Assembly: GCA_913775595.1 (NCBI GenBank)
Contig: CAJYLB010000001.1
Location: 310,001 to 374,000, forward strand
Length of the DNA: 64,000 nt
From: an uncultured Aquiluna sp.
Lineage (GTDB): Bacteria > Actinomycetota > Actinomycetes > Actinomycetales > Microbacteriaceae
Reading direction: 5' to 3'
Shown: piece after piece, positions 1-64,000 of the stretch
Position numbering within the stretch: the first letter of the stretch is position 1
How the letters are laid out: each line of letters opens with the position of its first letter
The notes under the pieces: model-generated
Told to the model about the DNA's origin: nothing
Databases searched by the model: none
Seen by the model: only the letters and a program-made list of their open reading frames with translations
Position numbers and translations under genes: made by a program

Positions 1-649
<649 letters not shown>

Positions 650-650
<1 letters not shown>

Positions 651-3121
651 TGAAGGTCCCACTCAGTTGGCTTGGTGAGTTCGTAGAGCTACCAAAGGAC
701 GCAACGCCTCACGCGGTAATGGAAGATCTTGTGCGAGTTGGACTCGAGGAAGAGTCCTCAATCGGCGGCGAAATCACCGGACCTGTCGTGGTTGGCAAGG
801 TCTTGGACTTTGTTGAGGAGCCGCAGTCCAATGGCAAGACCATCCGGTGGTGCCAAGTTCAGGTTGGCCCAGACGCAGGAGACGTTCGAGGCATAGTTTG
901 TGGCGCGAGAAACTTTGAAGTTGGCGACAAGGTTGTAGTCACCCTGCCAGGTGCAGTTCTGCCGGGCGGTTTTGAAATTGCTGCTCGAAAGACCTATGGC
1001 CACATCTCCGATGGAATGATTGCCTCTGCCAAGGAGCTCAGCCTCAGCGATGATCACGAGGGCATTCTGCGTCTTGTGACTCTGGGGCTAGATCCTGAGC
1101 TCGGCACCGATGCACTTGAGCTTCTAGGTTTGAGCGAGTCTGCGGCGGAGGTCAATGTCACCCCCGACAGGGGCTACTGCTTTTCCATCAGGGGGATTGC
1201 GAGGGAGTACTCACATGCGACCTCTCGAAAATTCACGGATCCTGCATCGCTGGTAAGTCCTGCGCAGGTCTCAGGCTTTGCTTTGAAAGTGGGGGATTCG
1301 GCTCCCATTCACGGAACAGCAGGATGCTCTAACTTTTTGCTAGTTGGCGTAGAGAACATAGATGCGACCTCTCCCACGCCGAGCTGGATGGCCACCAGGC
1401 TCAAGCTAGCCGGCATGAGGTCTATTTCAATTGCCGTGGACATCACCAACTACGTCATGCTGGAGCTTGGTCAGCCTCTTCACGCCTACGATCTGGACAA
1501 GCTCACCGGAGGCATTGAAGTAAGGCGAGCAAAAAAGGGCGAGAAGATAACCACCCTTGATGACAAAGAGCGTGAACTTCATGAGGAAGATCTTCTGATT
1601 ACGGACGAGAGCGGTCCGATTGGCATCGCTGGCGTGATGGGTGGAGCGAGCACCGAGGTTTCAGACAGCACCACTCGGATACTGCTAGAGGCCGCAATTT
1701 TTGATCCGATTTCCATTGCTCGCTCGGCTCGCCGGCACAAGCTGCCGTCCGAGGCCTCCCGGCGCTTTGAGCGCGGGGTCGACCACAAGGTTTCTGCTTA
1801 TGCCGCCGCCAGGGCAGCCCAGCTACTTATCGAGCATGCTGGAGGAAAGCTGTCGGGGCTCGGTGCCGAGTTCAAAACCGACATTTCCCCCGCGGTAATT
1901 TCAATGCTGGCTGGCTTCCCATCCGAGCTTGTCGGCTATAAATACTCGGAAAAAGAAGTTGTTGCTGCCCTTGAGATGATCGGCTGCAAAGTATCGTCAA
2001 AGGCGGGGGTCCTTGAGGTTGAGGCACCGTCATGGCGGCCAGATTTGCAGCACAAGACAGACCTTGCCGAAGAGGTTGCCAGGCTCGTTGGTTACGACAA
2101 GATTCCTGCCACGATTCCAGTAGCACCGCCTGGCCGAGGACTAACTCGAAACCAGCAGCTCCGTAGAAAAGTACTTGGTTCCCTTGTTGGGGCCGGCTTT
2201 GTCGAGGTTCTGAACTATCCGTTCTACTCGCCTGAGCAGAACTCCTGGTTCTCTCAATTGGATGCAGTTCGATTGGAGAATCCGATTCAGAGTGAGTCCG
2301 GAGAGCTGCGCAAAGAGTTGTTGCCCGGGCTACTGCAGGCTGCAGCCAGAAACCTATCCCGTGGAAGCACCAGTCTTGCTCTCGTTGAGGAGGGATCTGT
2401 CTTTTTGGCGGGTGGAAAGCCCGTTACCTCTTTGCCGGTAGGCAATGAGCGTCCAAGCGAAAAGGTGCTAAAAGAACTCGATGCAGCAATCCCCGCACAG
2501 CCAAGGAAGCTGGCGGGTGTGGTGCTCGGAGACTGGGTTCCCCAGCAGCCGGGCCGCAGTTCAATTCAGGCTGGTTACGAGCATGCAATCTCTGGTCTAA
2601 AGGCTGCCCTCGGGACAATCGCTGTGGAGGTAGAACTAGCCCAGGCCGAGGTTATGGGTCTTCACCCAGGCAGGGGAGCGAAGGTCATGGTTTCGGGCAA
2701 AGAGGTCGGCATAGTGGGTGAGATTCACCCAGACATTGCCGATGAACTTCACCTCTCTGGTCGTGTCGGCGCCTTCGAGGTTGACCTGAGCGCCGTTTTT
2801 GCACTTGCTCCAGAGTTAGTAACAGCTCAAGAGATTGGCGTAATGCCGGCTGCCACCCAGGACCTGTCCTTGGTGGTTGACCTGGATGTCTCGGCAGCAG
2901 AGCTCATGCAAACCATCAGGAGCGGTGCGGGCGAGCTGCTCGAGAAGATTTCACTCGTTGATGACTGGCGGTCAGAGAGCCTGGGCGATAAGAAGTCACT
3001 CACCTTCTCGCTGTTATTTAGGGCGCGGGACAAGACTCTCACTGCAGCAGAGGCGACGGCCGCAAAGGATGCCGCGGTTGCCATGGCAGCCAAGCAGCAT
3101 GGTGCGGAGCTGAGGGCATGA
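650..3121 (+). CDS. pheT: Phenylalanine--tRNA ligase beta subunit
   Basis: 823 aa, with [44 protein letters not shown] and [13 protein letters not shown]. Follows pheS. Confidence 0.97.
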
Positions 3122-4164
3122 CGATACAGGTTGCGGTGGCAGGTGCCAGCGGCTACGCAGGCGGAGAGCTGCTGAGGCTGATCTCGGCACATCCAATGCT
3201 TGATTTGGGAAACGTCACGGCATTTTCCAATGCCGGGGAAAAGCTAGGGAAGTTGCAGCCTCACCTTGGAGAGTTTGCGGACAGAGTGCTCATGGAGACC
3301 ACCGCTGAGAATCTCATGGGTCATGAGGTTGTCTTCCTTGCCCTGCCACATGGACAGAGCGCTGCAATTGCAAATCAGCTTCCAGAGCACATGTTGGTAA
3401 TTGATTGCGGTGCAGATTTCAGGCTTCACGACCCAGCGGCCTGGCGCGACTATTACGGTGGCGAGCACGCTGGAACCTGGCCCTACGGACTGCCAGAAAT
3501 GGTCACCGCCGATGGCGGAAAGCTTCGCGGCAGACTGCGCGAGCAGCGCAGGATTGCGGTTCCCGGTTGCAACGTAACAGCGGTGACTTTAGCCCTAGCT
3601 CCAGCCGCAACTAGTGACCTGATCGAGGTCGATGACATAGTGGCAACTCTGGCTGTTGGAACCTCGGGGGCAGGAAGGGCTGCGAAGCCAGATCTCCTGG
3701 CTACGGAGGTCATGGGCTCTGCCAGGGCTTACTCGGTTGGAGGTGTTCATCGTCACATTCCTGAGATGCTTCAGAACCTAGCTATTGCTTCGGGTAAGCG
3801 TGGGTCGATTTCTTTCACGCCGATTTTGATTCCGATGTCGAGGGGTATTTTTGCGTCGGTGGCCGCCAAGCCAGGGAGTCGCTTCTCAATGGAATACATC
3901 CGAGAGGTTTACCAGGACGCTTACTCGGACGAGGAATTCGTCAAGCTGCTGCCGGCGGGTGAGATTCCGCAGACCGGTGCGGTAGTCGGATCAAACATGG
4001 CGCACGTCGCCATTGAATTTGACGAAAAAGCCGGACGGGTGCTCTTCATGTGTGCAATTGACAATCTTGTGAAGGGAACAGCGGGAGCTGCAATCCAGAG
4101 CATGAACATCGCACTTGGCTTGACAGAGCAGACTGGTCTTTCGGCAGTTGGTGTTGCCCCTTGA
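3118..4164 (+). CDS. argC: N-acetyl-gamma-glutamyl-phosphate reductase
   Basis: [11 protein letters not shown]ossmann motif, catalytic region AVPGC, and [17 protein letters not shown]. Confidence 0.96.
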
Positions 4165-5312
4165 CCGTCAGCTTTCCTCAAGGCTTCAGCGCATCAGGTG
4201 TAGTTGCGGGTTTGAAGCCAAGTGGCAAAAAGGACATCGCTTTGGTCTTGAATGAGGGTCCGATCAGTTCCGCGGCCGCTGTTTTCACTTCGAACCGCTG
4301 CAAGGCCAATCCAATTCTCTGGTCCCAAGAGGTCATTAGGTCGGGAAGCGTTAGGGCCATCGCCCTGAATTCTGGTGGGGCAAACTGCTACACCGGACCT
4401 CAAGGTTTTCAGACCACGCACGCAACAGCAGAGAAGGTTGCCGAGTTGATTGGCTCGGGTGCAGCGGAGGTTTTGGTTTGTTCCACCGGTTTGATTGGGG
4501 AGCAGCTCAACCGCGAGAAGGTGCTAGCTGGCATGGAGCTGGCGTTTGAAAACCTCGATGTCAGTGGGGGCATGGACGCTGCCGAGGCGATCATGACCAC
4601 GGACACCGTTTCCAAGACAGCCATCCGTGAGGGCCAAGGTTACAGACTCGGCGGCATGGCCAAAGGTGCAGGGATGTTGGCACCGGCTCTTGCCACCATG
4701 CTCGTGGTTCTAACGACAGATGCAGAGCTCTCAGCCGCAGAGCTCGACGCTGCGCTCCGGGCAGCAACAGCACTGAGTTTCGACAGGCTGGATTCAGACG
4801 GAGCGATGTCCACCAACGATCAGGTAACCCTCATGGCATCTGGTGCCTCGGGGGTAAGACCGGAACTGGGTGAGTTCCAGGCTTTGTTGACGGACCTCTG
4901 TAAAGAATTGGCTCTGAAGTTGCTAGATGATGCGGAGGGCGCAAGCCACAACATCCACATCACGGTTTCTGAGGCCGCGAGTGAGGCGGATGCAGTTGAG
5001 GTCGGAAGGGCAGTTGCGAGAAATAACTTGTTTAAGACCGCAATCTTTGGAAATGATCCGAATTGGGGAAGAATTCTTGCGGCCATTGGAACCACGAAGG
5101 CTGCATTTGATCCCTATGGAATTGACGTTTCGATCAACTCAGTCTTGATTTCTTCAAATGGAATGCCAGCCAGGGACCGTTCGGAAGTGGATCTCAGTGG
5201 CAAAGAGGTAGTAATTGATATCAATCTCCACGCGGGAGATGCCAAGGCCACGGTTGTGACAAACGACCTTACGCACGCCTACGTCGAAGAGAACAGTGCA
5301 TACTCAAGCTAA
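4161..5312 (+). CDS. argJ: Bifunctional ornithine acetyltransferase/N-acetylglutamate synthase
   Basis: Autocleavage region [17 protein letters not shown], plus [14 protein letters not shown] and DPNWGRI. Confidence 0.96.
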
Positions 5313-6199
5313 TGAAGCCGCAGCAGTCAGATAACGCACTAGCCAAGATTAAGGCGGAGACCCTCATTGAGTCTCTTGACTGGCTGAAGGATTTTCACGG
5401 TCGGGTAGTCGTCATCAAATTTGGCGGCAATGCGATGGTCGACGAAGACCTTCAGCGGGCTTTTGCGCAAGACATGGCCTACCTGCGCTTTGTCGGAATC
5501 AAACCCGTTGTAGTTCACGGTGGAGGCCCGCAGATCACGGCAAAGCTTGCCGAGCTGGGAATTGAGAGCGAGTTTCGCGGAGGCCTCAGATACACCGACG
5601 AGAAGACTATTGAGGTGGTGCGGGACGTTTTGAGGAATCAGATTGGCGCCCAGCTCGCCTCCCTAATTGGAGCTAGCGGTGCAGTGGCAAAGGTGCTATC
5701 CGGCGAGGATGATGACCTTTTCCGAGCAGTCAAGGTGAAGGGTAAGGGCCCTGATGGCGAGGTAGACCTTGGGCTTGTTGGGGAAGTTAGAAGCGTTAAT
5801 CCCAGAAGCGTTGTTCAGGCGATCGAGCGGGGAGATGTCCCAGTGATTTCAACGGTTGCCCCAACTACCCAGGGTGAGCTACTGAATGTGAATGCGGATC
5901 TTGCCGCGGCTTCCCTTGCCGTCGCACTGGGAGCTGAGAAGCTCATGGTGCTGACCGACGTTGCTGGGCTCTACGCAGATTGGCCCAACCGCGACTCACT
6001 GGTCTCTGAGATAACCGCCAATGAGCTGCGGGAGCTGATGCCCGCCTTGGAGTCTGGCATGATTCCTAAGATGCAAGCCTGTCTGGATGCCGTGGATGGT
6101 GGTGTGCCCAAGGCGCACATTATTGATGGGCGCGAGCCTCACAGCATTCTGTTGGAAATCTTTACAGCATCAGGTGTTGGCACACAGGTGACGAGGTAG
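5312..6199 (+). CDS. argB: Acetylglutamate kinase
   Basis: [26 protein letters not shown] and GMIPK motifs. Confidence 0.96.
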
Positions 6200-6201
6200 A
6201 G

Positions 6202-7125
6202 ATGACTAGGCACTTTTTGAAAGATGATGACCTAACACCTGTAGAGCAGGCCGACATCATTGAACGGGCTATCAGGCTCAAAGCCGACAGGTTTTCAGAG
6301 CGCCCTTTTGCTGGGCCGCAGACCGTAGCGGTCATCTTTGACAAGACCTCAACTCGCACGCGCGTTTCCTTTGCGGTGGGGATCTCAGATCTCGGGGGAG
6401 TACCACTGATTTTGGACACTGGAGTATCGCAGCTGGGCAAGAAGGAATCGGTGGCTGACACTGCCAAGGTCCTGGAGCGCCAAGTCGCTCAGATTGTCTG
6501 GCGCACCTACGCCCAAAGCGGGCTTGAGGAGATGGCTGCAAACTCAAAGGTGCCAGTCATCAATGCACTGAGTGACTCCTGGCATCCTTGCCAGCTCCTT
6601 GCAGATTTGGTGACCATTCGAGAGCACTTCGGAAAGACGCAGGGCCTGAAGCTTGCCTATGTCGGTGACGCGGCGAACAACATGGCAAACAGTTACCTGG
6701 TGGCATGTGCGCTTGCTGGTATGAGCGTTTCTGTTGCGGCTCCAGAGGGGTATCTGCCAGATCAAGAGGTGGTCTCGCGGGCAAGAGAGATTGCAGCGTT
6801 GCAAGGCGGCACTATTGAGACAACAAGTGACCCAGGGCAGGCGGTCGAGGGTGCGAACGTCATTGCAACCGACACTTGGATATCAATGGGCATGGAAGAG
6901 GAGGCGGAAGAGCGCAAGCGCGACTTTGCCGGCTTCACCGTGGACCAGGCGCTTATGGATGCGGCGAGCAGCGATGCAGTTTTCCTGCATTGCCTGCCGG
7001 CATATCGGGGGTTCGAGGTGAGCGCCGAAGTTATTGACGGACCTCGTTCAATGGTTTGGCAAGAGGCCGAGAATCGACTCCACGCCCAAAAGGCCCTAAT
7101 GGCCTGGCTTGCCGAGCAAAACTAG
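6202..7125 (+). CDS. argF: Ornithine carbamoyltransferase
   Basis: STRT carbamoyl-phosphate motif, HPCQ, HCLP and QEAENRLH. Confidence 0.96.
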   Translation: MTRHFLKDDDLTPVEQADIIERAIRLKADRFSERPFAGPQTVAVIFDKTSTRTRVSFAVGISDLGGVPLILDTGVSQLGKKESVADTAKVLERQVAQIVWRTYAQSGLEEMAANSKVPVINALSDSWHPCQLLADLVTIREHFGKTQGLKLAYVGDAANNMANSYLVACALAGMSVSVAAPEGYLPDQEVVSRAREIAALQGGTIETTSDPGQAVEGANVIATDTWISMGMEEEAEERKRDFAGFTVDQALMDAASSDAVFLHCLPAYRGFEVSAEVIDGPRSMVWQEAENRLHAQKALMAWLAEQN

Positions 7126-7151
7126 ACTTAGACAAACTCGGGTTAGGAACA

Positions 7152-8552
7152 ATGGCACAAAGTAGCGATGCCCTATGGGGCGGCAGGTTCGAAGGAACCA
7201 CCGCAGACGCCATGGCCGCCCTGAGTAAGTCAACACAATTCGACTGGCGCCTTGCCAAATACGACCTCAGGGGCACTTCAGCCCATGTCAAGGCACTCAA
7301 TGCCGCGGGCTATCTCAATGATGACGAGCTCGGGGTGATTGAAAAGGCGATCAGGGAGCTCACCAAGAGGGTCGAGGCGGGAAGCTTCAAGCCCCGGCCA
7401 GAGGAAGAAGATGTTCACGCGGCCCTAGAGCGCGGCCTGATTGAGATAGCAGGTAGTGAGGTGGGCGGCAAGATACGCACCGGGCGCAGCCGCAATGACC
7501 AGATCGCAACCCTCATTCGCATGTTCATGTCAGATGCCGCAGATGCCATCGAGGAGCAGATTCTCAGTTACATCGAGGCACTTAGCGGCAAGGCAGAGGA
7601 GTACATGGGCGCAGCTATGGCTGGGAGGACTCATTTCCAGCACGCGCAGCCCGTTTTGCTTTCACACCACCTTGCAGCACACGCCTGGCCACAAGTTAGG
7701 AACCTGCAGCGGCTAGAGGACTTCAGGAAGCGACTAAACAAGTCCCCCTATGGCTCTGCCGCACTCGCTGGCAACACGCTGAACCTTGATGCAGCGGCTA
7801 TCGCGGAAGAGCTTGGGTTCGGTGGCACCACGGAAAACTCTATGGATGCGACTTCTGCCCGCGATCTTGTGGCTGAGTTTGCCTTCATCCTCTCGTTGGT
7901 TGCAATTGACCTATCTAGGCTCAGCGAAGAGGTCATCGCCTGGGCAACTGCGGAGTTCGGATACATCCAGCTGGATGATGCTTTTGCCACAGGCTCATCG
8001 ATAATGCCGCAGAAAAAGAACCCCGACATCGCAGAGCTCGCAAGAGGCAAGACCGGCAGAATCATCGGGAACCTGACTGGCCTTCTTGCAACTCTCAAGG
8101 CACTTCCGCTGTCATACAACCGCGACTTGCAGGAGGACAAGGAGCCACTCTTCGATTCCTTCGACCAGCTAATGCTCGTGATGCCGGCGATGACCGGAAT
8201 GATCGCAACAATGACCTTTAACCGTGGTCGTCTGGAAGACATGGCATCAGCTGGCTTCTCACTGGCAACAGACATCGCAGAGTGGTTAGTTCGCCAGGGA
8301 GTTACTTTTAGAGAAGCCCATGAAATCTCTGGGCAGCTGGTTAGATTCTGCGAGGAGAACGGGCTCGATCTTCAAGAACCGACTGACGAGCAGTACCTGG
8401 AAATCTCAAAGCACCTCAAGCCAGAGGTTCGAAAGGTTCTGAGCGTATCGAGCGCAATCGAGGGGCGAAGCGGAGCTGGCGGCACATCGTCGAAGCAGGT
8501 CATTGAGCAGCTGGTTCAGCTTCGCAAGCTCGTCGGGAAGGCAAAGAAGTAA
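7152..8552 (+). CDS. argH: Argininosuccinate lyase
   Basis: LWGGRF, GRSRNDQ, GSSIMPQKKNPD and YNRDLQEDK. Start re-called at ATG 7152 (after AGGA) because the ORF-track start overlaps argF. Confidence 0.96.
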   Translation: MAQSSDALWGGRFEGTTADAMAALSKSTQFDWRLAKYDLRGTSAHVKALNAAGYLNDDELGVIEKAIRELTKRVEAGSFKPRPEEEDVHAALERGLIEIAGSEVGGKIRTGRSRNDQIATLIRMFMSDAADAIEEQILSYIEALSGKAEEYMGAAMAGRTHFQHAQPVLLSHHLAAHAWPQVRNLQRLEDFRKRLNKSPYGSAALAGNTLNLDAAAIAEELGFGGTTENSMDATSARDLVAEFAFILSLVAIDLSRLSEEVIAWATAEFGYIQLDDAFATGSSIMPQKKNPDIAELARGKTGRIIGNLTGLLATLKALPLSYNRDLQEDKEPLFDSFDQLMLVMPAMTGMIATMTFNRGRLEDMASAGFSLATDIAEWLVRQGVTFREAHEISGQLVRFCEENGLDLQEPTDEQYLEISKHLKPEVRKVLSVSSAIEGRSGAGGTSSKQVIEQLVQLRKLVGKAKK

Positions 8553-9850
8553 TGGCCACCAAGGAAACACTTGCCGCACAGTCCAACGACAGTACTTTTG
8601 GCCACATTCTCGACGAGCTGCAGTGGCGAGGGCTTGTAGCACTCTCCACTGACGAAAAAGAACTCCGTAATGCACTCGATAGGCCCATGACCTTCTACTG
8701 CGGTTTTGACCCCACGGCTCCCAGTCTCCACTTGGGAAACCTGGTTCAGCTACTGACAATGCGAAGACTTCAGCTGGCAGGTCACAACCCGCTTGCATTG
8801 GTAGGTGGCGCTACCGGGTTAGTCGGCGACCCAAAGCCAAACTCAGAGCGAACCCTCAATGACCGTGAAACTGTTGCTCAGTGGGTGGAGAAGCTTGCCG
8901 AGCAAAACCGCAGATTCCTGAGTTTTGAAGGCAAGAACAAAGCCCAAATGGTCAACAATCTCGATTGGACCAGCGAATACAGTGCAATCGACTTCCTGAG
9001 AGAAATCGGCAAGCACTACCGGGTCGGGAAGATGATCTCCAAGGATGCGGTCTCGGCAAGGCTCAATTCAGAGGCTGGAATTAGCTACACAGAGTTTTCT
9101 TACCAAATCATGCAGGGGCTTGACTTCCTGGAGCTCTACCGCCGCTATGGCTGCACCATGCAAACAGGAGGTAGTGATCAGTGGGGCAACCTAACCTCGG
9201 GCACAGATCTCATTCACAGGGTCGAGGGCAAGAGTGTGCACCTAATCGCCACTCCTTTGATCACTAACGCGGATGGCAAGAAGTTCGGTAAGAGCGAGGG
9301 GAATGCCATTTGGCTGGACAGCGAACTAACTAGTCCCTATGCGATGTATCAGTTCTGGCTCAATACCGATGATGCCGATGTAATCGACCGCCTCAAGGTT
9401 TTTACCTTTCTGAGCCGCGCTGAAATTGCCGAATACCAAAAGCAGGTCGCGAGTGAACCTTTCAAGCGCGAGGCTCAGCGAAAGCTTGCTCTCGAGGTTA
9501 CTGAGATTGTGCATTCCAAACAGGAGGCCGAGAGTGCCCGGGATGCATCCCTCGCTCTTTTTGGAGGCGGTGACCTATCAGCTCTAGACGAGAAGACTCT
9601 TCGATCGGCGCTCGCCGAACTTCCGACAGCGGAGCTCAAAAAGGGTGCCTCGATAGTTGAGGCGCTCGTTGCAACCGGACTGGCCGAGTCCAACTCTGCT
9701 GCTAGAAGGGCTATTGAGCAGGGTGCGGTGAGTGTGAACAAGGATAAGATTTCGAGCGAGGACGATGAGCTGGGGCAACTTGGCGGCATGCCGCTTGCCG
9801 TGATTTCAAAGGGAAAGAAGAACCTTGCGGGCATCTTTTTTTCCCGCTGA
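8552..9850 (+). CDS. tyrS: Tyrosine--tRNA ligase
   Basis: YCGFDPTAPSLHLGN (HIGH), GGSDQWGN, KFGKS (KMSKS) and a C-terminal S4-like domain. Confidence 0.97.
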   Translation: MATKETLAAQSNDSTFGHILDELQWRGLVALSTDEKELRNALDRPMTFYCGFDPTAPSLHLGNLVQLLTMRRLQLAGHNPLALVGGATGLVGDPKPNSERTLNDRETVAQWVEKLAEQNRRFLSFEGKNKAQMVNNLDWTSEYSAIDFLREIGKHYRVGKMISKDAVSARLNSEAGISYTEFSYQIMQGLDFLELYRRYGCTMQTGGSDQWGNLTSGTDLIHRVEGKSVHLIATPLITNADGKKFGKSEGNAIWLDSELTSPYAMYQFWLNTDDADVIDRLKVFTFLSRAEIAEYQKQVASEPFKREAQRKLALEVTEIVHSKQEAESARDASLALFGGGDLSALDEKTLRSALAELPTAELKKGASIVEALVATGLAESNSAARRAIEQGAVSVNKDKISSEDDELGQLGGMPLAVISKGKKNLAGIFFSR

Positions 9851-9870
9851 CACGCCCGAAAAACATTTAT

Positions 9871-9900
9871 TTGACACGTTTACCAAAACGTAACTATGCT
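9871..9900 (+). promoter_or_regulatory. Putative rrn promoter P1 (TTGACA-N18-TATGCT)
   Basis: Perfect -35 hexamer and a TANNNT -10 upstream of 16S. Confidence 0.6.
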
Positions 9901-10062
9901 TTTGCAAGTTGTCCATAGCCGTGAGCATCTCGCAGAGATTCCCGGCTCAAGCACAACAGTTCTAGTCCCTTCGATATTGGCCCTTGTGGCCCATGTTTTT
10001 GGCGTCTAGGATTTAGGTCCGCAGATTGCTTTTCTGCCCCGAAATCTCAGGGAAACCAGGGA

Positions 10063-10091
10063 TTGCGGTGGAGGCAAGAAATCTGTAGGAT
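10063..10091 (+). promoter_or_regulatory. Putative rrn promoter P2 (TTGCGG-N17-TAGGAT)
   Basis: 17-bp spacing and a TANNNT -10. Followed by AAGTTG, as P1 is. Confidence 0.5.
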
Positions 10092-10140
10092 TGTTAAGTT
10101 GCTCTGGAGAGGACCCGAGAGGGAAATTCCAGAAGCATCC

Positions 10141-10159
10141 GATCTTTGAGAACTCAACA
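10141..10159 (+). promoter_or_regulatory. rrn leader boxA-like antitermination/processing element
   Basis: GATCTTTGAGAACTCAACA. A second TTTGAGAACT lies in the 16S-23S spacer (~12136). Confidence 0.6.
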
Positions 10160-10329
10160 GCGTGCACAATGTCGATGCCAAAAATCCTCGGCTAGAACTT
10201 CGGTTCTAGTAGAGATTCCTTTTGGATAAAGACGAATTGTCAGTAGACAGTTCATTAGCCAAATCAAATTGATCACCTCATTTCCGAGGTGTTCGTAAAG
10301 CTTGGCCTCTTCTGAGGCCAAACAATTCT

Positions 10330-11855
<1,526 letters not shown>

Positions 11856-12201
11856 AGCATCTCGAGAGGCTCACGCCTCTCATAGAGAGCCAGACGTAAG
11901 ACACACGTTCTTACCTGGTTAGCTCATGGGTGGAACATCACATTGGATGCAAATAGATTTCATTTCACTAGTACGCCCGCAAGGGTTGGAACGGATTTGA
12001 TTGAAGTTTTTATCAGCACGCTGTTGGGTCCTCGGGGATCGGAAGATAACCGAGGGCCATAAAGGTCTTTTTAGACCTTTTGGGCCTTTTGGCTCTTTGC
12101 AACTGGGGAACCAGGGGCATGGAGACCGCCCGTAATTTGAGAACTACATAGTGGACGCAAAGCATCTGATCTGGATTTATCCAGGTCAAACAAAAATAGT
12201 G

Positions 12202-15300
<3,099 letters not shown>

Positions 15301-15397
15301 AAAACACTATTTCTGCAATGCGTCCACTGTGTGGTTCTCGAGTTACGGTCGAGAACCGAAGATTGATTTCTTCGAAAGACTATAAAAACTCAATAGT

Positions 15398-15516
15398 GTT
15401 TCGGCGGCCATAGCGAGAGGGAAACGCCCGGTCCCATTCCGAACCCGGAAGCTAAGACTCTCAGCGCCGATGGTACTGCAAGGGGGACCTTGTGGGAGAG
15501 TAGGACACCGCCGGAC
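15398..15516 (+). rRNA. rrf: 5S ribosomal RNA
   Basis: CGGCGGCCATAGC...CCCATTCCGAACCCGGAAGCTAAG...GAGAGTAGGACACCGCCG with complementary ends. Confidence 0.97.
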
Positions 15517-15526
15517 TTACTTTAGA

Positions 15527-15559
15527 AATGGCCACCCAATCGGGTGGCCTTTTCTATTT
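15527..15559 (+). terminator. Intrinsic terminator of the rrn operon
   Basis: GGCCACCC-AATC-GGGTGGCC hairpin followed by TTTTCTATTT. Confidence 0.85.
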
Positions 15560-15571
15560 AATAACTGGAGC

Positions 15572-16474
15572 ATGATGGATAAACCAAGGGGCCAGAGGCC
15601 TGAGCGCAAAGGTGGTTCCGGCGCACCCTCCAGAGGATCTAAGGGCAAAGGTTCCGCTTACTCAAAAGGCCGTTCAGGGAAGCCCGGCGGATTCAAGGGC
15701 TCCTCTCCAAGGAGGAACCACCCCGAAAAACAAGTTGATCCGCGACCGAAGTTTGATTTTCCGCTGATTCCTGAAGAGGTTCAGGCAGAAGATCTCCACA
15801 TTTCAGTTCGAGCCCAGCTGAAAACTCTCAGCGATGAGAACCAGGAGATGGTTGCCAGGCACCTCCAGATGGTCTCAATGCTTATCGAAACTGATCCAGA
15901 GCTTGCCCACAGGCACGCGCTTGCCGCCAGCAAAAAGGCAGGTCGCATTGCGGTGGTCAGGGAAACTCTTGGCGTCACTGCCTATACGACAGGTGACTTT
16001 GCCCTTGCTCTCCGGGAGCTTCTAACTCATCGCCGCATCTCCGGATCGAATGATCAGCTACCACTGATTGTCGACTCAGAACGCGGGCTTGGCCGGCCTG
16101 CGAGGGCCATTGAGGCAGCTAGCGGGGTTGACCGCAAGAAGCTAGAGGTGGGTGTCAGGATTAATCTCGCGATTGCTTTGAGCGGCGCGAGGCTTGATCT
16201 CGGCCAGACGCAAGCTGCTCTTCAGGAGCTTGAAATCAAGGAACTGAGCCCCAACACTGTCTTTGAGCAGTCACCACTATTGTTCCGTTCCTATGCAGAG
16301 CTTCTTCGAGAGCTTGGCAAGGATGCCGGCGAATGGGATCGCTGGGCGGACTTAGCCGAGAAAGCTTTGGCTGAGGTAGATGGCGAGGTTGTTGATCTCG
16401 TGGAGGAGCTAAACATTCCAGAGCGTAAACCGCAGCGTAAGCCAGCTGGAGGCCGAAGAGATGCTGCTCGATAA
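15572..16474 (+). CDS. Conserved actinobacterial hypothetical protein (TPR-like helical domain, low-complexity basic N-terminus)
   Basis: Start re-called to ATG 15572 after GGAG, because the track start lies inside 5S. VARHL..AGRIAVVRE..ALRELLTHRRISGS matches the gene typically found between rrn and nagD/tlyA. Confidence 0.8.
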   Translation: MMDKPRGQRPERKGGSGAPSRGSKGKGSAYSKGRSGKPGGFKGSSPRRNHPEKQVDPRPKFDFPLIPEEVQAEDLHISVRAQLKTLSDENQEMVARHLQMVSMLIETDPELAHRHALAASKKAGRIAVVRETLGVTAYTTGDFALALRELLTHRRISGSNDQLPLIVDSERGLGRPARAIEAASGVDRKKLEVGVRINLAIALSGARLDLGQTQAALQELEIKELSPNTVFEQSPLLFRSYAELLRELGKDAGEWDRWADLAEKALAEVDGEVVDLVEELNIPERKPQRKPAGGRRDAAR

Positions 16475-17435
16475 CTTCGATTCGCTGCTATTGGACCTCG
16501 ATGGAGTTGTCTATCGCGGAAAAGAAGCCATACCAGGTGCGGTTGAGGCAATCAATCGCGCACAATCACTTGGCAAGAAGATTGGCTACATCACTAACAA
16601 TGCTTCTCGCACCCCTTCCCAGATAGCAGACCAACTCAGAGGATTTGGGTTATCACTTTCGGATGACGACATTGTCGGCTCTGCTAGAGCAGGTGCCAAG
16701 TTATTGGCTGAGCGAATTCCACCAGGTTCGAAAGTCCTGGTTGTTGGAGGCGAGGGTCTGCGATCTGAGGTTGCTGCGGTTGGCTTTAGGGTTGTCGATT
16801 CTGCTAGCGATCACCCCGATGCCGTGATTCAAGGATTTAGCCCCAGTGTTGGTTGGGAGCATTTGGCTCAAGCAGCTTTCGCCATCCAGGCGGGGGCTAC
16901 ATGGATTGCTACCAACCAGGATTGGACTATCCCTCTCGAGGCCGGTATTGCACCTGGAAACGGGACCTTGGTTGGGGCAGTCCACACGGCAGTAGGTCAG
17001 CTCCCTGAGTTTGCTGGAAAGCCCTTTCGCCCAATCTTTGACGCTGCCCTCAAACAACTCGAGATTCAGACACCACTAGTTATTGGTGATCGATTGGACA
17101 CCGACATCAAAGGCGCAATCGATGCGGGTTTGGATTCTGCATGTGTGCTGACCGGAATTGCGACCAAAAAAGAGCTCCTCGGTGCTAAGAGTGACGAGCG
17201 TCCGAACTACATTCTGAGCGACCTAGGTCAACTGTTCGAGGACTATCCCACAATCAAACCAACAAAGCGAGGCGCAGTCTGTCGCTCGGGCGAAGTCGAA
17301 CTTTTGGGAGACCAAGTTGTTTGTAGTTCCCAAAACCCCAGAGAATTGGACTCCCTCAGGGCTGCCACGAGCCTAATCTGGTCAAGCGGCAGGCCAATCT
17401 ACGGCTTACAGGTTGAACCAGAGTTAATGAACTAG
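16461..17435 (+). CDS. HAD-IIA family hydrolase (NagD-like)
   Basis: DLDGVVY, TNNASR, GKP and GDRLDTDI motifs. Confidence 0.92.
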   Translation: MLLDNFDSLLLDLDGVVYRGKEAIPGAVEAINRAQSLGKKIGYITNNASRTPSQIADQLRGFGLSLSDDDIVGSARAGAKLLAERIPPGSKVLVVGGEGLRSEVAAVGFRVVDSASDHPDAVIQGFSPSVGWEHLAQAAFAIQAGATWIATNQDWTIPLEAGIAPGNGTLVGAVHTAVGQLPEFAGKPFRPIFDAALKQLEIQTPLVIGDRLDTDIKGAIDAGLDSACVLTGIATKKELLGAKSDERPNYILSDLGQLFEDYPTIKPTKRGAVCRSGEVELLGDQVVCSSQNPRELDSLRAATSLIWSSGRPIYGLQVEPELMN

Positions 17436-17442
17436 GAGAGCA

Positions 17443-17556
17443 GTGGAAGAAGACTACGAAGCTCGCATCCAAGAGATTGAAAAGATGGAGCCTGAGGCCC
17501 AGATTGAGGCGCTTAAGAAGCTTGTTGCAGAGCTCGAGGGGCTACTGGGCAGTTGA
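17443..17556 (+). CDS. Small acidic hypothetical protein (37 aa, MEEDYEARIQEIEKMEPEAQIEALKKLVAELEGLLGS)
   Basis: GGAG RBS and GTG start. Fills the gap exactly, and its TGA overlaps the tlyA TTG (TTGA). Below the ORF-track size cutoff. Confidence 0.7.
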   Translation: MEEDYEARIQEIEKMEPEAQIEALKKLVAELEGLLGS

Positions 17557-18269
17557 GGCTTGACCAAGCGCTAACCAAGCGCGGACTTTCCCGCAGTCGA
17601 AACCAAGCTGCAAGGCTCATCCAGCAAGGGTCGGTCACGGTAAATGGAGTCACGCAGACCAAGGCATCATTCGCCGTCCTGGAATCGGACGTCGTTGAAA
17701 CCAAAGAAGTACTCGCCATCTCGAGAGCGGGGGAGAAGCTTGCCTTTGCCTTGCAAGAGTTCGGCGTGACACCCTCCGGAGTTTGTTTGGATATCGGTGC
17801 TAGCACCGGGGGCTTCACCGAGGTCCTGCTGTCTGAGGGGGCCCAAAAAGTCGTCGCAATCGATGTTGGGCACGATCAACTCTCTCCAGAGCTGAAGCTT
17901 GATCCGAGAGTAATCAATGTCGAGGGTTGCAACGTAAGAGAATTGACCCTTGAGCAGCTAAGGAAGATAGAGCCCTCACGGCCCGGGTTATTGGTGGCTG
18001 ATTTGAGCTTTATTTCTCTAACTGTGGTGGCAGAGAAGCTTGTCGAATTGGCCCAGGGGGCTGAGATGGTAGTCCTGATAAAGCCTCAATTCGAGTTGAG
18101 CAAAGAAAAGCTTCGCGCGGGAGTTGTGAAATCAGATGCCGATCGCGAATTCGCTAAGGCAAGCGTCTTAGAAAGTTTCGAGTCTCTATACCGCGACGTA
18201 GTTGGAGTTACCGTTTCCCCAGTTGTTGGCAGCAAGGGAAACGTTGAATACCTCGCCCACATTAGATAA
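17553..18269 (+). CDS. tlyA: TlyA family rRNA (cytidine-2'-O)-methyltransferase
   Basis: S4 domain RLDQAL..RGLSRSR, plus LDIGASTGGFT, DLSFISL, KPQFE and GNVEY. Confidence 0.93.
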   Translation: MRLDQALTKRGLSRSRNQAARLIQQGSVTVNGVTQTKASFAVLESDVVETKEVLAISRAGEKLAFALQEFGVTPSGVCLDIGASTGGFTEVLLSEGAQKVVAIDVGHDQLSPELKLDPRVINVEGCNVRELTLEQLRKIEPSRPGLLVADLSFISLTVVAEKLVELAQGAEMVVLIKPQFELSKEKLRAGVVKSDADREFAKASVLESFESLYRDVVGVTVSPVVGSKGNVEYLAHIR

Positions 18270-18350
18270 GTAATGGCAGAGCCGATTAGCTGTTGAAAAG
18301 TCCTTCGCAGGACTGAACCCAGTAGCCTTTTGGTTGAAGGAGTTATGGGC

Positions 18351-19247
18351 ATGAAGCGAGTTTTGATAGTCATCAGCCACGCTGATGATTCCGCCGCCCA
18401 TGAGGCTGCTCTTGCTTGCCAGCACCTGGCCAAACAAGGTATCGACTGCGTCTTCGACAGCGACGATTTGGCGCACTTTGTTTCCTTGGGAGTCGGTGCT
18501 CCTGAGGGTTCGAAAACCTACTCCGGCGAACAGCTTGACTTGGTAATGGTTCTTGGTGGCGATGGAAGCATTCTTAGGGCTGCAGAGATCGTGAATTCCA
18601 ACCCTGCCCCAATCCTCGGCATCAATCTTGGTCACGTGGGCTTTATGACTGAGGTGGAGAGATCTGAAATCGCTCAAGTATTAGATGCTGTTTCAGCTGG
18701 AAACTTTTCGACTAGTGATCGAACAACCCTCGAGGTCAAAGTTTGGCAGGAGGGTAAAGAGGTATTCTCCAGCTGGGCAATTAACGAGGTGGCTGTCGAG
18801 AAAAGCGCTCGTGAGCGCATGCTCGAGGTCGTTTTGGAGATCGACGCCCGGCCAGTCTCGAGTTTTGGTTGCGACGGAGTTCTAGTCAGCACCCCCACCG
18901 GCTCAACTGCATATGCCTTCAGTGCTGGAGGTCCAATTGTTTGGCCCAATGTGGAGGCATTTGTGGTTGTGCCTTTGAGCGCACACGCTCTTTTTGCAAG
19001 GCCCATGGTCATCGATCCGCAGTCAACTGTTGCGGTTGAGGTCTTGCGAAGATCTCCAGGGAGTGGCGTGCTTTGGTGCGATGGTAGGAGAACCTTTGAC
19101 CTAGGACCTGGAGCGCGTATCGAGGTTGTCAAGCGTCCAGAGCCGGTAAAGATGGTTGTCCTAGATAATGCCCCCTTTGCGGATCGTCTGGTGAGGAAGT
19201 TCTCGCTGCCGGTGTCGGGTTGGCGAGGTCCGGAGGCAGAGGCTTGA
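18351..19247 (+). CDS. ppnK: NAD kinase
   Basis: LGGDGS, GINLGHVGF, NE and DG..VSTPTGSTAY motifs. Start ATG 18351 follows AAGGAG. Confidence 0.95.
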   Translation: MKRVLIVISHADDSAAHEAALACQHLAKQGIDCVFDSDDLAHFVSLGVGAPEGSKTYSGEQLDLVMVLGGDGSILRAAEIVNSNPAPILGINLGHVGFMTEVERSEIAQVLDAVSAGNFSTSDRTTLEVKVWQEGKEVFSSWAINEVAVEKSARERMLEVVLEIDARPVSSFGCDGVLVSTPTGSTAYAFSAGGPIVWPNVEAFVVVPLSAHALFARPMVIDPQSTVAVEVLRRSPGSGVLWCDGRRTFDLGPGARIEVVKRPEPVKMVVLDNAPFADRLVRKFSLPVSGWRGPEAEA

Positions 19248-20908
19248 TTGAGTCGCTGTCTATTAGGTCTATTGGAGTCATAAGTTCGGCCAATCTGGAG
19301 CTAGCTCCCGGTTTCACCGCTCTAACTGGGGAGACGGGCGCTGGAAAAACGATGGTGCTTACGGCACTAGGGCTACTTTTGGGCGAGCGCGCTGACTCCT
19401 CGAGCGTTAGAACCGGCGAGAAGCAACTATTTGTTGAAGGTCGAATCCGATCTGCGAATAAAGATCTCTTGGACCGACTTGAGGAGCTTGGCGCTGATGT
19501 CACAGGCGGGGAAGTGATCATTAACCGCTCTGTTACCTCAGATGGACGGTCTCGTGCGGCAATTGGCGGAGCATCCGTCCCCATCTCCACGCTAAACGAG
19601 ATTGCCGAGGAGCTCGTCACCGTTCACGGACAGTCGGACCAGCTGCGCCTTCGTTCAAGCGCAAATCAGCGGGAAGCGCTAGACCAGTTTGGTGCTGAGG
19701 AAATAGCTGGCGCTAAGAACGCCTACGCACAGCTATTTAGCCAGTATCGCGAACTTGAGCAGCGCCTTGAGCGAATGCGCGGCTCAAGTGAGGCTGATGC
19801 GATCCGAATTCAACGACTTAGGGAGCAGATCGCTGACATAGAAAAAGTCAGTCCAGAGCCTGACGAACTAGGCCGAATCGATGAGCAGGTGAAGCGGCTC
19901 AGCAATGTCGAGTCGCTGCGGCTATCTGCTGGAACCGCACACGACGCTCTCACTGGCGATGACGGGATCGATGCCGGAGTACTGCTTGGGCAGGCTCGCA
20001 AAGCTCTCGAAACCTCTGGGGACTCAAAGCTTCAGGAGTTGGCGGCTCAGGCCTCTGAGGCGGCCGCAATTGCCGCTGATCTCGCGGCTGAACTGACATC
20101 TTTTCTCGATGAGCTGGATGCAGATCCAGCCAAGCTTGAGCAGTTGATGTCTCGAAAAGCGGAGCTTGTTGCCCTCGAGCGCCGCTATGGAAACTCAGCT
20201 GACCAGCTGGTCGAGCTGCTACCCAGTCTGCAGGCAGAGCTTCTGGATTTGGATTCTTCAGATGAGCAGTTGGAAAAGCTGGAAATGCAGTTTGAAGCCA
20301 CCTCTTCGCAGCTATCCTTCGCGGCCGGTCAGCTAACCGAACTTCGCCAAAAAGCCGGTGAGCAGCTAGCTGCGCGAGTAACCCAGGAGCTCTCAGCCCT
20401 TGCAATGGGAGGGTCATCTTTGGAGGTGAGAGTAAGCCCTTTGGCTAGCTTCGAAGCCTCGGGGCTCGACAAGGTAGAGCTTCTGCTTGCCGCTCATCCC
20501 GGTGCAGAGCCTAGGCCCCTTGGTAAGGGCGCATCGGGTGGAGAGCTTTCGAGGATTATGCTCGCAATTGAGCTTGTGCTCTCCAGCAATCAAGTGTTGC
20601 CAACCATGGTCTTTGACGAGGTTGATGCCGGCGTGGGAGGTGCTGCGGCAATCGAGTTGGGGAAGCGCCTGAGCCAACTAGCCCAGTCGACGCAGGTAAT
20701 TGTCGTTACCCACCTGCCGCAGGTGGCTGCATTTGCAGATCACCAGATACGTGTCTCTAAAGATGTGTCTGGCGAGATTACGGAGTCAAGCGTTAGTCTG
20801 TTGAGCCGGCAAGAACGCGAGGGCGAGCTTGCAAGAATGCTCTCGGGGAACTCAACCAGCGAAGTCGCCCTGGAGCACGCTAGAGAATTGCTCGATTTCC
20901 AAAAATAA
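19244..20908 (+). CDS. recN: DNA repair protein RecN
   Basis: Walker A TGETGAGKT, signature ASGGELSR, FDEVDAGVGG and VTHLPQVAA. TTG start overlaps the ppnK stop. Confidence 0.96.
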   Translation: MIESLSIRSIGVISSANLELAPGFTALTGETGAGKTMVLTALGLLLGERADSSSVRTGEKQLFVEGRIRSANKDLLDRLEELGADVTGGEVIINRSVTSDGRSRAAIGGASVPISTLNEIAEELVTVHGQSDQLRLRSSANQREALDQFGAEEIAGAKNAYAQLFSQYRELEQRLERMRGSSEADAIRIQRLREQIADIEKVSPEPDELGRIDEQVKRLSNVESLRLSAGTAHDALTGDDGIDAGVLLGQARKALETSGDSKLQELAAQASEAAAIAADLAAELTSFLDELDADPAKLEQLMSRKAELVALERRYGNSADQLVELLPSLQAELLDLDSSDEQLEKLEMQFEATSSQLSFAAGQLTELRQKAGEQLAARVTQELSALAMGGSSLEVRVSPLASFEASGLDKVELLLAAHPGAEPRPLGKGASGGELSRIMLAIELVLSSNQVLPTMVFDEVDAGVGGAAAIELGKRLSQLAQSTQVIVVTHLPQVAAFADHQIRVSKDVSGEITESSVSLLSRQEREGELARMLSGNSTSEVALEHARELLDFQK

Positions 20909-20959
20909 AAACATGTCTGTCTGGGCCAGCTGGTCCTGCGGGTGATAGATTGAAGTTCC

Positions 20960-22624
20960 ATGGCGGTTAGCTCTGGGAATGTAAGACATGTGTTTGTCAC
21001 CGGAGGCGTCGCCTCCTCACTAGGTAAGGGCCTTACCGCCGCCTCTTTGGGAAATCTCCTTCGTGCAAGAGGTCTCTCTGTGGTTATGCAGAAGCTAGAC
21101 CCATATCTAAACGTCGATCCCGGGACCATGAACCCGTTCCAACACGGGGAAGTTTTCGTTACTGACGACGGTGCTGAGACCGACTTGGACATCGGTCATT
21201 ACGAGCGTTTTCTGGACATAAATCTAAACTCGGCGGCCAATGTAACCACGGGCCAGGCCTACTCCACCGTTATTGCCAAGGAGCGCAGCGGCGAGTATTT
21301 GGGCGATACGGTCCAGGTGATTCCTCACATCACTGACGAGCTCAAACGAAGAATGCGTCTTCAAGCTGAGATGGACCCAAAGCCAGATGTCATCATCACT
21401 GAAATTGGTGGAACCGTGGGCGACATTGAGTCTCAGCCGTTTATGGAGGCCGCCCGTCAGGTCCGGCAAGACGTAGGAAGAGACAACGTTTTCTTTGTGC
21501 ACGTCACTCTAGTTCCCTTCCTCAACCCCTCAGGCGAGCTGAAAACCAAGCCAACTCAGCACTCGGTGGCGATGCTAAGGTCTCTGGGTATTCAACCTGA
21601 CGCGATTGTTTGTCGATCAGATCGGGACCTTCCTGACTCGATCAAGAACAAGATTGCTTTGATGTGTGACGTGGACAGGGAGGCAGTGGTCACTGCGGCC
21701 GATGCTGCTTCGATCTATGACATTCCAAAGGTTCTTCACTCGGAGGGCCTCGATTCCTACATAATCAAGGCGCTCGATTTGAAGGCGAAGGACGTGGACT
21801 GGAGCGGATGGCAGCCAGTGCTCACGGCAGTTCACGAGCCAAAGCACGAGGTGAACATAGCTTTGGTAGGCAAGTACATTGACCTTCCAGATGCTTACCT
21901 CTCTGTGACAGAAGCACTCCGGGCGGGTGGTTTTGCAAACTCCAGCAAGGTAAACATCCACTGGATCAAGTCTGACGAGTGCGAGTCTCCAGCTGGAGCC
22001 AGAGAAAACCTTGCAGATATGGATGGCATTTGTGTTCCAGGGGGCTTTGGTATCAGGGGCATTGAGGGAAAGCTAGGAGCTTTAAAGTTTGCTCGTGAAA
22101 ACGGAATTCCAACCCTGGGTCTTTGCCTAGGGCTGCAGTGCATGGTTATTGAGTACTCGCGCAATGTGGTGGGGATTGAGGGTGCTACCTCGAGTGAGTT
22201 CGAACCTGAAGCCAAGAACCACGTGATTGCAACCATGGCAGAGCAGGTGGAGCTACTAGATAACTCAGAGATGGGCGGAACCATGAGGTTGGGGCTCTAC
22301 GAGGCAAAACTCGCTGAGGGTTCCCTAGTGAAGTCACTGTATGGATCAGACACAGCATCTGAGCGCCACCGCCACCGCTATGAGGTGAACAACGCTTTCC
22401 GAGACCAGATCGCTGCAAGCGGCATGGTCTTCTCGGGCACCTCGCCAGATGGGAGCCTTGTTGAATATGTTGAACTTCCAACAAGTGTTCACCCGTTTTA
22501 TCTCGCCACCCAGGCACATCCGGAATTTAAGTCCAGGCCAACCAAAGCAAACCCGCTCTTCGATGGACTGATCAAGGCCGCGCTAGAGAGGCAAAAGTCG
22601 CAGCGGCTATTTGACGAAAGCTAG
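20960..22624 (+). CDS. pyrG: CTP synthase
   Basis: [36 protein letters not shown] and QAHPEF. Confidence 0.98.
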
Positions 22625-22626
22625 TA

Positions 22627-23526
22627 GTGATGACGCCGCTTGAGCGCTACCTGCGGCACCTCACGGTTGAGCGCGGACTTTCCAAAAACACTCTCGCTGC
22701 ATACCGAACGGACCTGAATAAGTACGCGGCGTATCTAGAATCGGTTGGGGTAGAAGCGATTAGTGCCACGGCATCAAATCTTGAGGCTTTCGCTAATCAA
22801 CTCACCGATGCAAAGCTCAAGGCATCCAGCCGGGCAAGGATTCTTGCCGCGGTCCGAGGTTTTCACAAGTTTCTCGCTCTCGAGGGCCTCAGGGATGATG
22901 ATCCAACGTCCAGGTTTCGCCCTCCAAAGCTCCCTAGCAGGCTTCCAAAGGCGCTTTCTCAGGAACAGGTAGTCAGGCTCCTAGAGGCTGCCGGCCCTGA
23001 GCCCGATGATGAGGCAGCAGATCGAATCAGACTGCGAGATAGAGCAATTGTCGAGCTGATGTATTCGACTGGTGCCAGGGTTAGTGAGGTCGTTTCATTA
23101 GACCTCGATGAGGTGACCGATGACGGTCTGATCAGAGTCAGGGGCAAAGGATCTAAGGAGCGGATTGTTCCGGTCGGGTCTTTCGCGGCCAAAAGTCTGG
23201 ATGCGTATCTCGTGAGAACCAGGCCCGAGCTGGCACTGCTTCGAGGCGACAGAGCAGTCTTTTTGAATAAGCAGGGCGGGAGGCTTTCGAGACAGAGTAT
23301 CTGGGACATTATCCAGAGAGCGGGGGTTGCAGCAGGGGTTAAAGTTTCTCCGCATACCCTCAGGCATTCTTTTGCAACGCACCTAATCGAGGGTGGTGCA
23401 GATGTCAGGGTGGTGCAGGAGCTTTTAGGCCACGCATCAGTTGCAACCACCCAGATTTACACCTTGATAACTGTTGACACGCTGCGCGAGGTGTATGCGC
23501 AAGCTCATCCCCGCGCTCGGCGGTAG
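22627..23526 (+). CDS. xerD: Tyrosine recombinase XerD
   Basis: VERGLSKNTLAAY, TGARVSE, GKGSKER, HTLRHSFATH and LGHASVATTQIYT. Conserved position between pyrG and parA-scpAB. Confidence 0.93.
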   Translation: MMTPLERYLRHLTVERGLSKNTLAAYRTDLNKYAAYLESVGVEAISATASNLEAFANQLTDAKLKASSRARILAAVRGFHKFLALEGLRDDDPTSRFRPPKLPSRLPKALSQEQVVRLLEAAGPEPDDEAADRIRLRDRAIVELMYSTGARVSEVVSLDLDEVTDDGLIRVRGKGSKERIVPVGSFAAKSLDAYLVRTRPELALLRGDRAVFLNKQGGRLSRQSIWDIIQRAGVAAGVKVSPHTLRHSFATHLIEGGADVRVVQELLGHASVATTQIYTLITVDTLREVYAQAHPRARR

Positions 23527-23554
23527 GCTAGAGCAATAAAAATGGGAGGTCACG

Positions 23555-24379
23555 GTGGATCTTTCTAAGAAGACTTTCGCCACCCCGGCCAAGCTAAAGC
23601 AGCATGGCCCCGCACGCATCATTGCCATGTGCAATCAAAAGGGTGGTGTAGGCAAGACCACAACAACCATCAACCTTGCAGCTGCGCTGGCGGAGTACGG
23701 CAGGAAAATACTGGTTGTTGACTTCGACCCCCAAGGAGCTCTGTCGGTCAACCTCGCGAGCGACTACCAAGAGGCGCCAACGATTTATGACCTCATGATG
23801 GACACATCGATGAGCCCCAAAGAGGCCATCCAGCAGACCAACATCGAGAATCTCGACATCATCCCAGCGAACATCGACCTTTCCGCGGCAGAGATGAACC
23901 TTGTCACCGAAATGGGTAGAGAGCGGGTTCTCGACGGAATTCTCAAGAAGGTAAAGACCGACTACGACGTAATCTTCATTGATTGCCAGCCATCTCTAGG
24001 ACTCCTCACCGTAAACGCTCTCACTGCAGCTCACGGCGTATTGATTCCAATGGCAACAGAGTTTTTTGCTCTAAGGGGAGTGGCACTGCTGATTCAGACG
24101 ATCGACAAGGTCAAGGCTCGAACCAATCCGACTCTCGAGCTGGATGGTTTGATTCCAACTATGCACGACCAGCGCACTCTGCACTCGAGAGAGGTACTCG
24201 AAAGGCTTCAAGAGGCCTTCCCTGGCAAGGTTTTTGACACGGCGATTGGCCGCACTGTTAAGTTCCCCGATGCGACCGTTGCAAAGAAGCCGATAACTCA
24301 GTTTGCTCCCTCTTCGGATGCAGCCGAGGGTTACCGCAGAGTTGCCAGAGAGCTTGTAAAGCGTGGCTGTGCAGCTTGA
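23555..24379 (+). CDS. ParA/Soj family ATPase
   Basis: Deviant Walker A NQKGGVGKTT, DFDPQG and DCQPSLGLLT. Lies upstream of scpAB. Confidence 0.92.
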   Translation: MDLSKKTFATPAKLKQHGPARIIAMCNQKGGVGKTTTTINLAAALAEYGRKILVVDFDPQGALSVNLASDYQEAPTIYDLMMDTSMSPKEAIQQTNIENLDIIPANIDLSAAEMNLVTEMGRERVLDGILKKVKTDYDVIFIDCQPSLGLLTVNALTAAHGVLIPMATEFFALRGVALLIQTIDKVKARTNPTLELDGLIPTMHDQRTLHSREVLERLQEAFPGKVFDTAIGRTVKFPDATVAKKPITQFAPSSDAAEGYRRVARELVKRGCAA

Positions 24380-25166
24380 GTCTGAGGTCGACTTTCAGCT
24401 TCAGCTCGATAACTTCGAAGGCCCCTTTGATCTGCTGCTGAGCCTCATTGGCCGGCACGAAATGGAGATCACCCAGGTGGCACTCGCTAAAGTCACCAAT
24501 GAATTCCTGAAGTACGTCAAAGGGCTGGATGCAAAAAAAGAGATTGACAGTGCGAGTGAATTTTTAGTTGTCGCCGCGACTCTTCTCGACATGAAACTCG
24601 CGAGCTTGCTCCCTCAGGGCGAAGTTGTTGACTCTGAGGATGTTGGCCTTCTTGAGGCGAGGGACTTGCTATTCGCAAGGCTCCTGCAATACCGGGCCTT
24701 CAAGGAAGTCTCTGCCTGGTTTGGCACAGCACTTGATATCGAGTCCCATCGCTACCCAAGAGCTGTGCGCCTGGAGGAGCAATACCGAAACCTTCGCCCG
24801 GAGCTTGAGTGGACAACTAACATCCATGAGCTTCACGACATCGCAAAGGCAGCCCTTGCTCCAAAAGCTGTTCCCGAGGTGAGCACGGCACACCTACACG
24901 CTCCAAAGGTGTCAATCCGCGAGCAGGTTGGGATTATGGTCAAAAAGCTCAAGCAGGCAGGCAAGCTAACCTTTCGGCAGCTAATCAGTGACGTGAGTGA
25001 CCGAGCGGAGTTTGTTGCGAGATTCTTAGGCGTTTTAGAGCTCTATCGAATCGGCGCCGTTGGCCTGACGCAGGAGGAGAGCTTTAGCGAAATCGATATT
25101 CATTGGCAATCAAAAGACGTAGATCAGGATCAACTGGCAAAATTGGGCGCTGACTATGACAACTGA
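24363..25166 (+). CDS. scpA: Segregation and condensation protein A
   Basis: FEGPFDLLLSLI, SEFLVVAATLL and a C-terminal FLGVLEL. Confidence 0.93.
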   Translation: MAVQLESEVDFQLQLDNFEGPFDLLLSLIGRHEMEITQVALAKVTNEFLKYVKGLDAKKEIDSASEFLVVAATLLDMKLASLLPQGEVVDSEDVGLLEARDLLFARLLQYRAFKEVSAWFGTALDIESHRYPRAVRLEEQYRNLRPELEWTTNIHELHDIAKAALAPKAVPEVSTAHLHAPKVSIREQVGIMVKKLKQAGKLTFRQLISDVSDRAEFVARFLGVLELYRIGAVGLTQEESFSEIDIHWQSKDVDQDQLAKLGADYDN

Positions 25167-25704
25167 CCTTTCAATGCGTGCAGCCCTTGAGGCCTTGCTA
25201 ACTGTATCCGAAACCCCGCTCAGCATAGTCACGCTCGCGGGAGCGCTTGAGGCTCCGATTAGCGAGGTCCGCAAGGAAATCGCAGCATTGCAGGAGGACT
25301 ACGACTCGGCACACGAAGGCCAGGGAAGGGGCTTTGAGCTTCGAGAAATCGGTGGTGGCTGGAGGCTCTACGTTCGTCAGACACATGACTGGGCAGTTAG
25401 GCAGCTGGTTGCAAACGAGAATCCTGCCAAGCTGTCCCAGGCAGCTCTTGAGACTTTGTCTGTTATTGCCTATAGGCAGCCAATCTCACGCGGCCAAGTC
25501 TCCTCAATTCGTGGCGTGAACGTGGATTCGGTCGTTCGGACGCTCATATCTAGGGGGTTGGTCACGGAGGTTTTCCAAGACCAGGACTCGGGAGCCAGCA
25601 TGTTTGGCACCACTGATCTCCTGCTTGAACAGCTGGGCATCAATTCGCTCGATGAACTTCCTCCAATAAGCCCCCACCTGCCAGATCAGGACGACATTGA
25701 CTGA
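25156..25704 (+). CDS. scpB: SMC-Scp complex subunit ScpB
   Basis: LSQAALETLSVIAYRQPISR, IRGVN and LDELP. Confidence 0.94.
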   Translation: MTTDLSMRAALEALLTVSETPLSIVTLAGALEAPISEVRKEIAALQEDYDSAHEGQGRGFELREIGGGWRLYVRQTHDWAVRQLVANENPAKLSQAALETLSVIAYRQPISRGQVSSIRGVNVDSVVRTLISRGLVTEVFQDQDSGASMFGTTDLLLEQLGINSLDELPPISPHLPDQDDID

Positions 25705-26440
25705 GCCAATACGGCTGCAGAAGGCACTCTCGGCAGCTGGCGTCTCATCTCGACGCAAGGCAGAGGAGATGATGCTTCAGGGAAGAGTCAAGGTCAATGG
25801 CAAGGTAGTGCGAGAGCTTGGCACAAGGGTTGATCCACAGTCCGACGCTGTGATGGTGGATGGCAGGCCAATTCAATTGGATCCAGACCGCATCTATTTG
25901 GCATTCCACAAACCCAAGGGCATTGTCTCCACGATGGAAGATGAGTACGGGAGACCCTGCCTTGCAGACTTCTTTACGCAGTATGACCGAGTGTTCAATG
26001 TCGGAAGGCTAGATCAGGACACCTCCGGCATTCTGCTGATGACAAACGACGGAGACCTGGCAAACCAGCTCGCGCACCCAAGCTATGAGGTTGAGAAGCT
26101 CTACTTCGCGAAGGTGAAAGGGAAGATCCAAAAAACTGAACTTCAGAGGCTCAGAGATGGTGTCAAGCTCGAGGATGGTCTGCAAAAGGCCGACAGCGTC
26201 AAGCTCATTGATCAAAACAACATCGAGTCTTTGGTGGAGATAACCCTTCACTCTGGCAAGAACAGAATCGTGCGCAGAATGTTTGACGCAGTTGGACATG
26301 AGGTCATAGAGCTCACGCGCAAGAGCTTTGGGCCGCTGAGGCTTGGCCCCATGAAGCCCGGTCAAGTCAGGGAGCTGGGTAAGCTTGAGGTCAGCAGCCT
26401 GATGGAGGCGGCGGGTTCCAGCAAGACAAAGAGGCGCTAG
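25697..26440 (+). CDS. rluB: rRNA pseudouridine synthase (RluB/RsuA family)
   Basis: S4 domain RLQKALSAAGVSSRR and catalytic GRLD. Confidence 0.88.
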   Translation: MTEPIRLQKALSAAGVSSRRKAEEMMLQGRVKVNGKVVRELGTRVDPQSDAVMVDGRPIQLDPDRIYLAFHKPKGIVSTMEDEYGRPCLADFFTQYDRVFNVGRLDQDTSGILLMTNDGDLANQLAHPSYEVEKLYFAKVKGKIQKTELQRLRDGVKLEDGLQKADSVKLIDQNNIESLVEITLHSGKNRIVRRMFDAVGHEVIELTRKSFGPLRLGPMKPGQVRELGKLEVSSLMEAAGSSKTKRR

Positions 26441-26802
26441 TGGCAGTCAGAGCAATTCGCGGAGCGATTCAGCTCGAAAGCGACGACAGAGAGCACTTGC
26501 TCAAGTCGACCGCTGAACTCGTCACAAAGGTTTTGCACGAGAACTCGCTTGATGCCGCAGACCTAATCTCAATTTGGTTCACCGCAACCCCAGATGTCGT
26601 GAGTGAGTTTCCGGCGCTCGCTGCCAGGGAACTTGGGCTGGGAGATGTGCCGCTGATGTGCTCGGTCGAAATGGATGTTGCTGGAGCCATGCCACGGGTT
26701 ATCAGGCTCATGATGCACGTTGAAACCAAGAAGCAGCGATCTGAGATCAGCCACATTTATCTTCGTGGTGCCCAGTCGCTCAGGACCGACCTAGCGCAGT
26801 GA
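26440..26802 (+). CDS. aroH: Chorismate mutase, AroH type
   Basis: VRAIRGA, FTATPD, FPA and HIYLRGA..LRTD. Confidence 0.92.
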   Translation: MAVRAIRGAIQLESDDREHLLKSTAELVTKVLHENSLDAADLISIWFTATPDVVSEFPALAARELGLGDVPLMCSVEMDVAGAMPRVIRLMMHVETKKQRSEISHIYLRGAQSLRTDLAQ

Positions 26803-27866
26803 GCGTAGAACGAATCAAGGTTGTTGGGGCTGGCCTAATTGGCACGTCCCTGGGTCTTGCGCTCTCAAAGCAGGGGATAAACGTTGGCCTGGAAAACCGC
26901 TCCAAGGCAAATCTTCGCTTGGCGATCGAATACGGAGCTGGCAGTGAGGCAGCTGGGGACTATGACGTTGTAGTGGTTTGCGTTTCCCCAGAGATGACCG
27001 CTGAGGTAGTCGCGGCGCAACTCGAGGCCCACCCAAACGCTTTGGTGACTGATGTTGCTAGCGTCAAGGCCGAAATCTCAAGGGATGTCGCAAGGCTCTC
27101 TCCAGATTCGGCCGATAGATACGTTGGATCTCACCCCATGGCAGGTAGAGAAAAGGGTGGACCAGGGGCTGCGCGGGCAGACCTGTTCTTCGCAAGGCCT
27201 TGGGTAATTACTCCGACTGCAGATGCAGCAAAGGAGTCAGTTGACAGGCTAAAGGGCCTTGCAAATCAGCTCGGCGCATTGCCAGTTGTAATGAGCCCGG
27301 AAGAGCATGACGAGGCTGTCGCCCTTGTTTCTCATCTGCCACAACTGGTCTCGTCTGCTTTAGCTGCGAGGTTGCAGGGGGCCAAAGACCAGCAGCTAAA
27401 TTTATCTGGGCAAGGTCTTAGAGATGCCTCGCGAATTGCCTCTAGCGACCCAGACCTTTGGCTTCAGATTCTCTCGCAGAACTCTCGTCTGGTGGCGCCG
27501 CTTTTGGCTGAGTTCAAGAACGACATCACGGAACTCGTCGAGAGTCTTGAGAATCTCGACGCTTCCGGTTCCCTTGCGAAGCTCCATAGCCTTCTCGAAA
27601 GGGGAAACGCGGGAGTTTCAAGGATTCCTGGTAAGCACGGTGGCAAGTTCGTTGACTACCACCTCCTCACAGTTGTCATCGACGACAGTCCTGGTGCGCT
27701 GGCGTCACTTCTAACCTTCATAGGTGAGGTTGGGGTGAACATTGAAGACCTGAAGCTTGAGCACTCGCCTGGGGCTGAAATTGGCCTAGTTGAGATTCAG
27801 GTCTTACCCGAGGCCTCCGAGAGGCTAAGTGCCCAGCTCACACAAAACGGATGGCGACTGGTCTGA
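26799..27866 (+). CDS. tyrA: Prephenate dehydrogenase with C-terminal ACT domain
   Basis: GAGLIGTS, DVASVK, HPMAGRE, HDEAVALVSHLPQ and ACT segment DSPGAL..VNIED. Confidence 0.92.
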   Translation: MSVERIKVVGAGLIGTSLGLALSKQGINVGLENRSKANLRLAIEYGAGSEAAGDYDVVVVCVSPEMTAEVVAAQLEAHPNALVTDVASVKAEISRDVARLSPDSADRYVGSHPMAGREKGGPGAARADLFFARPWVITPTADAAKESVDRLKGLANQLGALPVVMSPEEHDEAVALVSHLPQLVSSALAARLQGAKDQQLNLSGQGLRDASRIASSDPDLWLQILSQNSRLVAPLLAEFKNDITELVESLENLDASGSLAKLHSLLERGNAGVSRIPGKHGGKFVDYHLLTVVIDDSPGALASLLTFIGEVGVNIEDLKLEHSPGAEIGLVEIQVLPEASERLSAQLTQNGWRLV

Positions 27867-28498
27867 TGACTTTCACAGTTGCGATTGACGGACCTGCTGG
27901 TTCGGGTAAGTCCAGCGTTTCGAAGGCGGTTGCTCAAAGACTTGGTTTCGGTTATCTCGACACAGGTGCCGGCTACAGAGCCTTCACACTTCACGCAATT
28001 AGCAATCCCAAGAGCTCATTGGAGCAGCTAGCCGCAACTTTTGATTACGCAATTTCTTTAGATCCGGTCCAGTCTTGGGTGAAGCTCTCAGGCCAGGATG
28101 TTACGACTGATATTCGCACCCAAGAAGTGGCATCACGGGTGTCTGAATATGCCAGAGAGCAAGTGGTTAGGGAGCTTCAGCATCAAGATTCGAAGTCAAG
28201 AGTCGCGGAATGTTCATTGCCGGGGGTCGTGGCAGAGGGCCGCGACCTAACTTCAGTGGTGTTTATCGATGCCGAGGTAAGAATCCTCCTCACCGCAAGT
28301 GAAGAGGTGAGGCTCCAACGAAGGGGTGCAGAGGAAACAGAGAGCGGAGCAAACCTTCGAGCCAGAGATGCATCAGATTCCAAGGTTGTTGAGTTCATGG
28401 TGCCGGCAGAGGGCGTGGTCCTAGTCGACACGTCAGACCTAAATTTTGATCAAAGCGTCGAGGCTGTACTGGCCGAAATCGAAAAGGTACGCGCATGA
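27866..28498 (+). CDS. cmk: Cytidylate kinase
   Basis: [20 protein letters not shown] and EGRD. Start ATG 27866 overlaps the tyrA stop (TGATG). Confidence 0.94.
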
Positions 28499-29943
28499 GC
28501 GATGAAGAGCTGGAGGTTGCCCAGGCGAATCTCATGCGAGACGAGCTGCAGTCCTATGAGCTAGAAGATGATGACATTGAGATTCTTGAGACTGAGCTCG
28601 ACGAGTATGGACTGGAGACTTACCTCCCTTCACCTCCTGTCTTGGCGGTAGTTGGCAGGCCCAACGTTGGCAAATCCGCTCTAGTTAATCGAATCCTTGG
28701 TCGCCGGGAGGCGGTAGTTGAGGATAAGCCTGGAATCACTAGAGACCGAGTAACCTACCGCGCCGACTGGAACGGCAGGCAAATCTCGCTGGTAGATACA
28801 GGCGGCTGGGAGATCGACGCCGAGGGTATTGACTTCTCGGTTGCCGAGCAGGCCGAGATTGCAGTTGAGCTCGCCGATGCCGTGTTGTTTGTTGTAGACG
28901 CCATGGTTGGACCCACTGCCTCCGATGAGCACGTTGTCAAGATGCTCAGATCCTCCGGAAAGCCTGTATTGCTCGTTGCCAACAAAATCGATGATTCTCA
29001 TCTAGAGCCTGAAGCAGCAGCGCTATGGTCTCTTGGTTTAGGTGAACCGTTTCCGGTATCTGCTCTCCACGGCAGGGGAGTAGCTGACCTTTTGGACGCA
29101 GCGCTAAAGGTCCTGCCTGAGCAATCAAGGATCGCGCCGGATCAGTACGTGGGGCCTAGGAGAGTCGCGCTCATTGGAAGACCAAATGTTGGTAAGTCGT
29201 CACTATTGAATAAGGCAACCGGCACTAATCGGGCAGTTGTGAACGATCTTGCCGGTACGACCCGTGATCCAGTAGACGAGCAAGTCGAGATTGCAGGCAA
29301 GATCTGGAGGTTTGTCGACACCGCGGGTATTCGTCGGCGCATGCATCGTCAAAAGGGCGCAGACTTTTACGCCTCACTCAGAACCGCTGCTGCTCTCGAG
29401 CGCGCTGAGGTTGCGGTTGTTCTGTTCGATGTGACGGAGCCGATCAGTGAAGCTGACATTCGTATCGTGCAGTTGGCGCTTGATTCGGGAAGAGCGCTGG
29501 TCCTCGCGTTCAACAAGTGGGACATGCTTGATGAGGAGAGGCGAATCTACCTTGAGAAGGAGATCGAGTCAGAGCTCGCACACGTCGATTGGGCTCCGAG
29601 GGTAAACCTCTCGGCTCTGACCGGACGACACCTAGAGAAACTAGTGCCGGCTTTGGAGCTTGCTCTTAGTAACTGGGACAAGCGAATACCTACCGGAAAG
29701 ATCAACGCATTCCTTCAGGAGCTACAGGCCGCAAACCCTCACCCAATTAGGGGCGGCAAGCAGCCACGAATTCTTTTCGGCACGCAAGCTGCATCCAGGC
29801 CCCCAAAATTTGTATTGTTCGCGAGCGGTTTTTTGGAGGCTGGCTATCGACGCTTCATTGTTAGGAAGCTCCGTGAGCTCTATGGCTTTGATGGCACTCC
29901 AGTAGAGATAGGTGTGAGGGTGAGGGAGAAGAGGTCAAGGTGA
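28495..29943 (+). CDS. der: Ribosome biogenesis GTPase Der (EngA)
   Basis: Two GRPNVGKS G-domains, DTGG/DTAG and NKID/NKWD. Confidence 0.97.
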
Positions 29944-30797
29944 TTGCCAACCTCATTCGCGGACTGCTTATTGGAACAGCTGAAGTAATTCCAGGGGTAT
30001 CCGGTGGCACCATCGCCCTGATTGTTGGCATCTACGAGCGCGTCATCGGCTCAGCTGCAATTGCTGTGGATGCCGCCCTCCTTGTTCTCAGAGGCAGATT
30101 CAAAGACTCAAAGGATCTCTGGAAAGGTATCGACTGGGGTCTGATTTTGCCGGTTCTTGCCGGAATGTTTGCCGCGATTTTTGCAGCGGCATCGATAATC
30201 GAACCGCTGTTGGAAAGTCAGCCTGAAAATATGCGGGCGTTGTTCGCCGGATTGATCCTGGTGTCATTGGTGGTTCCTTACAAAATGGTTGGCAGTGCCT
30301 GGGTTGCCAAAGATTTTCTGATTGGCACTGCTGCTGCGGCAGTCGCCTTTGGCCTTGTTAGCTTGCCAAGGCAAGAAGTGATGAATCCGAATTTAGTTCT
30401 TGTATTTCTGGTTGCTTCCGTCGCGGTCTGCGCTCTAGTTCTGCCCGGGGTATCCGGCTCATTTCTATTGCTGGCGATGGGTTTCTATGCCCCGACAATT
30501 GCTGCGGTGAACGATCTCGACCTTGCTTACCTTGGAATGTTTGTTGCAGGTGCAGTTATTGGTCTTGCAGTCTTCGCCAAAGTCCTCAGAAGGCTGCTAG
30601 TCAATCGGCGCAGGGTGACACTTGTCGTCATGACCGGTTTGATGTTTGGGTCGCTCAGAGCTCTTTGGCCTTGGCAGGATGAGTCGGGGAGAGCTCTGGA
30701 GGCAGCTAGCTTTGAACCGCTGGGCTATTTTCTTCTGGGAGCAGTAATAGTTGCGGTGCTCACGTGGGTTCAATCAAGGGCCACAAAAGCCCAATAG
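29940..30797 (+). CDS. DUF368 family membrane protein (putative undecaprenyl-phosphate translocase)
   Basis: Two PGVSG(G/S) repeats ([21 protein letters not shown]), multiple TM helices and GSLRALWPW. Confidence 0.88.
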
Positions 30798-30812
30798 ACT
30801 TACCTTCTGAAG

Positions 30813-30886
30813 CGGGCTGTGGCGCAGCTTGGTAGCGCACTTGTCTGGGGGACAAGGGGTCGTGGGTTCAAATCCCGCCAGCCCGA
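30813..30886 (+). tRNA. tRNA-Pro(GGG)
   Basis: Acceptor stem CGGGCTG/CAGCCCG, D-arm GCGCAGCTTGGTAGCGC, anticodon arm CTTGT-CTGGGGG-ACAAG and T-loop GGTTCAAATCC. CCA is not encoded. Confidence 0.97.
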
Positions 30887-30969
30887 CTCTAACCACTTAC
30901 CAACTGAGAGTTTCATGGGAATCGCCCCCCCTCCTTAGGGGCCGAAGAGCGCCGAATTAGGGTTGGGTG

Positions 30970-32448
30970 ATGCGCAAAGCCCTCACGATCTCGGGAATTC
31001 TCGTCACAGTCGGTCTAGTAGCAGTCGTTACAACGAACTCGCTTCCTTCACTCGTTGATCAAAGTGCAGGAGATCGTGCGGTGTTGGCGATACCACCGCT
31101 TGCGGAATCTCAAGTGGTTGAGGGCATCAGGGTTTTCGATCTTTCACTTCAGACCGGCGAGACAGAGATCTTGAAAGGCACGACCACTCCCACTTGGGGT
31201 GTCAACGCAAGTTATCTGGCGCCAACGATTCGTGCCGCCGAGGGTGAGACCGTTCAGATCAATGTTTCAAATCGGCTGCCTGAGGACACAACCATGCACT
31301 GGCATGGCTTGCATGTCCCTGCCATGATGGACGGCGGCCCGCATCAGCCAATCCTCATTGGAGAGACCTGGTCGCCTTCCTGGCTAGTAGACCAGGAAGC
31401 CTCAACAAATTGGTACCATCCCCATCTTCACGGTCGATCCGAGGCGCATGTGAAAAACGGGCTTGTTGGCATGTTCATCGTCGACGACGCTTCAGAGGCT
31501 CAATCTGAGCTTCCCAAAGCCTACGGGTTGGATGATATCCCTCTCATCATTCATGATTCTCCAGAGGAACTCTCAACCCAAGGTCCTATTGGGGCCTTTT
31601 TTGATCGCATCTTCGGTAACCGAGAGGGCGACGCTCTAACGCTTGTCAACGGCATTCCTGAGCCGGAGTTCACTGTGAAAACTGAGTTGGTTCGTTTCCG
31701 GCTGCTCAATGGCTCGATCGGCGATGTCTTCACTCTGTCTTTTTCTGATAATCGTGAATTTTCAATCATTGCATCCGAGGGCGGACTATTTGGAGCACCC
31801 ATAAAGGCTAAAGAGATTCAGATGTCTCCTGGAGAGAGATACGAGATTGTCGTGGAGTTCAAGCCCGGTGGCAATGTTGCACTGTTGAAATCGATTGTTG
31901 ATGAGGGTAACGATGATGCCCCTGCGACTTCCCTCCTGCACCTAAGCACAGAGTCAGCTTTGCAGCCGTCAAAGGGTTTGCCAGTGGAATTCGCAGCGCT
32001 GCCGCCAGTGGACCTCGACTCAGTTTCAAGGGTAAGAACCTTTGAGATGTCGGGGGTCGAAATAAATGGCTTGATGATGAACATGGATCGCATAGACCAG
32101 GTAGTTCATGCAGGCTCCAGTGAAATTTGGTCAGTGACAAACATTGACCGTTTTGAGTTTCATAATTTCCATGTGCACGGAGTCTCATTTCGGATTCTCG
32201 AGATTGACGGCGAGCAGCCAGCTGACTATTTGGCTTCTGCCAAGGACACAGTTTTTATTCCTCCAAACACAGAGGTGAAGCTATTCGTCACATTCCCAGA
32301 CAGTGCGAGCGACGGTTGGCCGTTCATGTTCCATTGCCATTTTTTGCGTCACGAAGGAAGAGGGATGATGGGGCAGTATCTTGTGGTCGAGGCGAACCAG
32401 AGCCTGGATCCAGAGGACCATAAGATTGCGTCGGGAATGTCACACTGA
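30970..32448 (+). CDS. Multicopper oxidase (CueO/laccase-like), N-terminal signal or anchor
   Basis: All four Cu-binding motifs are present: HWHG, WYHPH, HNFHVHG and HCHFLRHE..GMM. Hydrophobic N-terminus. TAGGGT -10 lies 6 nt before ATG 30970 (track start is GTG 30967). Confidence 0.93.
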   Translation: MRKALTISGILVTVGLVAVVTTNSLPSLVDQSAGDRAVLAIPPLAESQVVEGIRVFDLSLQTGETEILKGTTTPTWGVNASYLAPTIRAAEGETVQINVSNRLPEDTTMHWHGLHVPAMMDGGPHQPILIGETWSPSWLVDQEASTNWYHPHLHGRSEAHVKNGLVGMFIVDDASEAQSELPKAYGLDDIPLIIHDSPEELSTQGPIGAFFDRIFGNREGDALTLVNGIPEPEFTVKTELVRFRLLNGSIGDVFTLSFSDNREFSIIASEGGLFGAPIKAKEIQMSPGERYEIVVEFKPGGNVALLKSIVDEGNDDAPATSLLHLSTESALQPSKGLPVEFAALPPVDLDSVSRVRTFEMSGVEINGLMMNMDRIDQVVHAGSSEIWSVTNIDRFEFHNFHVHGVSFRILEIDGEQPADYLASAKDTVFIPPNTEVKLFVTFPDSASDGWPFMFHCHFLRHEGRGMMGQYLVVEANQSLDPEDHKIASGMSH

Positions 32449-32466
32449 TCAATCCCGGAAACGACA

Positions 32467-32638
32467 TGTTCCCCCAGATGTTCCCCCACCTGAGCACATT
32501 TCGCTGATGTTCGCCTGTGTTCTTGAGTGTTCGCACCCTGAAAAACACTGGAAAAATGAACACCAGCGAACAGCTACGAACAACCTGCACTTAACTGGGG
32601 GACAAGGGGTCGTGGGTTCAAATCCCGCCAGCCCGACT
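32467..32638 (+). repeat. att-like module copy 1 (128-bp arm + 44-bp tRNA-Pro 3' half)
   Basis: TGTTCCCCCAG-A-TGTTCCCCCAC, 3x TGTTC(G/T) and 3x (C/T)GAACA at 10-bp period, then CTGGGGGACAAGGGGTCGTGGGTTCAAATCCCGCCAGCCCGACT, identical to 30845-30888. Confidence 0.95.
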
Positions 32639-32650
32639 CGAGCCGCCCTT

Positions 32651-32953
32651 CTATTTGTTGTTTTCCCTTGCCCTAACGAGCCACCTACCAAATAGAGCTG
32701 TTGTCGAGGTAACGATCAACCAGAAAGGTACTCCCGGGAGACCTGTTCTAAGCACAAACATGACATTCAGGCTGATGTAAAGCAACCCTGCAATTACTCC
32801 CAAGGGGAACCTCACAGAGAGAGAAACTTTTCGGCTGAAACCAACCGCCGCAAGCACAATTACGCTGGCCGCAATTCTCTCGTATTCGATTAGGCCTAGT
32901 GCTAGGTGAAGAACTAGGTCAACGAGTTGTATGGCAATTATGTAAGGGATCAC
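32651..32953 (-). CDS. Small hypothetical membrane protein (100 aa, 3-4 TM), cargo of cassette 2
   Basis: Hydrophobic ORF that fills the space between the two att modules. TAGGGT -10 lies 6 nt upstream of the GTG. Confidence 0.7.
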   Translation of the reverse strand: MIPYIIAIQLVDLVLHLALGLIEYERIAASVIVLAAVGFSRKVSLSVRFPLGVIAGLLYISLNVMFVLRTGLPGVPFWLIVTSTTALFGRWLVRARENNK

Positions 32954-33008
32954 TGCTTCACCCTAACACCCGGTCTCGAGACAAGCTGCTCGCTGAAGTG
33001 GTCGTTAG

Positions 33009-33179
33009 TGTTCCCCCAGATGTTCCCCCACCTGAGTACTTTTCGCTGATGTTCGCCTGTGTTCGTGAGTGTTCGCACCCTTGAAAACACTGGAAAAACG
33101 AACACCAGCGAACAGCTACGAACAACCTGCACTTAACTGGGGGAAAGGGGTCGTGGGTTCAAATCCCGCCAGCCCGACT
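33009..33179 (+). repeat. att-like module copy 2 (128-bp arm + 43-bp tRNA-Pro 3' half)
   Basis: The arm differs from copy 1 at 6 of 128 positions (hand count). The tRNA part has a 1-bp deletion (GGGGGAAAGGGG). Confidence 0.95.
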
Positions 33180-33180
33180 T

Positions 33181-33831
33181 CTAGTCGCCAGATGTTCCGT
33201 AAAGCCTGTCTCCCGCATCTCCCAGACCAGGGACAATGTAGCCGATCTCGTTGAGCTTCTCGTCGAGTGCGGCTAAATGAACGCTTACGTTTTTTTGCGG
33301 CCAGCTCTGAATTACGTGTTTGGTCACTGCTTCAACGCCTTCAGGTGCACCGAGTAGACAAATGCATGTTGCACTCTCTGCTCCGCGCTCAAAGGCATAG
33401 TCCAGGGAATCGTTGAGCGTGCCGCCAGTTGCGAGCATTGGATCAATCAAAATCACTTGGCGACCGGTTAGATCATCCGGAAGACGGTTCGCGTAAGTTT
33501 CCGGCTGCAAAGTCTCTTCGTTGCGCTTAATACCTAGGAATCCAACTTCGGCATCGGGCAAGAGCTTGGTGATACCCGATAGCATGCCAAGCCCTGCCCT
33601 GAGTATGGGAATAATCAAAGGAGCTGGGCTGGCCAGTCTGACCCCATTTGTCAGTGTAAGTGGGGTCTCAACCTCCACCTCCTCAGTGGCAAGAGTCTTT
33701 GTCGCCTCGAAGGTGAGAAGGGTTACAAGTTCTTCGACTAACTGCCTAAATTGACTACTAGACGTGTTTTTGTCCCTGAGTAGGGTGACTTTGTGGGAAA
33801 TCAGCGGATGGTCGGCAACGAATAATTCCAT
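33181..33831 (-). CDS. upp: Uracil phosphoribosyltransferase
   Basis: PILRAGLGM, DPMLATGGT and GYIVPGLGDAGDR. Confidence 0.97.
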   Translation of the reverse strand: MELFVADHPLISHKVTLLRDKNTSSSQFRQLVEELVTLLTFEATKTLATEEVEVETPLTLTNGVRLASPAPLIIPILRAGLGMLSGITKLLPDAEVGFLGIKRNEETLQPETYANRLPDDLTGRQVILIDPMLATGGTLNDSLDYAFERGAESATCICLLGAPEGVEAVTKHVIQSWPQKNVSVHLAALDEKLNEIGYIVPGLGDAGDRLYGTSGD

Positions 33832-33870
33832 TTCCTAACTGTATCCCGCACTTGAAGTAATATCTCTCCT

Positions 33871-33922
33871 GTCACCAGGATCGGAGCCCCGCGGGTGATA
33901 ACCAAGCGGAAGGCTCAATTCG
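33871..33922 (+). promoter_or_regulatory. Candidate pseudoknot riboswitch-like 5' UTR of metF
   Basis: TAATAT -10 at 33858. P1 is GTCACC/GGTGAT. P2 is GAGCC-CCGC/GCGG-AA-GGCTC and covers the RBS. Confidence 0.45.
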
Positions 33923-34756
33923 ATGCAAATCTCCTTCGAGGTATATCCACCGAGAAAAGTGGAGGATACCCCCAAGCTGCACGAGGCGATTCTGCGCCTG
34001 TCAGAGCTAAGCCCAGAGTTCATTTCGGTCACGTTTGGTGCAGGTGGCTCCAGCACACGTGACTCCTTGAGTGTCCTGAAATTCATTCGAGATAACTCGG
34101 GAGCTTCACCCCTCGCTCACCTAACTTGCGTCGGAACCACAGAACAGGACGCGCGGTCTTTGGTGGGGGAGTTTTTGGCCGAGGGCATTCATGACTTTTT
34201 AGCGCTCAGGGGAGATCTACCCGAAGGTCAGACTTCGATGCCTCCAGGCAGGCTGTCAAGAGCGGATCAACTCGTGAGCCTCATTGAAGAGTTGCGACCT
34301 GGACAGCTAGGCAAGACAGCGGTGGCTGCTTTCCCCAATGGACACCCAGAGTCAGGCCAGGAAAGAACAGACATTGATGCTCTGCTTGCCAAGCAGGAGG
34401 CTGGAGCCGACTTCGCCATCACGCAGCTCTTTTTCTTTGCTCAGGACTATCTTCGGTTCGTTGATCTCGCGCGGGCAAAGGGAGTTGAGATTGACCTCAT
34501 CCCGGGCATCATGCCAATCGTCTCGCCGACGAGACTCTCAAGAGTTTTAGAGCTATCGGGAGAGAGTGAGCCAAAGGCCCTGGCCGAGGATCTTCGCAGC
34601 GCACCGGACGCTGAAGCTCGTCGTAGAGCCGGTATTGAATGGGCCGCGAATCAGGTGAGGGATCTCAGGGACGCTGGTGTTGAGTCTGTGCACCTCTACG
34701 CATTCAATGAATATGCAAACGTGACTGAGGTGCTGAGAAGAGCTGGAGTCGCCTAA
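33923..34756 (+). CDS. metF: Methylenetetrahydrofolate reductase
   Basis: SFEVYPP, FISVTFGAGGS, AHLTCV, LALRGD, AITQLFF and IPGIMPI. Confidence 0.94.
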   Translation: MQISFEVYPPRKVEDTPKLHEAILRLSELSPEFISVTFGAGGSSTRDSLSVLKFIRDNSGASPLAHLTCVGTTEQDARSLVGEFLAEGIHDFLALRGDLPEGQTSMPPGRLSRADQLVSLIEELRPGQLGKTAVAAFPNGHPESGQERTDIDALLAKQEAGADFAITQLFFFAQDYLRFVDLARAKGVEIDLIPGIMPIVSPTRLSRVLELSGESEPKALAEDLRSAPDAEARRRAGIEWAANQVRDLRDAGVESVHLYAFNEYANVTEVLRRAGVA

Positions 34757-34769
34757 CTAGACTTTGATT

Positions 34770-35351
34770 ATGCAGCTGCGCCAAGAGCTAAAGAGCGTTC
34801 CAAACATGCTCAGCATTCTCCGGCTTTTGTTGGTGCCGGTTTTTCTTTGGCTCTTGATTGTGGATCAGTTCCTTGTTGCCTTTTTGGTTCTGATGTTTGC
34901 AAGCTTCACCGACTGGCTAGATGGCTTTATTGCCCGGAAGTACAACCAAATCACCTCACTTGGAAAGGTGCTGGACCCCTCTGCCGACAGGCTCTTCATC
35001 CTTGCCACCCTGATTGGCCTAACCGTAAACGAAATCATTCCAGCCTGGTTGGCGATAGTTATTGTGGCTCGGGACATCTTGCTGCTGATTGGCTACCCAA
35101 TCTCGGCATCCCATGGGTATGGGCCCTTACCCGTCCATTTTCTGGGTAAAGCAGCAACATTTGCTCTCCTATACGCCCTCCCGCTGCTCCTCCTGGCAGA
35201 CGTCTGGCCAAGTGCAGAGGCGGTGATTCTGCCACTCGCATGGGGCTTCGCATACTGGGGTATTGGACTGTATTGGGTGGCGGGATTTGTATACCTCGCC
35301 CAACTTCGACAATTGATTTCCCTTGAGAGGCGTTCATCCCCTAACATTTAG
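34770..35351 (+). CDS. CDP-alcohol phosphatidyltransferase (PgsA2-like)
   Basis: PNMLSILR and signature DWLDGFIAR...GKVLDPSADR. TAGACT -10 lies 6 nt before ATG 34770. Confidence 0.92.
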   Translation: MQLRQELKSVPNMLSILRLLLVPVFLWLLIVDQFLVAFLVLMFASFTDWLDGFIARKYNQITSLGKVLDPSADRLFILATLIGLTVNEIIPAWLAIVIVARDILLLIGYPISASHGYGPLPVHFLGKAATFALLYALPLLLLADVWPSAEAVILPLAWGFAYWGIGLYWVAGFVYLAQLRQLISLERRSSPNI

Positions 35352-35368
35352 TCTCTAGGGGAGGATAA

Positions 35369-35785
35369 ATGTCCAGGGAATCAGGCAGTGAGGACACAGC
35401 TAGATTCGCTAGCGACATCGTTTCGCAGAACTCCCCAGTTTTACTCCCCGAAGAACTCTCAGCCGTTGCAGCGTTGCCGGCTAACTCTGCTTTGCTAATC
35501 GTCCACCGCGGACCTGGGCAGGGATCGCGTTTTCTTCTCGACCAGGACCTCACTATCGCCGGTCGCCACCCAGAAGCTGATATCTTCCTCGATGACGTCA
35601 CGGTATCTCGCCGTCACGCTCAGTTCGAGCGAGAAGGCAGGACTTTTATTGTCAGCGATCTGGGTTCAATGAACGGAACCTACGTAGATGGCCAGAGCCT
35701 AGAGAAGCAGCAGCTGATCACGGGCATGGAGGTAATGATTGGCAAGTTCCGCCTGACCTTCTACGGCTCAGAGAAAGATCGCTAG
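35369..35785 (+). CDS. FHA-domain protein (GarA/OdhI-like)
   Basis: GRHPEADIFLDDVTVSRRHA, SMNGTYV and IGKFRL. Syntenic with pgsA2 and the MerR genes. Confidence 0.9.
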   Translation: MSRESGSEDTARFASDIVSQNSPVLLPEELSAVAALPANSALLIVHRGPGQGSRFLLDQDLTIAGRHPEADIFLDDVTVSRRHAQFEREGRTFIVSDLGSMNGTYVDGQSLEKQQLITGMEVMIGKFRLTFYGSEKDR

Positions 35786-36466
35786 ATGGACAACGCTGTC
35801 CGCAAGCTCCAAGACCATAGGAAGCTCTACACCATTGGTCAGGTGCTTACCGTATTGAAGCCCGAGTTCGGAGACCTCTCTCCATCAAAGTTGAGGTTCT
35901 TAGAGGATCAGGGTCTTGTAACACCGGAGCGCACCGATGCCGGATACCGCAAGTATTCCGAGAATCAAATCGAACGACTGCGCGTGGTGCTCAGCCTGCA
36001 GCGTGACCAGTATTTGCCCCTCAAGGTCATAAAGGAGTACCTAGAGGAGCTGGATGCTGGAAGACAGCCGCTACTGCCTGCCGCGACGCCTGCATCGCTC
36101 AGAAAAGGCCAGAGATTCTCAACCGCACAGCTCAAGGCAGAGACTTCCCTTAGCGATCAGGCTTTCAAGGAAGGCGCTGAACTAGGACTCTTTGGGGCTC
36201 AACCGCATTCCTCTCATGAGGTAGAAATTGCTTTTGCCCTGGTCGCACTGGAACAGTTTGGAATTCAGCCGCGTCATCTGAGGGGCCTGAAGTCGGCCGC
36301 GGAACGCGAGGTTGGAATTATTACTGGTGTTACTGAGCCGGTCGTGAGGAAGAAGGCTCCCGATTCCGCTGCGAAGGCCGGTCACATCGCGAGAGAGATT
36401 GCCGAGAGATTTGGGGCCATCAGGGCTCACCTAATAGCCGAAGCCGTCGAGGAAATTGAAGGGTAG
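35786..36466 (+). CDS. MerR family transcriptional regulator (FtsR/Rv1828-like)
   Basis: TIGQVL..SKLRFLEDQGLVTPERTDAGYRKYS, YLPLKVIKE and FGIQPRHLR. Confidence 0.87.
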   Translation: MDNAVRKLQDHRKLYTIGQVLTVLKPEFGDLSPSKLRFLEDQGLVTPERTDAGYRKYSENQIERLRVVLSLQRDQYLPLKVIKEYLEELDAGRQPLLPAATPASLRKGQRFSTAQLKAETSLSDQAFKEGAELGLFGAQPHSSHEVEIAFALVALEQFGIQPRHLRGLKSAAEREVGIITGVTEPVVRKKAPDSAAKAGHIAREIAERFGAIRAHLIAEAVEEIEG

Positions 36467-36546
36467 CGACACGCCGAAGGGGTCCTTCAAACCCTAAAGT
36501 AGAACTTGAAGGCAGAATTGGCACTTGTTTGAAGATAGGAGGCAGT

Positions 36547-37059
36547 GTGGACATCGAATCACCAATGCTCTTTGGCGATGACCTGCCAGCTCAAGATGTT
36601 GGCTATCGCGGTGCCTCTGCCGCCGCGGCTGCAGGTATCTCTTATCGCCAGCTCGACTATTGGGCAAGAACGCAGCTCGTTGAGCCTTCAATTCAGACAG
36701 CATCAGGCTCTGGCTCCCAGAGGCTGTACTCCTTCCGAGACATCCTGGTTCTAAAGCTTGTTAAGCGTCTTCTTGATGCTGGAGTTTCGCTCCAGCAGAT
36801 CAGGATTGCGGTTGAGCAGCTCCATGAGGCAGGAGTTTCAGATCTCACCAACACCACCCTTATGTCAGATGGCGTGACGGTTTATCTCTGCACGTCACAA
36901 GATGAGGTCATCGACCTGCTAGGTCAAGGCCAGGGCGTATTCGGCATTGCAATTGGGCGTGTGCTTCGCGAAGTCGAGGCAACGCTTGTTGACTTCGCGG
37001 CCGAAGAGGCTCAGGTTCAGGACGAGCTGGCTCTGCGTAGGGCTAGGAAGATTTCCTAA
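36547..37059 (+). CDS. MerR family transcriptional regulator (Rv1830-like)
   Basis: GYRG..AAGISYRQLDYWART and GSGSQRLYSFRDILVLK. GTG 36547 follows AGGAGG (track start is TTG 36529). Confidence 0.9.
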   Translation: MDIESPMLFGDDLPAQDVGYRGASAAAAAGISYRQLDYWARTQLVEPSIQTASGSGSQRLYSFRDILVLKLVKRLLDAGVSLQQIRIAVEQLHEAGVSDLTNTTLMSDGVTVYLCTSQDEVIDLLGQGQGVFGIAIGRVLREVEATLVDFAAEEAQVQDELALRRARKIS

Positions 37060-37966
37060 AGCTAAACCAGCGACGTTTCTTTTCAGCTCGTCTGGAAGTC
37101 GGCATCTCTTCAACTTCAACCATCTCAGTTAGGTTTTGACCCCGCATTGAGCGGTCGACAACTCCAGCCCTTGGCTTTCGAGCTGGTGTCGAAGATAGTT
37201 CACTCAGCGCTCCGGCAAGAAGCCAGTCAAACCCCTTTGCTATCTCAGAGGCTCCCTCGGCGGGCCAGGAGTGAATCGGTCTTGCGGCACCTGTCGACTG
37301 CTGCACGGCCGCTCTCTCCTCGAAATAAGGCATGAGCAGCTGATCACCAAACATGTCCCTAAGCTCCTTGAGCCTGTATTCATGCTCGTGAGATTGGGTT
37401 CGGAGCCTATTCACAACCACCCCGAACAGCTGCAGTCTCGGTGAGAGCTTGGCGCTGATTTCGACTATGGCCTTGCGCGCACGATCTGCTGCGATTACGG
37501 AGTAGAGAGCCGGCTCGGTAACCAGAATCACCCGATCTGATGCCACCCAGGCAGTCCTCGTCAAGGCATTGATGGAGGGCGGAGTGTCGATAATTACAAG
37601 GTCATACTCGTCTTCGATGCTCGCCAGAATTTCCTCGAGTTTCCATACGTCCGAGACCGAGGGGGCGGGGTTGTCAAGCAGCAAAGACCTAGGTGAACCC
37701 ACAAGCACATCCATCTTGGAATCGCGATGCCAGGCAGATGGAACAATGGCTCGCCTCAGGTTCTGTAGCTTAGGATTTTGAAGAACTTCAGCAACCGAAA
37801 ATCCTTGATCTGATGGTGCCGCGAGGCCACTTGTGGCATCGCACTGGGGGTCTAAGTCAATGACGAGGGTGTTCAACCCCTTGTTGAGTGCGGCAGATGC
37901 TAGGCCTAGCGCAACCGTGGTTTTACCCACGCCACCCTTCAGGGAGCTCACACTCAGCACGTGCAT
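37043..37966 (-). CDS. ParA family ATPase
   Basis: SLKGGVGKTT, DLDPQ and DTPPS. TAGCCT -10 lies 6 nt before the ATG. Confidence 0.9.
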   Translation of the reverse strand: MHVLSVSSLKGGVGKTTVALGLASAALNKGLNTLVIDLDPQCDATSGLAAPSDQGFSVAEVLQNPKLQNLRRAIVPSAWHRDSKMDVLVGSPRSLLLDNPAPSVSDVWKLEEILASIEDEYDLVIIDTPPSINALTRTAWVASDRVILVTEPALYSVIAADRARKAIVEISAKLSPRLQLFGVVVNRLRTQSHEHEYRLKELRDMFGDQLLMPYFEERAAVQQSTGAARPIHSWPAEGASEIAKGFDWLLAGALSELSSTPARKPRAGVVDRSMRGQNLTEMVEVEEMPTSRRAEKKRRWFSFRKSS

Positions 37967-38029
37967 TGAATTAGGCTAATGGTTTATGTGCCCTAATCAC
38001 TTAGGGCGCCTGTGTTTCTGTGAGGTTAG

Positions 38030-41000
38030 ATGTTCAAAAAGATTCTCGTAGCCAACCGTGGAGAAATTGCGGTCAGAGCCTTTCGAGCCGCCTATGAGAC
38101 TGGCGCCAAGACTGTTGCCGTTTACCCATACGAGGATCGCAATTCCGTTCACCGACTAAAAGCGGACGAGGCTTATGAGATCAAGGCCGAAGGGTCGCCT
38201 GTTCGCGCGTACCTCTCTGTTGACGAGATTATCCGCGTTGCAAAAGAATCTGGAGCGGATGCCATCTATCCCGGCTATGGATTCCTGAGTGAAAATCCAG
38301 ACCTTGCAAATGCCGCAAGGGAAAACGGCATTGCCTTCGTAGGGCCTGCGGCAGAGATACTGGAGCTCGCGGGTGACAAGGTAAATGCGAAAGCTGCGGC
38401 AATCAGGGCTAAGGTCCCAGTACTCGCATCCACCGAGTCCTCCGATGATGTTGCAAAGCTTGACAAGGAGTCGGACAAGATCGGCTTTCCGCTCTATGTG
38501 AAGGCGGTTGCCGGCGGCGGTGGCCGCGGCATGCGCAAAGTAGAGCAAAAGGCCGATCTGAAGCAGGCACTAGAAGCCGCGATGCAGGAAGCCTCCAGCG
38601 CATTTGGTGATCCTCGGGTCTTTTTGGAGCAGGCAGTTATCCGCCCCCGCCACATCGAGGTCCAGATTCTGGCGGACCTGGAGGGCAACGTCATGCACCT
38701 TCTGGAGCGCGACTGCTCGATCCAAAGGAGAAACCAAAAGGTGGTCGAGATAGCGCCAGCTCCACATCTGGAAGAGGCGTTGCGTCAGCAGCTTTTCAAG
38801 GATGCCATTGCCTTTGCTACCGAAATTGGTTACCAAAACGCAGGCACCGTCGAGTTTCTAATCGAAACCGAAGGCCCCAACACCGGCAAGCACGTCTTTA
38901 TTGAGATGAACCCAAGAATTCAGGTTGAGCACACGGTGACCGAAGAGGTTACCGACGTCGACCTGGTTCAGTCCCAGCTCCGCATTGCAGCCGGACAGAC
39001 TCTCGAGGATCTGGGCCTTAGGCAAGAGGACATAAAGCCTCACGGATTCGCAATTCAGTGCCGCATCACAACCGAGGACCCAGCAGCGGGCTTTAGACCT
39101 GACACTGGAATGATCACTACCTACCGCTCTCCGGGAGGTGCTGGTATTCGCCTCGATGGCGGGACGGTAACCACTGGAGCCGAGGTCTCACCGCACTTCG
39201 ATTCGCTCCTCGTGAAGCTCATCACCCGAGGCCGGGATTTCCGATCTGCGGTTGAAAGGACTCGCAGGGCACTAGCCGAGTTCCGCATCAGGGGAGTGGC
39301 AACAAACATCAACTTCCTTCAGGCGGTGCTTGACGATGAGACTTTCGCATCTGGGGAACTCTCAACTCACTTCATAGACGAGCGCCCCGAGCTTATGCAG
39401 GCAAGGGTTTCTCAGGACCGTGGGACCAAGGTGCTGCAGTGGCTAGCGGAAGTTACAGTCAACAAGCCCTTTGGCTCGCGTGATGGAAAGTCTGATCCTG
39501 CTCTGAAGCTTCCTGATGTTGACCTAGGCGCGTCGGCACCAAGCGGCACAAAGCAGCTACTGACCGAGCTTGGACCTGAGAAGTTTGCAGCTTGGATGCG
39601 AGAGCAGAACAGGGTGCTAGTCACAGACACCACCTTCCGCGATGCCCACCAGTCGCTGCTTGCAACTAGGGTGCGCAGTAAGGACCTAATTGCGGCAGCA
39701 CCCTATGTCGCTCGCATGACACCTCAGCTCCTGAGCATCGAGGCATGGGGAGGTGCCACCTATGACGTCGCGCTTCGATTCCTGGGTGAAGATCCGTGGG
39801 AGAGGCTGGAAGCCCTTCGAGCGCAGCTTCCGAATATCTGTATTCAGATGCTCCTGCGCGGTAGGAACACCGTCGGCTACACCCCATACCCAACCGAGGT
39901 TACTGACGCGTTCATCAAGGAAGCAGCTTCTACCGGTGTCGACATTTTCCGCATCTTTGATGCGTTGAATGACGTTGACCAAATGGCACCAGCCATCAAG
40001 GCTGTGCGAGAGCACACCGGCGCCGTTGCTGAGGTTGGCCTCAGTTACACCGGCAACTTCCTAGATCCCAGTGAGAACCTTTACACGTTGGACTACTGGC
40101 TCAATCTTGCTGAGAGCGTGGTTTCGGCGGGTGCTCACGTCCTGGCGATCAAGGACATGGCAGGACTTCTCAGGCCTAAGGCGGCAGCCACGTTGGTTGG
40201 CGCCCTGAGAGAAAAATTCGAGCTGCCTGTTCATCTGCACACCCACGACACCGCAGGCGGCCAGCTGGCAACATTGCTAGCCGCGGTCGATGCGGGCGTT
40301 GATGCGGTCGACGTTGCAAGTGCACCTATGGCTGGCACAACCTCTCAGCCATCGGCTTCTGGACTGGTAGCAGCGCTTGCCAATACCGAGCGCGACACTG
40401 AGATTACTCTCGAGAGTGTCACTAATCTTGAGCCCTACTGGGAGGCCGTGCGCAAGGTTTACGCCCCGTTTGAGTCAGGACTTCCTGGCCCAACAGGCAG
40501 GGTTTACCGTCACGAGATTCCAGGTGGCCAGCTTTCAAACCTCAGACAGCAGGCCATTGCTCTTGGATTGGGTGACCGCTTCGAGCTGGTCGAGGAGATG
40601 TACTCCGAGGCTAACCGCATTCTGGGTAGGCCTCCTAAGGTAACTCCGAGCTCTAAGGTCGTAGGCGACCTAGCCCTTCACCTTGTTGCCGTAGATGCAG
40701 ATCCTGCTGAGTTTGAGGCGAATCCTCAAAAGTTCGACATTCCAGACTCTGTCATTGGCTTCATGGCTGGTGAATTGGGAGACCTCCCCGGAGGATGGCC
40801 CGAGCCATTCAGATCAAAGGTGCTAGAAGGTAAAAAACCTGACATTGCTATTAAGCCGATCACAACTGAGGATGCTGCGGGTATTTTGAGTTCCGAGAGT
40901 TCGGTGCGCAGGAGAACGCTAAACAAGCTGCTCTTCCCAGCTCCCACCACAGAGTTTGAGCGCATGCGAACCACATACGGCAAGCTCACCAACGTTCCAA

Positions 41001-41431
41001 CCGTTGATTATCTGTATGGGCTTGAGCCAGAGACAGAGCATGTTGTCGAGCTCAGGAAGGGTCTCCAGCTATTTGTTGGGCTAGAGGCAATTTCTGAAGC
41101 GGATGCAAAGGGCTTCAGGACGGTCATGGCCAAGCTGAACGGTCAGCTGAGACCTGTGACAGTGCGCGACCACAGCATCTCAAGCGTCGAGTCAACTGCA
41201 GAGAAGGCAGACCCAGCCAACCCATCCCATGCCGCAGCACCATTCACCGGCGTCGTGACACCAAAGGTTGAGGTTGGTCAAAGTGTTTCTGCGGGTCAGC
41301 CGATTGCGTCAATCGAAGCAATGAAGATGGAGGCCTCCATAGCAGCTCCAATTAGTGGCAAGATTGTTCGGCTGGGAGTAGCCGGCCCAACACCTGTTGA
41401 AGGTGGCGACCTAATAGCAGTAATCGAATAG
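38030..41431 (+). CDS. pyc: Pyruvate carboxylase
   Basis: Biotin carboxylase domain (ANRGEIA, GGGGRG, EMNPRIQVEH), carboxyltransferase domain (RDAHQS, HTHDT) and biotinyl motif AMKM. Confidence 0.97.
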   Translation: MFKKILVANRGEIAVRAFRAAYETGAKTVAVYPYEDRNSVHRLKADEAYEIKAEGSPVRAYLSVDEIIRVAKESGADAIYPGYGFLSENPDLANAARENGIAFVGPAAEILELAGDKVNAKAAAIRAKVPVLASTESSDDVAKLDKESDKIGFPLYVKAVAGGGGRGMRKVEQKADLKQALEAAMQEASSAFGDPRVFLEQAVIRPRHIEVQILADLEGNVMHLLERDCSIQRRNQKVVEIAPAPHLEEALRQQLFKDAIAFATEIGYQNAGTVEFLIETEGPNTGKHVFIEMNPRIQVEHTVTEEVTDVDLVQSQLRIAAGQTLEDLGLRQEDIKPHGFAIQCRITTEDPAAGFRPDTGMITTYRSPGGAGIRLDGGTVTTGAEVSPHFDSLLVKLITRGRDFRSAVERTRRALAEFRIRGVATNINFLQAVLDDETFASGELSTHFIDERPELMQARVSQDRGTKVLQWLAEVTVNKPFGSRDGKSDPALKLPDVDLGASAPSGTKQLLTELGPEKFAAWMREQNRVLVTDTTFRDAHQSLLATRVRSKDLIAAAPYVARMTPQLLSIEAWGGATYDVALRFLGEDPWERLEALRAQLPNICIQMLLRGRNTVGYTPYPTEVTDAFIKEAASTGVDIFRIFDALNDVDQMAPAIKAVREHTGAVAEVGLSYTGNFLDPSENLYTLDYWLNLAESVVSAGAHVLAIKDMAGLLRPKAAATLVGALREKFELPVHLHTHDTAGGQLATLLAAVDAGVDAVDVASAPMAGTTSQPSASGLVAALANTERDTEITLESVTNLEPYWEAVRKVYAPFESGLPGPTGRVYRHEIPGGQLSNLRQQAIALGLGDRFELVEEMYSEANRILGRPPKVTPSSKVVGDLALHLVAVDADPAEFEANPQKFDIPDSVIGFMAGELGDLPGGWPEPFRSKVLEGKKPDIAIKPITTEDAAGILSSESSVRRRTLNKLLFPAPTTEFERMRTTYGKLTNVPTVDYLYGLEPETEHVVELRKGLQLFVGLEAISEADAKGFRTVMAKLNGQLRPVTVRDHSISSVESTAEKADPANPSHAAAPFTGVVTPKVEVGQSVSAGQPIASIEAMKMEASIAAPISGKIVRLGVAGPTPVEGGDLIAVIE

Positions 41432-41437
41432 GGAGAA

Positions 41438-42514
41438 ATGTCTCGCAAAAATGATGACGAGTTTTCGTCGGGGGAGAATGCAGACTACTCGGATCTTGAA
41501 CTAGATCCCGAAACAGGTCAGATCGTCTCTGTTAGCGCCGAGGGTGAGCAGGTTACAGTTCCTAGCTCAATCTTCGAGGAGTCCGAGCCTGCCAGCATGC
41601 TCACGGCAGACAGACTGCTACGTGACGAGGCAAGACCTCGAGTAATTCCGGAGACTTTTGGCCGCAGGCTCATCTACCGTCTCACCTTTGGGAAGTTCAA
41701 CCCAGGTGACAACAAGAAGGTTTTGGCAAGACGCGCTTTAGATGCGCGCATCATGCTCGATCTCGAGGGGGAGACTCGATTCGTTCCTGTGCTGACCCGT
41801 AAGGGTGGGGTAGGGAAGACCACGATTACGACCCTCATCGGCATGGCGATGTCGCTGGTGCGTGAGGATCGTGTCCTGGCGATCGACGCCAACCCCGATC
41901 GCGGCACCCTTGCCGAGCGCGTTGAGCTCAAGAGCGAAAGAACCGTCAGGGACGTCGTGAAGCGTGCCGGAGGGATAACCTCGTTCACGCTTTTCAGCGA
42001 CTTTGTCTCTCGAGACAAGACCAGGCTCGACGTGCTGGCCTCAGATACCGATCCCATGCTTTCAGAGGCATTCGATGAGGGTGACTACAACGTGGTTGCC
42101 GATATCGCCACTCGTTACTACAGCATCTGCCTGACGGACTGCGGAACCGGCATTGTCCACAGCGTTATGCGAGCAATCCTGCAGCGAGCAGATGGCCTGG
42201 TTATTGTTTCTGGCGGATCCGTTGATGAGGCGAAGCTTGCGAGCGAGACCCTGACTTGGCTTGAGTCAAATGGCTATGGAGATCTGGTGAAGAACTCTGT
42301 CGTTGCACTAAACACCGCAACCTACGGAACTCAACTCGTCAAGCTCGACGAGATTGAAGGACACTTTAGAACGAGGGTAAGAGCTGTTGTTCGGGTTCCC
42401 TATGACCCAATGCTGGCTGCGGGTGCGGTTATTCAATTCGACAAGCTTCACCCTGCAACCAGGCAAGCTGCTCGCGATCTCGCAGCTCTAGTTGTCGACG
42501 GTTTGGTTGATTGA
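41438..42514 (+). CDS. MinD/ParA family ATPase with acidic N-terminal extension
   Basis: RKGGVGKTT, DANPDRGTL and TDCGTG. Confidence 0.85.
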   Translation: MSRKNDDEFSSGENADYSDLELDPETGQIVSVSAEGEQVTVPSSIFEESEPASMLTADRLLRDEARPRVIPETFGRRLIYRLTFGKFNPGDNKKVLARRALDARIMLDLEGETRFVPVLTRKGGVGKTTITTLIGMAMSLVREDRVLAIDANPDRGTLAERVELKSERTVRDVVKRAGGITSFTLFSDFVSRDKTRLDVLASDTDPMLSEAFDEGDYNVVADIATRYYSICLTDCGTGIVHSVMRAILQRADGLVIVSGGSVDEAKLASETLTWLESNGYGDLVKNSVVALNTATYGTQLVKLDEIEGHFRTRVRAVVRVPYDPMLAAGAVIQFDKLHPATRQAARDLAALVVDGLVD

Positions 42515-43005
42515 GCGTTAGGGAAATAAGACTCTTCGGAGACCCCGTACTGAAGAGTGTTTGCGACAAGGTTCAAGACCCTGGATCGGTAGCGACACTG
42601 GTTCAGGATCTCCTAGATACAACCTCACTACCTGGAAGAGCCGGAGTTGCGGCCAATCAGATTGGTGTAGGCCTGAGGGTCTTCGCCTACAGCGTCGACG
42701 ACGAGCTTGGCTATCTGATTAACCCAGAGCTCGTCGAGTTGTCGGGAGAGAAGGTCGAGATTGACGAGGGATGTCTTTCGGTACCGGGACTGTGGCACAA
42801 GACTCCGCGCTATGAGCGTGCAACTGCAAGGGGCCTGCAGCTTGACGGAAGTGAAATTGAAATCAGCGGCGAGGGACTGCTCGCGCAAGCTCTCCAGCAT
42901 GAATGCGACCATCTGGATGGTCTTCTCTATCTCGACAGACTGCTACCTCAGGAGCGTAAGCTCGCCCTCAGGGCGCTCAGAGAGCAGGACTGGTTTCTCA
43001 ACTAG
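42511..43005 (+). CDS. def: Peptide deformylase
   Basis: GVAANQIG, EGCLS and QHECDHLDG. Confidence 0.95.
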   Translation: MSVREIRLFGDPVLKSVCDKVQDPGSVATLVQDLLDTTSLPGRAGVAANQIGVGLRVFAYSVDDELGYLINPELVELSGEKVEIDEGCLSVPGLWHKTPRYERATARGLQLDGSEIEISGEGLLAQALQHECDHLDGLLYLDRLLPQERKLALRALREQDWFLN

Positions 43006-44794
43006 CGTAGATACGGTCCACGTGAATCGCGAAGTCCTTCAGGACCTCACCACGCTTGATCTTTAGCGAAGGTGTGAGGTGGCCAGATGCCTCAGTGAGC
43101 TCAACATCGAGAATCTCGAAGGCTCTTACCTGCTCAGCCTGAGAGAACTTCTCGTTTACCGCATCCACGGCCTGCTGAATCTCTTCGCGAATCTTTGGAT
43201 GCTTGGTGGCCTCCGCAAGGGTTAGCTTTTCTTCAACGCCGTTTTGCTCGCACCACACCGGCACCATCTCCGGATCTAGCGAAATCAGAGCGCTGATAAA
43301 CGGTTGAGAATCACCAATCACCACAACTTGGCCGATGAGCGGGTGGGCGCGCAGCGGGTCCTCGATTGGAGCTGGTGCGACGTTCTTTCCACCGGCCGTC
43401 ACCAGCATTTCTTTCTTGCGGCCCGTGATGGTCAGGAAGCCGTCCTCATCCAGCTCGCCGATGTCTCCGGATCGGAACCAATCCCCTGTGAAGGCTTCAC
43501 GCGTGGCTGCCTCGTTGCGGTGGTAGCCCCGCATGATGTTGATTCCGCGAAGCAACACCTCGCCATCCTCGGCAATCTTGATGCCGGTTCCGGGAAGTGC
43601 ACGTCCGACCTTGCCGATCTTTTGCCAGCTGACTCTGCCGATCACGGCGGCGGCCGCGGTTTCGGTCAGGCCATAACCCTCGAGCACGATCAGCCCGATG
43701 CCTCTGAAGAAGTGGCCCAGTCTTGCCCCCAGCGGCGCACCTCCCGAGATTGCGTACTTGACCTTGCCTCCCATGGCTGCTCGGAGTTTTGAGAACACGA
43801 GTCGGTCAAATAGTTTGTGCTTGACCTTGAGCCCAAGACTTGGTCCCTTGGGGTCGTCCAGGGCTTTTGAGTAATCGATTGCAGTTTGCGCGGCAAGTCT
43901 GAAGATATTGCCCTTGCCTCCAGCCTCGGCCTTGAGCTCCGCATTGTTGTAGACCTTTTCAAACACCCTAGGGACGGCAAGTAGGAACGTCGGCTGATAG
44001 CCGGGAAGCTCGGCGGCGACCATTTTGGTGTCTCCGAGGTGTCCGACCTTGACGCCCGAGTAGATGCAGAGGGCTGCTACGTAGCGACCAAAGATGTGGG
44101 CTAACGGGACAAAGATCAATGAACGCTGGAACTCGTTGCAGAGCTCTGGAACCTCAGCAGCTGCGTTCTTGCAGTGATCTACAAAACTCGAATGCGTTAG
44201 CTCGCAGCCCTTTGGATTTCCTGTTGTACCTGAGGTGTAGACGATGGTTGCTAGATCAGGACCCTCGGCATTCTTCCTTGCAGTCTCTAGGTCAGCATCG
44301 GAGATCTTTTCACCGGCTTTGTGCAGCTCCGAAAACTCCTTGGAATCGATTCTCCAGACCTGAGAGACCTTCTTTACATTCGCTTTGATTTTGTTGAAGC
44401 GCTCGAGATGGTCGTCATTTTCGCAGAACAGCGCCACCGAATCAGAGTCCGAAAGGATCCACTCAATCTGGTGAGGGGAGGATGTTTCATAGATTGGAAC
44501 TACAACTCCACCAGCAAACCAGATGGCGAAGTCAATTAGGGTCCATTCGTATCTTGTGCGCGACATGAGCGCAACAGCGTCACCGGGCTTTATTCCGGCT
44601 GCAATCAGGCCCTTGGCAAGACTCTGCACCTCGCTCAGATATTCCGCCGCACTAACATCGCGCCAGCTGCCATCAGCATTCTTTCTACTGAAGAGCCCGT
44701 GTGCGGGATTCTTTGCGACGCGGCTGAGTAGGAGGTCGGTTGCGTTCTCGCGAGGATTCGTCTCAACTCTTAGCGGAACATCGTAAAACGTCAT
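42998..44794 (-). CDS. Long-chain fatty acid--CoA ligase (AMP-dependent synthetase)
   Basis: YTSGTTGNPKG, EGYGLTE, SGDIG and TGRKKE. Confidence 0.92.
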   Translation of the reverse strand: MTFYDVPLRVETNPRENATDLLLSRVAKNPAHGLFSRKNADGSWRDVSAAEYLSEVQSLAKGLIAAGIKPGDAVALMSRTRYEWTLIDFAIWFAGGVVVPIYETSSPHQIEWILSDSDSVALFCENDDHLERFNKIKANVKKVSQVWRIDSKEFSELHKAGEKISDADLETARKNAEGPDLATIVYTSGTTGNPKGCELTHSSFVDHCKNAAAEVPELCNEFQRSLIFVPLAHIFGRYVAALCIYSGVKVGHLGDTKMVAAELPGYQPTFLLAVPRVFEKVYNNAELKAEAGGKGNIFRLAAQTAIDYSKALDDPKGPSLGLKVKHKLFDRLVFSKLRAAMGGKVKYAISGGAPLGARLGHFFRGIGLIVLEGYGLTETAAAAVIGRVSWQKIGKVGRALPGTGIKIAEDGEVLLRGINIMRGYHRNEAATREAFTGDWFRSGDIGELDEDGFLTITGRKKEMLVTAGGKNVAPAPIEDPLRAHPLIGQVVVIGDSQPFISALISLDPEMVPVWCEQNGVEEKLTLAEATKHPKIREEIQQAVDAVNEKFSQAEQVRAFEILDVELTEASGHLTPSLKIKRGEVLKDFAIHVDRIYAS

Positions 44795-44933
44795 CGTCTA
44801 TCTCCCTCTGAAGTTTCCTAAACTCTACTCCTCGGCCAGAGCCTGTTAGTGATACCTCGATTCCCGAATACTAAGTGCGCGGAGGCAGTTTCGCCCCTAA
44901 AATTCAGGTTTGGCCATCTGTTAGGAGCTCACC

Positions 44934-45878
44934 TTGCTTAGCGTCGGAATTGATATCGGCGGCACCAAAATCCTTGGCGCACTTGTCGACGAGCAGGGAA
45001 CGGTGGTTCAGGAAAAGCGCATTGCTTCACCAGCTCAAGATCCCTCTCGCATGGTCGAGGACGTTGCTGGCCTAATAACCGAGCTGCTCGAAATAGAGCC
45101 AGAGGTTGCGGGTATTGGTGTTGCGGCAGCTGGATTCATTGATGCCGAGAGGTCAAAGGTCCTCTATGCCCCGAACCTAAATTGGCGTAATGAGCCACTC
45201 AAGCAGCGCATTTCGGAGAAGGTTGGGCGTGAGGTTGTAATCGAAAATGATGCGAACGCGGCCGGTTGGGCAGAGTTCCGTTTTGGAGCAGCACAGAGCT
45301 ACGGGTCAATGATGATGCTCACCCTCGGCACTGGCGTAGGCGGTGCTGTCGTTGCAGACGGCAAGCTCATGCGTGGAGGCTTTGGGATTGGTGGTGAGCT
45401 AGGTCACGTAACGGTCGTGGATGGCGGTATCAAGTGCGGCTGCGGGCGACTCGGTTGCGTTGAGCAGTACTCATCTGGAACCGCTCTCCTAAGGGAGTTA
45501 AGACGGATTGCGGTTGAGGGCAACTCAGCGGGAGCAAGGCTTCGGGAGCTCGCTGGCGACGCCGAGCTGACGGGTCACCACGCCTACCTTGCTTTTCAAG
45601 AGGGAGATCCCGCCACGATCGAACAGGTTGAGGTAGCCGCCGAGTACTTGGCACGTGCCATGGGCTCTCTGGTTGCTGTCTTGGACCCTGAGGTTTTCGT
45701 AATTGGCGGAGGGCTCTCTGATCTTGGGGAGGGAATCTTGGAGCCAATAACGAGACACTTCTCTGCTCAGCTCCCCGCCTCGGGCTTCAGGCCGGAGGCA
45801 GATATTGTGCTGGCAACCTTCGCAAACGAGGCTGGGGTGATTGGAGCTGCCGATCTATCCCGCCAGGGTGGCCAGTAA
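44934..45878 (+). CDS. glk: ROK family glucokinase
   Basis: GIDIGGTK, ENDANAA, GTGVGG and GELGH..CGCGRLGCVE. Confidence 0.88.
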   Translation: MLSVGIDIGGTKILGALVDEQGTVVQEKRIASPAQDPSRMVEDVAGLITELLEIEPEVAGIGVAAAGFIDAERSKVLYAPNLNWRNEPLKQRISEKVGREVVIENDANAAGWAEFRFGAAQSYGSMMMLTLGTGVGGAVVADGKLMRGGFGIGGELGHVTVVDGGIKCGCGRLGCVEQYSSGTALLRELRRIAVEGNSAGARLRELAGDAELTGHHAYLAFQEGDPATIEQVEVAAEYLARAMGSLVAVLDPEVFVIGGGLSDLGEGILEPITRHFSAQLPASGFRPEADIVLATFANEAGVIGAADLSRQGGQ

Positions 45879-45905
45879 GCTTTAGGTTCATACTGGAGAA
45901 AAATC

Positions 45906-46595
45906 GTGACCTATCTGATTCTGAAGAACCTGGTGCTGGGGCCAATCCTGCAGCTACTTTTCAGGCCTTGGGTGCGCGGTAGCGAAAATGTGCCCAAGAA
46001 AGGTGCAGCGATTCTCGCCAGCAATCACCTCTCGTTTGTTGATTCGATTTTCCTTCCACTGAAAGTTAGAAGACCAATTACCTTTTTGGCCAAGAGCGAC
46101 TACTTCACGGGCAAGGGATTCAAGGGCGCTCTGATTCGCTGGTTCTTCAAGGCCAACGGCCAGCTTCCGATTGATCGAAGTGGCGGTAAATCTTCTGAGG
46201 ATGCTCTAAACACCGGCCTTGGAGTGCTAGAACGCGAGCTGATTCTTGGCATCTACCCAGAGGGCACGAGGTCGCCGGACGCCAAGCTCTACAGGGGGAG
46301 AACCGGAATTGCTCGAATGGTTTTGGAGGCCAAGGTTCCAGTGATTCCGGTGGCGATGATCAACACTGAAAAGGTTATGCCGCTTGGCAGCAAGTATCCA
46401 AAGATTCGCCGGGTTGGTATGCGTATCGGGGAACCTATGGATTTCTCTCGCTATGCCGGCATGGAATCTGAGCGCGTAGTACTTCGTGCTGTTACCGACC
46501 AGATCATTTACCAAATAAAGCAGCTTTCAAACCAACCCTATGTCGACGTATATGCATCGACTATTCGTAACCGTCTCGCACGAAGCACTAACTAA
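45906..46595 (+). CDS. 1-acyl-sn-glycerol-3-phosphate acyltransferase (PlsC family)
   Basis: NHLSFVD (HX4D) and YPEGTRS. Confidence 0.9.
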   Translation: MTYLILKNLVLGPILQLLFRPWVRGSENVPKKGAAILASNHLSFVDSIFLPLKVRRPITFLAKSDYFTGKGFKGALIRWFFKANGQLPIDRSGGKSSEDALNTGLGVLERELILGIYPEGTRSPDAKLYRGRTGIARMVLEAKVPVIPVAMINTEKVMPLGSKYPKIRRVGMRIGEPMDFSRYAGMESERVVLRAVTDQIIYQIKQLSNQPYVDVYASTIRNRLARSTN

Positions 46596-46604
46596 GGAAA
46601 CACT

Positions 46605-47957
46605 TTGCAGGATTTTGGACTAGACAACTACCGCGGTCTTCCCGCGGCCCAGCAGCCCACCTGGGCTGACAGTGCTGTGCTGGAGGACGTTCGAGAGCAA
46701 CTCGCTGCACTGCCTCCGCTGGTGTTTGCAGGTGAGGTTGACACCCTCCGCACGAGATTGGCCCAGGCTGCCAGGGGAGAGGCGTTCTTGCTCCAAGGTG
46801 GGGACTGCGCTGAGACCTTCGTTGATGCAACCGCAGACAGAATTCGTAATCGCATTAAGACCGTTCTGCAGATGGCAGTTGTCCTTATGTATGGCTCCTC
46901 GCTACCTGTTATCAAGATGGGCCGCATGGCTGGACAGTTCGCCAAGCCACGTTCCTCCGACTTTGAGACTCGTGAGGGTGTAACCCTTCCCGCTTACCGT
47001 GGCGATGCCGTGAACAGCTACGAGTTCACCGAGGAGGGCAGAAAGAACGATGCAAGAAGGCTCCTTCAGGCATACAACACCTCTTCAAGCACTCTGAATC
47101 TCATCAGGGCCTTCACTCAGGGAGGTTTTGCGGACCTAAGAGAGGTTCACGCATGGAACCGTGGCTTCACCGATAACCCAGCAAACAAGAAGTATGAGTC
47201 AATTGCGGGAGACATCGATAGGGCCATGAGGTTCATGGAGGCTTGCGGGGTTGATTCCGCTGAGCTTCGGGCAACCGAGTTCTTCGTATCGCATGAGGGG
47301 CTGCTCTTTGACTACGAGCGACCACTAACCAGAATCGACTCAAGAACTCAGCTCCCTTATGTCACCAGTTCCCACTTCATCTGGATCGGTGAGCGAACCA
47401 GGCAGCTAGATGGCGCCCACGTCGACTTCTTCTCTCGCGTGAGAAACCCGTTGGGAGTGAAGCTAGGGCCAACCTCAACGGTTGAGGATGTTCTTAGGTT
47501 GATCGACAAGCTCGATCCAGAAAGAGAGCCGGGCAGACTGACGCTGATTAGTCGCATGGGCGCGGGCAAGATTAGAGACGAGCTACCTAAGCTGGTAGAA
47601 GCGGTAAGGGACGCAGGTGCCACACCACTCTGGATTACTGACCCAATGCACGGCAACGGCATCACAACCGCCAATGGGTACAAGTCGCGAAGATTCGACG
47701 ATGTTATGGACGAGGTTCAGGGCTTTTTCGAGGTCCACCGCGCACTCGGCACCCACCCAGGTGGTCTTCACGTTGAGCTAACTGGTGACGATGTCGCAGA
47801 GTGCCTCGGTGGATCTGAGCAAATCGATGAGGCAACCTTGGAGCAGCGCTACGAATCGGTCTGCGACCCTCGTCTAAACCACATGCAGTCGTTGGAGCTG
47901 GCATTCTTAGTTGCGGAACAGTTGGTAGAAACCGCCAGGAGAAAGAGTGATAACTGA
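46605..47957 (+). CDS. Class II 3-deoxy-7-phosphoheptulonate (DAHP) synthase
   Basis: QGGDCAE, GRMAGQFAKPRS, WIGERTR, DPMHGN and CDPRLN. Confidence 0.95.
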   Translation: MQDFGLDNYRGLPAAQQPTWADSAVLEDVREQLAALPPLVFAGEVDTLRTRLAQAARGEAFLLQGGDCAETFVDATADRIRNRIKTVLQMAVVLMYGSSLPVIKMGRMAGQFAKPRSSDFETREGVTLPAYRGDAVNSYEFTEEGRKNDARRLLQAYNTSSSTLNLIRAFTQGGFADLREVHAWNRGFTDNPANKKYESIAGDIDRAMRFMEACGVDSAELRATEFFVSHEGLLFDYERPLTRIDSRTQLPYVTSSHFIWIGERTRQLDGAHVDFFSRVRNPLGVKLGPTSTVEDVLRLIDKLDPEREPGRLTLISRMGAGKIRDELPKLVEAVRDAGATPLWITDPMHGNGITTANGYKSRRFDDVMDEVQGFFEVHRALGTHPGGLHVELTGDDVAECLGGSEQIDEATLEQRYESVCDPRLNHMQSLELAFLVAEQLVETARRKSDN

Positions 47958-48285
47958 CCGCGTAGAGAATTGGCTCACGCTTGATCAGGCTGCTGAGCAG
48001 CTGGGAATCTCAACTTCAAAGGTCAGAAGGCTGATCGAAGAGCACGTGCTTTTTTCGGTCAAGGTTGAGAAGCAACCCATGATTCCCGCCGAGATAATTG
48101 TCGGCAACGAACCACTGAGCAGTATTCGCGGAACGATGCTGCAGCTGATGGACCTCGGTTTCACTGAGGGTGAGGCGGTCGAGTGGCTCTATGAAGAGAA
48201 CGACATTCTTGGAGAGTTGCCGATAAGGGCCCTGGTGAAAGGCCATAAAGCTCCCGTTAGAAGAGCAGCCCAAGCACTTGGCTAG
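47947..48285 (+). CDS. Rv2175c family DNA-binding protein
   Basis: HTH WLTLDQAAEQLG..KVRRLI and C-terminal VRRAAQAL. Syntenic upstream of dcw. Confidence 0.82.
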   Translation: MITDRVENWLTLDQAAEQLGISTSKVRRLIEEHVLFSVKVEKQPMIPAEIIVGNEPLSSIRGTMLQLMDLGFTEGEAVEWLYEENDILGELPIRALVKGHKAPVRRAAQALG

Positions 48286-49379
48286 TGCGAGCGGTTGATT
48301 ACTTTCTGCGCCAGAGCGGCAAGCATCTTTCTTCCCTGATCGCTGATCTCCAGGTTCGCGAGCCCCTCAATTGCACGGTTTGAGTGCTCCTCGATTAGCC
48401 GCTCGGTTTTTTCAAGTGCTCCGGAGTCTGTAATTGTTTGACGCATGAACTCGAGCTGCTCGGAGTCAATCTCGCCACCCATGAGCAATTCGTTGAAGAT
48501 TCTTGCGACCGAGGATGGGAGTGTCTCGAGCGTAAGAGCCACGAGTACGGTTCGCTTTCCCTCGCGGAGATCATCTCCTGCAGGCTTGCCGGTGACCTCA
48601 GGGTCTCCAAACACTCCGAGGACATCGTCCCTGAGCTGAAAAGCGAGACCCAGCGGAATGCCAAATTCGCTAAGCATCTTGAGATTCCCACCTGCCGCAC
48701 CTGAGAGCGCAGCTCCAATTAGCAGGGGAGCCTCAAGTGAGTATTTGGCGGTTTTGTAGAGCATGACCCTGTTTGCAATCGCGACCGCCTCAGACTGCTT
48801 ACGAATTGGCGCGGCATTTTCTTCCAGCACGTCTAGGTACTGACCGGCCATGACTTCGAAGCGCATTTGGGAGAACTGAGTGCGGCAGTTGGCCTCATCC
48901 TCAGGGCTGACATCCTTCAGAGCCTGGCCAAATAGCTCGGAGCTCCAGGCCAGCATGAGATCGCCCGTGAGCACAGAACCTGCCATGCCAAATTTCTCAG
49001 GGCTTCCACTGAAGGTCTTAGTTTGGTGAAGCGATTCGAAGCGTTTGTGGATTGCGGGCTGGCCCCTGCGGGTGTCGGATTGGTCGAGAAGATCGTCGTG
49101 CACTAGGGCTGCTGCATGGAACATCTCAAGCGCAGCTGCTACCCCGACAATCGGAGAGTCGACAGTGAGAGAGTCCCGGGTCACCTCGGCAGGCTGGTAT
49201 CCGGCCCAAGACCAGAAGCAAAAGAGCGCTCGAAAGCGCTTTCCTCCCGAAAGAAGGGATTGTGTGTAGTCAATGATTGGTTCTAGGTCACTAGAGATTT
49301 CCAAAAGCTGCTGTCTTTTGTCCTCGCAGAAGTTATCTAGCCTCTGCTGGACGAGCTCTAGCAGGAAATTTTGAGGCAC
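48282..49379 (-). CDS. Polyprenyl (geranylgeranyl) diphosphate synthase
   Basis: GGKRFR, LVHDDLLD..RRG, GQYLD, KTAKYS and FQLRDD. Start re-called at GTG 49379, 7 nt after a TAGGCT -10; the track start overlaps the divergent gene. Confidence 0.93.
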   Translation of the reverse strand: MPQNFLLELVQQRLDNFCEDKRQQLLEISSDLEPIIDYTQSLLSGGKRFRALFCFWSWAGYQPAEVTRDSLTVDSPIVGVAAALEMFHAAALVHDDLLDQSDTRRGQPAIHKRFESLHQTKTFSGSPEKFGMAGSVLTGDLMLAWSSELFGQALKDVSPEDEANCRTQFSQMRFEVMAGQYLDVLEENAAPIRKQSEAVAIANRVMLYKTAKYSLEAPLLIGAALSGAAGGNLKMLSEFGIPLGLAFQLRDDVLGVFGDPEVTGKPAGDDLREGKRTVLVALTLETLPSSVARIFNELLMGGEIDSEQLEFMRQTITDSGALEKTERLIEEHSNRAIEGLANLEISDQGRKMLAALAQKVINRSH

Positions 49380-49435
49380 GCGGGATAGCCTAGCGGCACT
49401 TCGCTGTTTACAATTTAGAGGGAATGGAGAGCTAA

Positions 49436-49783
49436 ATGGCACTATCCGAGCACGAACAGCGACTGCTGGAAGAGATGGAGCGCAACCTCCTGCAAGAGGA
49501 CTCGTCACTCGACCAGAAGCTAAAGCGTGTCGGCACTTCCAATCGAAGTGCGGGCAAGCTAGTTGCTGGTGTCTTGACCATGATTGCGGGCATTGGGCTG
49601 CTTATCTTTGCCGTTGCAACTCAAGTCACATTCATGGGTGTCATTGCCTTCATCGTGATGGTTATTGGTCTGGTGGTTGCCTCGAGTAACTTCCGTCTTC
49701 CGGAACTTCCAAAGGCTAACTTCCAAGGCGGCGGAGGTTCTTTCTTTGAGGATCGCTGGAACAACCGCTTCAATAACGACTAA
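49436..49783 (+). CDS. DUF3040 family membrane protein
   Basis: MALSEHEQRLLEEMERNL, two TM helices and FFEDRW. Typical upstream of mraZ. Confidence 0.87.
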   Translation: MALSEHEQRLLEEMERNLLQEDSSLDQKLKRVGTSNRSAGKLVAGVLTMIAGIGLLIFAVATQVTFMGVIAFIVMVIGLVVASSNFRLPELPKANFQGGGGSFFEDRWNNRFNND

Positions 49784-49803
49784 ACCCCTAAGTTATTCCA
49801 ATT

Positions 49804-49829
49804 ACCCCCGCTCTTGGCGGGGGTTTTTT
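49804..49829 (+). terminator. Intrinsic terminator
   Basis: ACCCCCGC-TCTTG-GCGGGGGT followed by a T run. Confidence 0.85.
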
Positions 49830-49868
49830 CTTGCCCAAATTGTGATAAAAATGGTTGCGTTTTGCTGC

Positions 49869-49897
49869 AAAGTGGAGCAAAGTGGAGTAAAGTGGAG
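49869..49897 (+). promoter_or_regulatory. MraZ operator (3x AAAGTGGAG, 10-bp period)
   Basis: Three perfect direct repeats upstream of mraZ, matching the known GTGG(A/G)G-type MraZ boxes. Confidence 0.85.
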
Positions 49898-49921
49898 AAT
49901 AGCTAAGAAAGGGGTGCGGCG

Positions 49922-50353
49922 ATGTTGCTGGGTACTCATACTCCAAAGCTTGACGACAAAGGCCGCATCATCCTTCCCGCGAAGTTTCGCGATGAGCTAG
50001 CTGCAGGGGTAGTTGTCACCAGAGGTCAAGAGCGCTGCCTCTACGTTTTCTCAAAAAATGAATTTGAGTCTGTTCACGAAAAGATTCGCCAGGCGCCTGT
50101 GACCTCGGAAGAGGCGAGGAAGTATTTGCGTCTTTTCTTGTCAGGCGCATCGGATGACACCCCGGATAAGCAGGGCAGGGTGCTCGTGCCACAACTGCTT
50201 CGTGAGTACGCGGGCCTCACCAAAGAATTAGTAATTATCGGCGTCGGCTCCAGGGCTGAGATCTGGGACGCCGCCAGCTGGCAGGACTACCTCTCAAGCA
50301 ACGAAGAGAAGTTTGCTACTCAGGCGGAGGAGGTGATTCCGGGGCTCATCTAG
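49922..50353 (+). CDS. mraZ: Division/cell wall cluster transcriptional repressor MraZ
   Basis: [20 protein letters not shown] and [10 protein letters not shown]. Confidence 0.96.
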
Positions 50354-50452
50354 CCCTGCACTTTGGTCTCTGGCCGAGCCCGGCTTTCTTCCCCTAAGTC
50401 GGACCCCGTGAAAACCAAGCTCATGGATTCGGACAGGGACCAAAGGGTAGGG
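50354..50452 (+). ncRNA. mraW RNA motif-like structured element
   Basis: Long closing stem CCCTGCACTTTGGTCTCTG/CAGGGACCAAAGGGTAGGG enclosing CTTCCCC, between mraZ and rsmH as known for the actinobacterial mraW motif. Confidence 0.7.
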
Positions 50453-50467
50453 ATAGCCCAAGAAGCT

Positions 50468-51430
50468 ATGGAAAACCTTTCCTCAGAACTTCACCGCCCA
50501 GTAATGCTGGAGCGCTGCCTGGAGCTACTCCGCACGGGACTCGCTGGAGAAGCACCGGTAGTGGTTGATGCAACTCTGGGACTTGGTGGTCACACTGAGG
50601 CAATCCTTGGCTCCTTTGAGAACGTCAAGGTAATTGGCCTAGACAGAGACCCGGTTGCTCTGAAGCTCGCTACCGAGAGGCTGGAGGGGTTTGGCGAGCG
50701 ATTCACTCCGGTTCTCGCTGTCTATGACGAGTTCGATGAAGTGCTCGAGGAGCTTGGAGTCGACAGCATTGACGGAGCACTTTTTGACCTCGGCGTAAGT
50801 TCCATGCAGCTTGATCAGCGAGAACGCGGCTTCGCCTATGCACAGGACGCTCCTCTTGACATGCGCATGAATCAAAGCGCGGGCAAGAGCGCGGCGGAGC
50901 TGTTGGCTGAGTTGGATGTTGACGAGCTGACCAAGATTTTCCGTGAATACGGTGAGGAGCGCTTCGCGTTTCCAATAGCGAAGAAGATTGTGGCTCAGCG
51001 CCAAGTGCAACCCATCACCACCAGCAACCAGCTGAACGAAATCGTAGAGGCGGTCGTTCCCAAGGCACCTGGCAAACAGTCGGGACACCCCGCAAAGCGC
51101 GTTTACCAAGCACTAAGAATTGCTGTCAACGACGAGCTGGAGGTGCTGGCGCGGGCCTTGCCCCAGGCAATTGCAGCCCTAAGGCCAGGCGCCGCAATCG
51201 TTGTCATGTCTTACCACTCACTTGAGGATCAAATCACCAAGGATTCCCTTCGTAAGGCGGCAACCAGTACCAGCCCAATTGAGCTTCCCGTTGAACTCCC
51301 TGGCACAGGCCCAACCCTAAACATCGTCACCAAGGGTGTTGAGAGGGCAGGGGAAACAGAGCTTTCCAACAACCCAAGAGCTGCTTCAGCAAGGCTGCGA
51401 GCTGCCGTCAAACTGGAGGTAGCGGCATGA
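50468..51430 (+). CDS. rsmH: 16S rRNA (cytosine(1402)-N4)-methyltransferase
   Basis: HRPVML, DATLGLGGH, DLGVSSMQLD, PLDMRM, SYHSLED and NPRA. Start re-called at ATG 50468. Confidence 0.96.
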   Translation: MENLSSELHRPVMLERCLELLRTGLAGEAPVVVDATLGLGGHTEAILGSFENVKVIGLDRDPVALKLATERLEGFGERFTPVLAVYDEFDEVLEELGVDSIDGALFDLGVSSMQLDQRERGFAYAQDAPLDMRMNQSAGKSAAELLAELDVDELTKIFREYGEERFAFPIAKKIVAQRQVQPITTSNQLNEIVEAVVPKAPGKQSGHPAKRVYQALRIAVNDELEVLARALPQAIAALRPGAAIVVMSYHSLEDQITKDSLRKAATSTSPIELPVELPGTGPTLNIVTKGVERAGETELSNNPRAASARLRAAVKLEVAA

Positions 51431-51945
51431 GGGTAATGATGCTGAGCGAGCAGGACGCAAAGAAACTCAGGCCAAGTGTCGTAGCCGGATTGATCTTCGT
51501 GCTTGGAATCGTCCTTGTTTACGGCGTGCAGCTCTCACTCAACATGGTGCTCACCCAAGACGCCTACAAGCTCTCTCAGCTAAAGGCCGACAAGAGGCAT
51601 CTGGCAACAGAAGTGCAGATCATTCAAGAGGAGGTTGATTCCCTCGCATCTCCGCAAAATCTTGCGGATGCAGCCAACCGTCTTGGCATGGTTGCTAACC
51701 CGGCCTCGGTGCTTTTGGATATTCGCTCGGATCGAGTCTTTGGCGATCCCGTGCCCGCTGATCCGGATGAAACGGCGGTTGCTAGCGCCAATATGGTGGC
51801 CAACAGCGCCCTAGGCACCGTCTCGGAATTCAGTCCGAGCACCATCGCGGCAAGTGGCTTCGATATGAGTGTTGAAATCGTCTCAGACATAGGTTCGGCT
51901 CTAGCTTTGGAGACAGGACTAATTCCGGCATCTCCGACCAGGTAG
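51427..51945 (+). CDS. ftsL: Cell division protein FtsL-like
   Basis: Single TM, coiled coil and SPQNLADAANRLGMV. Located between rsmH and ftsI. Confidence 0.7.
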   Translation: MRVMMLSEQDAKKLRPSVVAGLIFVLGIVLVYGVQLSLNMVLTQDAYKLSQLKADKRHLATEVQIIQEEVDSLASPQNLADAANRLGMVANPASVLLDIRSDRVFGDPVPADPDETAVASANMVANSALGTVSEFSPSTIAASGFDMSVEIVSDIGSALALETGLIPASPTR

Positions 51946-51950
51946 GCAAT

Positions 51951-53723
51951 ATGGGCACTCACGCTAAATTGACCTCCCGTCTCACAGCATTTGTGCTCTT
52001 ACTTTTCGTTCTCGTTGGCGCCCTGGGTTGGCGCCTCGTTGATTTTCAGGTGGTTCGTGCCGAGGAGATACAGGCCAAGTCTCTAGAGAGGCGAAGTGTC
52101 ACTCAGACCCTGACGGCGCTCCGAGGCGACATCCTAGATAGCAGCGGTCAGGTACTCGCTAGAACCGTTTTTCGCTATGACGTAAATGCTGCCCCCAAAA
52201 ATGTAGGTCCGGTATTTCGGGCCGAAGATGGAATAGTCGTAGAGCACTCGGTCGAGGCAATTGCGATGGAGCTGGCCCCGCTACTTGGCCTAAGTCTTGA
52301 AGAGCTGCTACCTCGCCTGGAGGGCGACAGCGAGTATGCCAATCTTGCCAAAGCGGTTGATGCGGCGACCTACAACGCCATTCGGGATCTAAAGGTTCCT
52401 TGGATCTATTTTGATCAGTTTGCCGACAGGCTCTATCCCAACGGCGCAGTTGCAGGGAACCTGATTGGTTTTGTGGGCAGCGATGGCACCCCCCTCGCTG
52501 GCCTTGAGCGCCAGTACAACACCTGCCTAGCTGGCGTTGATGGACAAGAGACCTTCGAGCGCTCTGCTGAAGGGGTAAGAATTCCCACCTCAAACGTTGT
52601 CACCCAGCCAACGCAGGATGGTGGCGATCTGAACTTGACCATAGATGCCAACCTGCAGTTTTTTGCGCAACAGGTACTAGCCGACACAGTCGCAGAACTC
52701 AACGCCGACTGGGCCAGCGCAATTGTGATTGAGGTCGAAACCGGGAGAATACTTGCCGCCGCTGAGGCACCAACGGTAGACCCGAATGATCCCGCTGCCT
52801 CGGATACGGAAAACCGCGGTAGCAAGATCATGCAGTTTGCTTTTGAGCCCGGCTCCATCATGAAGTCGGTCTCAACTGCGATGGTTCTTGATTCCGGAGC
52901 GTCAGATGAGTTTGAAACCAAGAGTGCCCCAGACCGCCTGCAACTTGACTACGGAGAGTCAATCAAGGACAGCTTTGACCATGATGAGTTTGAGCTAAGT
53001 CTTGCGGGTGTTCTTCGCTACAGCTCAAACACCGGTATCTATGCCTTTGGTATGGAGGTGGATGAGGAGGAGCGTTTTGGTTACCTTCAGGACTTTGGGT
53101 TTGGCACAACCAGCGGTTTGAATTTTGAAGGTGAGAGCTCCGGAATTTTGCGGCCCTATGAGGACTGGCAGTACGCGGACAAGTACACGCACCTTTTTGG
53201 TCAGGGCGTATCGGTAACGGCACTCCAGATGGGATTCGCCTACCAAACAATTGCTAACGGAGGAGTCCGCCTCGATCCTGTGCTGGTGGATAGCTGCACT
53301 GCACCGGATGGCCAGGTGTTGTACCAGCCTGATCAGCAGGGTTATCGGGTTATCTCCGAGGCAAACGCTGATCTGAACCTGGAGCTCATGGAAAAGGTGG
53401 TTGAGTTCGGAGGTGTTGGAAAGACTGCCGCGATTGAGGGCTACCGAGTCGCCGGCAAGACCGGAACCGCACAGATTCGAGAGGGCGATGGCTATGGTGA
53501 CCGCTACGCAATTTCTTTCTACGGCGTCGCCCCGGTTGAAAACCCCAAGTTTGTTGTTGGGGTGACTATCTATCGTCCCGAGGGAGTGAGCAACTCAGCT
53601 AAGGCCACCCCTCCCTTCAAGGCGATCATGCAGCAGGCTCTGAAGCACTACAGAGTCCCACCATCGACTACGACCTCTCGCGAGAACATCCCCTCCAACC
53701 GTTACGGTGAGCCCGGTGCCTAG
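51951..53723 (+). CDS. ftsI: Penicillin-binding protein, class B (FtsI)
   Basis: N-terminal TM, RGDILD, EPGSIMK (SxxK), SSN (SxN) and KTGTAQ. Confidence 0.92.
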   Translation: MGTHAKLTSRLTAFVLLLFVLVGALGWRLVDFQVVRAEEIQAKSLERRSVTQTLTALRGDILDSSGQVLARTVFRYDVNAAPKNVGPVFRAEDGIVVEHSVEAIAMELAPLLGLSLEELLPRLEGDSEYANLAKAVDAATYNAIRDLKVPWIYFDQFADRLYPNGAVAGNLIGFVGSDGTPLAGLERQYNTCLAGVDGQETFERSAEGVRIPTSNVVTQPTQDGGDLNLTIDANLQFFAQQVLADTVAELNADWASAIVIEVETGRILAAAEAPTVDPNDPAASDTENRGSKIMQFAFEPGSIMKSVSTAMVLDSGASDEFETKSAPDRLQLDYGESIKDSFDHDEFELSLAGVLRYSSNTGIYAFGMEVDEEERFGYLQDFGFGTTSGLNFEGESSGILRPYEDWQYADKYTHLFGQGVSVTALQMGFAYQTIANGGVRLDPVLVDSCTAPDGQVLYQPDQQGYRVISEANADLNLELMEKVVEFGGVGKTAAIEGYRVAGKTGTAQIREGDGYGDRYAISFYGVAPVENPKFVVGVTIYRPEGVSNSAKATPPFKAIMQQALKHYRVPPSTTTSRENIPSNRYGEPGA

Positions 53724-55113
53724 CCTTGGCGAGCTCGCCGCAAAATTTGGAGGCAGGGTCAGCGATGGTGCTGAAACTGTTCCATCGGGCGTTGCGATTG
53801 GCTCAAACCACATAGAACCCGGCTATTTATTCATTGCGGCCCAGGGCGCGAGAGTTCATGGGATTGATTTTTTGGATGATGCGATTGCGCGAGGTGCGAG
53901 TGCAGTCCTCACCAATCGTGAGGCCAAGTATCCGGTCCCGTCTCTCATCCATCCCGACCCTAGGTCCATAGCCGGGCTAGTCGCGGGAGAGATTTACGCA
54001 ACCTCAAAGGTTTCGCTAATCGGAATCACAGGCACAAATGGCAAGACTTCTACAGCGTTTTATCTCCAACGGCTGCTTTCGAATTTGGGGCAGGATTCAG
54101 GCCTAATCACGAGCCATCAGCAATTTGCAGGCGACGAGGTCTTTGATAGTGAACTTACGACCCCAGAGGCTCCAAGGCTGCATCAGCTCATTCACAAAAT
54201 GTCCCAAGCCGGCCAGAAAGGCGCGGTGATTGAGGTCTCAGCACAAGCTCTGACGCGCGATCGAGTTCAGGGACTGAGATTCAAAGTTGCCGGCTTTACA
54301 AACCTTTCGAGAGACCATCTTGATGACTACGAGACTATGGATGCCTACCTAGCTGCCAAAGAGCAGCTATTTACAAGCAGACTGAGCGATATGGCAGTCA
54401 TCGGCTGCGAGGACGACTGGGGGAGAAGCCTCTATGGCCGCATCGAAATACCCAAAGTCGGCATTGGGAAAGGGCTTGATTACGAACTGGAGCTTCGAAC
54501 TCGAGGCTTCAAAGTCTCTGGGAAGGCAGAGCTCGAGGCGAATCTTGACATAGCCGGACCGATGGCAAAGAACCTTGCCCTGGCAGCGGTGATGGCCATT
54601 GAGAGCGGCTTTGAGCCAGCGAAAGTTGAAGCTGCCCTGCACAAAATTGACCTGCAAGTACCCGGGCGGCTTGAGCCGGCTGTGGAGGGCTCAAATGTTT
54701 ATGTTGACTATGCCCACACCCCGGCAGGAGTCGAGGCGAGCGTCCAGCATCTGCTCGCTAAGCACGGGGAGCTTGTTGTGGTGCTGGGTGCATCAGGTAA
54801 TCGGGATCAGGGCAAGCGCTCTGAGATGGCGAGGGCCTGCCGAGGTGTCACAAAGCTTTTCGTTACAGACCAGCACCCTCGAGATGAGGATCCGGCTCTA
54901 ATTAGGCAACAGCTACTGGTAAGTGCCGAGGAGGCAGAGGTTGATGCCACCGAGGTGCAAGACCCGGCTCGGGCAATCTCAGCTGCAGTTCAATTTGCCG
55001 CGGGCAGGGCCGTATTGTGGTGCGGCCCGGGAGCGCTCAAATACAGGGAGATCGCGGGAGTGAAAGAGCCATTTGATGCGAGGAAGCTTGCGCGGGAGGC
55101 TCTAGAGCAATGA
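53707..55113 (+). CDS. murE: UDP-N-acetylmuramoyl-dipeptide--amino acid ligase
   Basis: GITGTNGKTS, TTPEA, FTNLSRDHLD and VDYAHTP. Confidence 0.92.
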   Translation: MSPVPSLGELAAKFGGRVSDGAETVPSGVAIGSNHIEPGYLFIAAQGARVHGIDFLDDAIARGASAVLTNREAKYPVPSLIHPDPRSIAGLVAGEIYATSKVSLIGITGTNGKTSTAFYLQRLLSNLGQDSGLITSHQQFAGDEVFDSELTTPEAPRLHQLIHKMSQAGQKGAVIEVSAQALTRDRVQGLRFKVAGFTNLSRDHLDDYETMDAYLAAKEQLFTSRLSDMAVIGCEDDWGRSLYGRIEIPKVGIGKGLDYELELRTRGFKVSGKAELEANLDIAGPMAKNLALAAVMAIESGFEPAKVEAALHKIDLQVPGRLEPAVEGSNVYVDYAHTPAGVEASVQHLLAKHGELVVVLGASGNRDQGKRSEMARACRGVTKLFVTDQHPRDEDPALIRQQLLVSAEEAEVDATEVQDPARAISAAVQFAAGRAVLWCGPGALKYREIAGVKEPFDARKLAREALEQ

Positions 55114-56498
55114 TTAGCTTGACACTTGAGCAAATTGCGGAGGCGGTCTCCGGAGAGATATACCGCGGCAAACCAGAGACTGTTGTGTCTGGCGGATGCG
55201 ATACAGATTCAAGAAAGATAGAGAGCGGGGGGATCTTCTTCGCAAAGCTTGGCGAGAGCGAAGATGGGCACAAATATTTAGTTGATGCGGCGCTCTCTGG
55301 AGCGGCACTGGCAGTGGTTTCAACGCCCAGGGAAGATGTTGAGATAGCTCAGATTGTTGTCGCCGACACGGTTGTGGCCCTCAGCAAGTTGGCAGAGCGA
55401 GTTCTCCAAGATGTTCGCGACAAAGGTCAGCTGAGAGTTGTTGGCATCACCGGAAGTAACGGCAAGACCTCCACAAAAAACATGCTCGGAGCAATCTTGG
55501 AGCCCAAGGGGGAGACGGTTGTGCCGGTGGCCTCCTATAACAATCAGGTTGGGCTACCTCTGACAGTTCTTCGTATCACAGAGCAAACCAAGTACCTGGT
55601 CCTTGAGCTTGGCGCCGCTGGTCCCGGTTCCATCGAGAGGCTCGCGAGCTGGACCAAGCCAGATATTGGAGTGCAGCTGAAGGTCGGAATGGCCCACGCC
55701 GGGGAGTTTGGCGGTATTGAGGTCACGGAGAAGATAAAGGCTGAGATGATGCCATTTATCCAAAACGCGGCAGTTCTGAATTTTGATGACCCCCGAGTTC
55801 GAGGCTTTGAATTTTCAGGGAAGAGAGTCGGATTCGGACTGAGTCAGGACGCACAGGTAAGAATCCTGAGCACAACCCTCAGCCTCGAAGGCACCCTTGT
55901 CTCGGTTCAGATAGGGGATGGTGAGCCCTTCGAGGTGCAGCTGAAGATACTTGGTGAACACCACGCAATGAACTTTGCAGCCGCCATTGCAACCGCGATT
56001 GAGCTTGGGATTGATCCTCTAGAGGCAGCCGCAGCGGTGGCGCAGCTGGATGCTCCAGAGCGCTGGCGAATGCAGTTATTGAGGGCGAAAGATGGCTACT
56101 CGGTGATAAACGATGCCTACAACGCATCGCCAGAGTCCATGCGCTCAGCATTGCAGTCACTTGCGGTTCTAGGTCGTCAGGGCAGTCGAACGGTCGCGGT
56201 GCTTGGCTATATGGCGGAGCTGGGGGAGTACTCCGCCCAAGAGCACGATGCAATAGGCAGGCTCGTCGTCAGGCTCAATATCGACCAGCTCTTTGTAATC
56301 GGTGAGGAAGCCAAGCTCATTCACATGGGGGCCATGCAGGAGGGAAGCTGGGATGGCGAGAGTGAATTCATTGACTCAATAAGCGAGGCTTTTGAGGTTA
56401 TCCGTGAAAAGCTATTGCCTGGCGATGTGGTGTTGGTGAAATCGAGTAACGTCGCTGGGCTTAGGTTCCTCGGTGATGATTTGGCGGGTGTGAAGTGA
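55110..56498 (+). CDS. murF: UDP-N-acetylmuramoyl-tripeptide--D-Ala-D-Ala ligase
   Basis: [32 protein letters not shown] and LVKSS. Confidence 0.95.
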
Positions 56499-57598
56499 GA
56501 GCGCTACTAGCCGCCGGGGGCATTTCTCTATTCATTTCACTGTTCGCTACGCCAGCCTTCATTCAGCTTTTCAAAAAACTCCAGTGGGGCCAGTTCATTC
56601 GGGACGATGGGCCCCAGACTCACCACACCAAACGCGGCACGCCGACAATGGGCGGACTCGTTATCTTGGCTGCCGCAATCATTGGCTACTTTGTAGCAAA
56701 GCTCGTCAATGGCGAAACGCCATCTGCCTCTGCACTGCTGGTGCTGTTCATGATGGCGGGACTTGGGCTTGTTGGGTTCATTGATGACCTACTGAAGGTG
56801 AGAAACCAGCGGTCTTTGGGTCTTAGCGGATGGGCAAAGATTGCCGGGCAAGCAGTCGTGGCCATTTCGTTTGCAGTTTTGGCGCTGCAGTTCCCGAATG
56901 ATCGGGGACTGACTCCTGCCAGCACCAACATATCGCTTTTTCGGGATCTCCCTGTCGACCTCTTTTTCTGGGGATCGCTTGTTGGAATGGGCCTTTTCGT
57001 GCTGTGGGTGTTCCTTCTGGTTGCCTCCAGCTCAAACGGTGTGAACATTGCCGACGGTCTTGACGGCCTAGCCTCAGGCTCGGCGATTTTTGCAATTGGC
57101 GCCTACGTCATCATCGGCTTTTGGCAGTTCAACCAGTCTTGTCGCACGGCCGTCGAGAACATTGCCGCCTGCTATGAGGTTAGGGACCCCCTTGATGTCG
57201 CGGTGGTTGCCGCCGCAATTGTCGGAGCCTGTGTTGGCTTTTTGTGGTGGAATACCTCACCCGCACAGCTTTTTATGGGCGACACCGGCTCCTTGGGTCT
57301 TGGCGGTGCGCTCGCCGCGCTGGCAGTTGTGAGTCGAACCGAGCTGCTACTTGTGTTGATAGGCGGCATCTTCGTGATTGTCACCGGCTCCGTAGTCATT
57401 CAGCGTGCGTATTTCAAGCTGACAAAGCGGATATACGGCAAGGGCAGGCGAGTTTTCAGGATGTCCCCGCTGCATCACCACTTCGAGCTCAAGGGCTGGG
57501 CCGAGATCACGATCGTCGTTAGGTTCTGGATCATTGCGGCGCTCTGCGTGGCAGCTGGTGTTGGCCTGTTCTATGTGGAGTGGATCTACGGACTATGA
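56495..57598 (+). CDS. mraY: Phospho-N-acetylmuramoyl-pentapeptide transferase
   Basis: [30 protein letters not shown] and PLHHHFE. Confidence 0.97.
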
Positions 57599-59031
57599 GC
57601 GTTCCAACCTCTTGGCACGGGGACTGGTCAGCGCATAAAGCAGTTGTTCTAGGCCTTGGAAAGTCTGGTTTTAGTGCTCTTGACACACTTATTGAGCTTG
57701 GTGTTGAGGCAGCTGCGGTCGGTCAATCCGCAGACGAGAGACTGGTTGACCTCGCAGAGGTAATAGGGTCACGATTCATTTCGGATGACAGCCCTGCAGT
57801 CTTGGAAACCCTTGGTTTTAGTCCTGACTTCGCAATAGTTTCACCTGGGTTTGCTCCGACGCATCCGCTAGTTCAAGAGCTTTTAGCCAGAGGCGTTGAC
57901 CTGCTTACGGACATTGACCTTGCCTACAGGCTTCGGGATAAGACTCAGAAGGTTGCAAAGTGGCTGACGGTAACTGGCACCAACGGTAAAACCACGACAA
58001 CCGAGCTAACCGCTGCAATGTTTGCAGCCGATGGGCTGAGGGCGGTCGCCTGCGGCAACATCGGGAATCCAATCCTCGATGCCATCAGAGACCCTGAGGG
58101 TTTCGATTTCTTGGTCGTCGAACTCTCCAGCTTCCAGCTTCACTATCTGGGCGAGATCACGGCGCTAGCGAGCGCATTTTTGAACCTAGCCGAGGATCAC
58201 CTTGATTGGCATGGAGACATGGAGAGCTATTTCCAGGCGAAGTCCAAGGTCTACCACGGCACCGAAGCAGCAATTGTGTTCAACGAGCAGGACGCAAAAA
58301 CTTTGGAAGCGGCACAAGAGGCCGATGTCGTTGAGGGCTGTCGAGCCATTGCCTTCTCGCTATTTACGCCGCAGAAGTCAGCAGTTGGTTTCGTTGAAGA
58401 CATCTTGGTTGATAGAGCGTTTCTAGAGAACAGGGCTGAAGAGGCACTTGAGATTGCGACCGAGTCAGAATTGGCGCAAATCGGCCCGGTGAGTGATCAG
58501 CTCCGCGCAAATGTTGCCGCTGCTACAGCGCTGGCTCGTGCCGCAGGAGTGCCACCGCAGTCAATTAGGCGGGCAATATCCAACTTCAAGCTCTCCCCTC
58601 ATAGAAACCAACTGGTGGCCGAGATTGAGGGTGTGCTTTACGTCAACGACTCCAAGGCGACAAACGCCCACGCTGCGGACAGCTCATTGTCTGCATATGA
58701 CTCTGTGATATGGATTATCGGAGGCCAGTTCAAGGGGGTCGACCCTTCCCAACTGATGAAAAAGCATGCATCCAAGCTGAGGGGCGCCGTTTTGATTGGC
58801 AGTGAGACGGAGCAACTCGCGCAGCTTTTCTCCGAAGTATTGCCAGAGAGCGCAATTAGTGTCATTTCAGGTGATTCTGTGATGAGAGATGCGGTTTTGG
58901 CAGCAAAAGAACTGGCCGCCCCCGGCGATACTGTTCTGCTGGCACCAGCAGCCGCATCCATGGATCAATTTCGTGACTACGCCGACAGAGGCGATAAGTT
59001 CGAGCAGGCCGTAAGGGAGCTTCGCGGATGA
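57595..59031 (+). CDS. murD: UDP-N-acetylmuramoyl-amino acid--D-glutamate ligase
   Basis: [29 protein letters not shown] and [10 protein letters not shown] 57595 overlaps the mraY stop. Confidence 0.95.
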
Positions 59032-60179
59032 CCGGGGTAATGGACGCCCTGAGGCCTAAGTTCAGGGCCCAGTCGAGACAGGCGCTGCTGCTATTGGGCC
59101 TTAGTCTTCTGACCGCTGGACTGGGGCTTGCGATGGTGGCAAGCGCCTCGGCAATCGACAGCTTCAAGCAAACTGATAGCGCGGCAACCATGTTCTTCCG
59201 ACAGGGAGCATTTGCGCTTGTTGGACTTATCGCTTTGGTGGCAGCGAGTAATCTCCCAATGGGTTTTTACCGCCGGATGAGCATGCCAATTCTTTTTAGT
59301 GCATTGGGTTTGCAGGTTGCCACTGTCTTGTTTGGTGCGGACATCAACGGAAACCGCAACTGGCTTGATCTGGGTTTTGTCTCCATCCAGCCATCCGAGT
59401 TTCTAAAACTTGCACTGATAGTCGCACTGGCTCAGATCCTCGCTCAACTGGGTGGTAACGAGGAGCGCAATAGGCAGTTATGGATATGGGTCTTTGTGCT
59501 TTCGGGCGCGGCTGTAGTGCTGGTCGCGGTGATGGGGCGCGATCTTGGAACCGGCGTTGTCATGGCAGTGCTGCTCATGGGTATCTATCTGTTTGCCGGG
59601 ATGCGTTGGCACAATTGGCTACTGCTTGGATTCGCAGGCCTGGCAGCAGCAGCGGCAATGATCATGGCATCGCCTTCGAGGCGGATTCGTTTTGATGCCT
59701 GGCTCAATCCGGAGGGTGCTGACCCCATGGGCGTCAGGTGGCAGTTCGAGCATGGCACCTGGGCTCTAGCCTCAGGCGGAATTTTTGGGACCGGCTTGGG
59801 CAGATCCAAACTCAAGTGGAGTTGGATCCCAGAGGTTGAAAACGACTTCATATTCGCAGTCATCGGCGAAGAGCTTGGGCTGGTTGGAGCTGGCGCGGTG
59901 ATTCTGCTGTTTTTTGCCATCGGACTGGTGCTCTTTGCGATAGTTCGCCTCCAGACTGATCCCTTCAATCGCAACATCGTTGTTGGGGTGATGTTCTGGA
60001 TAGTCATGCAAGCCTTCATCAACATAGGTGTTGTCCTCGGACTCTTCCCTGTTCTGGGAGTTCCCCTACCTCTGATCTCCGCAGGTGGCTCTTCCCTGAT
60101 TGCAACGATGCTTGCGATTGGTGTTGTTTTAGCAGTTGAGCGGGACCGCATGAGTCACCTCGGTCGCAGGAGGAGCTAG
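59028..60179 (+). CDS. ftsW: Peptidoglycan glycosyltransferase FtsW
   Basis: NGNRNW, QPSEFLK, DLGT, NDFIFAVIGEELG and PLISAGGSS. Confidence 0.95.
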   Translation: MTGVMDALRPKFRAQSRQALLLLGLSLLTAGLGLAMVASASAIDSFKQTDSAATMFFRQGAFALVGLIALVAASNLPMGFYRRMSMPILFSALGLQVATVLFGADINGNRNWLDLGFVSIQPSEFLKLALIVALAQILAQLGGNEERNRQLWIWVFVLSGAAVVLVAVMGRDLGTGVVMAVLLMGIYLFAGMRWHNWLLLGFAGLAAAAAMIMASPSRRIRFDAWLNPEGADPMGVRWQFEHGTWALASGGIFGTGLGRSKLKWSWIPEVENDFIFAVIGEELGLVGAGAVILLFFAIGLVLFAIVRLQTDPFNRNIVVGVMFWIVMQAFINIGVVLGLFPVLGVPLPLISAGGSSLIATMLAIGVVLAVERDRMSHLGRRRS

Positions 60180-61253
60180 GTGAGGTTTCTGCTCGCAGGA
60201 GGCGGAACCGGAGGCCATGTAAACCCGCTGCTGGCTCTTGCGGAACTGCTTCGCTCCGAGGGCCACGAGGTTATTGCTCTTGGGACCAAGGAGGGTCTTG
60301 AACAGAGACTTGTTCCAGAGCGCGGTTTTGAGCTTGCTACGGTTTCTAGGTTGCCACTACCCCGACAGCTCAGCATTGGCGTTTTGAGTTTCCCATTCAA
60401 GCTCCTTGGTTCGTCTTTGCAGGTCAGAAAGATAATCCGTGAGCGGCAGATAGATGGCGTGGTCGGGTTCGGGGGATACGCGTCGGCTCCGGCTTACATC
60501 GGAGCCTGGCTAACGAAGAAGCCATTGGTTATTCATGAGGCAAATGCTCTCGCTGGTTTTGCCAATCGCCTGGGAGCCAGGTTCACAAGGCACCGGGCGG
60601 TTGCATTTTCAAACTCGAACCTCACCGGCGCGACCTTGGTCGGCATGCCTATTAGAAAAGAGCTCGTCGAAGGCACCAACATAGACAAGGACCAGGCTCG
60701 CGTCGAGCTTGGTCTTGATCCAGTTCTTCCCACAATTCTCGTGACCGGAGGGTCACAGGGGGCAAGAAGTATCAACAATGCTGTTATCGACTCACTCCCG
60801 GAACTCTCAAATGCTGGCATTCAGGTGCTGCACATAGTCGGCGAGAAGGCGGGTCTCGAGGAGGCCAATCAGCCCGGCTATCTCAGGCTTGCCTACTGTG
60901 ACCGCATGGATGCCGCGATTGCGGCAAGTGATCTTGCGATATCTCGCTCGGGAGCCTCGACTGTGAGTGAATTCTCGGCAGCTGGATTACCTGCCGTTTT
61001 TGTGCCCTACCCCGTCGGAAACGGGGAGCAGCGCCATAACGCCAAGAGTGTCGTGGAGGCAGGAGGCGCAGAACTCTGCGATGACAAGGACTTCACGCCG
61101 GAGTTCATAGCCGAAAGGGTGATTCCCACCTTGAGTCACAAGGCGACGCTCAAACGTATGTCTGAGGCAGCCAAATCCGTGGGAATCGTGGATGCAGCCG
61201 AGCGGCTGCGCGATTTGCTCTATGCGGCGGTGGATACTGGTAGCCATGATTAA
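60180..61253 (+). CDS. murG: Undecaprenyl-PP-MurNAc-pentapeptide GlcNAc transferase
   Basis: [27 protein letters not shown] and RSGASTVSE. Confidence 0.96.
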
Positions 61254-62634
61254 GCCCGACTACAGCCAAGAGGTTCCGCGCGAACTGGGGAAAGTGCATT
61301 TTGTTGGTATCGGCGGCTCCGGCATGTCGGGCCTGGCGAGATTGCTGATTGGCAGCGGACACGAGGTAACCGGCTCTGACGTGAGAGAAAGTGCCAATAT
61401 TTCGGCCCTCAGAGACCTCGGGGCCAAGATAACCATTGGGCACGACGAGGCAAATCTAGGTTCACCCGACACAGTTGTGGTCACCAGCGCGCTTTGGCCC
61501 ACCAATCCCGAGTATCTAAAGGCTCAGGAGCTCGGCATTCCAATCCTGCACCGCTCCGCTTTGCTGGCTCACCTAGCCTCTAAGGGGTCGCTGATTGCCG
61601 TGGCGGGGGCTCACGGAAAGACCACCTCTACAGGCATGATCGTGACCGGATTGAGTCGATTAGGGGCCGACCCCAGCTTCGTAAACGGTGGGGTAATTCA
61701 GGAGTATGGCTCCTCGGCAGGCTATGGCTCGGGAGAGCATTTTGTTATTGAGGCCGACGAATCTGATAGCTCATTTCTTCACTACGACACCGATGTTGCG
61801 GTGATCACAAACGTAGATCCCGATCACCTCGATCACTACGGATCGCTTGAGGCATTCCAGGCTGAGTTTGCAAAGTTTGCAGATGCTGCTGGCAAGTTCG
61901 TCGTTATCTCAAGCGACGATCCAGGGGCAGAGGCGGTTAGTGGCCTGCTAAGACACGACCACGTCCTGAGTTTTGGCGAGGCGCCAGGAGCTGACTTCCG
62001 GGTCTCTGGAATCGACGCCTCAGGCCCTGAGGTCTCATTTGAGCTGACCCACGCCGATTCAAGGGTGTCCATGAAGCTCAAGGTTCCCGGTCACCACAAC
62101 GCCTTGAACGCAGCCGGAGCGGTGGCGACCCTGGTTGGACTGGGCTTCGATTTTGCCGAGTCAGCTGCTGCGGTCGAGCAATTCGGCGGCACGGTTAGAA
62201 GGTTTGAGCTTCACGGAGAGCGCAGAGGGGTGAAGGTCTATGACGACTTTGCTCACCACCCGACTGAGGTTGCTGCTGCACTCAAAGCGGCTAGAGCTGT
62301 CGTCGGCACCGGAAGGCTGATCACGGTGTTCCAGCCCCATCTCTACAGCCGCACCAGGCTGTTCTCAAAAGAATTTGCTGAGGTTTTGATGCTTTCTGAC
62401 GAGGCGGTGGTGACCGAAATCTATGCGGCCAGAGAGGATCCCGAGCCTGGAGTAACCGCCGACCTGATTACCGCGAAGTGCGCTCGCCAAGAGAATACTC
62501 ACTTGGTTCCTAACTGGGACGATGTGCCAGCGAAGGCAGCGGCTCTTGCTGAGGCTGGAGACTTCATAATCACGATGGGGTGCGGGGACATCAACCGCAT
62601 GGTCCCAGACCTACTAGCGGCCCTGGAGAGCTAG
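61246..62634 (+). CDS. murC: UDP-N-acetylmuramate--amino acid ligase
   Basis: [35 protein letters not shown] and FQPHLYSRT. Start re-called at ATG 61246. Confidence 0.95.
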
Positions 62635-63402
62635 TTGGCTCGAAGTGACAGGGAGCTTCTCAGGACCGAGCGGAAGCGCCTGAAGAAGAAAAAGCCACGG
62701 CGCATTGGTGTCGGACCGTTCACAATCTGGGCCAGGGTGCTGCTCATTGTCTCTCCATTGACATTGGGCGCTTTGGTGGCGGCAAGCTTCCTAACGCCAC
62801 TATTCGCGATTGACCGCATTGCCGTAAGCGGCAACGAGCGAATTGAATCAAGCCAAATCACCTCTGCCCTAAGCGACCTCAGAGGAAGACCCTTGACTAC
62901 CGTCACCGCAGATGAGCTCGCCTCACTGTTGGGCGACATTTCACTCATAGAGACCTTTACCTTCACAGCTGAGCCGCCAAACACCCTGCGGGTCAAGGTG
63001 CGAGAGCGGCAGCCGCTATTGGTCTTGTTTCGCGAGGGTGAGAATTGGCTCTACGACGCAGCGGGAGTGAAGATTGAGCCAACTGCGACGCTTGGAGAGC
63101 ATCCATTTTTGGTCTTTCAGGGGGACCCGACTGAGGACAGCCGCTACAGATACGCGGTGGAACTGCTGCTCTCTCTCCCGGTCGAAACCTACCAAGGCGT
63201 CTTCTCGGTCGAGGTCAGTGAGCAGCTGACCAGCAAGCTCACCCTCAAAGAGCGCGATATCACGGTGATCTGGGGGGACAACGACGAGGCGCTATTGAAG
63301 GCCGAGGTCCTTGATTCATTGATTGCCACCGGGGTCGAGGAGTCCGTCACCATAGATGTCTCGTCGCCAAATTCTCCGGTGGTCAGATACAGCGATTACT
63401 AG
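62635..63402 (+). CDS. ftsQ: Cell division protein FtsQ/DivIB
   Basis: Basic N-terminus, TM, POTRA domain (..PPNTLRVKVRERQP) and C-terminal DVSSP. Confidence 0.85.
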   Translation: MARSDRELLRTERKRLKKKKPRRIGVGPFTIWARVLLIVSPLTLGALVAASFLTPLFAIDRIAVSGNERIESSQITSALSDLRGRPLTTVTADELASLLGDISLIETFTFTAEPPNTLRVKVRERQPLLVLFREGENWLYDAAGVKIEPTATLGEHPFLVFQGDPTEDSRYRYAVELLLSLPVETYQGVFSVEVSEQLTSKLTLKERDITVIWGDNDEALLKAEVLDSLIATGVEESVTIDVSSPNSPVVRYSDY

Positions 63403-63510
63403 GAGTTTTCCAAGTTAATCTGTTGTTTACGACACGCCCGAGTGCCTAGCTAACACTTGCCCCTGCGCCCTCTAACTTCGTGGCGCTAATTGAATACTCT
63501 CAGAAAAGTT

Positions 63511-63535
63511 AAGCCTCAGCCTTAACTTGAGGGTT
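63511..63535. promoter_or_regulatory. Imperfect palindrome upstream of ftsZ (putative MerR/FtsR-type operator)
   Basis: AAGCCTCAG-N7-TTGAGGGTT. A related site lies at 36490-36514. Confidence 0.55.
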
Positions 63536-63553
63536 CATAGCAGGAGGCGAATC

Positions 63554-64000
63554 GTGACCCAGTCACCTAACTATCAGGCAGTCATCAAGGTCGTTGGAGT
63601 CGGCGGCGGTGGAGTGAATGCTCTGAACCGAATGATTAACTCAGGGCTCCGCGGAGTTGAGTTTGTTGCCGTCAACACTGATGCTCAGGCTTTGCTCATG
63701 AGCGATGCTGACGTCAAGCTGGACATTGGGCGCGACATCACCAGAGGTCTCGGAGCTGGAGCCGACCCAGAGGTCGGCAGGCGTGCTGCTGAGGAGCACG
63801 AGGGCGAAATAGAGGCTGCCATCAAGGGTGCAGACATGGTTTTTGTCACAGCAGGCGAGGGTGGCGGAACAGGCACCGGCGGCGCTCCCGTCGTTGCACG
63901 CATCGCAAAGCGCCTGGGCGCTCTGACCGTCGGTGTCGTGACCAGGCCGTTCAACTTTGAAGGTAAGCGTCGAGCAGTGCAGGCTGACGAGGGCATCAAA
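63554..64000 (+). CDS. ftsZ: Cell division protein FtsZ (3'-truncated by window edge)
   Basis: AGGAGG RBS and GTG start. [27 protein letters not shown] and tubulin signature GGGTGTGG. Confidence 0.97.

Follow-up and report, generated by a model that had tools for sequence, protein, structure and literature searches.

The tRNA-Pro(GGG) locus of an uncultured Aquiluna sp. as a local example of an additive genomic island

How did the 3' half of one proline tRNA gene come to lie three times in succession on the chromosome of an uncultured Aquiluna sp., with an unrelated gene in each interval, and by which route might such intervals travel? Within the window, that is, the whole 64,000-nt stretch of DNA that was analyzed, ARAGORN finds a single tRNA, an intact tRNA-Pro(GGG) at positions 30813-30887 of the plus strand (Rfam tRNA, 62.1 bits), which is the genome's only GGG-anticodon proline tRNA and forms the attB/attL side of the array.

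Layout of the array and its attachment arm

The 44-nt stretch at 30845-30888 (core copy 1), inside the intact tRNA gene and running from the anticodon loop to 1-2 nt past its 3' end, is repeated with 44/44 identity at 32595-32638 (core copy 2) and with one base missing at 33137-33179 (core copy 3), all on the plus strand. Each of the two extra copies of the tRNA 3' half is preceded by a 128-nt arm, at 32467-32594 and 33009-33136 of the same strand, and the two arms differ at 6 of 128 positions; core-to-core spacings are 1750 and 541-542 nt. These repeats, arms and spacings reproduce in full those given in a preliminary description of the locus. Within the whole 1.245-Mb genome the arm occurs in these two places only, the other blastn matches being 12-16 nt long or falling in other tRNAs.

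The first unit (30889-32638, plus strand, 1750 nt) consists of a 78-nt leader, a gene for a three-domain multicopper oxidase of 493 aa (30967-32448, plus strand; Pfam Cu-oxidase_3, Cu-oxidase and Cu-oxidase_2; hydrophobic N-terminus), an 18-nt spacer, the first arm and core copy 2. The second (32639-33179, plus strand, 541 nt) holds as its single ORF a minus-strand gene for a 100-aa hydrophobic/membrane protein (32651-32953), followed by the second arm and core copy 3, the displaced original tRNA 3' half. Homologues of the oxidase are present in 4 of 62 genus genomes; the small protein belongs to no Pfam or PHROG family, and 133-aa relatives of it are encoded in units of two other loci (L130 and L151). 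Each unit therefore carries one gene unrelated to the other and on the opposite strand, as had been described. Beyond the array lies upp (33181-33831, minus strand; Pfam UPRTase), encoding uracil phosphoribosyltransferase, which is the chromosomal flank in this subclade: it adjoins the tRNA-Pro locus only in genomes where upp is at least 80% identical and is far off elsewhere.

A -10 element had been proposed for each cargo gene. Our sigma-70 scan of 30500-34000 returned one promoter-like site only, on the minus strand inside the oxidase gene, against 1.9 expected from shuffles, and so does not bear this out. The locus itself contains no integrase or integrase fragment, as previously noted, since tblastn with six recombinases and one Xis-like protein gave no match better than E 0.3 in 30700-33400. 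The only tyrosine recombinases of the genome are two Xer-like genes and the integrase of an island at tRNA-Thr; the latter was considered as a cognate helper and rejected (26% identical, with different boxes in its island).

Each arm is built from short boxes: two boxes at 12-nt spacing, then three direct and three inverted ones at 10-nt phase. In the first arm the paired boxes lie at 32466-32475 and 32478-32487, the direct boxes at 32508-32534 and the inverted boxes at 32557-32582; in the second the corresponding groups occupy 33008-33029, 33050-33076 and 33099-33124. Among 96 distinct arm copies the boxes are conserved and the spacers variable, sequence upstream of the arm is unconserved, and in six aligned copies the left edge of homology falls sharply at the first box. 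Arms are 88-98% identical between genomes whose flanks are only 72-79% identical. As DNA, the arm strand folds somewhat better than shuffles (z -2.56), the pairing being that of the conserved inverted boxes. The arm is the P-side attachment arm of a family of integrative elements, and, judged by this layout, an integrase or Xis protein would be expected to bind its boxes.

Could the repeats instead reflect local tandem duplication, an assembly artefact, or a regulatory or RNA element of the host that has nothing to do with integration? Short-read assemblies do fragment at repeats, and in many relatives the contigs stop in arm or core; a weak tmRNA-like Rfam match also spans 33045-33180, at 13.7 bits against a gathering score of 47. 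However, the copies enclose unrelated cargo, only the tRNA exceeds the Rfam threshold over the locus, and the arm also terminates integrase-bearing elements and mirrors the attP layout of phage Giles (see below). Furthermore, unitigs from three independent metagenome runs cover the tRNA-oxidase, oxidase-arm, core-small-ORF and core-upp junctions, which makes an assembly artefact unlikely, and we regard this group of explanations as highly improbable.

In three of the metagenome runs (X4-X6) the oxidase unitig has a mean word depth of 10.7-11.9, whereas flank unitigs have about 28-140 and the small unit has 56-100. This hints that the oxidase unit may be a minority variant, which contig depth cannot establish, as summed contig depth is not the share of cells. 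Contigs of an RNA library (X14) match three stretches of the oxidase gene with 0 differences, and such libraries can contain DNA.

Arrays in relatives and the sharing of units as blocks

Matches reach the arm in 16 of 62 genus genomes, the remaining genomes matching the tRNA part only, and among 401 family genomes the arm is restricted to this genus. A metagenome scan, whose search pattern was the arm-core junction itself, added 101 stretches. In 89 oriented loci, drawn from other Aquiluna genomes and metagenome contigs, we delimited 71 complete core-to-core units, each closed by the 44-nt core, with a median length of 1783 nt (range 541-9188, n=71). A single ORF of at least 90 aa is present in 49 of the 71, and in 40 of these 49 it is co-oriented with the tRNA; the other 22 units hold at least two such ORFs, so that the earlier picture of single-gene units holds for both units of the window but not for every unit elsewhere. 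The 115 cargo ORFs group into 58 families, and no integrase, recombinase, transposase, phage or conjugation domain was found in 63 cargo proteins (the 58 family representatives and 5 further members). Of the 89 oriented loci, 28 include the tRNA, and in these, as in several genus genomes, the array follows tRNA-Pro(GGG). The 15 arrays with both ends in view contain 0 to 3 units, and the predicted variation among relatives in unit number and type between tRNA-Pro and the downstream genes was thereby observed.

Comparison of individual units with their surroundings shows that units behave as blocks and are shared across species. Over 456 nt the small unit of the window shares 97.1% identity with the tRNA-proximal unit of another genome (G440), whose flanks are at 77-79%, and a further unit, K2, is 92-98% identical between genomes with flanks at 82-84%, while having four different upstream and five different downstream neighbors. 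The oxidase unit, found again on a 1668-nt contig of G420, is 89.9% identical at the nucleotide level, below its flanks (94.3%), and therefore gives no transfer signal. The order of units supports the proposal that new units enter beside the intact tRNA: G440 has the small unit directly after the tRNA, whereas in the genome studied here the oxidase unit stands between the two, and in G416 an integrase-bearing island precedes a unit that comes first in L036. The missing base in core copy 3 had been taken as a sign that the distal copy is older; it is polymorphic between metagenome runs, being absent from the X5 and X6 contigs, and says little about age.

In different species the small unit and K2 end at the same points. 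Independent reduction, repeated each time, accounts for this less well than the movement of units that had already been reduced, so that integrase-less units must have some means of transfer.

The cognate integrase and the route of integrase-less units

The arm also ends rare tyrosine-integrase elements, found in 1 of 62 genus genomes (G416) and on 2 metagenome contigs (L150 and L153), so that the integrase-bearing element with the same arm that had been predicted does exist. A phmmer search with five recombinases against 909 frames of the oriented loci detected non-Xer integrases in L150 and L153 only. There the integrase gene lies upstream of arm and core, and its product is 90% identical to the integrase of a 13-kb island at tRNA-Pro in G416, the one genome of 62 with a close homologue. 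L150 further carries an HTH_17 Xis-like gene and a replication-initiator-like fragment, and its cargo between integrase and arm is all co-oriented. Neither conjugation genes nor phage structural genes were found in the sampled parent elements. In viral contigs, two arm patterns gave 0 matches and the integrase, used singly and as an alignment, found no relative, and no free or viral form was seen. An exact copy of the paired-box 21-mer in Burkholderiales, between tRNA-His and a DUF4102/P4-type integrase gene, was set aside, that integrase having no specific similarity to the Aquiluna one.

A characterized phage relative comes from mycobacteriophage Giles. The L150 integrase shares 35% identity with the Gilesvirus Y-integrase gp29 across 390 residues (E 3e-68), and Gilesvirus phages share with the arm-plus-core query a 44-nt match to its core part only (128-171), about 105 nt from the annotated integrase gene. 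As in Aquiluna, the Giles attP core corresponds to the 3' half of tRNA-Pro from the anticodon loop onward. In the Gilesvirus attP (KJ538722.1) the core is flanked on either side by two 12-nt direct boxes and immediately preceded by three phased repeats, a layout shared with the P side of the window arms and with the attL of the G416 island, and an RDF/Xis gene lies near the integration module in both. The systems differ in the sequences of the boxes and in the position of the integrase gene, which abuts the core on the P' side in the phage but is internal and co-oriented with the tRNA in Aquiluna; the Aquiluna elements, in what was sampled, also differ in having no phage structural genes.

Full Aquiluna elements have paired boxes on both sides of the core (the G416 attL taken together with the attR of L150 and L153). 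In contrast, the pair is kept in only 13 of 125 distinct post-core flanks, and both window units have it on the P side only, neither post-core flank containing a pair; most units therefore lack half of a canonical attP/attL. Random deletion alone leaves it unexplained that P arms are so often complete and P' box pairs so rare (13/125), although sampling bias contributes to this asymmetry, the metagenome scan having searched for the arm-core junction itself.

One unit demonstrably arose by deletion. The single-gene unit of L097 and the distal 1.4 kb of the 13-kb G416 integrase island share 99.5% identity, and the unit's breakpoint is the end of an Mrr-like gene, not an att site. Remnants of large islands had been named in advance as the finding that would speak against stacked minimal cassettes, and this is the one such case encountered. 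Beside this unit stands an "empty" one, composed of core, 24 nt, arm and core. Among the loci surveyed, the oxidase and small units never occur inside an integrase-bearing element, and their origin by reduction is thus extrapolated from the L097 case; we infer that both were produced in this way.

We consider it probable that the locus is an additive flexible genomic island at tRNA-Pro(GGG), built by small integrative elements with a Giles-related integrase, of which the window units are reduced members. A tyrosine integrase would recombine within the 44-nt core, between the anticodon loop and the tRNA 3' end; each integration would restore the tRNA from the element's own core copy and leave the element's far end with the 128-nt P arm and the displaced tRNA 3' half; later arrivals, inserting beside the intact tRNA, would displace older units away from it. 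The window units would have kept one cargo gene, a complete P arm and a core; the integrase/Xis/replication module and the P' paired boxes would have been lost or never present. As they have neither integrase nor P' boxes and the genome has no cognate integrase, they are not autonomous. What is established comprises the att architecture, the family of the cognate integrase, the variation among arrays, block-wise gain or loss, cross-species sharing and the one deletion case, and the earlier reading of the repeats as attachment-site scars of tyrosine-integrase elements stands.

For reduced units, candidate routes of travel would be an integrase acting in trans or RecA-type recombination across the 44-172-nt core/arm repeats. 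The second route, taken to its limit, makes the units inert scars that are exchanged only by host homologous recombination after DNA uptake, with tRNA/core (44-75 nt) as homology on one side and arm plus core (172 nt) on the other and no later site-specific step. Conserved core and arm would indeed be usable homology in genomes otherwise 72-79% identical, nearly all array-bearing genomes have no cognate integrase, most units have no P' boxes, and the box-to-box deletion that left the empty unit indicates that repeat-mediated recombination acts at these arrays. Yet the tRNA side offers only a short homology of 44 nt, and the conservation of boxes relative to spacers is unexplained unless all copies are young; we hold this explanation to be rather unlikely.

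The first route, taken to its limit, is an active integron-like system in which units excise as circles between cores and enter the tRNA site through an integrase that rare autonomous elements provide in trans. The 71 complete integrase-less units against 3 integrase elements are in keeping with such a system, as are the recurrence of one unit, identically bounded, in more than one species and array position, the conservation of boxes over 96 arm copies and of arms relative to flanks, the folding of the arm strand, the 40 of 49 co-oriented single ORFs and the presence of a cognate integrase in the population. However, full elements and the Giles-type attP have box pairs on both sides of the core, and with the pair missing after the core of the window units a canonical attL or attP cannot form. 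Moreover, one unit is a deletion product, and deletion would leave co-orientation too, because the L150 cargo is all co-oriented. The circles and empty site foreseen by the preliminary description did not appear among the contigs examined: assembled Logan contigs, where rare junctions would not show, contained no circle, tandem or empty-site junction, no contig with terminal overlap, and no unit followed by its own start (adjacent units in L125 start alike but are only 76.7% identical). Joints from a tRNA end to a first arm were set aside, their sides being only 24-37 letters. Integron-like mobilization of units in trans is possible, but as the general explanation it appears doubtful. Of the minimal integron-like cassettes first proposed, the scars, the variability and the movement as blocks persist, while the deletion origin of one unit and the missing left-arm boxes of most do not accord with them.

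Likeness to known systems and significance

Integrons consist of stacked, mostly single-gene, mostly co-oriented cassettes, each ending in a recombination site, with the newest beside the anchor. The Aquiluna stack is likewise mostly single-gene and mostly co-oriented, with every unit closed by a recombination site and new units beside the tRNA; it differs in having no resident IntI-type integrase, attI or common promoter, and its site, by layout, would be a double-stranded arm and tRNA core of the lambda/Giles type rather than an attC hairpin. CIMEs are cis-mobilizable elements derived from ICEs by loss of integrase and transfer modules. The att-flanked, integrase-less Aquiluna derivatives resemble them in standing in tandem with, or being left by, integrase-bearing relatives (accretion). 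Unlike CIMEs, their sampled parents contain no conjugation module, and most units, though complete at the right att, are without left-arm sites.

The closest match is the additive flexible genomic island at tRNAs, as presented in the available portions of accounts from Alteromonas (PMC4898812), 'Ca. Actinomarinales' (PMC7771536) and 'Ca. Methylopumilus' (PMC10872708). As far as those portions extend, the shared features are a hotspot beside a tRNA that keeps its chromosomal position from one strain or species to another, cassettes whose number and kind depend on the strain (here 0-3 units and 58 cargo families), tRNA repeats (here the 44-nt core closing each unit), near-identical cassettes in different species (here 97% against 77-79%, and 92-98% against 82-84%) and streamlined planktonic hosts. 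What sets Aquiluna apart from them is that every unit keeps a 128-nt arm with phased boxes and that the cognate integrase family can be named; in the same portions, neither an arm architecture nor a defined recombination machinery is described for the cassettes and their tRNA repeats, and the word "integrase" is absent from that of the Alteromonas account. Tycheposons of Prochlorococcus (bioRxiv 10.1101/2020.12.28.424599), in the available part of that report, are tyrosine-recombinase elements in which cargo accompanies small modules for integration and replication. They too integrate at tRNAs in a streamlined plankton genome, successive integrations pushing older elements into the island and leaving degenerate elements and extra partial tRNAs behind. 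The Aquiluna units are likened to them by architecture only, and most of these units hold one gene, retain the right arm intact and are free of mobility genes; the same part of the report ascribes most island DNA to material outside recognizable elements.

The locus clearly exemplifies, on a local scale, the known additive genomic island, through which streamlined bacteria of the plankton exchange genes. Much of what distinguishes the gene content of one strain from another in streamlined aquatic bacteria resides in such islands beside tRNAs, and this one offers testable machinery: a defined core, an arm with phased boxes, an integrase family with a characterized phage relative, and full, reduced and empty units. 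Whether, and by which route, integrase-less units move is now directly testable. There is a modest chance that hundreds of single-gene units with the 172-nt arm and core are moved in trans by the Giles-type integrase of rare "master" elements using the P arm only. The organism itself gains a multicopper oxidase and a small membrane protein from its two units; a trans-acting, P-arm-only system, if true, would be a mechanism behind additive genomic islands in streamlined plankton bacteria.

The tRNA-Pro array and its attachment arm

The tRNA-Pro(GGG) gene at 30813-30887, the sole tRNA gene found in the window, opens an array in which the last 44 nt of the tRNA, from the anticodon loop on (the core, 30845-30888), recur exactly at 32595-32638 and, minus one base, at 33137-33179. 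Each extra core is directly preceded by a 128-nt arm (32467-32594 and 33009-33136), and a whole-genome search confined this arm to these two sites in the 1.245-Mb single-contig genome. Sequence comparison confirmed the three tRNA 3'-half copies and the 6 of 128 positions at which the arms had been counted to differ. As also described previously, each unit (the stretch from one core to the next) holds one gene, the two lying on opposite strands: a three-domain multicopper oxidase gene on the + strand in the first (1750 nt) and a 100-aa hydrophobic ORF on the - strand, without a Pfam or PHROG family, in the second (541 nt). The upp gene follows directly on the - strand. No integrase fragments were detectable in 30700-33400, in keeping with the preliminary description, but the -10 element it assigned to each gene was not confirmed. 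Every array junction was covered by unitigs from three independent metagenome runs, so the assembly artefact that had been considered is unlikely.

Alignment of arm copies from three genomes with two intact tRNA regions showed nothing conserved after the core and a sharp onset of arm homology, marked by two 10-nt boxes with a spacing of 12 nt. Behind this pair a box is repeated three times in direct orientation, every 10 nt; after a spacer it recurs three times inverted, at the same interval, and this last set ends 12 nt before the core. In 96 distinct arm+core copies, genomic and metagenomic, conservation was highest in the box columns, and the spacers were variable.

Integrase-bearing elements with the same arm

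Five tyrosine recombinases were compared by phmmer with 909 frames of at least 100 aa from the sampled loci. Two metagenome loci, L150 and L153, carry an integrase whose DNA is 83-85% identical to one in the genus genome G416, and the integrase-bearing element that had been predicted from the arm therefore exists in all three. L150 presents, in order, a replication-initiator-like fragment, an HTH_17 Xis-like gene, the integrase, six co-oriented cargo genes, arm and core. G416 has a 13-kb island behind its intact tRNA, with a type I restriction-modification system, a NucS-like gene, the integrase and an Mrr-like gene; at +25 after the tRNA stands the same box pair as in the arm, so that in complete elements the core has paired boxes to its left and right. 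Of 62 genus genomes, 1 has a close homologue of the integrase, the remainder having matches at most 30% identical.

The window's own genome has three tyrosine recombinase genes: two are Xer-like, and the third encodes the integrase of a tRNA-Thr(TGT) island that is unrelated and has different repeats. This 8-kb island (G000:C1:832397-840492, outside the window) has a 379-aa integrase adjoining the intact tRNA, secreted-protein cargo and a tRNA-Thr fragment at its far end; another kind of repeated box lies close to each end. The Xer-type gene at 22951-23463 (G000:C1:332951-333463), ~7.4 kb upstream of tRNA-Pro, keeps its position in G304, L023, L104 and L024 among others, and no link to the array was found; a Xer gene ~7 kb upstream of the tRNA was matched in three loci by phmmer.

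Mycobacteriophage Giles integrates into a tRNA-Pro gene. The best phage matches of the Aquiluna integrase were Giles-type mycobacteriophages (~35% identity over 93% of the protein), and the Gilesvirus record is annotated with an integrase and an RDF. The part of the 172-nt arm+core query that these phages match, over 44 nt, is precisely the core, and the match lies between gene 28 and the integrase gene. A 12-nt direct repeat pair is located ~100 nt upstream of the phage core and an identical pair ~40 nt downstream of it, with three phased repeats immediately ahead of the core. This is also the layout of the Aquiluna arm, with other box sequences.

In Burkholderiales (L030:9813-10070, also L018 and L021), the paired boxes of the Aquiluna arm were matched exactly over 21-26 nt, in inverse orientation, ~110 nt beyond tRNA-His(GTG) and immediately ahead of a DUF4102/P4-type integrase gene; ~20 Burkholderiales-type stretches were matched in all. 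Comparison of that integrase with the Aquiluna one gave no specific relatedness, and the match may reflect chance, convergence or a common host factor.

Distribution, cargo and sharing of units

Among 401 family genomes, real arm matches were restricted to the window's genus. The 172-nt query matched in 51 of its 62 genomes, mostly in the tRNA part only, and the match extended into the arm in 16; in some genomes the tRNA is followed directly by metF-like, pgsA-like, FHA and MerR genes, or by one large ORF. Scanning metagenomes for the arm-core junction gave 101 stretches. With two duplicate and two coreless loci dropped, 89 loci were oriented, 28 of which include the intact tRNA. Complete units running from core to core number 71 in these loci and span 541-9188 nt, with a median of 1783 nt; the sample is skewed towards arm-bearing units, since it was the arm-core junction that had been searched for. 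Only one ORF of 90 aa or more was present in 49 units (on the tRNA strand in 40 of these) and several in 22.

The surroundings vary. Post-array genes differ by lineage: upp then metF in the window (33181-34756), in G304 a putative cupin-like ORF followed by an ABC-type ATPase ORF of 532 aa, and metF directly behind the tRNA in G011 and G186; upp adjoins the locus in one subclade only. Some metagenome arrays lie ~1.1 kb from tRNA-Val(GAC) or ~1.8 kb after tRNA-Arg(ACG) (tRNAs at L128:1765-1840, L163:1465-1540 and L141:11-84), a neighbourhood unlike that of the window genome. In L047 (an IMCC13023 contig) a run of 5-nt tandem repeats after 11975 opens the flank behind the third core. In G409 (L083), a 1039-aa ORF lies between two full-length tRNA-Pro(GGG) genes, at 870-944 and, 89% identical, at 4249-4322; here the tRNA is duplicated as a whole, not as a 3'-half repeat, and the arm is absent.

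Grouping the 115 cargo ORFs of the 71 units (90 aa or longer) gave 58 families, bearing out the expected variability of cargo between relatives. Pfam scanning of 63 proteins (the 58 family representatives and 5 more) identified oxidases, transporters, acyl-/acetyltransferases, a beta-lactamase-fold protein, restriction-modification genes, a sugar-utilisation operon and repeat-rich surface proteins, with many proteins lacking a family; no integrase, recombinase, transposase, phage or conjugation domains were found among them. The multicopper oxidase gene is missing from 58 of the 62 genus genomes searched; homologues 59-60% identical lie off the tRNA-Pro array in G304 (C1:823544-825010) and G413 (C30:3523-4986).

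In the genus genome G440 the intact tRNA is followed directly by the window's small unit, 97.1% identical over 456 nt (to the contig end), with flanks 77.0% (9.6 kb upstream) and 79.0% (7.3 kb downstream) identical to the window's genome, which has exactly one extra unit, the oxidase unit, beside the tRNA. Likewise, the G416 integrase island precedes a unit that stands first in locus L036, and both cases uphold the proposed stacking next to the tRNA. The oxidase unit recurs in G420 at 89.9% identity, with flanks at 94.3%. Unit K2, with a 351-aa ORF, is 92-98% identical where 900-nt upstream flanks are 82-84%; it stands first in one array, second behind three different units elsewhere, and has five different downstream neighbours. 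These comparisons are consistent with entry at the tRNA and with whole units being gained, lost and shared horizontally.

Reduction of units and the probable nature of the island

The preliminary description viewed the units as minimal cassettes mobilised in trans, like those of integrons. This is possible, and the presence of already-reduced units with identical boundaries in different species speaks for it, but the absence of left-arm boxes and the deletion origin documented for one unit make it less likely. That unit, a single-gene unit of 1649 nt in L097, matches the distal part of the G416 island at 99.5% identity over 1407 nt; the match sets in where the Mrr-like gene ends rather than at an att site, and the leader of L097 itself has a box pair. 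The L097 unit is accordingly a deletion derivative of the integrase-bearing island or of a close relative of it, judging from this match, and the alternative that units are deletion remnants of relatives' integrase islands holds for this one unit. Beside it is an 'empty' unit consisting of a decayed core, 24 nt, a complete arm and a core; such a structure would result if the left and right box pairs of a single unit recombined.

Of 126 distinct post-core flanks, 25 have a single box with at most 2 mismatches at +24 to +37 (background, 257 of 5425 90-nt windows). Two C5 runs that form a clean pair at a distance of 12 nt occur in 13 of 125 flanks, nearly always at +27 to +30 (background, 71 of 6988 70-nt windows). 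Neither post-core flank of the window has the box pair; the oxidase leader has a single C-rich stretch at ~+31 that is box-like only. For the exchange of units, homologous recombination across the conserved core and arm would be as simple a route as mobilisation in trans.

On sequence grounds, we read the array as a probable additive island built by integrase elements of the Giles type with specificity for tRNA-Pro(GGG), and both window units as putatively reduced, non-autonomous members. A literature search of limited coverage on Aquiluna tRNA islands returned no description of the locus; the one paper it gave, on Methylophilaceae (PMC10872708), names the genus only in a list. The same kind of island is described for Alteromonas (PMC4898812), 'Ca. 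Actinomarinales' (PMC7771536) and 'Ca. Methylopumilus' (PMC10872708), and the tycheposon preprint (10.1101/2020.12.28.424599) describes successive integrations at tRNAs, degenerate elements and partial tRNAs for Prochlorococcus islands. The kind of island is thus known and this locus is a new case of it, to which it contributes att sites of resolved architecture and an integrase family that could be named.
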